From Lama guanicoe (taxonomy: Eukaryota), in contig MU054413.1 of assembly GCA_013239625.1 (NCBI GenBank), forward strand, positions 11,703,109 through 11,767,108: DNA of 64,000 bases, read 5' to 3'. The stretch's first letter is position 1, and each line of letters starts with the position of its first letter. The position numbers were made by a program, and so were the translations under genes. Below, piece after piece: positions 1-64,000 of this stretch. The notes under the pieces were generated by a model. It had not been told where the DNA came from, ran no database searches, and was given only the letters and a program-made list of their open reading frames with translations.

Positions 1-149
1 TATGGCTGTCTCTGACCAATTATTGGACATTATTATGAGTGGTTGATGTAGAAGTTTATTAATTTTGATTTATGGGGTAAAGACCAGCCTGAAGTAGCAA
101 ATAACTCAGTATAACTTTTGTATGTTTATAATTAATAGACAAATAAGAG

Positions 150-355
150 TAATAGTAGCCACCCTTTATTAAGGACTCAGTATATGCTGAGTTACATGCT
201 TTTCGCATATTTTCTCATTTCATCATTACAAAATTCCTAAGAGTGTGAGCCACCTTACTGAGTATCTGGGAGATGTCCAAGTGGGTATCTGAGATGGGAT
301 TTCAATCCAGGTGGTCTAATTGCAAAGCCCAAGCTTTGAGCATCACTCTAGGCTG
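150..355 (-). repeat. MIR SINE remnant
   Basis: gagatgggatttcaatccaggtggtct...aaagcccaagct resembles the reverse complement of the MIR head. Confidence 0.5.
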
Positions 356-589
356 CCTACACTTCTCTGTGCTGACCCAGACAGCTAACAGACATGCCTG
401 GAAACACCAGTTTTAGAACCAACTTTTAATGTAAATGTCAGCCTGACTTACAGTTAGAATATCAATGGCTTCTGTATAGACTGTATAATTATAAGTGCCC
501 AAGGATGCTTGAAAATCGTTTTCCACATGGCCCTAGGTGAGTGTGTGTTGTGGAGCACGGGCACATCTGAAAGAATCCTACCCTAAAAA

Positions 590-680
590 TGCGGGCTCCA
601 GCCCAGCTCGCCATTAACTGCTTCTGGCATTGGGCAGATTACTTCTCTGGGGCTTCAGTTTCCTCACCTGTAAACTGGAG
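590..680 (+). repeat. MIR core
   Basis: ttgggcagattacttctctggggcttcagtttcctcacctgtaaa. Confidence 0.65.
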
Positions 681-796
681 GTGTGGGAGGAGGTGGGGAT
701 GGCGGTATGGGAGTGGGGCTCATGTGTTTTCAAGACTCTTTGTGTGAGCACAGGACTCAGTGGCTTCTCATCTGCCCTGTGGTCATTTGTCCCCAG

Positions 797-905
797 GTCA
801 CTCTCATTCACTCGCAAATGGCCCTCGCTGACAAGGAGCTCCTTCCCTGTGTCCGGCAGGAAGCCAAGGAGATCCTGCTCCGGAAAGGCGTGCAGCTGCT
901 GCTGA
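797..905 (+). CDS. AIFM2: AIFM2/FSP1 internal coding exon (human exon 6 equivalent); upstream exons lie outside the window
   Basis: ccccag|GTC...CTG A|gtatgt; 109 nt; [36 protein letters not shown] matches AIFM2 from about residue 170. Confidence 0.97.
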
Positions 906-1805
906 GTATGTGCAGGTCCTCCCCTGACCTGGCAGTCTCTGGCCCTGGCCGGAGAGTGGCCACGCTCACCCCCGGGCTCTCTGTGTCCTGCAGTTAGGCA
1001 GCAAAGCCTGTCTGGCCTTGCCATCCAGCTGGAGGTGTCTGTCCCCGGGCAGGACAGAGGCCCTGGCACGTACGGGATTTCCCTGTCATGGAGGCAGCAC
1101 TTTCTGGCTGTTGCTCTGGACACAGGACAGGTGGTAGCCATTTGTTGAATGGTTTAAAAAGTCATATAAAAGATTTGACCTGAATTATGGTATCTCTTTG
1201 GTAGAGAGAATAGGTATTTTTGTTTGTATTTCGAGGGTGGTGATGAGTGTGGCTTTTGTCCAGAGCAGGAGGGAAGAGAACTATCCAGCATGTTTCGGTG
1301 GGGCTCTAGGCCCAGTGGTGTGAACCCCTACTCCCTCCCACTTCACGGGGCTCACCTGCAGGGAGTGTGAGGTGTCTGCTCTGTGTGAGCCCCCCGGCTT
1401 CTGGGCTCCACAGGAGCGGCTGTGCAGCACTATGCCCACCTGCATTCCGGGCAGTGAGGACCATGGGCTGGCTGTCGACTTCCCTTGCTTTTCCCTGTTG
1501 GTGGTGGGCCTGGTGGGCTCATCTTGCCTGGCGAGGCTGGTGGAGTGGACATTCAGGGAGGCGTGGTTGAAGTCTTCCTCGAATAGCTTTTCCCAGAACC
1601 TCTTGGGAAACTCAGCCACACTTCCCCAAGTTGCTTCTTGGAACTTTCCTCCCATTGGGTCCTTTGGGGCCAGAAGCTCAGACTGTGCTTCTCGGGGCAG
1701 CAGAGCGGACAGGTCTCCAGCCCCCAGGCCAACTCTGGCTTGGGCCCAGCCTTGGTGATGTGCCCACCCTCTGCCAGCCTCCTGGTCACAGGCCTCCCCT
1801 GACAG

Positions 1806-1958
1806 GTGAGCGGGTGAGCAACCTGGAGGAGCTGCCTCTCAATGAGTATCAAGAGTGCATCAAGGTGCAGACGGACAAAGGCACGGAGGTGGCCGCCAAC
1901 CTGGTGATCGTCTGCAATGGTATCAAGATCAACAGTTCGGCCTACCGCAGCGCGTTTG
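1806..1958 (+). CDS. AIFM2: AIFM2 coding exon (exon 7 equivalent)
   Basis: gacag|GT GAG...TTT G|gtaagc; 153 nt; [50 protein letters not shown]; phase fits neighbouring exons. Confidence 0.97.
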
Positions 1959-3138
1959 GTAAGCAGGAGGCCGAGCCGTGGCCCTCTCCCCAGGCTGCCT
2001 TCTCACTCTCCAGCCCCTGAGAAGGCCCTGCAGGCTTCTCCCCCAGGAATCAGTGCCCTGCTCTTCCCCCTCCATCCCAGCAGCTCATGTGGTCTCTTCT
2101 GAATAGTGACAGTAGACTTTAAATTCAGGTTCTGGTCCACTCCTGCTGGGCTCCCCTCAGCTATGGTGACGTGGCTTAACCCACTGTGGCTAAAGTGACC
2201 AGACTCTTCCAAAATCGGGTCCTGCCCCCTTGTGGTGAGAGATGGAAATAGATATCAGAGAGACAAAAAAGATTGGTTTTGTTACTTTCCTTAGAACAGA
2301 GATACAGAGGAAATTCCTGGGTCAGGCCTTTGTCTGTTCACAGGTGTGCTGCTCTTCCCAAACCCTGATCCAAACATTTGGCCACTTGAGCTTGGAATGA
2401 TCATGGGGAGTAGGGCAATAATGTGGCCTCATGTTCTTAAAGCTCAATATTGAACTATTTAGCTGACTTGGGGTGAGGGGAGCTGGGCTGGTAGCTCCAC
2501 CTGTGACCTGGAGGCCCTGTGGTAGCTGTGTCGACAGGTCCCCATCAGTTACTCCTGAGTATGTTTGCTGGACAAGGAGCTCCTGCTAAGTGTCTGGCAG
2601 GAAAGAATTATCCAATCCCAGAAGAAGGAAGCTAGTCCAGACCATGTGTGGGGCTGGGATCAAGGGCTTATAATGTACAGAGATCCCAGAATTTAACACC
2701 TAGTTGTCCTAGTGTTATATTTTCAAAGATAAATTCTTTTAAGTCCCTTAAAAAGAAAAGTTTATCATTTATTAAAGCCCTGTATTTATTTTAAAAATCT
2801 GATCCACGTTCCAAAGGAAATTAAGATTTGACTAAGTTCTAACTTAATCATCGTAAGTGAATCATTGTTAATTGTGGTGACTTATAAAGAGTTATGTGCA
2901 TTATATGAAACGACACTTGCTGGTCTTTCTGACCAGTTTACACCCTGGAATAGTAAGCTCACCTCTGCAGGAGGAGTTCTGAGGTGGGGACTTCAGGCAG
3001 AAATAAACCAGGCGGGAGGCTTGCCTCGTGAAGATGTGCCTTTGGAGGGTGGTTGGACCAGCCCATCTTCCTCACGTTCTGGTGGCCACTTCCCATGGCA
3101 GCTTAGATTCTTGGTTTCGGGCTGGTTTTGCCTGGCAG

Positions 3139-3339
3139 ATGACGGTCTGGCCAGTAATGGTGCCCTGAAAGTGAACGAGTATCTCCAGGTGGAGGGCTGC
3201 AGCCATGTCTACGCCATCGGTGACTGCGCTGATGTGAAGGAGCCCAAGATGGCCTATCATGCCGGCCTTCATGCCAATGTCGCCGTGGCTAACATCATCA
3301 ACTCCATGAAGCAGAGGCCTCTCAAAGCCTACAGGCCAG
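3139..3339 (+). CDS. AIFM2: AIFM2 coding exon (exon 8 equivalent), contains the FAD-binding YAIGD motif
   Basis: ggcag|AT GAC...CCA G|gtcagg; 201 nt; [66 protein letters not shown]. Confidence 0.97.
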
Positions 3340-3621
3340 GTCAGGAAGCCCCACACGTGGTACTGTTTTAAGAGTTAGGGTTAGACATGGTGAAGCCTTT
3401 GTGGGCTTGACCACTGGAACAAACTCTCAAAGCTGGGGACAGAAACCTCCCTCCCCCCTGAGGCTCTAGATAAAAAAGTCAGGGACATGCCTGCCTTCCT
3501 GAAAGCCTCATGCATTTGCTTGTCCTGACACCAAAGGCCCCAGGAAGGGTTTGTGCTGTGGGAGTTGCAGGCCCTCAAACAGTGAGCAGGATTCTAGTTT
3601 GTGCTCATCTCTGCTCCGCAG

Positions 3622-3773
3622 GTGCACTAACGTTCCTCCTGGCCATGGGGAGAAATGACGGTGTGGGCCAGATCAGTGGCTTCTACGTGGGGCGGCTCAT
3701 GGTGCGGCTGGCCAAGAGCCGGGACCTGTTCATCTCCTCAAGCTGGAAAACCATGCGGCAGTCTCCACCCTGA
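3622..3773 (+). CDS. AIFM2: AIFM2 terminal coding exon
   Basis: ccgcag|GT GCA...CCC TGA; [49 protein letters not shown] is the AIFM2 C-terminus. Confidence 0.97.
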
Positions 3774-5390
3774 TGTAGAGGCTGGGCGACAGACAGGTAC
3801 CACTGCTGCCATTGAACGGATTTCTTGACAGATGGTACCCTCTTGACAAATGCCAAAGGGCAAAATCTTTTCCTGGAGTAAGATGCCAGTGATGTACTGA
3901 CCAGAATCGCAACTTACAGAAAACCAAAAACGGGGGAGGGGGGAGTGAAAGAGAAAGAGAGAGAGAGAGGAGGGAGAGAGACTGTCATTAAAAAGGATAT
4001 CCCTAAAGGAGTCTGTCTGGGTTTTAAAAGGTTGGCTTGCACTTGTGCTGGCTGAAGGGTTCACTTAGTCCTGAGGAGGGCACAGCCCACCTTCTCCGCC
4101 CCAGGCTCCTCTTGAATGTATGTGTATGTGCACGCACTGATGGAGTGTAGCATTCAGAGCTCTAAGCAGGGGAGGGATCTCAGTCTCTTGGTGGCAGGAA
4201 AGGTCTCCCTGTCTGTGAGGGCAGGAAGGAGGGTCTGCACAAGGACACCAGCCAAGGAAGGGGACCCGGATGGAGAGGCGGCCTGCATCCCAGTCTCTCC
4301 CATCTCATCAGGAGGTGAGGAATTCTGCAACACTCAGGTTGTTAACAGGAGCCTAGTTTTAAACTGCTGGTCCCTACAGTCTTTGAACTTCATGAGACTT
4401 TCTGTATTTCCATTTTTAGATCCTGAATATATACCATAGGTTACACTTAAAAAGAGTTAGATACAATTTCCTCCTGGTTATTCCATCCTAACGGAGAGTG
4501 AGTTTTTACAAAGCTGACAGGTGAAGACGGAAGCCTGGCCTGCCAGCTGCCAGAGGTGTTTCAGGGAAGGCAGCTGAGTTAGCATGATCGTTGGTGGGTT
4601 GCCCTCTGGCTAGTTCAGGGAGCGGGGCGGTGGGGTCCAGCATGCGAATCCACGTGCTTCCCGGCTACGATCACAGGCAAATTTGTAAGTGATAAAACTA
4701 GCTGGTGCTGGGGGCGGGGGGCCCCGTGGGAACCTTGGTGGTTCTGTGCTTCTGGTTTTCTGGCCGACCCCAACGTCACTTATCTGGAGACCCAGCCATG
4801 TGGCAATAATGCCTGCAACCTGTCAAGTTAAGGTATAAAAATGACTCCTCTATCTGGGAGAGGACTTCCAACCAGGACAAGCTTATTCTGGAACACATGG
4901 TGATATCTCTATGGCAGAAGTGGTTGACGAATTCATCTGAATAAATTCAGGCCCTACTCCTGCCCACCCTGCCCCTCTCCGTCCACTTTTAATGGTAGCC
5001 GCTGGGTCCTTGTCCTTGGGATACCAGCCTCACTAGGGTTCTTGGTCTGTCCTGTCTGGGCGGTGGCCCACGTCTGTTCCATTTTGTTGCCCAGGCCTAA
5101 ATGAGACTGTGCCTCTCCCCCAAAAGACGGCCACCTCGCGGAGACTTCACCCAGCGCTCCGTTTCTGTGGACTGCGGCCAAGCAGGCTTCCTTTCTGGGA
5201 GCTGCTGCCTGAGGAAAGCAAGCCATTCTGTGCTGTCTGACCTGGGGCCCAGCATAGTGGGAGTCTCAGCCCCACAGCGACAGGCCTTGTTCTAGTTATA
5301 TAACATTCTAGAAGTTTCCACTCATGGGGACACAGTTCTCCAAACTGAGGAAATGTTGCAATAAAAGGATATTTTGTAAGAAAGACACTG
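3774..5390 (+). other. AIFM2: AIFM2 3' UTR (end approximate)
   Basis: Follows the stop codon; AATAAA at 4940-4945 and at 5360-5365, the latter followed by a U-rich tract. Confidence 0.6.
5360..5365 (+). terminator. Probable AIFM2 distal polyadenylation signal AATAAA
   Basis: AATAAA with a downstream T-rich element at 5395-5426. Confidence 0.65.
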
Positions 5391-5998
5391 GATCTTTTAT
5401 TTTTTCTTTTCATTTTCTTTTTCTTTAAAAAAAACAACAAAAAAAAGCCTGAAGCAAAACCTTTGTGGGAGTAGTTAACAGATATTACAGGGGGAGGGGT
5501 GGGGGCACTGAAACAGGAAAGAAAAGCACCAGTGAGATGCCTTTCTGATTTTCTCCATCACTGAACACAGACAGCCAAAAAGCCCGACTCACTTTTCTGC
5601 CCTCTTCCCTTGCAAAAAGGAGAAACAGAAGATTATAAGAATTTCGAAAGGATTTTTGTGTGTGTGTAAAAGTCAATGCTATAAATCTAAAACGAAGTCT
5701 GTTTTTTAAAAAATTTCTAAAACAACAGGAAGAAAACACATGGAAAGAAACCCCTCGTGGAGACCTGGTTAATTACGGACTGAGGCTCTTTTTAACGAGA
5801 ATATAAAATGCAGAGGGCTCTTCCCGTGGGCAGGACCTGCTCCAGCAGCCTCTGCTACCCGCTTCCCTTTCCGCTGCCCTCCGCTCCCCTGCCGTCACCC
5901 CTCCTCTCTCCTTTTAAACAATGAAACCCGGCTCCTACGACTTTGATGCTCCTGATTCCTGTTGGTAAGCGTGGCCCCGCCGGGCGGGTGTGGGGCGG
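5380..5998 (-). other. MACROH2A2: MACROH2A2 3' UTR (end approximate)
   Basis: Between the TAG stop (5999-6001) and the minus-strand AATAAA. Confidence 0.7.
5396..5401 (-). terminator. Probable MACROH2A2 polyadenylation signal AATAAA
   Basis: TTTATT on + strand, about 600 nt after the MACROH2A2 stop. Confidence 0.7.
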
Positions 5999-6262
<264 letters not shown>

Positions 6263-7804
6263 TTATCTTGGCACCAGGCCTTTGTTCCTATCACTGGTGG
6301 TGGGGGTCTTACCATGTGCAGGCTGGCCCACACATGATCCCCTTTGACCCTAGTCAGGGACATCCTGGGAGGGGGCAAGCAGGGGACACTGTCCCCACTT
6401 TACTGGTGCCATGCTGGCTCAGAGAGGCACAGTGATTTTAGCCATGGTCATAGTGCTATCTGGGGTGAGCGGTGCCCTGTGCTTGAACCTACTTTGCCTG
6501 ACTCAAGTCCAGCTGAGCTTTACAACCACCAACTCAGCATTTAAAACACCTGGTCTTCAAGAAGGCAAATACAGGTTTTATTAGCTCCTCAAAACTGGTT
6601 TACATGCAAAACAGATAGTTTCTTAAAGGGCAAAAAATGTATGTTCAAAAATACATCTTCCTAATTCCTGATTCATGCACTTCACGTTCCTCTCGCTAAC
6701 CCTTATGGACATGCCAGTGTAATTTCAGCAGTGATGACTCTGGGCAAGGCCTAAGCCCCAGGATGCAATGATAGAGCTGTCCACCAGGGACACGGCCGTC
6801 AAGGTGACACCCCTGGTCATTTGGGATCAGCCACTAAGTGCCCTTGGGCAGGTCCAGGATGGGCCTGCCTGATATGAATTCTCCTTATTGGGCTGTAGTG
6901 TCCGGCCCAGAACATCCCTGCATGTGGTCCCAGCTACATAGAGAATTCAGCTGGCAGCGCCTTTGGGTCAGCCTGCGGACCCAGCGCTGGTGGCTCAGGT
7001 TGAGACAGGACCACCGCAGGAAGCTAGACCTCATTCCTTCTCTCTTTGCCTTCCCGTAACTCTGCTTCCTGCAACAGAATGTCTTCAGGGTGTAAATCAA
7101 ACTATGCTACGGAGGGGCCTCTCTCGAGAGGGTGTTCCAAATTAAAGCAATAACTCGCTCTGGCTGTGAGCATGAGGAGAGAGGCCATGCTACATGTGAG
7201 GACAGATAGCCTCATTATTTACCTGAAATATTGCTCCTGTGCTCAGTCGGGGTCTGTGGCAATTAGAACAATCATTTCTCCTAACCCCTCAAAGCAATCC
7301 CATGCTGAGAGCCTTTCCCTTTTGTGGGTGTTTGTCAGAGCCGCAGTCTCAGGGCTCCTCCAGCTGCAGCCCCGGAAGCCCCTGGGGATTCTGAGGCAGC
7401 AGGTCTGGGCTGGGGTCTGAGACTTGTGTCCTAACCTGGTGGGCTCACTGCTGCTCGTCTGTGGACCACACTTTGAGGAGCAAGCGCCTTGAAGCCTGGT
7501 GTTTCTGATCCTGTGTTCTAGACAGGGACAGGGAACGTAGGCTTTCAATATGGCAGGCTTTCAAAAGAGGACTTTACCTCCCTCTCCTCCCGGAAGCTGC
7601 CTTTCTCCAGGTGTTTGAAAGGATGGAAACTGGCTTTCTTGCTCTATCACCTGGTCAATGTGCCTGGGTATGCTGGCAGCCCTTGGGCACATCCTCTGGG
7701 ATGGCCAGACTGGATTGACCAAGTCAGGGAGCAGCTGGTCCCCAGGGAGAAGGCTGGACAATCGGACCCAGTACCCCTGCCACCTGCCTGGGGAGCGCAT
7801 CTTA

Positions 7805-8008
<204 letters not shown>

Positions 8009-8304
8009 TTATTTCCTACATCTTCACCTTAGCCAGGGGGTTAGGCCGAATCTCCTGTGTCCCTCTTAGAGGCGTGGGGGACGGGGGCAATAGAGAACTT
8101 GGCTGGACAATCTTCGGGGCTTCTAATGAGGAACATACATTTACCGGAGAGTAGGAGCCACGCCAGAATTACTTTTGACAGCAGGCACAAGCTTTGGATA
8201 AATGCGTTTAAAGCTGATGTGACAGTATGTCACACTTTCACATGGTCTGCCTTCTAGGCTATTCCTAATCAAAGGTTCACATTGGAACCATCTCTGGTGG
8301 CTTG

Positions 8305-8746
8305 GGAGACCAAGGAATGGCCTCCCCCAGATGTCCTGGAACCTGTGAATGTTTCCTTACGTGGCAAAAGGGACTTTGCTGATGTGATTAAGTGAAGGAT
8401 TGTGAGATTGGAGAGGTTATCCTGGACTATCCACATGAGCCCTAAATGCAATCACATGGGTCCTAATAAGATGGAGGCAGGGAGGGCAAAGGTAGGAAGA
8501 GGAGCTGTGACGATGGAGCAGAGGTTGGAGTGATGCATCCAGGAGCCAAGGAATGTGGCGGCCTAGACGCTGGAACAGGTAAGGAAGTTCTTCTCTGAGA
8601 AGCAACCAGCCCTGCCAGCACCTCGATTTTAGTTTAAGATTCACTGAGGACTTCTGACCTCCAGAACGCTAAGTGAATACATTTGTGGTGTTTGAGGCCA
8701 CTAAGTTAGTGCTAATTTGTTGTAACAGCAATTGGAAATGAATACA
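8305..8746 (+). mobile_element. MLT1 (MLT1D-like) MaLR solo LTR
   Basis: ggcaaaagggactttgctgatgtgattaag...ttctgacctccagaac...aacagcaattggaaatgaataca. Confidence 0.8.
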
Positions 8747-10382
8747 GCAGCTTCTAAAAAATGGACCAGCCCTCCCCTGTCACCCACACTGAGATCCTGA
8801 CTTGGCAGGTCTGATGCAGGACTTGTGCCTGGTGATTTTAGGACCTTCTGTAGATTGAGAACTGCTGCACTTGGTTGTGCACTCCTCAGTCAGGGATTGT
8901 CTTTTGATCATCTCTACATACCCGAGGAGCCTGACAGGAGTAGGTGTTCAAAATGGGTTGTGAAATTGGATTATGCCCACCTTGTCTCATAAGTTCAGTT
9001 CATATTCCTTGCTTTTATTTTTTATTCCCCCAAACCTATTTCCCATCAGCGACAGAGCTGATAATGAGGAGCTCTAGGTAAGTCCCTGTGGCTGTCGATC
9101 CCTGCAGGAGAGGTTTGGTCTGATCCACTGGCCACTCTCCAGTCCCTTGGGGCCACTTTGGCTGCAGCCCTGTGCTGCTGGCCCCTAAGCCACCTACATA
9201 GTGGAGCTGGGGCTCTGTGCCACTCAAGGAGCCGAGTGTAGCAAAGGTCCCCAGGTGCCCAGCAAAATCATCATTCACTCCCAAAGCCTGAGTCTCCATC
9301 TCTGCCACCGGCACCACCCGTCAGTGTCCCCTGACTCTCCCATTCCAGGCCCGTCTGCTTCACTTCCATCGCCACCTCCCACCCCTGTCTCATCCAGTGT
9401 CCCGGCTGGAATCAGGATGCATCTTACAATCACTGTGGGCCTGGATTGAGCTGAGTCCTTCCAGAGAGAAGTTGCATTTGCTTCTATGTCAACTGGGGAC
9501 CCTACCAGACCCAGGTCACATCCCATTAACTTCCCTGCCTGGTTTTTGGGCCTCACTGGATTTGGCTGCAAATCCACAGGAGTACCAGCTTGTGGTTCAA
9601 ATTTCTCCCACCAAGTCCGCCCAATGCCAAGGTCAAGGGATAGACCTGCTGCCCTTTCTGCACGGTGTGTTCATGTCTTGCTCTCTCTTAAACTGAACAT
9701 GTCCTAGTTTTATGTGGGGTCTCCTATTAGACACCCCACCTTGGAAATTGATTCTTTCTTACAAGCAGGGAATCTCTTACAACCGATGGTGTTTTGGAAC
9801 TAAATGAAATGTAATGTTAGACCCTGATGGACCGTCTCCCCTCTTCCAGATTCACCCTCACCAATCCCTTCTTCCCAGGGAGCTGCTGCTGACTGGCCCT
9901 GAATACTTAGCCCTAACAGATGGTGCCTCAATTTCTTAGCTCATACTTGTTTTCTGCAGCCCTCTCCTTCCTTCTAGATTTACTTCCATTTCTCCCAGTG
10001 AGGCCTCTGTAGTCCTTTCAACAAGGGTCTGTGGACTTCTGACTCAACTTCTGTCTCTCTGAAATCCTACATCTTTCACCCTCCGTCTTGAACAATAACA
10101 AAGTAACATGTGTACTTCTTGGTTCAGTTTTCCCCTTAGTGCTTTGAAGATACTTCTTTTCCATCTCCAAGCATCCTTTGCTGCTGCTGAGAAGTCCACT
10201 GTCAGAAGAACCATCTTTGCAAAAGCTCTGCCTTTCCTTAGGTGGCTTCTCAGGTTTCCCTTGATTTTTGAACTTTGGAAATGTCACTACGATAGGCCAG
10301 TATTTATTCTGATTTAATATCTCAATGTTTTTTCAACCTGAGGACTCTGGGTTTCATTCTGGAAAATTCTCAGCCATGATCT

Positions 10383-10575
10383 TTTTCTCAGTTGAGGTAT
10401 AGCTGATTTACAACATTAGTTTCAGGTATGCAGCATAGTGATTCCACATTTTTATAGATTACACTCCATTTAAATTTATCATAAAAAATTCGCTCTATTG
10501 GCTCTGTTCCCCAGGCTATACAATATATCCTTGTGGCTTATTTCCCTTATACACGGTAGTTTGGACCTCTTAATC
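10383..10575 (-). mobile_element. Truncated L1 3' end (laurasiatherian type)
   Basis: ttgaggtatagctgatttacaacattagtttcaggtatgcagcatagtgattc; similar to the element at 57.3 kb. Confidence 0.7.
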
Positions 10576-11749
10576 ATTTTACGTACTGCCTCTCTACCTT
10601 CTACTTTCTGTCTCTGGAACTGTGTTGGAGGCACTTTTTCTACATAGAGAGGCTATTTTTCTCCCCTCCCACCCTGTCAGGAAGTTTGCTGGGTGCCTCC
10701 CCACTTTCCCCCAGGTAGGATCCAGTCTTATATGGACAATCCAGAGCGCCGTCTCATGGTCATAGAGGGGAGGTGGTAGATCCAGACACTCAGCCAGTAG
10801 ACATTGCGACTGCGGGCCTGGGCAAGTCTTTTGCTGCTCTAGACAACAGATTTCACACGAGCCGTAGCCCTGGGTGGTGGTCAGAGCTTTGGCTCCCGGT
10901 AAGGGCAGTGGGAGTTTTATCCAGCCCTTGCTCTGAGCAATGAGCCTGGCTCTGGTCCCCTCCAAGCATGAGGTGACTCTGGTCCCATAACCAGGTAAGA
11001 GCTGACCTCCTGATGGCTCTACATATCACCGGACCCGGAGCCCAGCCTGCAGCTTTGACGGCCGCCCTGGCTGCTGCCACCTGCAGCTCTTCTATCTCTG
11101 TGCACGTGTGTGTTTATCTTCTATTTCAGTGCTGTTCTTAGAATTTTTTTTTAATTTTAATTTTTTATTTTTTGTAGTTCATAGAATCCATTTAAAAAAA
11201 GAAAATTGACCTATCATTGCTATGTGTGTGAGGGGTGGTACGTGCAGGCTGCAGTGTGGACTCCTGTTCTTTCTCGACCGGAAGCCCCACTACTTTTCTT
11301 GCCATCAAATCTGATCATGACAGCCCCCAGCTTCAACTTTCAAAGGCACCCTTCTCATCTATATGGGGTAAATCCAGACCCTTAGCACAGCCCGAGGTCC
11401 ACGCTCATCTCCGGCTGCTATTTCTTTCCTCTCCTGCTGGCCCTTGACCGAGCCCTCTCATACATGGTGCCCTCACTGCCCACAATGTCCCTGCACCCAG
11501 GTGGGTCTCACATCCTCCCTGGAGTCTACCCAGCTCCTCCAAGCAGAGGGCGTGGCTCCTCTGTGCCCCACTTCTCTGTCTGTCTCTCCTCCTAGACTGT
11601 CCAGTGCTTGAGGGAAGGAATGGGTTTTATTTGTCTTTGGAGCCCCAGCACCAGGGCAGCACTTGGCACTGACTAGATGGTCACTGGAGGTGGTGTGGTG
11701 GGGACACAAGGCTGAAATTAGACCCATTTGCCAAGAAGTTAGCCAATAT

Positions 11750-12205
11750 CCTTGAAAACAAGCATTCAAACAAAACCCTGTACACAGATGTCCAGAGCAA
11801 CTATTCACAATAGCCAGAGGTGGAAACAACCCAAGTGATGAATGGATAAGCAAATGGAATAGTGTCCAGCCATAAGAATGAAGACCTGAGCCATGCTACC
11901 ACAGGATGAACCTCGAAACCTTTTAAGTGAAAGAAGCCAGACACAAAGATCACATATTATACAATTCCATTTTTATGAAATATCCAGAAGAGGCAAAGCC
12001 ACAGAAAGAGAAGGCAGACTGGTGGTTGCCAGGGGTTGGGGGAGGGACGTGACTACTTAACGGGCATGGGGTTTCCACTAAAGGTGATAAAACGTCCTAG
12101 AACCGGATAGCGGTGATGGCAGAACAGCATGGAGTGCACTTCATGCCAGTGAACTGGGCCCGTTTAAACTGGACATGGGTAAGTTTTGTTATGTGTATTT
12201 TAGCA
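11750..12205 (+). mobile_element. L1MB-like 3' fragment
   Basis: ctattcacaatagccagaggtggaaacaacccaa...aagtgaaagaagccagacacaaa...ggttgccaggggttgggg. Confidence 0.8.
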
Positions 12206-12374
12206 CACACACACTAAGTCACCCAGTTGCTCTAGACCATTTTTGGGTGAGCTGATACAAATTGGCTTGAACTATCCAGACACTTTATAGTCCCCCAAAT
12301 GTATGAAATGATCTACACGGCCTGCTCAGATCATCTGAGAGATGCTAAAGTAGCTTTCAGATTGTTACGGCCTA

Positions 12375-12635
<261 letters not shown>

Positions 12636-12755
12636 TTACTAGGTCTTAAAAAAATGCTTAGAAAGTAGGAGTAAAACTTTGCAATTGAAATCCTGGTTGC
12701 CAGTGGTTACTGGTGGCAGGGGTCCCTGGGCTTCTGTCCAGCAGGACTTAGATTC

Positions 12756-13496
12756 TAGCAAATTCTTTTTTTTTAAATTATTTAATATTCCTTCTAATGT
12801 ACCATAGGAATTACTTCCCCAAAATGTTAATCACAGCTGGATTGAAAGAGTATTTGAGAAATGTGGCAATGTCATTTATGTAAGTAAATCACACTGTAAG
12901 TCTGCTGGAGAGCCAAAGGGATTTGCCTTCGTGGAATTTGAAACAAAAGAACAAGCACCAAAAGCTACTGAGGCAGGACAAGAACTTTTAGTCAGAACGG
13001 AGTGGGGAGGAGGGAAGGAACAGAAGTAGCTCTGAAGATGCAGAATGCCTGACTCCCAAATCACAAGTTTTAAAAATTTCTCAGAAAGACATCATTAGAA
13101 AAGAAGCTTCAGAAGTTTGCAAATAAATAAGTAAATACTTAAAAAAAGAAAGAAAAAAAGAAAAGAAAAAGAAAACCCCCAAACAAACAAACAAAACAAA
13201 GGTATTTATAAATTTAAGGTTAGGATTAGGTAAATAAGGTTTTCTTTTTTCTGAACTTATGTCTTTATTTCTTAACTTGATATTTAATTTACAGTTAGAG
13301 GTCTCTACTGAAGAAGAAAATGATACTGGAGATAGAAAAGATGGATCCCTCTTGAAAGCAAAAAGGAAGCATAAGAAAAAACATAAAGAGAGGCATAAAG
13401 TGGGAGAAGAGGTTCTACCACTGCGAGTACAATCAGAGTAAGTGAATGGTACAAATTATATTGTTGGCAATTGACACACTTCATAGCAAACTCTTT
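12756..13496 (-). mobile_element. L1-mediated retrocopy of an RNA antisense to LARP7 (likely miR-302/367 host transcript), including TSDs
   Basis: TSD tagcaaattcttt (12756-12768) / tagcaaactcttt (13484-13496); T9 at 12766-12774 is poly(A) on the - strand; ATTAAA on - strand at 12781-12786; TTT|AAAG L1-EN-type site. Confidence 0.75.
12808..13437 (+). pseudogene. LARP7-homologous fragments: an RRM1 exon (12808-12972), the 3' part of a later exon (about 12991-13130) and the [12 protein letters not shown] exon (13295-13437), with LARP7-sense intron ends retained
   Basis: [55 protein letters not shown]; [13 protein letters not shown]...KDII; [44 protein letters not shown] match LARP7; flanked by catag|, |gtaaat, ttacag|, |gtaagt; stops and frameshifts in the middle block. 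Confidence 0.9.
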
Positions 13497-14229
13497 AAAG
13501 GACCTTTTTAGGGGGTGATTTGGCCATAAAGCAGTCTCATGACATGAACCCTAAAGGTGATCTTTTAAAAAAAGTGAGGCTCTAGCGTTCTGAGCTCTGC
13601 GCTCAGTGTCATGGTGTGGCTGGTTGAATTCAGGGTCTTGCTTGATGGCAGCACCCCCCACCCCCGTCATGGGGCATCTCACAAACCCTGCAGACTGCCT
13701 TTTGTCACCAGGTCCTAAGCCTGGACCCAGAGTCACGCTTGGGGAGGGTGCAGCCACAACGGGGGGCCTGGCCCCAGCTGACAGATGGCCTGGCAGGAAC
13801 CTCTGGGTGGAGAGCTCTGGGATCCTGTTCCCATCTCACCACCATTTATGTGTTGTAAGTCCCTGGGGCCGAAGGACAGACATAGGCCCAGGGCAGCCTG
13901 GAATGTTGTGCCCCCAATTTGGCCCTCAGTTTTCAAAGGAAAATGCAGAGCTTTGAGGGGTTAATCACTAAAGACCTTTCTGCTGGGTAGCTGAAGCTGG
14001 TAGCCAAGTTCACGCTGAGAAGCAGAAGAATTAGGCCCAGGCTGCTGTGCTCCACTTTCGGGTCAGGGGCCAGGTGAGATCACACAAAAGGCAAGGTGAG
14101 TCCACGCTCTTCCCTGAAGACATTGGAATACTGTCTTTCCCTCTGTGGAAGCACTCCAGTGAAATGAAGAAGGAATGCTAGGATTAGAATATCTCCCCTT
14201 TGCAATCCCTAACGAGTGGACAAAGCTAG

Positions 14230-14855
14230 GGAAGGGGCATCAGAGAGAACAGGGCACTATGTGCCTCCTGATGGAAGAAAGCTCCATCACTGACCAAGCA
14301 GTCATGCGAAAAAGTTTTGAACCTGAATCTAGTTCAGCCTCTGGATCCAACTGCCAACTTATAAGAAACTTAGACAACACCAGGAGGATGGAATTCACAG
14401 AATCCAGACTGTGGGAAACCCCACAGGACAAATGGCCCAGCTTCCTCAACAAATAGATTGCTAAGAAAAAAAAGAGAAAGATGAAGGGGGAACCTATGAC
14501 TTCTAGGAACTTAGCCAATTGTAATGTGTGGACTTATTGGAGCCTGAATCAAACACATTTTTTTTAAAAAACTGACATTTATAATGCAACTGGAATTTCA
14601 ACAATGGATATTTGATGATATTAAGTTAATTATTTTTAGTTGTGATAATGGTATTGTGGTTATTTTGTTAAAAAATAGCCCGTGTCATTCTGAAATATTC
14701 ACAGATAAAATACTATGTCTAGGGGCATGTGGGTTCGGGCAGAGCTGAACCGAACTTGGTCATCAGTTGATGATCGCAACGGGGTGTGTGGGTTCATTGC
14801 ATTCTTTTGCTATTTTTGTGTATGCTTAAACTTCTCTGTAGTAACATATAATGTT
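14230..14855 (+). mobile_element. Old L1M (L1MC/MD/ME-like) 3' fragment
   Basis: atggatatttgatgatattaag...tgtgataatggtattgtggttat. Confidence 0.55.
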
Positions 14856-14974
14856 TTAAAAAGAATACCCCAGGGCCTTATCTGCATGGGGTGGTTGGTA
14901 CGGGCGATGGTAGTGGAGAACAGAATCATGATGGGAGGGACCCCTTCTAACAACTCAGCAACCGTGAAGAAGAC

Positions 14975-15120
14975 CGTCTTTTATCAGATGCCTGTGAGCG
15001 GGGCACTGTGCTAAGCCCCCTCTTTGTGTTGCCTTATTTCACCTTCACAGCACCTGTGAGACGTACTATTGTTATCCTCCCCTACAGGTGAGGAAACTGA
15101 GGTTCAGAGAGGTTAAGTAT
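14975..15120 (-). repeat. MIR
   Basis: cctacaggtgaggaaactgaggttcagagaggttaagt. Confidence 0.7.
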
Positions 15121-15309
15121 AGAAATGATAAAGAAGATAAAATTTTAAAAAGATAAACTTGTTTTGTTTGTGAGAAGCCAGGACACACTTCAAAACAGCT
15201 CAAGATTAAGGCCACAAGGGGGAGTCTTTCCACACGGAGGGAGTTAAGGGCAGTGGGTAGGGCCTGGGCTTTTTGTTTTGTTTCTTCCCCCCAGTGCTGT
15301 CCTAGACAT

Positions 15310-15530
15310 TTCATTCATATAAAATCCAAAACAGATGCAAACCCTCTGTGCTGTTAGAAGACAGGATAGTGGTTACCCTTGGAGGGATGAGGGGGGACTA
15401 GTGGGGCTGCTGGTAAGGTTCTGTTTCATGATCAAGGTGCTGGTCACACAGTTGTGTTCACTTTGAGAAAAATTCGTCAAGCTGTGCACTAGAGATCTGT
15501 TTTTGTAGAATACTTCAATAAAAATTTCAA
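15310..15530 (+). mobile_element. L1ME-like 3' end
   Basis: gttagaagacaggatagtggttacccttgg...cttcaataaaa. Confidence 0.6.
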
Positions 15531-15708
15531 AACTATTTGCATATCTAAAACAAATTCATTATTCTCTGGTAATGCTGCTCAGTTATACCCACAGGCAGGG
15601 TTTGGTGGACGTGGTCCACCAAGCAGGGATTGACAATAACCGACTTCACAAGAACATGCCAAAACAGTGGCTCTCCCCAGCACCTCGCCCGAAGTCTCAG
15701 GACCTTAC

Positions 15709-15808
15709 CTATATCTTCCTTGAGGTCAATTTCGGCTGTGGTTGGGTGGACAATGCCCTCCACTCTCATGGAGCCAATATGGCTGATGTCACTCTGGGTC
15801 AAGGACAG
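15709..15808 (-). CDS. MACROH2A2: macroH2A2 exon 6
   Basis: atgcag|CTG TCC...ATA G|gtaagg; 100 nt; LSLTQSDISHIGSMRVEGIVHPTTAEIDLKEDI. Confidence 0.98.
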
Positions 15809-17245
15809 CTGCATTGGGAAGAGAAGATGGAGAGTGTGGGGAGATCAAGTCCTATGAAAAACCTTCATGTTTTACACCACATCTGTTTGTTGTCTCAATT
15901 ACCTATACTGACCATCGACTGAAAGGGCTGTACCTGGGGCGCCCGTCTCAAGTGTCCCGGGCATGTGGTTGTCAATAGGCTCTTTTGAGCTCAGTGGATT
16001 TAATGTTCACTCTGAGGCGAGCAGCATGCCACAAACCTGCCTCCCCTTCCAGCAGCAGAACAGGACCTGCCCTCCTCCTCTTTTCCTTACAGCTTATGCC
16101 TTCGTTTCCAACCCGCGTGGCCTCCATGTTCGGGGTCAGATTCTCTGAGTAGCTCCTGCAAGAAGCTACTCAGTTCCCTGCATTCTTTCCAGAGCAGCAC
16201 AGACTTTTGGGGGCACGGATGCAAAGGCAACCACTCTGCTTGGGAGAAGTGATGGGCTCCAGGATTCTGACCCGCCTACGTCTGGCCGTCTTGCCTTTTG
16301 GGACCATATGCTTGGGGCTACACTTGTGAGGTGCTGCCCTCTGTGTTCACAGCTGAGTGGAATGGAAGGCATTCAGCGTTGTCTCCCATGTGAGCTAGAA
16401 CTTCCCGCTCCCCTAGATCAGGGAGAGAAAGCTAATCATCACATAACCACGGACTGCCCCCGGAGTGGACATAAATTCCACCTCTTTGCTTTCCTGCTTC
16501 CATCAGTGATGAATTAGCAACCCACCACGTTTATGCTCTTCTCAAAACACGCTCTTCCCAATTGCCTCGACAGAGGTTCGTACTATTGTCAGGCTGCAAA
16601 CATTCGCAATCCGAGATGTGATTAACTGACTGTTTCCGCGTGTATCTTATTTCAGCCCCAGTTGACTTGGGAGATAAATTGTCTGTTATGCTTGTGGGAA
16701 TGAATTATTTGCATGTCTGGCTGGGCTGCTGTTATGCTGCTGAAAAATGTTCAAATGTATAACCCTGTTTGTTTTCTGTCTGCAGTCTAGAAAGGCAAGC
16801 AGACTGAATTATTGGCAAATAATTCATCTCTAACACAAGGGATATTTGGGGAACATATCTTTCTATTTTCTGCCTTTGAAAAATGACATGACACCATATA
16901 AAGCGGGCCTCCCAAAGGCTGGTTGAGAAAGCTAGCTACGGATATTTTGGTAGGCACAGAGGTAACTGGGGCACAGAGACAAGAAAGATACTGACCAGAA
17001 AGATCCACTACGTGCACGTCTGGCTGACCACTGTCAGCATGAACAATTCTCAGCACTAAAGAGCCTGTTTTTCCTTACAATGCAGACATTGCCATAGCTC
17101 TTTAGTTTAAAAATGAATAATTCAAGACCAGAGTGAAAGTCGTATTCGGGGAGGAAGGGATGAAGGAAGCATCATTGCTTGTGAACAGTAGGTTATAAAA
17201 ATGCAATAGTGTTTTACGGCACCACATTTCAATCCTCTTTGTTAC

Positions 17246-17356
17246 CTTCTGCCCTAGAACAAGGCTCTTAGAAGACAAGATGGTGAATCCATCCCCTGGC
17301 CCATCTTCAGAGGTGGAATTTGAAGTTCCTTCTTTATCGCCGTCCTTTGGTTTGGA
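17246..17356 (-). CDS. MACROH2A2: macroH2A2 exon 5 (linker to macro domain); not in the ORF track
   Basis: cccag|TCC AAA CCA...CAG AAG|gtaac; 111 nt; SKPKDGDKEGTSNSTSEDGPGDGFTILSSKSLVLGQK. Confidence 0.97.
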
Positions 17357-17796
17357 CTGGGTAGAAATCAGAAGAACAGATGAGAAATAATCCAGAACAA
17401 AAGCCCAAAGTGGCTTTATTAAGTCCTTCCCCTGGCTCCCACCAACTGGGATATGAAAGGAAGTGGTCAGGTGTTATGTTCTGTTATTCTCGGCAGAGGG
17501 AAGCAAGAGACAGCAATATGAGGAAAAGAAAAGAATACAGCAAAAAATAGAGTGTGTTTAAGGGGCTCACATGTACCCACGGTCCTCACTCAAACCTGGA
17601 CACGGGTATGTTATTCTTGGTCTTTTCAACACCTGCAGCTTCTGATAATAAGCCAAGTGGGGTCATTCACAGCACACCGCTCAACCTCCCTTCTCCCCAG
17701 GATTTCCCTGGGGCACAGTGGCTGAGAAATGAACTCTTATATCATCTTTTTTGCTATCATGCAGGACTGTGGAATGAAAACTGACTAGCTCTGAAG

Positions 17797-17977
17797 CAGC
17801 GCTGTCCAATAGGACTGCCTTCCTTCATGAAAATGGTCTGTATTTGAGCTGCTCAGGGCTGTTGAGCACTTGAAATGTGGCTGGTACAACCAAGGAACTG
17901 AATATCATGTAGTTTTAATCAATTTAAATTCAAGTTTGAATAGCCACATGTGGCTAGCAGTTGCTGTACTGGGCAGC
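17797..17977. mobile_element. MER3-like hAT-Charlie DNA transposon
   Basis: cagcgctgtccaatag...gagcacttgaaatgtggct...tagccacatgtggctag...tgggcagc. Confidence 0.7.
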
Positions 17978-18417
17978 CTCTGAAAGTATTACTCTATAGG
18001 TGGCCTCTCTAAACTATAGCTCCTTAGCACATCAGATTATCCAAAACACCTGAAATGCCATTGCACTCAGGCCATCTGTGGGCGGCTAGACTGGTTTCAG
18101 GGTGCAACCTGGAGCTCTGGGGAGGGATGGAAAGCAGAGTCCCAGGCCAGTATCTCTCACTTAAGATTTTGGTGGGGGCAGTGGAAGGGATCTAGAAACA
18201 TGGAAACCACCTCTGTTCTGGATTTGGAAACCTCTGGGAGACCCGGCTTGATGATCTGAGCACATCTCAAAGGCTCTTTATTCTCTTCCACAGACATTCT
18301 TATCATTTTCTCAGCACCAAGCTGAGGCCAGTTCCCGGTCCTTCAGGGATGCTGGCCACACCCTCCTTTTTTGATTGTTCAACTTTCCTCCTGTTCTGTG
18401 ACAGTCCCTGGGCTCAC

Positions 18418-18615
18418 CTTTTTGGACGTCCGTGGTTTGGCAGCCTTGGATTTCTTGCCTCCCTTCTTGCCCGATGTGGCCTTCCTTCCTCTCTTCTCTG
18501 GGGGAGGGGAGAGAATAGTTTCCGACTTGCCTTTGGTCCCTCGCTTTTTGGCCAGCAGTTCAGGGTGAATTCTGGGCAGGACACCCCCGCTGGCAATGGT
18601 CACTCCTTTTAGCAG
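18418..18615 (-). CDS. MACROH2A2: macroH2A2 exon 4 (end of histone fold plus basic linker)
   Basis: ttcag|CTG CTA AAA...AAA AAG|gtgagc; 198 nt; LLKGVTIASGGVLPRIHPELLAKKRGTKGK...AAKPRTSKK. Confidence 0.98.
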
Positions 18616-18682
18616 CTGAAGAGAGACAACGTATGAGCTCAGACAGCAAAGAGCTTGCTGGTTCTGGATTTAATACAGTTCT

Positions 18683-18810
18683 TTTTCTTCAGTGGTGGGG
18701 AGAGATGATATTTATTTATTATCATTATTATTTTTTTATTTAACAGAGGCACTGGGGATGGAACCCATGACCTCGTGCATGCTAAGCACTGAGCTACCCC
18801 CTCCCTCCCC
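18683..18810 (-). mobile_element. Vic-1-like tRNA-derived SINE with 13-bp TSD
   Basis: TSD ttaatacagttct (18670-18682 / 18811-18823); body similar to 26803-26916 with an internal deletion. Confidence 0.85.
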
Positions 18811-19267
18811 TTAATACAGTTCTAATTGTTGGCAAAACAAGTGTTAAATCTGGTCTCTGCTTTCCAAAGAAACCGCATATAATACACGATTTAACTGGCT
18901 TTCCCTGTCACATGTGTGAGCTTTTCTCTGTAGGTATCAAGGCATCCTGTGATCTTCTACAGAAAGCAAAACAAGCAGAGCAAAATGAAAGCATATAGAG
19001 GCTGGAGCCAGCGATGTTGCCCAGAGCTCTGAAATTCCAGACATAACAGAGGATAAAGAGCTTCAGACATGGGAGCACAGCTTGACAAAATGAGGTTCAA
19101 AGGTTAATGCAAGGGCTAGACCCAGTTAACAACAGACCCATGGCCTTCACTCTCCTTTGATCATGAAAATTCCATCAGTAAAATATGTTTGACCATGTAC
19201 CTCCCGATTGATATGTTTACTTTAACTAATCGACATGAACTACCACACTAACATTCCACACCCTATA

Positions 19268-19550
19268 GCAGCGCTGCTCCAAGTGTGGTCTGCAACCAGG
19301 GCTGCTCCACAAGCTATCAGTGACATGTCTGTGACAAAAGGAGTACAGAAATCATGAGGAAGAATCTAGTCAATCGACAGTTATTGTCTATCTATTGGAT
19401 CTAGTAACAAAAAAATTGTAGCTTATAGTTTATATGGTTTTGGTTTTAAACTTTTCTAGTAATTATTTTTTATTGTATTTTTGGAAGTTATCCATGATGC
19501 ATTGGAAATAAGAACTGATTCTTCACCACAGACAATTTGAAATAATACGA
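19268..19550. mobile_element. hAT-Charlie-type DNA transposon remnant
   Basis: cagcgctgctccaagtgtggtc...ttcaccacagacaatttgaaa. Confidence 0.5.
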
Positions 19551-19650
19551 TTAGAAAATTAATATAAAGTTCTTATATTATCTACCTGCTACCTTGCACA
19601 GATTTGGCGGGGGGTCAGGGGGTAGGAATTCACTCAATTTTGGAGTCAGT

Positions 19651-19741
19651 TCTAAAATATAAAGGGTCAGTTTTGATATATAAAGAAGGACACATCTAAA
19701 ATATAAAGGGTCAGTTTTGATATATAAAGAAGGACACATCT
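19651..19741. repeat. Perfect 44-bp tandem duplication
   Basis: tctaaaatataaagggtcagttttgatatataaagaaggacaca x2. Confidence 0.95.
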
Positions 19742-20079
19742 GCCCTCATCAGAATAAATCGCCAACAAAGTATGGGCAAAGAAACCATAAAGAGAATAAC
19801 ATATGTGCATTGCACCTTCCCCCGGCAACACACAGAGAGGAAAAGAAGTTCTGGCCAGACTGAGAATATATAGTGGGATCTATTCTAGAGACAACTCGAT
19901 TTTGAATGTAAATGATGCAGCTAGTGGAACCTATTCTTCCCTTACACAATCTGAATTTTCCAGTATAAATGTGCCTGGGCACTGATGCAGGAAGGACTTG
20001 TAGCCAGCCAGGTCCCTGTGCAGTAGCAGGGGACTTTGGCAGGCCCATTTCGTGGTTGGCGTCAATGCTTCATACGTAC

Positions 20080-20186
20080 CTGATTGAGTTCTTCATCATT
20101 GGCAACTGCCAGCAGGATGTGTCTTGGGGCTATCCGGGCCTTCTTGTTGTCCCTTGCGGCATTCCCAGCCAATTCTAGAATTTCCG
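20080..20186 (-). CDS. MACROH2A2: macroH2A2 exon 3 (H2A histone fold); not in the ORF track
   Basis: ttcag|CG GAA ATT...AAT CAG|gtacgt; 107 nt; [35 protein letters not shown]. Confidence 0.97.
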
Positions 20187-20429
20187 CTGAAATTTCAAGG
20201 GAGGGTTAATAGGCAATCATGGAATGGGGTCTGAGCTTTCCAAAGCTTTTCTTTGGAAATGGTCTTTGAGTTTGATCACTTTTATTCATTTGTGATTTTT
20301 ACGTCTGGGCCTGGGAAGAAATCCAGAAAACCGAAAAGAACTCAGGTCACAGACAAGTAAGATATTTTAGCAAGATCTGACATATGACCCTGTGGCAAAA
20401 TCTTTTAATTGCCCTCGACATGAATTCTC

Positions 20430-20850
20430 CCCCATCTTCCTTAGTACGTGGACCTCTGATTTTTTGCTGAGCCCATAATCACAGGAATGAAGACAGCATA
20501 TCCCAGCCTCCCTTGTTGTTAAGCATGGTCATGTGACTAAGTTCTGGCCAATGAAAGGCAAGCAGTTGTGTTGTACGGTACTTCAGGGAAGTGTCCATCA
20601 GTGAAGGGACAGTGCCCTCCTTCCCTTCCTACTGGTGGACGGAGGACACGATGGCTGGAATTTGAGCAGCCATCTTTGACCAAGAGGAAGAAGTTGTGTA
20701 TGATAGAGCAACAAGACAGAAGGAACAGGAATCTCACGACTGTGGAGCCTTCTTACAGACCTGGACTGTCTTCCACAGACCTCTTTTGTATGAGAGAAAA
20801 ATAAACTCTCTTGTTCAAGCTACTGTCAGCAGAAGTCAATCCTGACCAAA
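20430..20850 (+). mobile_element. LTR16/LTR33-like ERVL solo LTR
   Basis: tcccagcctcccttg...catgtgactaagttctggccaatg...gagagaaaaataaactct. Confidence 0.65.
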
Positions 20851-23288
20851 ACAGAACCCTAACACAGAACCTGAGTTTCTTTCAGTGTGCAGACAGCCGT
20901 CATCTCTGAGGAGAATAGTGATGTAGGTAAAGCCTGTCTTTTGTACCATTGAGACCCCTTTCAAAATCTCTTTTCCTTCTTCACTTGTTGCCCCTGGTCC
21001 CTCTCATCCTAAAGGAAAGTGGGCAGAAAGAACTTATGGGACAAGGAACTGCTTAACCTGAAAAAGGAATTCCTAATGGGGATACCTCTAGACCTGGGGA
21101 GGGAGGTTTGCTGGCACCCAGGGGTTTTCCACATATCCCTCAGGACTTAAGCATGGCTCCCTGGTACATGTGAAAGAGTTGATAGAAGGGAATATTCCTA
21201 AAACTATTTCACATACTATCAAAGTTTTTGATTAAAAATTTTAAAAAATCTATAGAATTGGTTTATACCCCTGAATGCTTTCCCCTTCCTCCTTTGTTTT
21301 TCCTTTCTTTCTCAATTTTTGAAGGATGTTCTGCTAAATCAAATTCATCTGCCTTCAAAAGTATGAATGAACCTTTAAAGAAAAACCCCTTCCCTAGAGG
21401 AAGGAGGTGATATGCCAATGTGTTGTCTCTCTTATACGTGGGGGAAAATTGTATGTGCACGTGTGCATGAATGTGTTGTGTGTGTATATGTGTGCAGGCC
21501 GGTGTGTGTTGGGGGGATTTGCTGGTACAATGGCATAAATACTAAACACTAAAATTAACAGGCAATTCTGCATGAGTCTTTACAATCAACCTAATTTCAA
21601 ACAAAATTGCACGTGCAATTGCCATAATTCATAAAACCTATGGCAATAAAATAAAAACCTGGCATAAGTGTGCCATATTAACTAAGCAAATGTGATTAAC
21701 GAAAAATTAGAATAAAATAAGCATTAGAGTTAAATATTTATATGGCATTTCCATAATGAAAAGCGCTAAATCACTGCAAATTCATTCTCACAACATCTTT
21801 TCCAGGTTATTAAGCAAGGAATATTGTGTTTACCAACAATTCGTTTATATAGTCAGTGCGTTTTCTGAATCAAAGATTGGGGCACTGTACTTTGAGAAGG
21901 ATGAGCAGACTCATTGAGACTAGAGGACAGAGTATTTGAAATTAATGCTGTATTAGATATGTGGTTTGCTGCATTCAGACTGCTGCCCAACCTCTCTTTC
22001 TTCTAAAAAGGGCACCCGTCATAAAGAAGTGTAGTTACAAAGCTTTCACCAGTAGGCTTGCTTTATGACTCTAGGTTAAAATGTACAGCTCCCCCCTCAG
22101 CACAATAAAAAGGAGTTTCCTGTACCTGCTGATCCTGGGGGCCCCACACCTGGAAGGAAGGAGCACAAAACTCACCCCTTTTTCCAGATGGGTGGGAGGG
22201 GTCAAGGAGCCTCCCAGTTTTAAGCTTCTGAGGAGTTGAATATAATTTTGCATCTTGGACCATCACTGTCTTGTCTCTGTCACCTGCATTTAGAAGGAGC
22301 AGTTAAGTATCCTCTCAAGTTCATCAAATTAACCATCAGCATGAGAGGAAGAGCCAATGGGAAGCCCTACATGCTTGCAGCCCTCAGGAAGCCCCTGAAG
22401 GCTAGGTTATTTTCAGCTTGACAGACAGATGCACAGACGCTAGATGCACAGACGGAAAATCTGCCGCCGTCGAATGCGGCAACAGGAAGAGGCTAAAGGC
22501 AGCGATTCAGCAGGAGGCACGATGCTGCCACACGGGTGAGGCTTGGCCCCAGAACTAACTCTTTTGAAATCATTTATAAGAAAGAAAACCTTGATCAGGG
22601 GCTCTAGTGCAAAAGAAGAGGTAGAACTTTTTTTCCTTAAGGAGAAAAAACTTAAGGCTACACAGCAGAAAATCTAGACCAATGAGTTCTTTTCTCTGTT
22701 GGATGTTTAGTCTGAACATTCCTTGGGTCAGACTTCACCATTTAAATGTCTGAAATAACATTAATCATGATTAATATTTTCTAATGTTGCTATAAAAAAT
22801 ATATTCACCTGAACTATAAAAGTTTGCTACATTCTTGAGTGATTTTATTGATCTTGGGAACACAAGTATCCTTGTGTGAACTGGCAATCAATAGGAAAAC
22901 TGAATTTATATAGCACACATTTGTTTCACTGCAAATTTTGTGGGAAGATCATTACTTGGTTAAGTGGTGGAGATTTCCACAGAAGTCTAGAGACTTCTAT
23001 AGCAAACCTCTCACTTCTCACAAGCCACACTTCCAGCAATAGTAACCATTTGGAATACAGCTGAGTATTTGATAGTAAAAAGAATGATTTCTGTAGCCAA
23101 AAAGGATGTTGAAAAGCTCATCACGCACATTATTTTGGAAGAGCCTGTATCCTCTCATTTTGTACACAATCTAAACCAACACTGGATAATTCCAGCCACA
23201 GGAGATGGAAAATAACACACAGTAAATGAAGGCTTGGGACAGAAAATATGAGTGTCTCCTTCCCCGGCCTCTGCTCACTTGTTCCATT

Positions 23289-23307
23289 TTCCCACTAGGT
23301 GGCAGTG
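23289..23307 (+). promoter_or_regulatory. Candidate CTCF site
   Basis: ttCCCACTAGGTGGCAGtg, close to the CTCF core consensus. Confidence 0.55.
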
Positions 23308-23733
23308 CCCCTGGGCCCTCTGCTCCGCTCAGGCCATGCAGTTTTCTGGGAAACCCATCCATTCACGATTCTAGCTTCCACTCTCCTTCCCACGTCACCA
23401 AATCTGCACCTTCAGCCCTGCTGGGATGTCACCTGGTAAATCAAACTCACCACATCCCCAAATCCAAATCACTCCCGGAAAAGAGCTCCTCCCACCAGTC
23501 TTGGGACTGGCAGCTCCATCCACGCACAGACCTGGGAGTCATTCCCTACCCCTCCCTCTTCTTCGCCCTTCCTTCTCTGGGCCTTGTCACTCTTACACAC
23601 CTTTGTGCCTCTTCTCCACACTTGTTGCCATTATCCAAGTGAAGGCTCTCTTCTCTTCCAGCCCAGGTAATTGTAGTGGCTGTCTAAGTAGTTTCCCTGC
23701 TCCCAGTTTTGTCTTCCTTCAGATCCATGCCAA

Positions 23734-23957
23734 CAAGGGCATTACTGGCCCATGGTGCCTTTGTGCAAATTATAAAAAGAAGCCCCTTCTTCAAGATACT
23801 TTACGTCCTTGATTTAGTTAGAACAAGACCCTTTACTGCCATCTGCTGGAAATACTCATAATAAATATACAATTCTTTGAGGTCTATGTGAATGATACTT
23901 CCTTTAGGGTGTGTCCTTGTGCAGTATACAACCTGTACAACCATACATGTGGTCCTG
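23734..23957. mobile_element. MER91-like hAT-Tip100 element containing a CTCF-like motif (23834-23852, - strand)
   Basis: caagggc...gtgcctttgtgcaaatt...gtgcagtatacaacctgtacaaccatacatgtggtcctg; reverse complement contains CCAGCAGATGGCAG. Confidence 0.55.
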
Positions 23958-24551
23958 GGAGCCAAAGTGATCTTTTCAAAACACAAATGTAAAAAATGAG
24001 AATCATTAGATTAAAAAAATGCTTAGTGTCAAATGGATAGACTCCATTTTCTGGAAATGATGTATAAATGATAGGTTTTTTGTTACACAATGATTTCATA
24101 AGGTGCCCTGAAATACAACTCTGTTTTAAGACCTACTCATCCTGTCAATTAAAAACTTATTACAGAACATTTTCTCATCATAAAAAGGATTATAAATTAC
24201 TCATTCTCAGTATCTTACATTTACATTGTATCTATTGCTGATGAATACAAAATTCTTTACCAGAATCTGGGGCTAGCTTTTCCAGTCTATTTTTCCCTCA
24301 CTTACATTGGACATGTCAACTGGGGCAATATTTACAGGTTGACCAACTGAAGTATGAATGTGATGTTCATTCTGGGAGGCGTGTGGATGTCTCGGGTGGA
24401 AGGGACCTCCCAGGTGAGCAGGTCAGTGTGCACTTGCTGCCGGATTGTGCAACCTCCTCCAGCAAGCGGGGACTAGAAACACAGTATGGTCTAACATCAT
24501 GATGATGTGTGAGCCTGGGGCTGGTCACACCCCTTCTCAGGATAAAGGTTT

Positions 24552-25334
24552 GTGTGAGTGGGGTGGTGATGGTGAAATTTACCATTATGACCGTTTTTAA
24601 GTGAATAATTCAGTGGCATTAATTACATCCACAGCATTATGCAACCATCACCACTATCTCTAGCACTTTTTCATCATCCTGAATGGAAATGCCATACCCA
24701 TTAAACCATATCTCCCCATCCCATCCCAGCCGCCCCTAAGCCCCAATAATCATCATTCTAGTATCTATGAAATTTGCTACTCTGTCTGTGAATTTTGAGT
24801 GGAATCATACAATATTTGTCCTTTTATATCTGGTTTATTTCANNNNNNNNNNNNNNNNNNNNNNNNNNNNNNNNNNNNNNNNNNNNNNNNNNNNNNNNNN
24901 NNNNNNNNNNNNNNNNNNNNNNNNNNNNNNNNNNNNNNNNNNNNNNNNNNNNNNNNNNNNNNNNNNNNNNNNNNNNNNNNNNNNNNNNNNNNNNNNNNNN
25001 NNNNNNNNNNNNNNNNNNTGTATGAACATTTGTGTATAAGTATCCGTTTAAGCCCCTGATTTCAATTCTTTCGGGCATATATCCAGGAGTGGAATTCCTG
25101 GATCATATGGTAACTATATATTTAACTTTTCCCCCCAATTTTTCAGCTTTACTACTATATATTTAACTTTTTGAGTAACTAACTAAACTGTTTTCCACAG
25201 TGATCACGTCATTTTACATTCCCACCAGCAATGTACAAGGGCTTCGATTTCTTCACATCTTTGACAACTTTGCAATTTCCTTCCTTCCTTCCTTTTTTTT
25301 TCTTTTTTTAAAATAAAAGCCATTCTAGTGGGTG
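24552..25334 (-). mobile_element. L1MB-like 3' fragment with TSD, interrupted by the gap at 24843-25018
   Basis: L1 3' motifs (gagtggaatcatacaatatttgtcc, cattcccaccagcaatgta); TSD tcaggataaaggttt (24537-24551) / tcaggataaggttt (25335-25348). Confidence 0.75.
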
Positions 25335-26802
25335 TCAGGATAAGGTTTCAAATGCATAAAATAAAACGCATAGAATAACAAAGAAAACTGATGACACTTA
25401 AATGTAGTTTCAAAGTATAAAAAAAATCTGGGATATAGTAGTCTATGTGCTTCTTTATTAATACATTAAATAACGAAGTCTAGTGGCAGGTTTAATAACT
25501 ACTGTGATTTGGAAGCAAGGATAAGTGTAAATGATGGTCTACACATTGATCACAATGGGAATACAAAAAGAAAATGTCAGTGATTTCAACTGGTGAACAG
25601 TCTCGGGGTTGCTGACACCACTGTGGTTTGGAGCCCACATTTGTAAAGGAAGGAAATGCTACATTTCAGGTAGTTAGTGAAACTAAAGGTCAATCTAAGG
25701 ACCCAGGCTCATTTATCTTCCGTGTCACACCCTCTCCTGCCCCCCACCTCACCAGCTGTCATCTCTTCTCTCCCCTTCTTCTGGGCCAAATCCCCTAGAA
25801 GAGTCCCCACCTCCGTCCCCACCTCCCACTCCTGAACCCACAGCACTGCGGCTTTAACCCCCACGCCCTCACTGTCCTCACCAAGGTTGCCACAACCTTG
25901 AGATCCTTAGATTTGTGGCCCTTGCCTGGTTTCAAAGGCGTGACCCCTAGAGGTTACTGACTCCCACCTCCTACCCTTGTTCTTGGCACTGGACTCCTAC
26001 CTCTTTCCTCCTTAATCTCTGGCGGCCCTCTGCAGCTTCCTTCACCACCCTTTCTCCCCTACCTGGGCATGCTGGCACCCCTCAGAATAGATCCTGGGTC
26101 CTCCAGTCTTGTCACTGTGCTCTGGGTGATCTTATTCCCTCCCATAGCCCACAATGCCCACATCTGTACCTCCAGCCACAGCCCATTCCTGGGCTCCAGA
26201 CACACCCAGCAGGTCTTCACTCGGTAACAGCAGGAGCCGCACGCACTGAGCTGCTATCAGGTGCCTGAGGCAGTGCCAAGCACTTTGCAGGCATTATCTT
26301 ATGTGGTCCTAGCAGTGACATGAAAGTAAAGCAACACGACTAACAGTTCATAGCTGGTAAGTGGCAGAGCCAGGACCCTGCGTTCCTAGTCACTCCACCC
26401 TCCTGGGCATCTTGGAGACACCAAACCCCGACAGGTCCCCAGCTGAGCCCCTAGTCCCACTTCTGTCTCTCCTCCCTCGTTTCCTATTTCAGTTACAGGC
26501 ACCGTTCTCCATGCATCGGCTACTTTCCTCTTGGCCAGACTTCTTACATGCATTCTCCAATCCTCTTGATTCTGAGTCTACACCTCCAGTCCTCAGTCCG
26601 TGGCAGCTTGGTCTGAAACAAACAGCCAACCCAAGGCTGGAAGGTCTGTGCCACCCTTGATGCCCCTCCCCTTATGCAGTCCATTACTGAGCAGAGCTGG
26701 CCCTGTCCTCCAGACAGCTCCCGCATGTCTGTTTCTTCTCATCACCCCCACTGTGAACCCCTCGTCCTGGCCACTGTCAGTCAATTCTCAAAAGTGACTC
26801 TA

Positions 26803-26916
26803 GGTGAGTGTAGCTCAGTGGTAGAGCATATGCTTAGCATGCACGAGGTCCTGGGTTCAATCCCCAATACCTCCATTTAAAAAATTTATAAATAAACTTA
26901 ATTACATCCCCCCACC
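26803..26916 (+). mobile_element. Vic-1-like tRNA-derived SINE with 12-bp TSD
   Basis: A box tagctcagtgg, B box ggttcaatcc, AT-rich tail; TSD aaagtgactcta (26791-26802 / 26917-26928). Confidence 0.9.
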
Positions 26917-27264
26917 AAAGTGACTCTAAAACAGCCCCCAACTGGTTTCCTGGACTATGATTCTGCTTCCCACCAACTGTTCTCCACCTAAAGCCCAAGC
27001 GAGGCCCCCAGAATGCCACCTCCTCCCTTCGATGCCTCCTCCTGGTGTGTGTGTGCAATTCTCAGGTGGCCCTCAAGGACCTGTCCCCCCCCACCCGCCA
27101 TCTCATCTCCCACTCTTCCCATTTCCCAGCTGTGTCCCAGGTACATGGAAATCCCTCCAGTTTCTGGAAGGGGCCACATACTTCCTCTAAACCTTAGGTT
27201 TCACTCTGGTTCCTCCCCAACCTGACAATCAACCCATCTGAATCTAGCTAACTCCTATTAATTC

Positions 27265-27410
27265 CCCACCCTGGCTGCCCATCAGAATCTTTTGGGGGAG
27301 CTTTAAAAAGTCCTGATGCCTAGAGGTACCCCAGAATCTCTGGGAGTGAGATCCAGGTATCAGGACTTTAAATCAATCACTTTGAGAAAAACCAGGATTG
27401 AGAGCCTGGT
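27265..27410. mobile_element. MER5A-like DNA transposon
   Basis: ccctggctgcccatcagaatc...ggagctttaaaaagtcctgatgcc...ggattgagagcctg. Confidence 0.55.
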
Positions 27411-28189
27411 TTAGGCCGTAATAGCCCTTGCTTTCTGTTAGGCAGCCTCCCCTCTACTTCCCTGCCCACACGCATGTCATCTTCTTGTGTCGTGTTTAAT
27501 GCTCGTGGGCCCTGCTAGAACATAAACCCAGAAAAGGCAACGCCACAGCTGTCTGTTTTCCTTTGTATCCTCAAGGCCTGATCCAAAGGAGAAACTCGGT
27601 CAATATTGTTGTCATGAATGTTGAAGGTCATTTCAAGGGTGACAGGAGGCTTTCACACTTTGAACTCTAAACGAAATCAATTCTTGCCCCCTCCAAAACA
27701 AAACAGCTAACAAAAACCCCACTCTGATTTACTCAGCAATGACCTGCAATAATGATTCATTCCTTCGCCTTAAACTCCTCATCTCATTAAAATGCAATAC
27801 ATCCCCCAAATATGCCACCTTAACGGAATTAGTCATTACACTTTGCCCTGAATGATTTCATCAGCTCTTAATAGAAGAGAGAGGAGCAGAATTACCATTT
27901 ATTGAGTGCATCCTACGCACCAGACATTTTACATACATTGACTCATTAATGGAGTTAAATGAGCTAGCTGGTAAATTGATAAACCAGATTTAAACTGACA
28001 TCTAAGCCCCTGCTCTCAGCTCCAGTCTGAGTTTGGAGGGGAGAAAAAGCACAAAAGGAAGGGAAGGGAAGGACACAGAGGAGACAGGCTGGGTTTGGCC
28101 AGGATTTGACCCAGGACGGTGCTGGATGCCGGGACTGGCCCTGGGGACGGAAGATCATTGGCAAGGGCAACCTTCCAGGCGCCCATCCT

Positions 28190-28848
28190 CTCTTCTCTTA
28201 CATTTCACATCCAACTTGTCAGCAGATATTGTTGGCTTTGCCTTCAGAATACATCAGTCCTCTGACCACTCCTTGAAATCTTCCCTGCCCGCTCCCGGGT
28301 CTTCCCCGGGTCTCTGCCATCGCCTTCCTGCTGCTTTCCCCGCTTCCTCTCTGTATCACCCTCCCCGCAGGGTCAGATCCCTTCCGCTTCTGCCCAAAAC
28401 CCTCCAGAGCTCCCATTATAAGCTCTTATCCCACCAGCCCATTCTCCCTCAGGCCTCATTTACGGTCCAAGCTCCCTCCCTCCCCCAGCTCCAGCTCTCT
28501 GTCCCCACCGCTGCTCCTCAGCCTCTCCTTCCCTCTGCCCCGAGGGCCTCCCCCCAGACTTCCACATGCCTCCTCCCTGACCTCCTTCAGATGCCAGCCC
28601 CTCACTGCGGCCTCCCCCCAGTTCCCTGCTTCCTGGAACAGCCTGTCTCCTCTCCTGCTTTATTTGTCTCCAAGCGCATATCACTGATGCACCGCATACA
28701 CTGCATTCCTTTGCCTGCTGTTTCTCCCTCCTGAATGCATTCTGCTTGAAGGCAGGGACTCCTGTCTGTCTCGGTCTCTGCTATATCCTCAGCATCTTAG
28801 ATGACATCTAGCATATAGCAGGTGCTCAATAAATGTTGAGTGAATGAA
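28190..28848 (+). mobile_element. L2 LINE 3' fragment
   Basis: C-rich body; 3' end gaaggcagggact...tagcaggtgctcaataaatgttgagtgaatgaa. Confidence 0.75.
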
Positions 28849-29584
28849 AGATTATGAGAAACAGGGTGACATTCGACTTTGAGAGACAAGAGAAATCTTT
28901 AAGGATGTGCTGGCTCCAAGTCCAGAAAGTGACATTCAGGCTACAGTATGCATTGCTGTGAGGTCTGGTGGCTCTAATCCAAGATAACTGAAGAAGCATA
29001 TACATGGCCCAATGCTATTATCAGGGAAGAGTCTAAGGACTTACTGTGCGCACTGACGGGTAGATGCTCAACAAATCTTTGTTGAATGAATGAAAAGGCA
29101 AACATAAGCTTTTTCACCTAATATACCCGAACCAAAGAAAAACAGAGTCGCCAACGGTTGAAAAAGCTACATTTTATCCTATTATGCATGGTTTAGATGT
29201 TCGCCAAGTGGAGGCACAGGAAGTACTAATTATTTTGATGATACAAACATTACAATGGGGCAGTGAAGTGAAGCAGAAAATGTACGGCTTAGGGTTGAAG
29301 GACCTCAGGGAACCCCAGCTCCCCGCTTGGAGGCTGTGGAATCTCTGGGTTACTTAAGGTCTTCTAGTATCAGTGCGTGATATGGACCTGATGGGTTGTT
29401 TTAAAGCTTCAGCCACCGTTTTCAAAGTTCCCCCTCTCCCTCCAAGCCAGGAGACTTTCCCTTCAGATTCCTGGATCCAATTCCAGACCCAGTGGATCAG
29501 ACCCCCGGCGTGCAGCCAGGAACTTGCATTTTAAACAAGCGTCCTCCAGGCCTTAGACTTGCAGCTGAAAGACTGCCTGCAATC

Positions 29585-29725
29585 TTGCTCCTCCCCGAGG
29601 CCCCTGGGCCAGCGGTGTCAGCATCACTTGGGAGCGTGTTACAAACGCAGAATCTCAGGCCCCACCCCTGACCTTGTTGACAAGATCCCTGGAATGATCT
29701 CTACTTGAAAAGGACTGCTCCACAG
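29585..29725. mobile_element. MER5A-like DNA transposon
   Basis: cagcatcacttgggagcgtgttacaaacgcagaatctcaggccccaccc. Confidence 0.65.
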
Positions 29726-31017
29726 CACTTGATTGGTTTGACTTTCAGGGCTCCTCAGCCCTTCTCTCCAACCTCCTGAAGGATCCTCCTGAAAACCTTC
29801 TAGCCCAAGAACCAGCCTTTCATTTCACAAGAGAAAGACTCAAGATGCTGAGGTCTGCCTGACGGAAGCGCAGGGGGAGAAGGCGGATCACGCAAACCTC
29901 TCATTGGCACGTGCTGCTGGGTGAGCAGGGAGGACCAAGAGGACAGAACAGGGCCCAGCAGCTAAAGAGGCGGCAGCGGCCGCTCTTGAGGGAGAAACAG
30001 GAGGGAGAGAGCGATCTGGGGACAGAGACTGGGTCCAGCCATGCCCCCGGGGGTCTTCATGCTGTGGCTGCAGGGGGCTCAGCTTCCCAGGTACACAGCT
30101 TGGGGAGGCTTGCTTTTTACCCCGTGGACTTACCCAGGATTTAATCCTGGTGTCTGAGGAATTTGTTAACCTTGGGCAAAGTCAGAGACTTGTTGCTCAT
30201 GGCTAAAAATGACCCCTCAAGGAACTAATCACATTTCTTTATACATTTTTATTCTTACATATTTTATATCTGTGTGTAGATACATATATTTAAAAGTAGC
30301 CTCTGTGTTGTGAAGTTCGGTTTCTGTTTAACAAAGACATAGGACAGCAACAACAAAGAAGCTTAAATAGAAAGCTACCCAACTATATAAAGAACGTACA
30401 CCGCAACAATGTCATCTTTTAGCAAAAAAATAATTTTAACAACTAATATAGGAAACAATTTCCTATGCACCCACTGTAGACGGAGAACCATCTCTATGAG
30501 GGGGAGTCAAGTTAGAACGTTACAGGCCTCACAGAGCAGCTGCCGATGCCTTTGGTGCTGGGGTCAGCATTGTTTAAGGATGTTGAGTCCCAGTTTCAAA
30601 ACAGCAGGAGAACTGATGTTTAGTGGGGACACAGGTAAAGGTGGAGACCCCTGCTGCGAAATGACAGCAAGCCCCATCTTCCCCATAGTTTGTCTTCTGC
30701 GGGAACCCAGAAATTTACATGTTCCATTTGTCTACGGCAAGACACACTTTCTTTGGGGCTGGTCTAGAAAGGCCACTTTATTGTGGACTCTCTTCCCTCC
30801 TTGTTGATCCTCTGTTTCTATGCCCTCTTCCCTCCTGTAAAGCCTTCAGGAGTTGGTTTTAGCCAAGTAGCCACGCTGAACCCCCATCACTGCCCACAGT
30901 GGCCTTGAGACAGCCACAGGGTGAATCAAAGCTTCCTTGCGCAGCCTGTGTGAGGAGGGCCACACAGAGGGAGGGGGGGATTTGGGAGTGGGTCACCTGC
31001 CTGTGGGGTCACATTAC

Positions 31018-31189
31018 CTGCCAGGTATTCGATGACTGCGGCCATGTAGACGGGAGCACCCACGCTGATTCGGTACTTGAACGTCCCTTTCTTCAGGTAA
31101 CGCATCAGCCTCCCCACCGGGAAGATGACCCCAGCCCTGGCTGAACGTGACAGCTTGGACATTTTCTTCTTCCCGCTCCGGCCCGACAT
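31018..31189 (-). CDS. MACROH2A2: macroH2A2 first coding exon (exon 2); the 8 coding exons total 1119 nt = 372 aa + stop
   Basis: ATG at 31189; [57 protein letters not shown]; GCA G|gtaatg. Confidence 0.98.
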
Positions 31190-31248
31190 CTTGCCTCAGT
31201 TTCCCTCTCAGCTTGCTGACACGGTGGCCTCCTGGCACTAAGTCAGTG
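31190..31248 (-). other. MACROH2A2: 5' UTR part of MACROH2A2 exon 2
   Basis: Strong acceptor ctttcctttccag| at 31249, 59 nt before the ATG. Confidence 0.8.
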
Positions 31249-31500
31249 CTGGAAAGGAAAGATGGTGGGGTGAGGAAGGGCGACTGGCTGACATCTTGGG
31301 AATGGTGGCGCGGCCCTAGAGCCCAGGTGACACACCTGAAGGGCCTGGGGAGGCAGCTGAGACCGGGCTGGCCCTACAGGGTGCTGTGGGTGGGCGGGGA
31401 GCTGGGCACCGGCAGGCCGACCCCAAAACAACTCCCCGCCCCATCAAGCTCTCAGTAGGAAAGACCACAAAACTGTCAGGAGAGAAAGAGCTCACAGTCC

Positions 31501-31890
31501 TGTAGTCAGCCTCCAAAGAGGTCCACTTCATCATCTCCAGAACCTGTGAATCTGTGACTTGCATGGCAAAAGAGACCTTGGAGATGTGATTAAGCAAAGG
31601 ATCTTAAGATGGGGGTGATGATCCTGGATCATCTGGGTGGGCCTAATGTAATTGCAAGGGTCCTTTTAAGAGGGAGGCTGGAGATGAAAGCAGTGACAGG
31701 ATGACAGGAGGAAATGGATTCTCCTTGCAGAACCTCCCGAAGGAACCAGCCCTGCTGACACCTTCGTTTTAGCCCATTGAAAGTGACTTTGGACTTCTGA
31801 CCTCCAGAACTGTAGGAGAAGAAATCTGTATGGCTTTAAGCTACTAAATTTGGGGGTAATTGGTAATAGCAGCAATAAGAAAACTAATAT
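31501..31890 (+). mobile_element. MLT1 (MLT1D-like) MaLR solo LTR
   Basis: ggcaaaagagaccttggagatgtgattaag...ttctgacctccagaactgt...agcagcaataagaaaactaat. Confidence 0.8.
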
Positions 31891-34800
31891 GGTTCCTCTT
31901 TGCCCTAATTTGCTTCTGCCTCTTTTAATACACAGTACAAACTTGATATGGACACACCTATCGTCATGGTTAGCTTTGACCAACAACTCAGATTTGATGT
32001 ACACTTGTCAGTTGGAAACACTTTTCTCAATTCTCCAATAATGTAGCATTCTTAAAAACAGAAACATGCCAGAAGACGCATTTTTATTGAACATGCTAAT
32101 GCAGAGTAAGCAAGCACAGCAAATTAAAAGCCATAAGGCAACCCAAGCTTTTGCTCCTTGGGTTGAGGAACCCAGGCTGATTTGGGGGAGAAACTTCAGA
32201 ATTAGCACAAAGAGGTGACTTCAGTGTAATGCACTGAGAGACATGTATACGTCACTATTATTTCAGGAAGCTATCTTTTGTGTGAAGATAAAATAATTAT
32301 ATACTTCTGAAAAAGTCTTTGTAAGCTAAAAGTGATTCAGAGAATTGTAAGAGAGCTTAACCTGTTTTTGGAGGGAGTATTGTCACCAAAAAGGGAATCG
32401 AAGCTAGAATAAATAAAAGTAAATTACAAAGGACAGATGAGCAAAGAAAAGGAAACAGAAAAGTTCTAGGAAATATGTTAATGAATTAAAGCTCTCTGGC
32501 TCAAGGGCAACATCAGTCCCAGTGGCCATTTTCTTTGGGGGTGGAAAATGAGAAAATCAAAAATTAATTAAAATTGGTTCTATCTGTTGATGCAGCCATC
32601 TCAGATTTTGGCTAAGTGAGCTTACCAACAGCCAAGATGGCAAGGAAGAGGCCTAAGAAAATGGGTAGAAATATTATGGGAGAAAATGCTAAATAAACAC
32701 ATGGCTGATAGGAATGATTCAAACCTGGGATTTATTTAGTCTGAATGGAAGAATGAACACAGAGTTTAATTTTCCAAAGTATCCAATTACTCCATATGAC
32801 TGAGGAGTGTTTTATAAAAGCTAGGGAATTAGCAACAAACCCTATTCTCAACACCCTCTTATCCCTGAGGCGAATGATTCAGGTTGGAGGCATTTTACTA
32901 CATACTTCACATAAATTATTTTTGGATGCTCATATGTACTTACTACACTCTTATTTTATGTTTCATTTTACCACCAAGAGATGTAGATATTCATCAAAGT
33001 TAAGTACAGGCAAAGATGAGCAAATAGCCTAAGAACATGATCCCTTTCACAGCAAGGCATAGGGATAAACCAGTATCACCGTTTTTAGAACTTGCACATT
33101 TCTGCGCTTTTGCTGTGAACTCTCATAAATCCATTTACAGCTATTCTCTCTTTGATGAAGCAAGCAGCTGCATATTAGGATTATAACCATCAATTCATGC
33201 TGAAAAAACTTAGGTCAGGAGTCAGAAACTGTACAGAATATCCGCTGGTGGTCAGCCCTGTCCCGGGGGACAGGGGACACGTACAGCAGCGTTAAAGGGT
33301 CCCTGTTCTCAGGGACAGCTACATGGCACATGTTGGCTAGCTGGTGGTGGTGTTCAGAAGGGAGGTGGCCCCTGGTACAGTGGAAAGAGCTTGGGGCCAG
33401 GCAGGAAGCCCTGGGCGTGGTCCCACCTGTAAGGACCAGCTGTGTGAGCGCTGGGTGTCACTTATGTGGGCCTCAGCTGTAAAACAGGGAGGTGACTGAT
33501 TGAGCCTGAAAATCTCTCTGGTCTTAAACATTCCAACTTTTGGAAATGCACCTTCAATGGTTCTGGAAAAGAAGCTTAATCTCTTTAAGAAGTGAGTTCT
33601 AAAGAGGTAAGAGCCTGTGCTGGCGTAGAAAGATATGTCAGTACTGGTGTCGCCACAAAGCCAAGTATGTGCTTTTCTGCAGTTACTGGTAAGTAGGGGG
33701 AGGGGAGGATTAGAGGTCTGGTTGCTGAGGAAACCACCTGCAAAGCCCGTCACAGGATGGACACGCTCTGTGGATGCGATGCGCGCTGGATGGTCATCAT
33801 CTCTCCTGCAGAGAGAAACCCCAGGGAGTACGGACACCGCAAGAGCGAGCCGCCTGGTCCCCCCATCTCCAATACGTTTTTCTCAAATGAAAACAGACAG
33901 GGGAAGACCAGGAGTGTAGGATAAAGCCACCCAGGGACTTTCCCAATGTCAGTCGAGCGGAGTTACAAATTGCCCTGAAACTTGGAAATCAGGGCTGGCC
34001 CTAGAGGGAAAACAGGGGACTTGAGGGGGTTGATGCCTAACACGTTCATGAAGATAAAACAGCCAAGAAAGGAAAGCCGGGGTTAGAGCAAATGGAAGAA
34101 GACGCGCGCTGAATACTGTAAACGGTAATATTCAGGAATCACCCCCAGCACAGCACTTTGTTATAGGACTTTCTTTCTTTTTCTTCCAGACTTGCCTCTA
34201 GGTTAGGGCCTTAGAAAGAGCTGTGGATGCAGCGCCATTTGAAGCCTAGGCCTGAGACCGACTGTTTCATGTGCTTTAGTAGAACCGGAGCTTTCTTGGT
34301 GCCTGGGGACCCATCTTTTCAGACATCCTGCTGAGTGCAAGCAGCTGGGTGCCTGACTCCCGGCCCTGAGGACTGGGAGACCCCTGCACATTGGAAGAAT
34401 CAGACCACCTCCGCGGACCCTTCAGGGCAGCAGAGGAGGCTCACAGGAGCCAACATGTCACACCTGCCGGAACCATGGGTGGGAGGCAGTGCTGTGCCTC
34501 CTTGGACCCCTCGAAAGAAGACCCTGCTTCCTAAAGCCCACCTGCCCCCCAGCCCGTGCTGGAATCTGCCTGGAGTGGTGAAAATGATAACCCCTAACTT
34601 CCTTCTTTTCCAGGCCAGCCCTTCCCCTGACTCTATGCAATCTTGGGAAATCAGGAGTTAAACATTTTGAATGGGTTTTACCTACTTTCTGTGATTTTGA
34701 ATCTTTGCATAGGGCCACTCATCGAAAGAGAAAAGAACTATTGCAATGTGAAATTTGTTTCCATCAGACTGATATTTAAATGTTTACATTTATTTACCTT

Positions 34801-35622
34801 CTGCTCTAAAACAAGTTTTGTTCTAATTAGGCAAAGCTTAAGGACTATAGTACCTGATGTTTGTTTATAGGTTTGAAGAAAGAATACGGCTGGACGAAGC
34901 TCTTCCAGTAGTCATACAGACTATGTGGGGAACTTAGGAGGAACTGAGAACCAGACAGGATACAACCTAGGTCCACAATATACCCATCCTTCCATATCTG
35001 CAAGACCAAGGTACAGCCAAGGTGTAAATTCTCATAATTACTCGCAAAGTGAATAGGAGAGTTCTAAGCACGTTAAGTGGTGGTGATGGGGGGAACAGGA
35101 AAATAAACTCGAAACTCAGGGAAGAAGCTGGGAGAAGGCGGTGTCGCCTGCTCACTCCCTTTCATCACCAGGAGCCCAGCAGTTGGGAGACCACTGGTTT
35201 TGTGTGTGCTGGGGAAGCGGGTATATCGGCCTCTGTTGTTTTGGGATTTATTTTTATGTTTGGGTTTTAAGCCCATAAGAACACCGATGAAATTAGGTTT
35301 TTACAGATATCGCAAGGGTAAATATTAAATTGCAGCACTGACTCAGACATGGGCAATAAACTCACACCAGCCTATTCAAATAACTACTGTATTTCATTGA
35401 TTTTATGATGTACTTTAAAAAAAATTTTACTATCTCTAGAAATCAGTATGCATCTTGCAATCTATGACATCATAGATTAAATGAAAGACAGTATTTATGG
35501 AGCATTTATCGAATAAGAAACTACATTAGATGCTGTGGAATAGACATGGCCCTTGTCCTCAAATATTTTCCAATGAAGTTGCGTGACAGATCATAATAAA
35601 GTTTTAGACAGATGCTAGAGCC

Positions 35623-36150
35623 ACAGTTCCCAAACTGTGTGCCAAGGGACCTGGGACACAGCAGTGGATGTTTAAGCTTTCAAGTGAAATACAGTGATGG
35701 TCGACCTCTGCTGGTCCCCACAACTACCAGCTCCTTGTGGTTCACGGTAGATTGTACTGTTCCTTTTGGTAATGCCATTACTTTGCAAAGTTTGAGGTTT
35801 TGGCTGTTGCTGTGGTTAAAAGCAAGTGCCAGGTGAAAATCAACATGGAACAGAAAATTTGAGTGGTGGTGTCCAACTGGATTCCAAGATTGGAGAAGCT
35901 GTGTAGTGCCCAACAGGTGTATACATCCTCTTTGTAATTCACCATAGTTATTTAAGAATGGGATGCAAATATTCTCTGTTCTTCTAATTCATGTATTATT
36001 ATTTTTTCAAACAGCTGTGAAATTGTTTGGACAGAAACACTTATTAAGTTGTTGGGACCTACCACTTAATAAATGGGACGGAAGGCATTTCTTCTGGCCT
36101 TGGAGGCTCTGCGAAACAATGGTGGAGATCCTAAGTTCTCTGTGAACTTA
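35623..36150. mobile_element. hAT-Charlie-type DNA transposon remnant
   Basis: cagttcccaaactgtgtgccaagg terminus; aaaatcaacatggaacagaaaatt...ttccaagattggagaagctgtg. Confidence 0.5.
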
Positions 36151-36831
36151 CACAAGCTTAAACATATCATTACGACGAGCTCAGGGTCACCCCGAGGCCA
36201 GGAAAACAAGAAAGTTAAAGAAGTTATTTTAAAATTTGAATTTATCTTTAAATCTAATATTTGCACCTAGTAAAGCAAAGCAAAAAGATGAAAAAATGTA
36301 TTATTTTAATTTCTCCACTGTTTGCCTTGAAAACTTTAAATAATACATGTCAATCCCTATTTCTGACTCCACCACCTTCAGGTACTGTCTGCTGAGCCGC
36401 TGTCATGTAAGATGGGGCTGTGTGCTCCTGCGTCCTTCCCTGGCCCTCTCCTCCCGACTACACCTCCCTACTTCCACCTCTAACTTCTATACTTTCCACT
36501 ATCCTGACTTGTAACATTTGTATTTTGTTCTGTAATCACAACGAAATCTCCCACATTTTGTCCCTAGGTTTAATTGTGAAAGTTAAATGCCAATGCACAG
36601 CATCTATATGATTAAGACTTTGTAAACGTTGTTCCCTTCGGAGTTGAGTGGGATGCTAGCTTCACACTTCCTTCTCTGTGGTCCAACACTAGGACCCTTT
36701 TGTCTTGGTATCAAGAAGTGGATTCTCTTGGTTCTGAAAACTTGTTGTTCAAAATCATCCCACATTTAACTTGGCTTCCCATTTGGATCACGTCTTTCTT
36801 GGAGAGCCTCCCCCACTTGACCAAGTTACTA

Positions 36832-37271
36832 CAGGCATGCCTTGGAGACACTGTGGGTACAGCTCCAGAACACCCCAGTAAAATGNNNNNNNNNNNNNNN
36901 NNNNNNNNNNNNNNNNNNNNNNNNNNNNNNNNNNNNNNNNNNNNNNNNNNNNNNNNNNNNNNNNNNNNNNNNNNNNNNNNNNNNNNNNNNNNNNNNNNNN
37001 NNNNNNNNNNNNNNNNNNNNNNNNNNNNNNNNNNNNNNNNNNNNNNNNNNNNNNNNNNNNNNNNNNNNNNNNNNNNNNNNNNNNNNNNNNNNNNNNNNNN
37101 NNNNNNNNNNNNNNNNNNNNNNNNNNNNNNNNNNNNNNNNNNNNNNNNNNNNNNNNNNNNNNNNNNNNNNNNNNNNNNNNNNNNNNNNNNNNNNNNNNGC
37201 TGCCACAAATCTTCGCTTTGTATATAAAAAAGGACAATATCTGCAAAGCTCAATAAAATAAAGTACGTCTG
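36832..37271. mobile_element. Tigger1-like TcMar DNA transposon; interior lies in the gap 36886-37198
   Basis: ta|caggcatgccttggagacactgtggg...gctcaataaaataaagtacgtctg|ta; TA target sites. Confidence 0.75.
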
Positions 37272-37277
37272 TAATTA

Positions 37278-37892
37278 CAGACGATCCTTGTTATGCACAG
37301 CAGTTCTGTTCTAAAAAGTAGCCAGGACGCTGAATTAATGAATATGGAACAACTATACCTGGGGAAACAGGGTCAGGTTGCTGTGAGCCTCTGTCACAAT
37401 ATTTTCATTAACGGATCAATGCACAACCTCGTTTGATGTGTGTTTCTGTTTAAAGACACTTTATTTAACATGACTGGTTGATTCATTAACATCGAACTCA
37501 CAGCCAGCAGCACCAAAACTCTTGCTTGAACACATATTTTCTCCATGAGGCACATCTCAGCCTCCTCGTGCTTAGCAACATTCGACAGCACTTGAAGACT
37601 ACACTTGGGGGCATTTTAAACAGTGAAATCACTAACAGAAAGCACAAAGATGTGAAAAATAGACCACTAAAAGGACTGTCGTGTGCAGGGTGGGAGATGA
37701 CACAAGAAGGCAGAGAGTGTGGCCTTGTTTGACCTCGGCTGGGAAGGTGCACAATGGGTGGGCCAGCTTTTTCCTGCTCTGTGCGTGGAATGACTGCAAA
37801 AGCGCCACGAGCATTGGCTTTGGGTTACAAATCAATTTTGGCGAGTAGGCGAGTTCGCAAATATGGACTCTGTGAATTATGAGCGCCGACTG
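37278..37892 (-). mobile_element. MER82-like TcMar-Tigger element
   Basis: tgtgtgtttctgtttaaagacac, tgattcattaacatcgaactcacagcca, cgagtaggcgagttcgcaaatatgga...cgactg|ta. Confidence 0.75.
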
Positions 37893-37899
37893 TACTTTC

Positions 37900-39560
37900 C
37901 TTTGTCTTGCTGATGAAAGAGAAATGTGCCTTTACCATATTCTAAAAATCACCCAGCTTCTCAGTCACAGTGTTCTTTGCAGGGGCCACTTTTTGCCCAG
38001 ACACATTGTTCCTGGAGCCCTCTGACCTGGGCTCCAGTGTAGAGTGTTTTACCTCTGGGTCATCCTGGAAATGTCTTCCCAGCTCATCCCTGATGCCACG
38101 ACTTCCTCTTTCTTGGCTTCCTCCCTTGTTTTCCTGTTATTTGCCCCACTCTCAAAAACAGTAACTCTTCAGAAACAGTACGGAGAAGTAAACTTTGTTT
38201 TCTTATACAAAGTTAATGGTCTTTATTGAATGATCTTTGGATTATCATTTGGTGCAGTTTCTAGCCTCAAAATTTCCAGCATCAAAATCATTTTGCTTCA
38301 GCATTTTGAAACCATTGATCCATCGTTTTTGGCATCCAGTGTTACAGAGAAGTTTGGTGGCCCCATCCTCCCAAGCTTTAAAATTTTCTCTGTATGTTCT
38401 AAAATTTCACAAGGATGTGTCTAGGTGTGGGTCCCTCCTTCCTTTCCGTCTGCTCAGCACTTTGTGATAAATTGCTCAATCTGAAGACTCTTCATAACTC
38501 GCAGAATTCTTTCCCTGTTATGTATTTGTTTATTTCCCACCTCTTTATTTCTCCCACTTCTCCCTTTACTTGTCTCTTACTGGGCTGCCTGTAAACCAGG
38601 GTTTGGATCTCCTGGATTGCTTCCCTAAATCTCTTATTCTTTTCCTTCCATTTCTCAGTCCTTTTAATTTTTAATTTTGGGGATCATATTATTAATTTCC
38701 AAGAGCTGTTTCTTGTTCTCTGATCATTCTTTTTTCACAGCATCCTGTTCTTTTATGAATGCACCATGTCTTCCCATCTCTCTGAAACTAGCTGGGATGT
38801 GTTTATGTCATCTTCTTTCTCTAAATTATTTTATTCAGTCAGTTGTCCTATTTATTTATTTTCATTTTTTTTCATGTTGGTTTTTCCTAAATGTCTGGTG
38901 ATCTTCGGTCATGAATTCATATTTAAGAATGAAAGGCAAGGGCTCTTATTAAAGGTGGGTAGACAAGCTTTCCTCAGCTATTGTTTGGTAGGCATGAGAC
39001 CTCTGGGTACATGCATAGGGCACGCCAACTAGCAGGCATCACCTTAGGATGCCCAGTTAGGAACTGGGAGCCCCCAAAAGCCAGAGTGAGGGAGTTTTAC
39101 TTGGTAGAGCCATACCCATCCTCCAAATTCTAGACAAGCCCTGCAGTTGTTCGATTTCTTTAGAAAAGAAACCTCAGCTCGTTAGTTTGGAGGGTACATG
39201 GCAGATTGCTAGAACCTCTACTAGGAGGAGGGCAGGGAGAGAGGCCAATTCACTGAGCTGTTCTGGAGATGACCTTCAGTGACTCTCGATTTCTCACCCT
39301 GCCCACCTTCAGGGCAGCTCCCACCTGCTTTACTCTTAGCTGTGGCTCTTACTGTGATGTTGTCCACATGTCCCTATGTACTTTCAATCGTCCAGAAATT
39401 GGCTGAAATCTCCCATCTGCTGATGACCATCACCAGCCCCTGCCCCTTGGCAGTGAAGTGTTTATTTTCTTTGCACTTCTTTACCACTATTTCTGTGGGC
39501 TCCAGAGGAGGAACGCTCATGTGCTCAGAGTCCATGATTGAGAACTGGAAACAGAAAGTG
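37900..39560 (-). mobile_element. Degenerate old L1-like sequence
   Basis: T-rich; aatttccaagagctgtttcttgttctctga type motifs. Confidence 0.4.
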
Positions 39561-42500
39561 TCATCTTAATTTAACGTCTTAACAAACATCATTTGGGAAT
39601 TAGCCTAGAAATGAGTACACCAGTAAAGAGAAAAAGCTCTAGTGCTTTGTAATTGAGTAAGAATTCATATTGAAAAATTTAGATGACTTTCAGCACCAGG
39701 TGAGTCACTGGAAACTAACTGGTCTTGAGATAATTGAGACATAAACAATTTCACATCAGGAGATTGTATAAGGCTCACTAATGTAATAGAATCAGACTCA
39801 GTGTGTTCGTATTTGCATGATTATAGCATATGGGATTCCTATAAACAACACGTGAAACTATACTGTAATCCCAGATGGGAGGAGAGGAAAAGTCCCAAGC
39901 ATTTGCCCTTACTGAATGAACTGCTCTGGGGAAGAAACAGCAAGCTCTACTTAATACACTGACTGTCTTCATGAAAAGACAAACTAATCTGCGTACTTTA
40001 GACCAATATTTTCCTTGCATTTAAATAAGTTCTTTCTCAATCGTAGAGAGCTGATAAAGAGTAAACTATTTTTCATGCCTCAAACAACTTCTTGAGGTTT
40101 TTGTGATATGCAAACTGATGAGGAACATGACAAAGTAGCCAACTGGCAAGATGGTCCCTCAGCAGCCGCCAGCAATCCCGATTCAAACTACCATTTTTCT
40201 GCTGTCTAGCTTCTGCAAAGCATCTTTTAAAAAGAGAGAGAGAGAGCAGTCAGCAATTGAGATTGGGAGCAATAATTATAGGCCAGTGTGTCACAGGTGA
40301 AGTTTAGCTGGGCTGGAGAGCCACCTGGACGAGGGATCTAGAAAGACAAGATGGCTTATTTTAAATACTCTTTTGGGATCATTCCCTTAAATCTAGAAAT
40401 AAGAGGTCTTATAGCTTTTTAATGATGGAAATGAATTAAAAAAAACTTTAAATGTTTTCTGAAATGTTCATAAACATGAAATTCAGTGTCGTCCCTTAAT
40501 GGATTCGTGTACTGTTTTAAAATTGCTGAAATTTATTCAATTTATTCATTTTTAGTTCCCATGATACTTCCCTAATCTGTAGTATTGTGCTTCAAAATAT
40601 TTTATATTGTAAATATTTATGAAAAAACGAAGTAGACAGTGTAATGAAGCATCTTTACTTTGTTAGTTCAAAACTATCCTTTGGGAGAATAAAATGAGAT
40701 GAAATAAAACTAGGTAGGATATGAGGGAATTCAATATAAATATATTAACTATATGTAGAAATATATATGTAAAGGGTCTGAAAAAAATCTCTTAGCCTTA
40801 CACCTGATAGAATTCTAAAATATTTTGGTGTGTTCCCCTAAGTACTGTATCAAAATAATAGTAGTTTATTAGCATTATTTTGTAGCTGTAAAAACCATTT
40901 TCAGTAGTACTAGCTAAATCACTTGCTCTATTACACTTCCATTTATGAACTCCAAGGGCAAATCATTATTGCACAAGTAATACTTTCCAAACCATTTTCT
41001 TCCAAGGCCACCTTTAAGTGAATGAGAAGAGTCAATAATTTTATCGTCGTATATGTTAACGCACATTAACAATTTATACCGGAAAGAGCTACATCAAATA
41101 CAATTTCATCAAAATGACACTCGGATCAAATTAACCAAATTAACCAACCATGAACATTGGAACCAAGCATTAACCCAATTTATTTAAATTATACTATTGG
41201 ATTACAAATCATTCCCTTTTAAAAAAGCATTTCATGTCATGTCCTGGAATAATCTGGCGGGAAACTCAACTGCCAGCACGTTCTTTATAATTCAGAGGCA
41301 GAGGATATATGGCTTTCTCTGCATTCTAGCCAGGATGGGGAGCAGAGAGTGGGATGGAGCAGCCAGGGAGTGGATTTAGGATACCTGCTGCCACTGCAGG
41401 ACACAGTGACCTTTTTTTTTTTTTTTTTAACACTTTCTGTCTTTGTTGATCCAGAGCTCAGGGTCTTTTTTTTTCCTTTGCTATTAGTCTTATTTTCTAA
41501 TATAAATATATTTGACCATCTATGGTACTAGTTGGATGAGAAATGAATATAAATGAATGAGTAAAAATACTTTTAGTTCTGTTTGATTCTGAGTTAGTCA
41601 TGGACCCCAGAAGAAAATGAATTGGTTTGTTTTCCTGAGTCGATTTATTCATGGAAAACAATGTAAAAACAAAACCCTTCACTGGGTCCAGCCTGGCTTT
41701 GTCTTTTTGCTTTTTGAGAATTAACAAATCGGAACAGTAGGCAAGCTATCCTGTTTCCTTAAAATTGAATAGTTTCAAATTAATAGTGAGGTTTACTGTT
41801 ATACAATGACCTGTCTTGCTGCTCCAAGCAGGGAACTGGCTCCGAACCAAGCTGAGCTGCTCAGTGGGAATGAGGGCATGTGGGAGCTCCCTTTGGGGAT
41901 GTGTGACTGGACCAGGACCAGCCAGTGGGTGGGCTGCAGCCCCTGGTGCTGCCTGACCCACCAGGGGATCCGAGAGACATCCATGACTCCTGGGCAACCG
42001 AGTACATGGGTGAGGCCAGTTATGGGCTCTCAAAGCTAGAATCGACCGTGCTCTGAGCAGAGGCAGCCGTCCTGGAACCCTTCTTCCTCCATCCCTCCCT
42101 CTGCCTGCTTCTCCCAACCCTGTCTTCCTTACTCTCCATCCTCAGGCAATGGCTGCACTGTGGGGACAAGTGGCTAGGGGGTTGTTGCTTCAGTTGCAGT
42201 ATTCTATGCTGGTGACAGGTAGTGCTGCTCCCTGGTCAGAGCTGCGTGGGTCCCCCACAGCCCCGGGCCCTGGCATGTTGTATCACCTGCACCAGGTAAG
42301 GGTGACCCCCAGCCATGCAGTGCCATTCCGTCTGTGGGTGGAACCAGCTATTCGTCTAGGGTGCATCATGGTGGTAGGATGGAAGAGGCAGTGGACTGGG
42401 GGTGGGGTGGGGCGGAGAAGGGGGCTCCAGGTCTGCACTGACCTGCTGTGGCTCTTGGGCAAATCAGTTGGTTTTTCAGAACATCTCTTTTGTTCAAAAA

Positions 42501-43974
42501 AAAAAAAAAAGAAGAAGAAGAAGAACCTTTCAGAAGCTCTAGTCTATATAACACACGGAAGCGGGGGAGCTATGCTGGTTGGCATGGAGAAGGACTGGGA
42601 TGCTTGATGGCTTGGTCCCCACCCTTTCCTGTCTTGCGCTTCCAAGGAACACTGGACCCTGTGGAGCTCCACTGGACAACCATGTCATCAGCCTACCTCT
42701 GAGGTCCTCTCTGACCTAAAAGTTGCTGCTATTCTCAGAAGATGCTCAAAGTGTCACTCCTTCTGAGTCCCCACCTTCATCTGTCACTTACATTCATAAA
42801 GATGATACAACTGGGTAGGATTAAATCATATCCAGGTGATCTTTCCTTTGAAGTCATGATTTAATCACCCACGACAAGCACAGAAAAGAAAAAGTGGGTC
42901 TGAAAAATTGCTTTACTTTGTTTATGGACTGCCTCTTTCTCCACCCCAAGACAATGATCTGTATTGTTTACTAAACAGTCAGAGATGAAAATCCAGTTTA
43001 GAAGCAAAAGGGCAATGCCTGAGTTGATGACCATCTCACTGAAATTCTGGAAGACTGGTCAATTTGGAAGTTCAGCACTCTGTTGGGGAACCTCGTGAAT
43101 TACTGTCTCATCTAAAAGTTTATGTTGTGTATTGTATAAGCTATTGGAATTTACCTTTTCATAGTCTACCACCACTATTTACTGTAATGGTTTTATTGAG
43201 CAGTGAAGGCAGCACAAAATATGTTACATAATTCTGTGTATGTACTGTTACTGGGGCCAGGCCAGAGAACACAGGGGCTGGGTTTTCCAGATAAGTTTGA
43301 TTTCATTTTGTTATATTTTTGTCCCGTTGTCATGGAAGTAACCCACATTTAGGCATCGAAACTATATCTCCAGGACTGCCTCTCATATCCAGAAACGACC
43401 TCCAAATCTTTGGTGAGACCATGTGCTACAATTTTGGATTAAACAATACAGTCACTGTAGCTAATTCTTCTGGCATCACTGAAGTAAACGTCCCTGTATG
43501 AGGCTGGTCCTACGTCTATTTCCACACACATTCTGTCANNNNNNNNNNNNNNNNNNNNNNNNNNNNNNNNNNNNNNNNNNNNNNNNNNNNNNNNNNNNNN
43601 NNNNNNNNNNNNNNNNNNNNNNNNNNNNNNNNNNNNNNNNNNNNNNNNNNNNNNNNNNNNNNNNNNNNNNNNNNNNNNNNNNNNNNNNNNNNNNNNNNNN
43701 NNGACAGTTTAAAGTACAGTGTGATGTGGCTCAATCTGATGCTCTTTATCTTTTATTGACACAGTCAGGTAAAATAGTGATGCAAAGAGGAATTTTAAAA
43801 TAAAATTTGCATACACCCATGTTAAAATGAACATCATCTGAGAATCAGCAGAACCCTGGCACTTCCTGTTCCCGCCACATGCATGTAAGGATGTGGGGCT
43901 GTGGAGTGAGGCTGCCTGGGCGGGAGTCCTCAGTCCACCACCCATGGGCACATTCTTAGCCTTTCTTTTTTTTT

Positions 43975-44102
43975 CTGTTAGGTGGGTATAACAGCAGTAC
44001 CCATCTATAGGGCTGCTGTAAGAATCAAACGTGCTAATACATTTAAGGTGCTTAGAACAGTACCTGGCAGGCAGTGAGGCATTTAATAAACATTAGCTAT
44101 TG
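43975..44102 (+). repeat. MIR 3' part
   Basis: ataacagcagtacccatctatagggctgctgtaagaatcaaa...gtgcttagaacagtacctggca. Confidence 0.7.
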
Positions 44103-45304
44103 TGACTTATTCCCACAAAAGAAGCAGTTTTAGAGACTATTTTCACAGAACGCAGGCTAACATTTTAATTCAAAAGCACCCATTATAATACCATAGTGTT
44201 GGATGTGTGTATAACATGAGGCTTAAAACTCAGCGATGTCTTCCTGTTTCTCTCATTGATCTCAGGAGCTAATGTAAAGACATGCTAGTCCTGGGAGAAC
44301 TCTGAGAGCCACATCGTCTACTCAGAACCTCTGTGACAGCACATACTTTTGTTTTTTCTCAGGCTGGGCACTTTGGGGTCCCCTCTTGTTCTAATGCCAG
44401 ATTCCCCACATTCCCTCTGCCTGGGAATTCACAGTTGTTCCAATATTAGACTCATGAGATTTCACAAAATCATAATCTAAGACTGCAAGGGACCTGAGTG
44501 ACCAGTCATTTAGACCTTCCCCCAATTTTAGCCACAATAAAAGTGAGGGGTGGGAGTAAAAGGACTTGTCCATGGCTACACAATCTGTGTGAGACCAGAT
44601 CGAGACCCAGCCCCTTGGCCCCCGCCTTCTGGAACTTTGATCTGGGGCTATTTCTCCTACACCCGGTCGCATATTTCACCCCCTCTGGCACCTAGCAGAG
44701 TAATACATACACATCTGACATTCAACGAATTCCTTAAATGAGCGAATGAATAGGTGAAACCAACCTTAAATATCTGTTTCAAAAGCATTTCGGGGTTCAT
44801 TTTGTAATTTGCAGGGGGGGGAAGGATGAACTATCTTCTCAAACGCTTTTCCCTTCTGTCTAATTCCCAATATACATCCCACTGTGTGTCCAGGGGGAAA
44901 ATAATCCCCTGTCCTCAAGTTTCCACTACATTCTTTTTTAAAATACCACCTTCCAACACCCTTGTTAGAACTCATGTCCTCTAGTGGCTCTTTTTCGCCT
45001 GCTACATCTAACTTAAGATATTCATAGAATCGTAGCAATGAAAGCAATTGTGACCTGTTCATTTAGCTCCCTCCCCAGCCTGAAGCTGGGCAGCCCAGGC
45101 CAGGCCAGGCCAGGGCTCGGCCTGCGAGGGAATGCACTTCATCAGGCTGAGAAAGAGGAGGGGCTTGCTGAGCTCTGTGTCGGTGGCAGGATTCCTTCTA
45201 CCTGCTTTGTCCCCGCTCCCTTTCTCCCTCCAAATCCTGCTATATTCTCTGTGAAGCCTCGCCCAGTCCCTCCCTCCCAGCTTAGAATTCTCTTCTCCCT
45301 TTAA

Positions 45305-45930
45305 AAACTGTTGTAGCATTTTAATTATGGCTTTTATTACACAGTATCAATCACTTTTAAATGAACTGTGTTTAGTTATCCAAGCAACATATAAATTCAT
45401 TCAAGTTGTAAAATTTCAAATATCGTAACAATGGTTACGGGTGGGTGTCTTGTTCCACACCTTTCCTATCCATTTACGTATGCATTCTTACTTATAGACA
45501 TTCAGAGTTTTGTTTTTACATAAATGGTACCATACAACACATATTGTTCTGCAATTTGCTTTTTTTTTTGTTAATAATACGTCTTGATGACCTGTCTTAG
45601 TATATATAGACTTACTTCAACCTTTCTAACTGCTGCTAATTTTCCAGAAGATGTGCCAGAGTTTATTTAGCAATTCCCTATTGATGGCCATCAGAGTGTT
45701 TTCAATTTCAGAACTATCAAAACTTTGCCATGGAAGGGAATTACATGATCTGCATACATGTGTCTGCTTCTCTAGGATACATACTAAGAAATGGAATTGC
45801 TGGGTCACAGAATGTGCACATTATTAATTTGAACAGTGCCAAACTGCCCTCCAAATTGGCTATATCAATTTACACACTTGTCGACAGTGTATAAAAATAC
45901 CCATTTTCCCACTCACTTGCCAATTTTGAT
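45305..45930 (-). mobile_element. L1ME-like fragment
   Basis: ctaagaaatggaattgctgggtcacag...gccaaactgccctccaaa. Confidence 0.65.
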
Positions 45931-47399
45931 CACCTTCCCCCTTCTTTTATCTGCATATATATTTTATTTCCTAGGCTTGGAGGTGAAAGCTCTCTGAGAG
46001 CAGGGCCCATGATATCGTCATATTCGCATTTCTTTCCCCAATCAGAAGTGCTTAATAGTTGGTGCTCCATAAATGCTTGTCCAATGATCACTAACCGTAA
46101 GTTTTTCATTCATCTCTGTGCAATACACACTTTTCCAAAGCATTTACCAAGACAGCATCTGACTTTGAGGACGAAAAATATTCTTAAGAAAATTGGTTGA
46201 TTTTTTTTTTTGCACATTCCTCTCCCTGAACAAGTTACAGATATCTTTCATTTAAAGTTGCCTACAACAGGATTCTCTCCTGCCTTGCTGGCAGGAGGCA
46301 GTGAAAATAGACATGGTTGTCTCAGACAAAAGCTAGCAGGGTGTCCCACCTACTGGGAAACAGCAGACCAAAGGCACCTCACAATCCCTGGGAATTAGAC
46401 AGAAAATGGAATGGTGAGGGAATAGGGTCACAATCTTTGGAACATTCTGGATCCAAGGAGGTAAATTCTTCTATAGAGTTTTGAAATAGAGGAAACCGTT
46501 AATGTCTAAAGCATGGCAATAAATGGATCCAGGTGAGGAGGAACTGTGACAGGGTAGGAAAAACTGGAGTGAAGAATTGGGCATATTTTTAAAGGAAATT
46601 TAGATCCAGGAAATAGGGGTTTTAAAGGTGTGAATTATGTGATTTAAGATAAACTCTTCCTCCAGGCAGTGCCTATATTTATTTGTATGATAATCTTGGG
46701 CTAAGTAAATTCTAAAAATCCATGAGTGTGGTTCCAAATCTTGGTGCTGTGAATATTTATTTGAGGAAAAAAGAGTTTTCCAAAGAGGTAAGAGATAACT
46801 TTCAGCTAAATATGAACAAATTGAGAATTATGTGTAGTTTGGTTCATGTTTCACAAAGAAACTGCTCCTAAATAAGAAAAAGCATAAATGAAGACACATG
46901 TTTGCTCTTCTTAATAATGTCTCTTTTCCTCTCACCTACTGAACCGTTTCAATAGCAACTGTGCAGCCCAGTGAGTGTACAAATGCATTTCGACACAAAC
47001 ACAAATGAGCAAAGTGAAGAAACCGTTTGCCATGCTGGACCGATCGCCTCTGGGGTAATGGGCCCCTGAGGTCTCTAGGGGCTTAGACCTGTGCCAGGTT
47101 TTGAATTACTCTGAGAGGCTGGACCAATACCTCAGTTCATCAGCGCTGTTGCAAAACCGGAACCGCCTTTACTTTACCATCCGGGCCTCGGGGCTGTGGT
47201 CCCTGCTGGACCTCCTCAAACACACGTGGACCCAGGCTTTGGTTTCTAGGCCCATGTCTTCTTGCTCCTTTTTCATTCCTTCCCCCACCCTGGGGCCGTT
47301 GCCAATAGACCCAGCAGTGACCGGGCCTAAATCAAGCCCGCGGTGGCCCATTTCAGGGCAGGAAGAATGAGAGGCTGGAAACTGCTGGAGGAGGAGACG

Positions 47400-49000
47400 C
47401 ATTTGGCCCTTTGGGTTTCAATGCCCTTTTGGCCATTGTGTGGAACAAAGAGGGTAGGAGCAGAGGGCGCCCCCAGGAGGAAAGGCGGGGAAAGACACCC
47501 GCGGGCGCGATTTAGGCGGCGGGCGAGACTGGAACTAGGTTGCTCCTGGAGAGCAGGCTGGACGCCCAGGAGGTAGGGCCGGTCCCCGCCCGCGCCGCGC
47601 CCCGCACGCGATTCGCCCCGCGTCTGGCGCTTGGCGCAGCCCTTTTTCTGCGTCGCAGCCACTTTACTTTTATTCCCTTTCCCCTTATTATTATTATTAT
47701 TTTTTCCCGCGCAAAGCGGGAACCCAGGACTGCCCAGGCGAGTAGCGGAGGGGCCGCCATTTCCCGGGGAAAGCGCAGCGCGCGTCGGTACCGGGCGCCC
47801 CGGAAAGGGAACCGGAGGGGAGTGCCCGGCCCGGAGCCCTCCTCTGCGCGGGCCCGGGGTTCTCAGCCGCCCGCGGGGCCCCGCTCACCGCGCAGCAGCC
47901 CCCGGCCCTCTCCCCCGCCGCCTCCGTCCCCGGCCTGACCTTCTCCGGCGCGGCCCGCCCCCGGACCCCGGACCCTTCCCTCCGCCCGGCGCCTCCGCGC
48001 CCCTTCCATTGTCAGCCCGGAGCAGCCGGCGCCCGCCTCTGGCACCCTCAGAGGCCCCTCGAGCGGCCCTGCCAGGGCTCCCTCGGCTCCTGCACAGACC
48101 AACGCCCCCGGACCAGTCCCCCTCAGCAGCCCGGCGCCTCCCTCCTCCCCCTTCTGCGCCCCCAACTCCGCATCCCCAGGAGCCCTCCGCTCCCTCGCGT
48201 CCACCCTCGCCCGGGGCCCGCGGCTGGACCCCGCATCTCTCCTCCTCTCTCCCTCATCGCCCAAGATGCCCCCGGCTCCTTTCTGGCCGCAAGAATTTTA
48301 CCGCTTCTTTAGCAACACCCCCCCACCCCTTATTTCCTGAAGAAGCAAGTTGGGCACCTTGAGTTATTAATTTTTTCTTTCTTTTTTTGGCGGGGAGGGT
48401 CGGCTCTCGGGGGTGCGCCCGCCGGGGCTGGGCGGCGGTGAGAGGGAGGGGGGTTCTCTCCGGCTCCTGCACTGCCCCCACGGCGCGTTTTGTTTCCAGA
48501 CCCCGAAGCCCCCTGAACAATAATGCCATAGCTATGGCGGGCTCACCTGGTGCTGCGCCGCCTGCTCGGGGCGCCCGGTGCCCTCTGCGCGCCGCTCCCC
48601 GGGCGCAGGTTNNNNNNNNNNNNNNNNNNNNNNNNNNNNNNNNNNNNNNNNNNNNNNNNNNNNNNNNNNNNNNNNNNNNNNNNNNNNNNNNNNNNNNNNN
48701 NNNNNNNNNNNNNNNNNNNNNNNNNNNNNNNNNNNNNNNNNNNNNNNNNNNNNNNNNNNNNNNNNNNNNNNNNNNNNNNNNNNNNNNNNNNNNNNNNNNN
48801 NNNNNNNNNNNNNNNNNNNNNNNNNNNNNNNNNNNNNNNNNNNNNNNNNNNNNNNNNNNNNNNNNNNNNNNNNNNNNNNAGCTGCGCGGCCTCCGCGTGG
48901 CTGGCGGATCTGCTGGCTGTGCCGAGGACCACTTACTAAGATGAGGCTTTCCCCAGAGCTGGGGGCAGAGGCGCTATGGTTACTATCCAGAATCTCCTAT
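47400..49000. promoter_or_regulatory. CpG island / MACROH2A2 promoter
   Basis: Very high GC and CpG density, GC boxes, about 16-17 kb upstream of the first coding exon; partly gapped. Confidence 0.9.
48547..48611 (-). other. MACROH2A2: Probable non-coding exon 1 of MACROH2A2; its 5' end runs into an assembly gap
   Basis: Consensus donor CACCAG|gtgagc at 48547/48546 inside the CpG island. Confidence 0.65.
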
Positions 49001-50964
49001 TAGTAGGATCCACCTTTGATGGAAGAAGGTGGCCTAGGCGTTCATCGGGCGGTTCTGGGGAGAGCCTTAGAAGGTGAAAGCGAAAAATGCCACCTTCGAT
49101 GGTATCGTGTCCTTAAATAATAATAAATACCTTACCAATTGTGTCCACCCCTAGGACGATAGAATAGGGTGGCCATAGCCTGAAGAAGTGAGAATTTATA
49201 TCCATGCCTGCTTGTTGGCTTTTTATAAATTAAGACAGATTTAGAATCCAGCGTTGCCTATTATTTGGAATACCAGATGTATGTTTTCGTGGGTAAGACT
49301 GTGTGCATGGACATAATTTTTAATTCGGTTGCTTTACAGTGTGTTAATTTGTAATGTCTCAGCGTGTATTAAGACAAGCACAAGGTTAGTGTCTTAAGGA
49401 CCAATTTCTATTAGTTTCTAGAAAATAACATTTCTATGGGAGTGTGGTGGACAATGTCAGGTGTGAGAATGGAATTGGTAGTTGGTCTGTTCTGCTGGAA
49501 ACCAGTGCTGTCCTTTGTAAGATGTTGGCCAGGGCTCCATGGCTGGTGGGTGAGTCAAAGGAATTTGTTTATTTCAGTGGGAAATGCTAACTTGCTATGG
49601 GCCATCCATGTTTCCTCTGATCTCTCTCTCTCCCTGATGAGTCAAAGGACTGACAAAAGGAGAGGCAGATTTTTGATGTCTTCACAAAAGAGAAACCCAC
49701 AGGAGAACACAGTTCTCCAGTGTTGGTCAAATAGATGCATTTCAAAGCCTCCTCCATTTGGTAACATTGTAAGTATTTGCCCCTATAAACTTGTAAATGT
49801 TTAAGCAATGGTGAATCTTGGGGTGACTGAAAGCCTCCAATAGCCTGAGTGGGAGGAACCCAAATGTCCACTGCCCTCTAGATTTATACTAGTTAGTCAG
49901 GGCTGTTGATGGAATTAGTAGGTAGTGCATTAGACTAGATGCATCTTAAGTGTTTTCTGAGCAATCAGTTGACTTCCTTAAAGATCATAGATGTATCATA
50001 AAGGTATAAATAAACCTCCCTGTTTAAATCTCATATGGCTTCTCAAACTCTCCTGGACCCACTGGTCTCAGTTCACTGGGACTTCCTTCACTCTCCTTTC
50101 TACTTTTTTTACCCTCTCTGTGTATGACCTCACTGTTCTTTGTCTTTGAAGGCACTTCCAGGTCAGAAATCTAGTCAGGATAAAGTCCTCTTTTCCCAAG
50201 ACACATATTTAAAGGGTTTTAAATGATCCCCTGGGGCATCTCATAATGGTTTTGATTTCCCCTTCCTAGAGGAAGCGCCTGTCTCCCTTCTTACATAGAT
50301 TTCTGGTGCCCATACTTGATCAGAAATAACCTCCAGGCCAACATTCAAGAGGGTTCAGGAGCCTTCTGGGAGTGCTTGAAAAATGCTCCTACCCTGTGAC
50401 CCAGTCAGCCAGGCTGACTGAGATAGAGTTGAATAATTCATCAATATATATTAGATTCACTTTCTCCTTGTAACTTCCCAATAAAAATGGTATGCATGGG
50501 CATTTTTATGTGGATTTTATGTAACTCATTTCATCCTAGCATTTTGTTATTTGCTCTCCTGAGAAAGGCTGGGCCTAAGAAATTTACTAAACAAGATTTT
50601 CCCCTTTCATACTAGTTGGTTCCTTTAAATAGATGATGATGTCTCTCTCAATTCAGATTCAAATCAAGGGAATGTCAGCTTCATCATACTCTGGTTCTTA
50701 GAATAGAGGAGATCATAGAGTTCACCTGATCAAACCCTTTATGTTATAGGAGATGTGTAGGGAAAAGAATACAACCTGATATGCAGATCTAGTTAAATTA
50801 TCTATAATATTGAACATTTAGCACAAGAACAGAAATTTAACACTGAGATAATATTCTATAATTAAAATACATTTGAAGTAGTCAATGTGAGTATAAACTC
50901 ATGAGTACTCAGGAGTTCTGCAGTGGCCTCCAGCTCAGGGAACTTCTGACAAAGTGACTAACAA

Positions 50965-51160
50965 ATAGTGATAATAAGAACTTACACTTACTGAATGCTT
51001 ATTGTGTACACTGTGCTTCACCTCTACTAGCTCATTTAAATCCTGACAATAACCCTGTGAGGTGGGCACTGTTTTCTCCTTTTTACAGCTGTAGAAACTG
51101 AGGCAGTAAGTGGATAAGAAACTTGCCCACAGTTACAGAGTTAGGAAGAGGCAGGCTCAT
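50965..51160 (-). repeat. MIR
   Basis: aataaccctgtgaggtggg...ttttacagctgtagaaactgaggca...acttgcccacagttacagag. Confidence 0.7.
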
Positions 51161-54100
51161 ACTCACTCATTGCCTTAATCTGGTGGTAAGGGTGGGCATT
51201 CACTTTAACCAGAGGAATTTTGTGATTGGTCACATGATCAAAAGTCTCTTGGATCATTCCCAATACATATCCTCAAGGAGTCAGTGAAAAGTCTGATTAC
51301 AGTAAGTTTGGTTGATTACTGTTGCAGTGAAAATGTTTTCTTAACCCTTGACCTGTGTGTGAGCATAATGTTAGGAATAAACGTATTGATTGTGAGTTGA
51401 CTCCATTAGTGACAAGGATGTCTCATAAACATTTTATTGAGATAGAGGATGAACTGCTTCTTTACTTAGAGACAGGCATGTAGCATGATTTAGAGAGGAA
51501 GAAAAAATTAATTAGCCATGCAACCAGCTTCATATTCTATTGGATCTGCTAGTAATTCATCCACAGAGTCATCTATTTCAAAAATATCTTCATCAAATTT
51601 GTCCCCCGCAACCTTTTTGCTTTCTCATGATCCAAATTGATGATGTTGTGTAGATTGAGTGGGTTTTTACTTTCCATGATTAGTTCTAATCTGGTTTATG
51701 ACACCTGTTATAATTTGTGATCATTTTACCCTTCTGAGATCTTGGTATGCAATTACCCTATTAATTTCCTGACCCTCACCTCTTCCAGAAAGTCTTTGTC
51801 ATGTAGGTATATATTTATATCTGACATATGTAAGTATATGAGTGTAAGATTTATATATCCAGATTAATTTCATTTGAGAATTCTGATGTCCTTTGAAGTA
51901 ACCTGAGATTCCCTGCGAGTATCATAAAAACAGATGGAAATCATTGGTTTAAGCTCTTCTTTGAATGTAAGTTAGGCAATTCTAGACAGTGTATTAATTC
52001 CATCAAGGCACCAACTGGCATAACTCTAAATAGCAACTCGGGAGTCTGAGGTTATGAATGCAGACAAAGCACCAAGCTGAACAGTACCCCACTATTCCAA
52101 GAAATAAACACAGCTTCTAAATGTCCCTTATAACCTGGAAAATATTAGGCAATCTGACTAAAAATTTTTATTAGCTAGGAAAATACGGAGTCTTTCCTGT
52201 TGTTATGTTTTGATTAGTGAACATGTTTAATGTTAAACATTTATTTCCTTGGTCAGAACTGCTGGTTTTAGGATCTTAATCATTTATGGAAGTGAATAAT
52301 ATTCTTAAAGGAGGAATATTTTGTGGATGAATCACTAGCAAATCCAACAGAATATGAATCTGGTTACATGGCTAATAGACAATCATTATGCCAACAAAGC
52401 CTGTTCTTGGTATCTCTGGCTGAAATGAACATCTTCATCTGCTAACAAAAGAAACATTTTACTGTTTCTGGTTCTTAAAAACAACAACAAAATATGTCCT
52501 TTTTTGATACTATGCCCTGAGCCTTTGGTTCTGGGAAAGGAGATTTACATGAATGAGTGTGTGTGTATATAGATTCAGATCTGAATATATGCATCTACAT
52601 ATAAGTAAATGAATATATATTTGGTGTGTGTTACACGTGTGTACATTATAAGATGGATAGTGACTGAGATTGCTGAAGGCTCAAGAGTCAAGCCTGATTT
52701 GGATTTTAAAGGAATCTGCCAAATGTTTAGCATTTAACCAATGAACTATATTGTAAAAAATATATTTGGAAAGTGAAATCTTTCAGGTTTTTAAGGGAAA
52801 TGCATTGTCAGCCCCAAATATTCAGAGTTGTAGTTAGGAAAATGAAGCACGTGATGTCATTAAGTTTAATGGAAACAGAACCTGGAGCGAAGGGGAGTGT
52901 GCCAGTTGGTTTCTTGCTCTGTTCGGCGCTGGGGCTCTCTGGGAGATCATCCCAATACCTCCAGGCAGGGCTCTTTGTGACAATTGTAATGGGAAGTGTC
53001 ATCAAGCGCCTAGGGACTTTGGCCCTTAGCATCTGTGTTGGGAAATCTGCACAACGTGGCCTCACACCTAAATGAAATTGCTCATTACAATTTAGACACA
53101 TTCTAGAGAATGGGGGCACTGATTTTTCAAATGCAGAAAAGCAGAATACCACAGTAAAACTATAATTTATTTATACAAATGGTGTGTTTTTACAAAGGCC
53201 ATCTGTCAGTTGACTCTCTGATCTAAAACAAATCTGTTTGTTCCCCGGAAGAAATAACATGTCTGTTGAAAAAGGATTTATGGACGACAGGCTGCCCAAT
53301 CCACCAGCCATTGATATAATAGTAACTATTTATGATATATTTACTTCTAAGGGAGTGCTGTGAGTGGGAACTATTACTTGTAAAGTATGGTAATTAATTT
53401 TTCATTACCTCAAAGCCAAGAAATGGAGCCCAGTTGCATTTATTAAGATTTCTGCATGAAAAACATGTTTCTTCTGGAAAAAAAAATAAAAGTATTCAGA
53501 GAGCTATGGCCTCGTGGTAGCTCACTGCTCTGATGGGTGGGATAAAACTGTGGGCTGAAACTCAAGCCCTGGATTTGTTTTTGGAGGCCAAGATGACAGT
53601 TTTCTATTGAATGACCCTGGTCACTGGATCTCCAGGCACCACTGATAGTCCTTATTGAAAATTAGATCTTACCATTAATACTGAAAGAAAAAAGAACTCC
53701 GGGCTGGGAGAAACAGAAATGGAAGAGAAAGGAAAGCCCCCTGTCTTCCCCACACAAGGAAGACCCCATCCCCCTTCACAGAAGAGAGACTCCATGAGTA
53801 TATTCATACTTTAATATTTACTTTGGGATGGAATCTAATGTTTCTTAGTATGTATCCTCTTCAAGAAACTGGGCTAGGTCACGTGAGGGGTACAAAAAAG
53901 CATGTCTTCTCTCAGAAGGCTTACAATCTACCTGATATCTCAGGGCATGGTGATAGATACAGAAATCACCTTGACTTTATCAATGAAAAATGGGTAACAG
54001 AGTCAGTGTTTATCACCAAACACCTTTCTTAAATTAACACCAATTCTTATATTTTGGTTTTCCAAAGCATTCTTAAAATTAGCTAAACCTAGTTTTCCCC

Positions 54101-54826
54101 CCAAATACATAATTTTTATTTCCTTTGAATTTATTTTTGTTTTTCAAACATTTTAAAACATAGATAATACTTGAATATGACACACAAAAAGTACAAAGGT
54201 AGACGGTCCAAGGGGTCCTTTCCCTGTGTCCCCCAGGAAGCCAGTTGCCCTCTCCAAGGAAACCCAAATTCAGTTTCTTCTGTGTCTGTTTCTCCTGGGT
54301 TTCTCTTGTGGACAGAGGTCTTATTTGTCTTTTCCAAGGAACTGTGGAGGCGTCTTAATATTCAGATCCCAAAGGAGACAGATTCTACCATAACACATTT
54401 ACTTGTCTCTGCAAAGGTCTCGGCAGAAGAATGGACATTGAAGCTCAGAGGCAAGATGTTGGTGAATGTAACCATGTGGGTCTCCTGCTGATGCGGCAAA
54501 GTGACAGTCCTCCCATCTCTCCAGATCCAGGACGGTCCTCACGTTGGATAAGTCAAAACCCAGAGACAGGGCTGGCACTGAAATACATTGTGTCTCTCAG
54601 GCTGACAGTCCAGGATCCTTGGTTTGAAGATCAGAGGACCCTCACTGTACCTGTTGATGGATCCTTGAGGATGCCTGATGCCATTCTGCTTTATTTCCCA
54701 CAAATACCTCCCAGCGGTGGGACTAGAGATGAAGTGGGCACTGCCCTGGACCCCCATTATGTACACAAGTCTCCCAGGACAGTTGGACTGAGCCTGTTTG
54801 CTTCCAAGCTCCACACTGCAAGGTTG

Positions 54827-54866
54827 GAAATGATGAGGTGGTTGTTGAAATGATGAGGTGGTTGTT
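54827..54866. repeat. Perfect 20-bp tandem duplication
   Basis: gaaatgatgaggtggttgtt x2. Confidence 0.9.
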
Positions 54867-55378
54867 GGCCCGGGTCACATCCACAGTCATGTCTTCTTGG
54901 GATCTCTGCAGCCTGGGGTCCAAGAGCAGAGTCATGTTCAACTGGGGCTGCTGCTCCCTGGTTTGGACTGCTCACGTTCCCATCTGGAGGTTGGGTCTCA
55001 GCTCAGGCACTGGGGGATTTGAAGGTTGGGGGCCAGGTTATAGCTTGTCTCCAGGGCCTGCATGAGCAGAAGGTTGCTTCAGCCAAGGCACCCTAGAGGC
55101 ATGGGCTTCCAGAACAGTGGGAGTGGGGCAGCTCATGGCTTCCAACAGCCATCCAGCTGTGGCCTCCTCAGGTTTGCTTCTCAGTAACTGTGCCCCATCC
55201 CTGCCCCCTGCATCCTTATAGAGGAATTCCTACCTCCTTGAAATTCTTAGCTTGGGTTCTGGCACATGTAAAGGTCCACTAAGGTCTGTTGGACTCTTGG
55301 AAGAGATACTGAGGCTCTGGGACATTTTATGTGTACACGTTTCTGTTGAGAAGATCCATCTTATGTTGTTGGCAGCTT

Positions 55379-55507
55379 TTGGGTGGGTGGGGGCGGTAAT
55401 TATGTTTATTTATTTATTTTAGGTTTATTTATTTATTTTAATGGAAATACTGGGGGTTGAATCCAGGACTTCCTGTATGCTAAGCAAGCCCTCTACCGCT
55501 GAGCTCC
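55379..55507 (-). mobile_element. Vic-1-like tRNA-derived SINE with 10-bp TSD
   Basis: TSD ttggcagctt (55369-55378 / 55508-55517). Confidence 0.85.
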
Positions 55508-55647
55508 TTGGCAGCTTCTTAAAGGCGTTTCCGCCACAAAAGCTGCCCACTCAGTCTTCTGGTCCCACCCCAGGCCCCTGTCTTCACCAGCCAGCTCTGA
55601 TTCCCCTGCTACATGCTCTCAGAAAACGTCCCTCCTCCTTCTATAGT

Positions 55648-56140
55648 ATAGATTAACAAACTTTTTCTGTACAGGGACAGATAGTAAATATTTTAGGGCT
55701 CTGGCCTAAGAGGCAAAATGAAGGAAATATGTAGGTCCTTATAAAGCAAGAGAGAAAACAAATCTCCACTTTTTTAAATTAATAAAATGCTAAATATAAA
55801 AATAATAGAATACATTTTTTGTAGTATAGGACTATTAATGAGGATAATGGAATTCTATTTTAGGGATGATGATTTTTCTTAATTGAGGTTAAGATTTAGT
55901 GTTTGCTCTCATCAAAACTGATTGTAAATTTTTGTCTATTAATGCTGATCTGTAGTGAGATTTAATATATTAAATTAAAAAAATAAAATTTGAATACTGT
56001 AATTTTCCTGTGTCACAAAATATTATTCTTCATTTGATTTTTATTCAAACTTAAAAAAAAAAGTAAAAACCATTTTTAGCTGTACAAAAACGGGGAATGG
56101 GCTGAATTTGTTTCTAGAGCCTTACTTTGCCTGTTCCTGC
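55648..56140. mobile_element. MER58-family hAT-Charlie element
   Basis: caaactttttctgtacagggacagatagtaaatattttagg...ttttagctgtacaaaaacgggg...tttgcctgttcctg. Confidence 0.6.
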
Positions 56141-57306
56141 GTTGTAGCACTCCCCACTGCATGTGGTATACTCGTTTGTTTCCTCCTTTGTGCTTTAAAT
56201 GCTTGTGGTTAAGATATCAAATGATCCTAAAAGTTTTTTAGTAAAAACTAGCATTCACTTGCTCTGTTTCTCCCTACCCCCCTGCTGCTCCCTAGAGGCA
56301 ATCACTTTAAATTCATAGCTAATTCTAATGTTAGTCTACATAGATCTAGAAAGAAAGAAAGGATAGAGATAAAAAGAAAAGAGAATATAAGAGGAAAAAA
56401 TAAAAGGCATATAATGCTGTTTCTTGATTTATCAATTTTAAACAGTATACCTCTTGATTTCTTACCACAGAATGAGATTTTACTTCTCTTACACTCTTTC
56501 CTCCCACTTTCTTTCCTCTCATCCTCTCAGTATAGTTATACCACGGTTTTTGGTTAAATTAATATTCAGTCTTTATATTCTTGTGATCATATAGTTATTA
56601 CTCAGCAGAGCCATATAGTATACTATGACTACATTTCCTATATTGCACAATATTTCTTTTTCCTGAAGGTAATAATTTCCTTTTTTTTTTTTTCCTAATT
56701 GTCTCTGTGCTTTTTGGCAGATTCTGTGGAAGTTCAGAATCTCCCAGCTCATGTAATATTAGAGATAATTCTGCCTAATAACATTTTAGAGTGTTGCAGT
56801 ATAACTGTACATGGGTGATGCCAAGTCATTTCAGTACAACTCTGGACGATGTAGCAAGATGGAACTGATGGTGTAGTATGATAAAATTGTACCTAAAACC
56901 AGGATGCTGGATCCTGTGGCCTGTGCAGGGTGGTTTTGCAATCATGTATATTAATGATGCTTGGAGTTTCAGGGTGACCAGTCTAGAGGCAGCAGAGACT
57001 TGGTAAGTGCTTATTTAGACTTCTTACAACCTGCAGGATGTCCCTGTAGACAAGCAGACTATCTCCACCACCTTGCGTGCACCTCCTGTGAGGACATGGA
57101 GACTAGAGGAGACATCTGCACTCCCCACTCCAACCAGCTGGACGTGCTCTTCCCTCCAGTACTAGCGACACATACTTTTCGCTTTCTGCAGTGAAATGTT
57201 GCTTATATAAGATTACTGACTGAACCTAATTTTCCTCCTACACTCTCCACAGATCTCTAGAACTTTTCTCAATATGGTAAACCAAACAGGTAATCTAGCA
57301 GCTGTT

Positions 57307-57992
57307 TTTTTGTTTTTGTTTTTTAAATTGAAGTGTAATTGATTTACAGTGTTTCAGGTGTACAGCAAAGTGATTCAGTTATATATATATATATATACAT
57401 ATATATTTTTTCAGATTATTTTCCATTATAGGTAATTACAAAATATTGACTGTAGTTTCCTGTGCTATACAGTAGGTCCTTGTTATTTATGTGTTTTATT
57501 TTTTTTTAATTTTATTTTCTTTAGTGGAGGTACTGGGGAATGAACCCAGGATCTCATGCATGCTAAACCCACCACTGAGCTATACCCTCCCCCCATCTGT
57601 TTTATATATAGTAATGTATATCAGTTAATCTCAAATTCCTAATTTATCCCTCCTCCCCTTTACCCCCTGGTAACCATAAATTAGTTTTCTCTGTCTGTGA
57701 GTCTATTTCTGTTTTGTAAATAAGTTCATTTCTACCATTTTTTTAGATTCCATATATAAGTGATATCATGTGATATTTGTCTTTCTCTTTCTGACTTACT
57801 TCACTTAGTATGATAATCTCCAGGTCCATCCATGTTGCTGCAAATGGCATTATTTTATTCTTTTTTATGGCTGAGTACTATTCCATAGCATATACATGCA
57901 GTATCTTCTTTATGCAGTCATCTGTCAGTGGACATGTAGGCTGCTTCCCTGGCTTGGCTGCTGTAAGTGGTGCTGCTGTGAACACTGGGGTG
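57307..57992 (-). mobile_element. 5'-truncated lineage-specific L1 with 11-bp TSD
   Basis: TSD tagcagctgtt (57296-57306 / 57993-58003); T-rich tail; ttagattccatatataagtgatatcat...ccatccatgttgctgcaaatggc. Confidence 0.85.
57500..57594 (-). mobile_element. Vic-1-like SINE nested in the L1
   Basis: ggaggtactggggaatgaacccagg...actgagctataccctcccc; TSD atgtgttttat / atctgttttat. Confidence 0.8.
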
Positions 57993-58509
57993 TAGCAGCT
58001 GTTGTTGACGCTTCTCCTCATCCTTCCTCTCCGTCCCTTCTCCCCCCTCCCCTGCTTCCTCTCCCTCTTTTTCCCTTCCTTCTCCCTCCTCCTCCTCCTT
58101 CCTCTTCTTCTCCACTTAGACATTCCTCTTATATCTCTCTCTTTGCTTACTCCAGGCTGTACTGATTGCTTTCTAGGATTGCAATCTGATTATTTTGGGG
58201 ATTTAACTCTTCTATCCCCTTGACAATTTCCTTAATCCCTTTAGTGTGTTGGATCCACTGTCTTCCTCTTTCTTGATTGACTTCCTTGTTTTAGTGGAGA
58301 ATATTTTCCAGGAAATCCCTGTGCATGAGAGGTGAAAATATTTGCATGTCTGAAAATGTCTTATTCTACTATCACATTTGATATCTTTCATCTGTGGTCA
58401 TTTCTCTTACTCTTTTTGTCCTTGAGGGTTTATGTCTATGAATTCCTTTACTGTTATTTTAGGGGAGTTTTGGGAGGAAGCGGAAGTAAACATACATAAC
58501 AGAGTTAAT

Positions 58510-58930
58510 TTTTACCTGCTATTCAATGTCTTTTTCCTTTATTACTAGAACCTCCCAATTTAAGCTAGAACAATGACTGCATTTCCTAGCTTCCCTTGGA
58601 GCTAGATATGGCTGTGTCATTAAGTTCTGGCCAGTTCTTTCTGCATATGTTATGTCTGTAGCTTCTAAGTCAACCTCTTCAAGGCAAGAGGCAGGTCTTC
58701 TCCTTCTCCACCCTTTTGCCTAGAACATGGTTATGGTGGTGAACCATCTTCAACCTTGCAGAACAGGGTGACACTCAGGGAAGGCTGAACAACGAGAGAG
58801 AAGGAATATGGGTCCCCAACATAGTGGGGCACTTTATTATCCTTGGCCTTCTAATGATCCCTGTTATGTAGGAGAGAATTACACCTCTTTCTTGTTTAAG
58901 ACATTGTTAGTAGAACCTGTATCCTGACTA
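58510..58930 (+). mobile_element. LTR16-like ERVL solo LTR
   Basis: catttcctagcttcccttggagctagatatggctgtgtcattaagttctggcca. Confidence 0.6.
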
Positions 58931-59469
58931 GTTCAGTGAATGTGTTCAATCTGCTGTGTTTGACTGGGGGAGAGCCTTCTTTACATGTAGAATAAATTTC
59001 TTCTCTTTTTTATGTAAGGGAATGAAAAGGCTCAGAAATGATAAGCAGTGGAGGAAGAAATACGTCTCTCAGATGTGTGAATAGATAAACTGTTGGCACA
59101 TGACCACACTCCTAACTTTTTAATTTTTATCGACCTGATTCATGGAAGGAAGAATGAACTTAGAAATGAAGGATTTGGTTCTAGTCCCAGCCTCTCCACT
59201 GTGTCTTTGGAGGTGATAGAATCTCTTTGAGTCTTAGTGTCTTCATCTGTGAAATGATAATAATGGTTAAGAATGGAGTAGGGGGTTTACCAAATTCTGC
59301 TTATGTAATTATGTCTTTAAATGTTTGCTCTTAAGTGAATCTAAAATGAATCTTTTAAATTAATGTTATTTAGTATATCAGCTTAATGTATTATATTATC
59401 AATAGCTTTTATTTATTAAACATTTTCCAGATGCCTGGGACTGCAAAGCACTTTTATAATGGTAATGAT

Positions 59470-59690
59470 GTTAATAATAATAAACCCTTATTGCATGCTT
59501 ACGATGTGCCATGTGCTGCACTAACTGCTTTGTATGTATTAGCTCATATACTCCTTGTAATAACCCCATATGAATAGTTCCATTATTAACCCATTTTACA
59601 GATGAGGAAAGTAAGACTTACAGAGGTATATAACTCCTCTAAGGCAAGGATTCACACCCCAGTCTAGACCAACTCCCAAGTCTTTGCTCT
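59470..59690 (-). repeat. MIR
   Basis: cccattttacagatgaggaaagtaagacttacagagg. Confidence 0.65.
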
Positions 59691-62600
59691 TTTCTTTTTT
59701 CTTTATTCCTTTTCACCTTTTCCTCAGATGTTTTATGTGATTTTTAACATGAGAAATTAAAACAAGTAGGTAAGATTAGAGAACCACAACTAAACCTAAA
59801 GCAAAATTAGCCTCTAACTTGAAACACTGTTTTGACCCCATGGCCATGACCCAACTTAGAATCATGGAAGGGGATGTGGGGTCACCCAGTCTAACCTCCC
59901 ACCCAGCATGGAAATCCCCCCGTAACAGCCTGGACGGATGGTCACCCAGGCTCTGTTTTAATACCTCAGTGGCTGAACTTGTGCTGCTTTATTCGGCTGC
60001 CAGTGCCACTGTCAGAGAATCTCGGCACAGCTGGCTTTCAGACTCCAGCCCCTGTGTGTGCCTACCTCTGCAGCACCGAAGCTATCAAGTGGCGGCACAT
60101 CTCTCTTGTCTCTCATCTCCCTCCCTTCCCCTCTCCTCCAACCCCATTTGGTAGAGAACTCCATGAAGAAGATGACATTTGAGCTGAACGAGTGGGCTGC
60201 ATGAGATTTCCACAGGCAGAAGTGAGAGGAGGTAGAAGATTAGAGGCAGAGGCTGCAGGTGGGGCAGGTGGGGGCGAGGCCAGTGTCTCAGCCTGGTGGG
60301 TCGTGGGTGCCCAGAGAGCAGCTTAGGGGGAAGGTATCTTTGGGGTGGCAGGTTGAGGCCCAACTACAGGGAGCTTTGAGCATGAGGGTGAGGACTGGTA
60401 CATAACTATGGTAAGCGGTGGGATCTTGGAGCTTCTGATGAATAGGAGAGTGGACAGTTTGAGAGTCTTGCTTTTAGGAGATTCCTCTGATATCTGTGTG
60501 TGTACAGGGATGGCTTGGCAGGGAGACTCTGGAGCAGAGACCAGCCTTTCCCAGCCTGTTGGAGCAGGTGCCCCCTGGCTCCTCTCATGAACAGAATCAC
60601 TTTTCTCTCTACATAGTAGCATTTTAATTTCCCCTACCATATAACAGGACAGCTTATTACATTTTTTAAACAAAAGATGTGCATAAGACAAGCAAAAATG
60701 AGCAAAATTTTTAAAAAAAATGAGATAAGATAAAGAACAGCCTTTTACAACAAATAATTGAAATGTGCTGAGAGCACTTTTCCTTTCCTCTTCCAGCCTT
60801 CTCTGGCCGGAGGCACACTTACTTCCCAGCCTCGGAGAGAATCTGCCCTTTAATCTTGTCCCGTGGGCCGCAGGTCACACAGCTAGTGGCCCAGCAGGCA
60901 TCAGAACTGGGGCTTTCTGATGGAGAGTCCAAGGTTCTTTCCACTGCGCCCAACTGCTTCCATCAATCTCACTAACCGTCAGTGTGTGTGTGTCATATCA
61001 AAGCTTAGAATAGACTCCAAAATAATTCAACATAGGAACTTTTGCAGTTGGGTTTTATGTGGACAGATGAAAATGGCCCGATCTCTTTATTTACACATGC
61101 TTATTTTCATAAAAAGGTGCTTTTCAAAGAAGCTGATTAAGCAGATATACCCAGACTCTTTTGGTGTATTTGCAGATTTATGACTGATGGACTATGTGGT
61201 CACCATTTATTGATTAAGTTTTTTTCTTATCTGTACAAAGTCATGGCTGCCTGTCCTTTGAGTCTGGTTTTGTCAAGGGGCCCAGGTCTCTCTCCACTGC
61301 ATCTGCTGCCTCTCTCTGGTTGTTCCTTTCATTCAGCTCATTAGATGAAGGTATTCTCCACTTGGTTCTGTGTTGACAATCATGAAATTGAGTGCTCCCC
61401 CAAAATGACAAGTGAGCAAGAAGAACCTTACTTAGAGCCAGAGGGGATGGTCGCAATTAAGATCTTTAAAAATTTCAAAAAGAAGTCCCTGCTGAGTGAC
61501 TGCGACAGCTGCTGCTCATTGAGATGAGAAACCATTGGCTCCGAACCAGCCAGTTCTGAACAGCAGGGCTCCCTGCGCTACTCCAAAGTGTATTTCTTTC
61601 CATGGTGGCTGCCGAAATGCAGGCTGTAGTAACCCTGCTTTAGATGTGCCACTGGAGACTGGGCTGTTAAGGGATTCTGCTAGCGGTCCTCTGTCTAGGC
61701 AATGATTCCACTTCTACATTGTCCATCTCTGAGTTGGCTTAAAGGACTGCGTGCATTACTGCAGATGATGTGTGTGTTTGCTTTGGTAACCCGTATAGTC
61801 ATTTGTAATGAAAATTATGTTGAGGACATTATAGTACATAACCCAAAGAAGCAAATGTTCACCCATCAGACGCTCGTAATTCTTTTCAGAATAAACTCTG
61901 TAAACTAACCCTCACATGAACGTGTTTTTATTTTCCAAGCAGAACGAGTGTTCAGATTACCTTTAGCTCACACTTATATATCCTTAAAATGGTTTGTGTA
62001 TTAATGATTTAATGGAATTAATAACCCTCAGTGCCTCTCTTGAAACTATTTAAATTTTTCTCATATTGCTCCAAGGTTAGATAGAATCCCAAATTTTGAA
62101 TTCCATTGTCATGAAACCCCCTCCCCCCATTTTCCACAGTGAGAGCACATGACATCCTGTGTGCCATGACACTCTTTTTCAAATTTGTACATTTAAAAAA
62201 AATCCATAATCAAACTGGACTTCATTTTTTTTTAAAGAAAGTGCATTGTAGTCCCTATGCTAATCTTTTGAGTGAGTGAAGTGTTTTCTTGCAGATGCTA
62301 TAGGGCTGATATTCTACTGGCTAATCTTACTTGACTCAGACCTAGTCATTCACAAACAACAGATGTTCATGGTGTATTTTTCACTTTCCTGCTTGCTCTG
62401 TGAGCAATGATGTTTGTGGTAGGCCGTGTCTTTGTCAGGTCCTCACATTTCTAGTCAAACCTGGTATTTTCCTTGTGCTGATTTTTCCTCCCTTGGGATA
62501 CGATCTTTTGGTGAGGTTAGAGGTTTGTGGCAGGCTTCATTTACTTTTGTTCTTGTTTTGGGTACAGCTAATTCAGGCATAAGGTTTCTGTCAGATGATA

Positions 62601-63239
62601 TTTAGAAGCACTCTGTATTTCGGTTTGGAATACTGGACATACAAGGCTCTTTCTACAGAATATGTAAGTGCAATACTTCAGTCTCCTTGTTTACAAAATA
62701 ATCTTTTAGACAACCCCAGAGCCTCCCAGAGAGATCCCCAAGGACTCTGACTGTCCACTCTGAATTCAGGATAGCTGTTCTTCCTCTACCTACCTACCTC
62801 TCAGCCAAATATTATTAATTAGAAAAACAGATTCATAACAATGTGTTTTTAACTGCCTTTAATTCGGTTCTGTACAAAAACGTTTTTGAATATCTGCTTT
62901 TTACTAGATTTGAGCTGATAGCACATACCACGGAGCAGCTCGGATAGGAATGGGCAAGGCTGATGTAATCAAAGCAAAGGAGCAAAGATAGTGAAAAGAG
63001 TATGAATTTCCCCAAAGACCGCATACTCAATTTGTGGATAAAGTATTTCCGTTCAAAGTATTTATTGGTTTTATTTTTTTTCCTGATTACAAAAGTCCGT
63101 CATATTTGGAGTAGATACTTTGGAGAAAATAGAAAAGTAGTCATCCACCATCTCAGCATCCAGTGTTAACACTTGATTTCATAGCCTCCCTGTCTTTTTT
63201 CTAAGCATGTCTATATAGTTCACAAAAAGTTCACTCCAT

Positions 63240-64000
63240 ACCGTTTTCAAGAACCTTGTTATAAAATAAAACCTGTATCTAGAAAATGACACAAATGTAT
63301 GGCTTACTGTAAGTTATCAGAAGGTGAACACTCTTATAATTAATTTCCAAATAGAGAATGAGAACTTTGCCGACACCAGAAGTCCTTTAATCTGCCTGAT
63401 CATCATCTCAACCCCCTCACTTCCCACCAAAGTAACTACTGTCCTGGCTTTTATCATGTGTAACATTTTATCATTTATAACTTCTACATATAAGCCTCAT
63501 AATACATTATTATTAGTTTTTCATTAAACCATCAATGATCTTTTAAAGAGGTTTTAAAAAATAACACCTGGTAATTTTCCTTCTGTCTGCAGGATTTTCT
63601 TTAACACTTTCTGAAGTGTGGGTCTGCCACTAATAATAAATTCTTTTAGCTTTTTTATGCTTGAAAAAGTCTTTATTTTACTTTTGTTTTTGAGAGATAT
63701 TTTTTCTGGATCCTATACAATGTTATATATTATACAATTATAGGATTACAGGTTTTTGTTGTCGTTTAGGAATTTTACAGTGTTGCTCCCTGGTCTTCTG
63801 ACTTGCATTGTTTCCAAGAAGTTACTTGTGTTCTTAGCTTTGTTCGTTGGCTGCTTAAGAGTTTATCCTTATCACTGGTTTTAAGCAGTTTGATTATGAT
63901 ACGCCTTGGGAGAGTTTTCTTCTTGTATCTTGTGCTTTGGGTTCATTGAAATTCTTGGATAGATGGGGTTTGATAATTCTGTTGAAATTTGGAAAAATTT
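63240..64000 (-). mobile_element. Old L1M fragments running off the window end
   Basis: ttgaaaaagtctttattttacttttgtttttgagagata...ttggggttcattgaaattcttggat. Confidence 0.6.

Follow-up and report, generated by a model that had tools for sequence, protein, structure and literature searches.

A LARP7-like insert in an intron of MACROH2A2

A macro domain exon of MACROH2A2 lies at 12470-12559 on the minus strand of the window (the whole 64-kb stretch of DNA analysed here). About 210 nt upstream of the acceptor of this exon, a 715-base insert occupies 12769-13483, in the same orientation as MACROH2A2. The original prediction placed the insertion in a MACROH2A2 intron, and this location is borne out by the full-length match of the neighbouring exon to macro-H2A.2. 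By analogy with the gene structure of MACROH2A1, this exon would be exon 7, and the designation "intron 6" is compatible with that numbering. The features of the locus, with the evidence for each in brackets, are as follows.

12470-12559, minus strand: MACROH2A2 macro domain exon (macro-H2A.2 2XD7, residues 55-83, and 6FY5; full-length, E 2e-12)
12756-12768, no strand: left copy of the TSD, TAGCAAATTCTTT (TSD comparison and window search)
12769-12774, minus strand: remnant poly(A) tail, A6, running on into the AAA of the TSD (sequence)
12786-12781, minus strand: ATTAAA poly(A) signal (sequence)
12775-12985, minus strand: terminal exon E3 of MIR302CHG (published parental rows, pattern matches and the LARP7 RRM1 match)
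12775-12807, minus strand: part of E3, tail of LARP7 intron 5, with the ATTAAA (parental rows)
12808-12972, minus strand: part of E3, antisense of LARP7 exon 6 (RRM1, residues 130-184; PDB 4WKR and parental rows)
12973-12985, minus strand: part of E3, 13 nt of LARP7 intron 6 (parental rows)
12985/12986, minus strand: predicted exon-exon junction of the source RNA, ...GACTAAAA/GTTCTTGTCC... (parental and retrocopy rows)
12986-13483, minus strand: putative exon preceding E3 in the source RNA, E2-like or extended (LARP7 blocks and splice sites)
12986-13130, minus strand: antisense to the 3′ part of LARP7 exon 7 (residues about 283-330)
13131-13294, minus strand: antisense to LARP7 intron 7 (flanking splice sites)
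13295-13437, minus strand: antisense to LARP7 exon 8 (residues 331-378)
13438-13483, minus strand: antisense to 46 nt at the start of LARP7 intron 8 (splice site 13437/gtaagt)
13484-13496, no strand: right copy of the TSD, TAGCAAACTCTTT, followed by AAAG (TSD comparison and window search)

The exons of LARP7 and MACROH2A2 were searched one at a time. With 14 mammalian LARP7 proteins as tblastn queries against the 64-kb window, LARP7 homology on the plus strand is found as three blocks within 12769-13483. Block 1 (12808-12972) encodes 55 residues without a stop, which align to LARP7 residues 130-184 (RRM1) and match PDB 4WKR with an E of 1.7e-25 (7SLP is similar, E about 1e-25). In the tblastn search, block 2 (about 12998-13123) corresponds to LARP7 residues about 291-329 and block 3 (13286-13438) to residues about 331-381. 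The identities of the blocks to LARP7 are 80%, 61-72% and 82-87%, respectively, and stops and a frame shift are present. LARP7 residues below 130 or above about 381 find no match in the 64 kb with the same 14 proteins. LARP7-sense splice sites are kept (catag/12808, 13130/gtaaat...ttacag/13295 and 13437/gtaagt), and a fourth lies at the start of 12973-12985, with its GT mutated to GC. The three plus-strand blocks with LARP7-sense splice sites had been described in the original prediction and are found as stated. LARP7 exons are numbered here from the published placement of the miR-302/367 cluster in LARP7 intron 8 (PMC8159989).

Within block 2, about 10 extra purine-rich bases (gtggggaggag, 13003-13013, plus strand) are present relative to the LARP7 codons ..TGKRKR..; they have arisen by insertion or by local expansion, and they put the LARP7 frame out of register. 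No Rfam families were found within the insert. A metagenome scan with alpaca LARP7 yielded no more than two loci, L001 and L002, both non-mammalian and distant (33-37%); they were set aside.

Several other features of the window were recorded. The insert places an ATTAAA in the MACROH2A2 intron in the orientation of the host gene, near the 3′ splice site (12775-12786, minus strand). The macro-H2A.2 peptide of 12471-12557 (minus strand) weakly resembles the TAL-effector repeat GGKQALETVQRL; the rank of TAL effectors above the true PDB match is an artefact of summing many weak repeat matches. At 26804-26875 on the plus strand, the MACROH2A2 region contains a tRNA-Ala(AGC) gene or tRNA-derived element (Rfam 37.7 bits, gathering score 29), and ARAGORN agrees. 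The part of the window from 26 to 30 kb is GC-rich with strong negative GC skew, and the 64-kb window contains 921 N (gaps or masked).

Retroposition marks and the terminal exon

The insert is bordered by a 13-bp TSD whose two copies are identical at 12 of 13 positions. Allowing at most one mismatch on either strand, these are the only two sites in the 64-kb window, in agreement with the 13-bp TSD with one mismatch proposed at the outset. The T9 run reported for the left end is present on the plus strand at 12766-12774, although three of its T nucleotides belong to the TSD and only T6 lies outside it. On the minus strand, the ATTAAA said to adjoin this T-run was located at 12786-12781. The endonuclease-type site originally given as TTT/AAAG reads CTTT/AAAG at the right TSD (13493-13500), on the tail-priming strand, and is compatible with the L1 endonuclease preference for TTTT/AA. 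Taken together, the TSD, tail, signal and nick site indicate a template that ended antisense to LARP7, and the earlier claim that the template RNA was polyadenylated on the strand opposite LARP7 is thereby upheld. The retained LARP7 splice sites and the unspliced intron 7 are as expected for an antisense RNA template.

Two observations at this end count against a retrocopy. The A-run begins 6 nt after the ATTAAA as read, the usual distance from signal to tail being 10-30 nt, and the tail is very short (A6 outside the TSD). Part of TAATTTAAA may be parental sequence, which would soften the short signal-to-tail distance. In mouse MIR302CHG, the tail lies 8-12 nt past the poly(A) signal (PMC8159989). 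None of six parental MIR302CHG rows, which include no camelid row, has an A-run directly after the ATTAAA (PMC7692494 supplementary MSA 1). As a further reservation, the camelid parental locus may itself encode an A-run or have a different junction.

We compared the insert with the parental "E1+E3(PG)" rows of cattle, whale, dolphin, hedgehog and mole, and with the row preceding cattle (PMC7692494 supplementary MSA 1). In these six rows, E3 begins ...TTTTAG/GTTCTGGACCTAC CTCAATAGCTTTTGCTGCTTG... and passes through the antisense of the LARP7 RRM1 exon as far as ...GGGAAGTAATTC CTATGATAAATTAGAAGCAAT ATTAAA TAAAATG...; the ATTAAA at the end of E3 is found in whale, dolphin, hedgehog and the row preceding cattle, and cattle and mole differ there (PMC7692494). 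The minus strand of the window, read from 12985, is GTTCTTGTCCTGC CTCAGTAGCTTTTGGTGCTTG ... GGGGAAGTAATTC CTATGGTACATTAGAAGGAAT ATTAAA TAATTT, followed by the A-run. The 17-mer at the start of whale E3 has a single match in the window, at 12969-12985 on the minus strand (14/17), and the match is in perfect register with the end of the exon; the chance expectation for such a match anywhere in the window is 0.25. The 30-mer at the 3′ end of whale E3, which includes the ATTAAA, likewise has a single match, at 12778-12807 on the minus strand (27/30; 0/100 shuffles). The whole of E3 shows about 20 mismatches to the whale row in 207 nt, as counted by eye and not from a computed full alignment. To the left of 12769 there is no LARP7 homology in the window, even though, in the parental rows, the antisense of LARP7 exon 5 follows at a distance of only about 100-130 nt (PMC7692494).

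The match of both the E3 acceptor and the ATTAAA to the parental rows indicates that the 3′ part of the insert is the terminal exon of MIR302CHG, bounded by its own acceptor and ending just past its own poly(A) signal. The original prediction expected the left end to match an antisense poly(A) site just upstream of the LARP7 RRM exon, and the whale 30-mer with the ATTAAA falls at that place. It had also inferred that the template was the spliced, polyadenylated host RNA of miR-302/367, with which the matched acceptor and signal agree.

A host gene wholly within LARP7 intron 8 is ruled out by the published E3 rows, which cover LARP7 exon 6 in antisense. LARP7 is nowhere named in PMC7692494, although its RRM1 exon has E3 as its reverse complement. 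Because E3 is antisense to this coding exon, its mammal-wide conservation is explained at least partly by coding constraint on the opposite strand.

Internal junction, upstream exon and 5′ end

The E3 side of the internal junction coincides, to the nucleotide, with the acceptor of the annotated human gene, and the published MIR302CHG retrocopies T1S2 and T1S3 use an E3 acceptor identical to that of the insert (PMC7692494 rows). The 13 nt of 12973-12985 (gcaggacaagaac) correspond to the 5′ end of LARP7 intron 6 (gtaggtccagaac in the parental rows), and the junction is accordingly placed at 12985/12986. An earlier assignment of 12973-12985 to LARP7 exon 7 is thus corrected. A junction at 12972/12973 with microhomology was rejected for the same reason. 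The 8 nt upstream of the E3 side are unlike the parental polypyrimidine tract and AG, and with the junction at 12985/12986 the same 8 nt, read antisense, fit codons of LARP7 exon 7 for (P)S-V-(R/K)-T. On the donor side, two of eight positions differ from the predicted exon end, which counts against the proposed origin. An antisense donor GT would lie in LARP7 exon 7 at Leu-Pro codons (..TTA CCT..), giving AAG/GTAAG, a good donor. With its junction on a documented acceptor, the source RNA had lost an intron of the antisense gene before it was copied.

The junction and the boundaries also bear on whether genomic LARP7 DNA was copied directly, by segmental duplication or as filler at a repaired break, and later suffered an internal deletion. 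Such a copy would account for the kept LARP7 introns and splice sites and for the short tail, but we consider it very improbable. One end of the supposed deletion would fall exactly on the annotated MIR302CHG E3 acceptor, and a junction end on a documented acceptor is very hard to get by random deletion. Moreover, the left end lies just past the MIR302CHG ATTAAA, the insert is flanked by a 13-bp TSD with an L1-type nick site, and LARP7 exon 5 is absent despite its proximity in the parental rows.

Protein-level similarity to LARP7 would steer annotation pipelines toward the label of an ordinary LARP7 pseudogene, that is, a retrocopy of a partly spliced sense LARP7 pre-mRNA. There is hardly any probability left for this origin. 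The A-run is absent at the LARP7-sense 3′ end (13483), and the tail, signal and nick site are on the opposite strand. LARP7 introns 5, 6, 7 and 8 are partly or wholly retained, and the removed segment runs from 13 nt inside LARP7 intron 6 to inside exon 7, not between LARP7 splice sites. The strand on which the tail lies and the location of the junction refute a sense LARP7 pre-mRNA copy. The original statement that the insert is not a processed copy of LARP7 mRNA likewise stands: LARP7 intron 7 is still present, as are parts of introns 5, 6 and 8, and the tail belongs to the antisense strand.

Upstream of the junction, the putative upstream exon (12986-13483) is 498 nt long. At its 5′ end the insert has the antisense of LARP7 intron 8 and exon 8 in place of E1, so no E1 sequence links the source RNA to the MIR302CHG promoter, which counts against the proposed source. 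A whale E1 30-mer has no match in the window at up to three mismatches, a weak test given about 10% decay. The upstream exon is putatively equivalent to human exon E2, and the source RNA would have used the MIR302CHG promoter.

If instead 13483 is the true 5′ end, the source RNA would have E3 and the poly(A) site in common with MIR302CHG transcripts without deriving from a full-length, promoter-initiated one; it would be the Drosha 3′ fragment past pre-miR-367, or an RNA initiated just downstream of miR-367. The absence of E1 and the start of the insert 46 nt into LARP7 intron 8, which holds the miRNA cluster, are in line with such an RNA. So is the short distance of miR-367 from LARP7 exon 8, presumably less than about 150 nt, which we estimate from the assumed position of miR-367 and the span of the human gene. 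Human MIR302CHG spans 112,646,720-112,648,703 (PMC8159989). Nevertheless, 5′ truncation is the commonest L1 outcome and needs no special RNA, and uncapped Drosha 3′ fragments are normally degraded; we therefore regard an RNA beginning at 13483 as rather unlikely, and a full transcript truncated by L1 at its 5′ end as most likely. Were the Drosha origin true, 13483 would record the Drosha cut at miR-367, and pri-miRNA remnants would survive long enough for retrotransposition.

Origin, age and relation to published retrocopies

The insert carries retroposition hallmarks, contains E3 with its acceptor boundary and its poly(A) signal, and is antisense in orientation to LARP7. It is very probably a fossil L1-mediated retrocopy of a spliced, polyadenylated MIR302CHG RNA antisense to LARP7. 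The source RNA would have had an upstream exon that, in LARP7-sense terms, reached from the beginning of intron 8 through exon 8 and intron 7 into the 3′ part of exon 7. That upstream exon would have been spliced to the terminal exon E3, antisense to LARP7 exon 6, and the RNA cleaved and polyadenylated just past the proximal ATTAAA. L1 endonuclease would then have nicked CTTT/AAAG in the MACROH2A2 intron, and target-primed reverse transcription from the RNA tail would have produced the 13-bp TSD, with the end at 13483 reflecting either 5′ truncation or the start of the RNA. The copy has since decayed by about 10%, with stops and frameshifts in the LARP7 frame. It shows no sign of being functional.

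The region 12600-14600 is represented by 0.91-0.96 of sampled words in 15 DNA runs from four organisms and seven studies, and by only 0.11-0.12 in a fifth organism. The values in the four organisms indicate that the copy is fixed among a few closely related organisms. Of the LARP7 proteins compared, those of camelids come closest to block 2 (72%). The copy has the artiodactyl "EVCK" state, yet also the "VRT" and "DAEC" states known outside artiodactyls. This mixture of states, together with about 10% decay, suggests an old insertion, as far as the sequence comparison can date it. Decay of this extent would point to an age of tens of millions of years, and the copy may therefore occur beyond camels.

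A stretch that pipelines would call a LARP7 pseudogene would thus be a copy of the antisense miR-302/367 host lncRNA, and an old transcript record of host-gene processing in early artiodactyls. The event is consistent with very high expression of MIR302CHG RNA where L1 insertions become heritable. There is also some chance, though not a large one, that the copy records an RNA undocumented outside human annotation, either an E2-containing, proximal-poly(A) isoform of MIR302CHG or a spliced, polyadenylated Drosha product. For the E2-containing isoform, the setting may have been the germline or embryo of an early artiodactyl or camelid.

Retrocopies of MIR302CHG have been described before: 12 independent L1-made copies in placental mammals, of types T1 (E1+E302+E3) and T2 (E1+E3) (Sci Rep 2020;10:20612, PMC7692494). 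The novelty assumed in the original prediction is accordingly reduced. The published survey covered 45 species, with no camelids among them, and MACROH2A2/H2AFY2 is not among its tabulated insertion sites (PMC7692494). The present insert would be the 13th independent MIR302CHG retroposition event, in a previously unsampled lineage. It shares with the known retrocopies the parental gene, the E3 acceptor, the TSD and poly(A) mechanism, and the state of a non-functional pseudogene. Whereas those copies carry E1 (with or without E302), the insert has neither E1 nor E302 and carries instead about 498 nt from between miR-367 and E3, nothing like which occurs in the 12 published copies. The human exon E2, between the miRNA cluster and E3, is stated to be absent from all 12 (PMC7692494). 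The T1S2 and T1S3 rows run about 60-70 nt past the ATTAAA to a distal signal, whereas the insert stops after the proximal ATTAAA. Its upstream exon (miR-367 to E3) together with the proximal poly(A) site would be a form missing from the published retrocopies. In one paper supplement, 11-12-mers from block 3 (13340-13380) have no match.

Human MIR302CHG NR_146093 is given as E1-E2-E3 with two poly(A) signals in the citations of Barroso-delJesus 2008 by PMC8159989 and PMC7692494. As far as these citations describe it, its middle exon lies between the miRNA cluster and E3, is spliced to E3 and belongs to a polyadenylated RNA, as in the source RNA proposed for the insert. Ordinary processed pseudogenes resemble the insert in being L1-made, flanked by a TSD and decayed in frame, but their templates are mRNAs of protein-coding genes, whereas the template of the insert was an antisense non-coding RNA. 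Unlike in an ordinary processed pseudogene, LARP7 introns separate the LARP7-like blocks of the insert, and its tail is antisense to them. Within the published class of MIR302CHG retrocopies, the insert is one more member, with a structure of its own.
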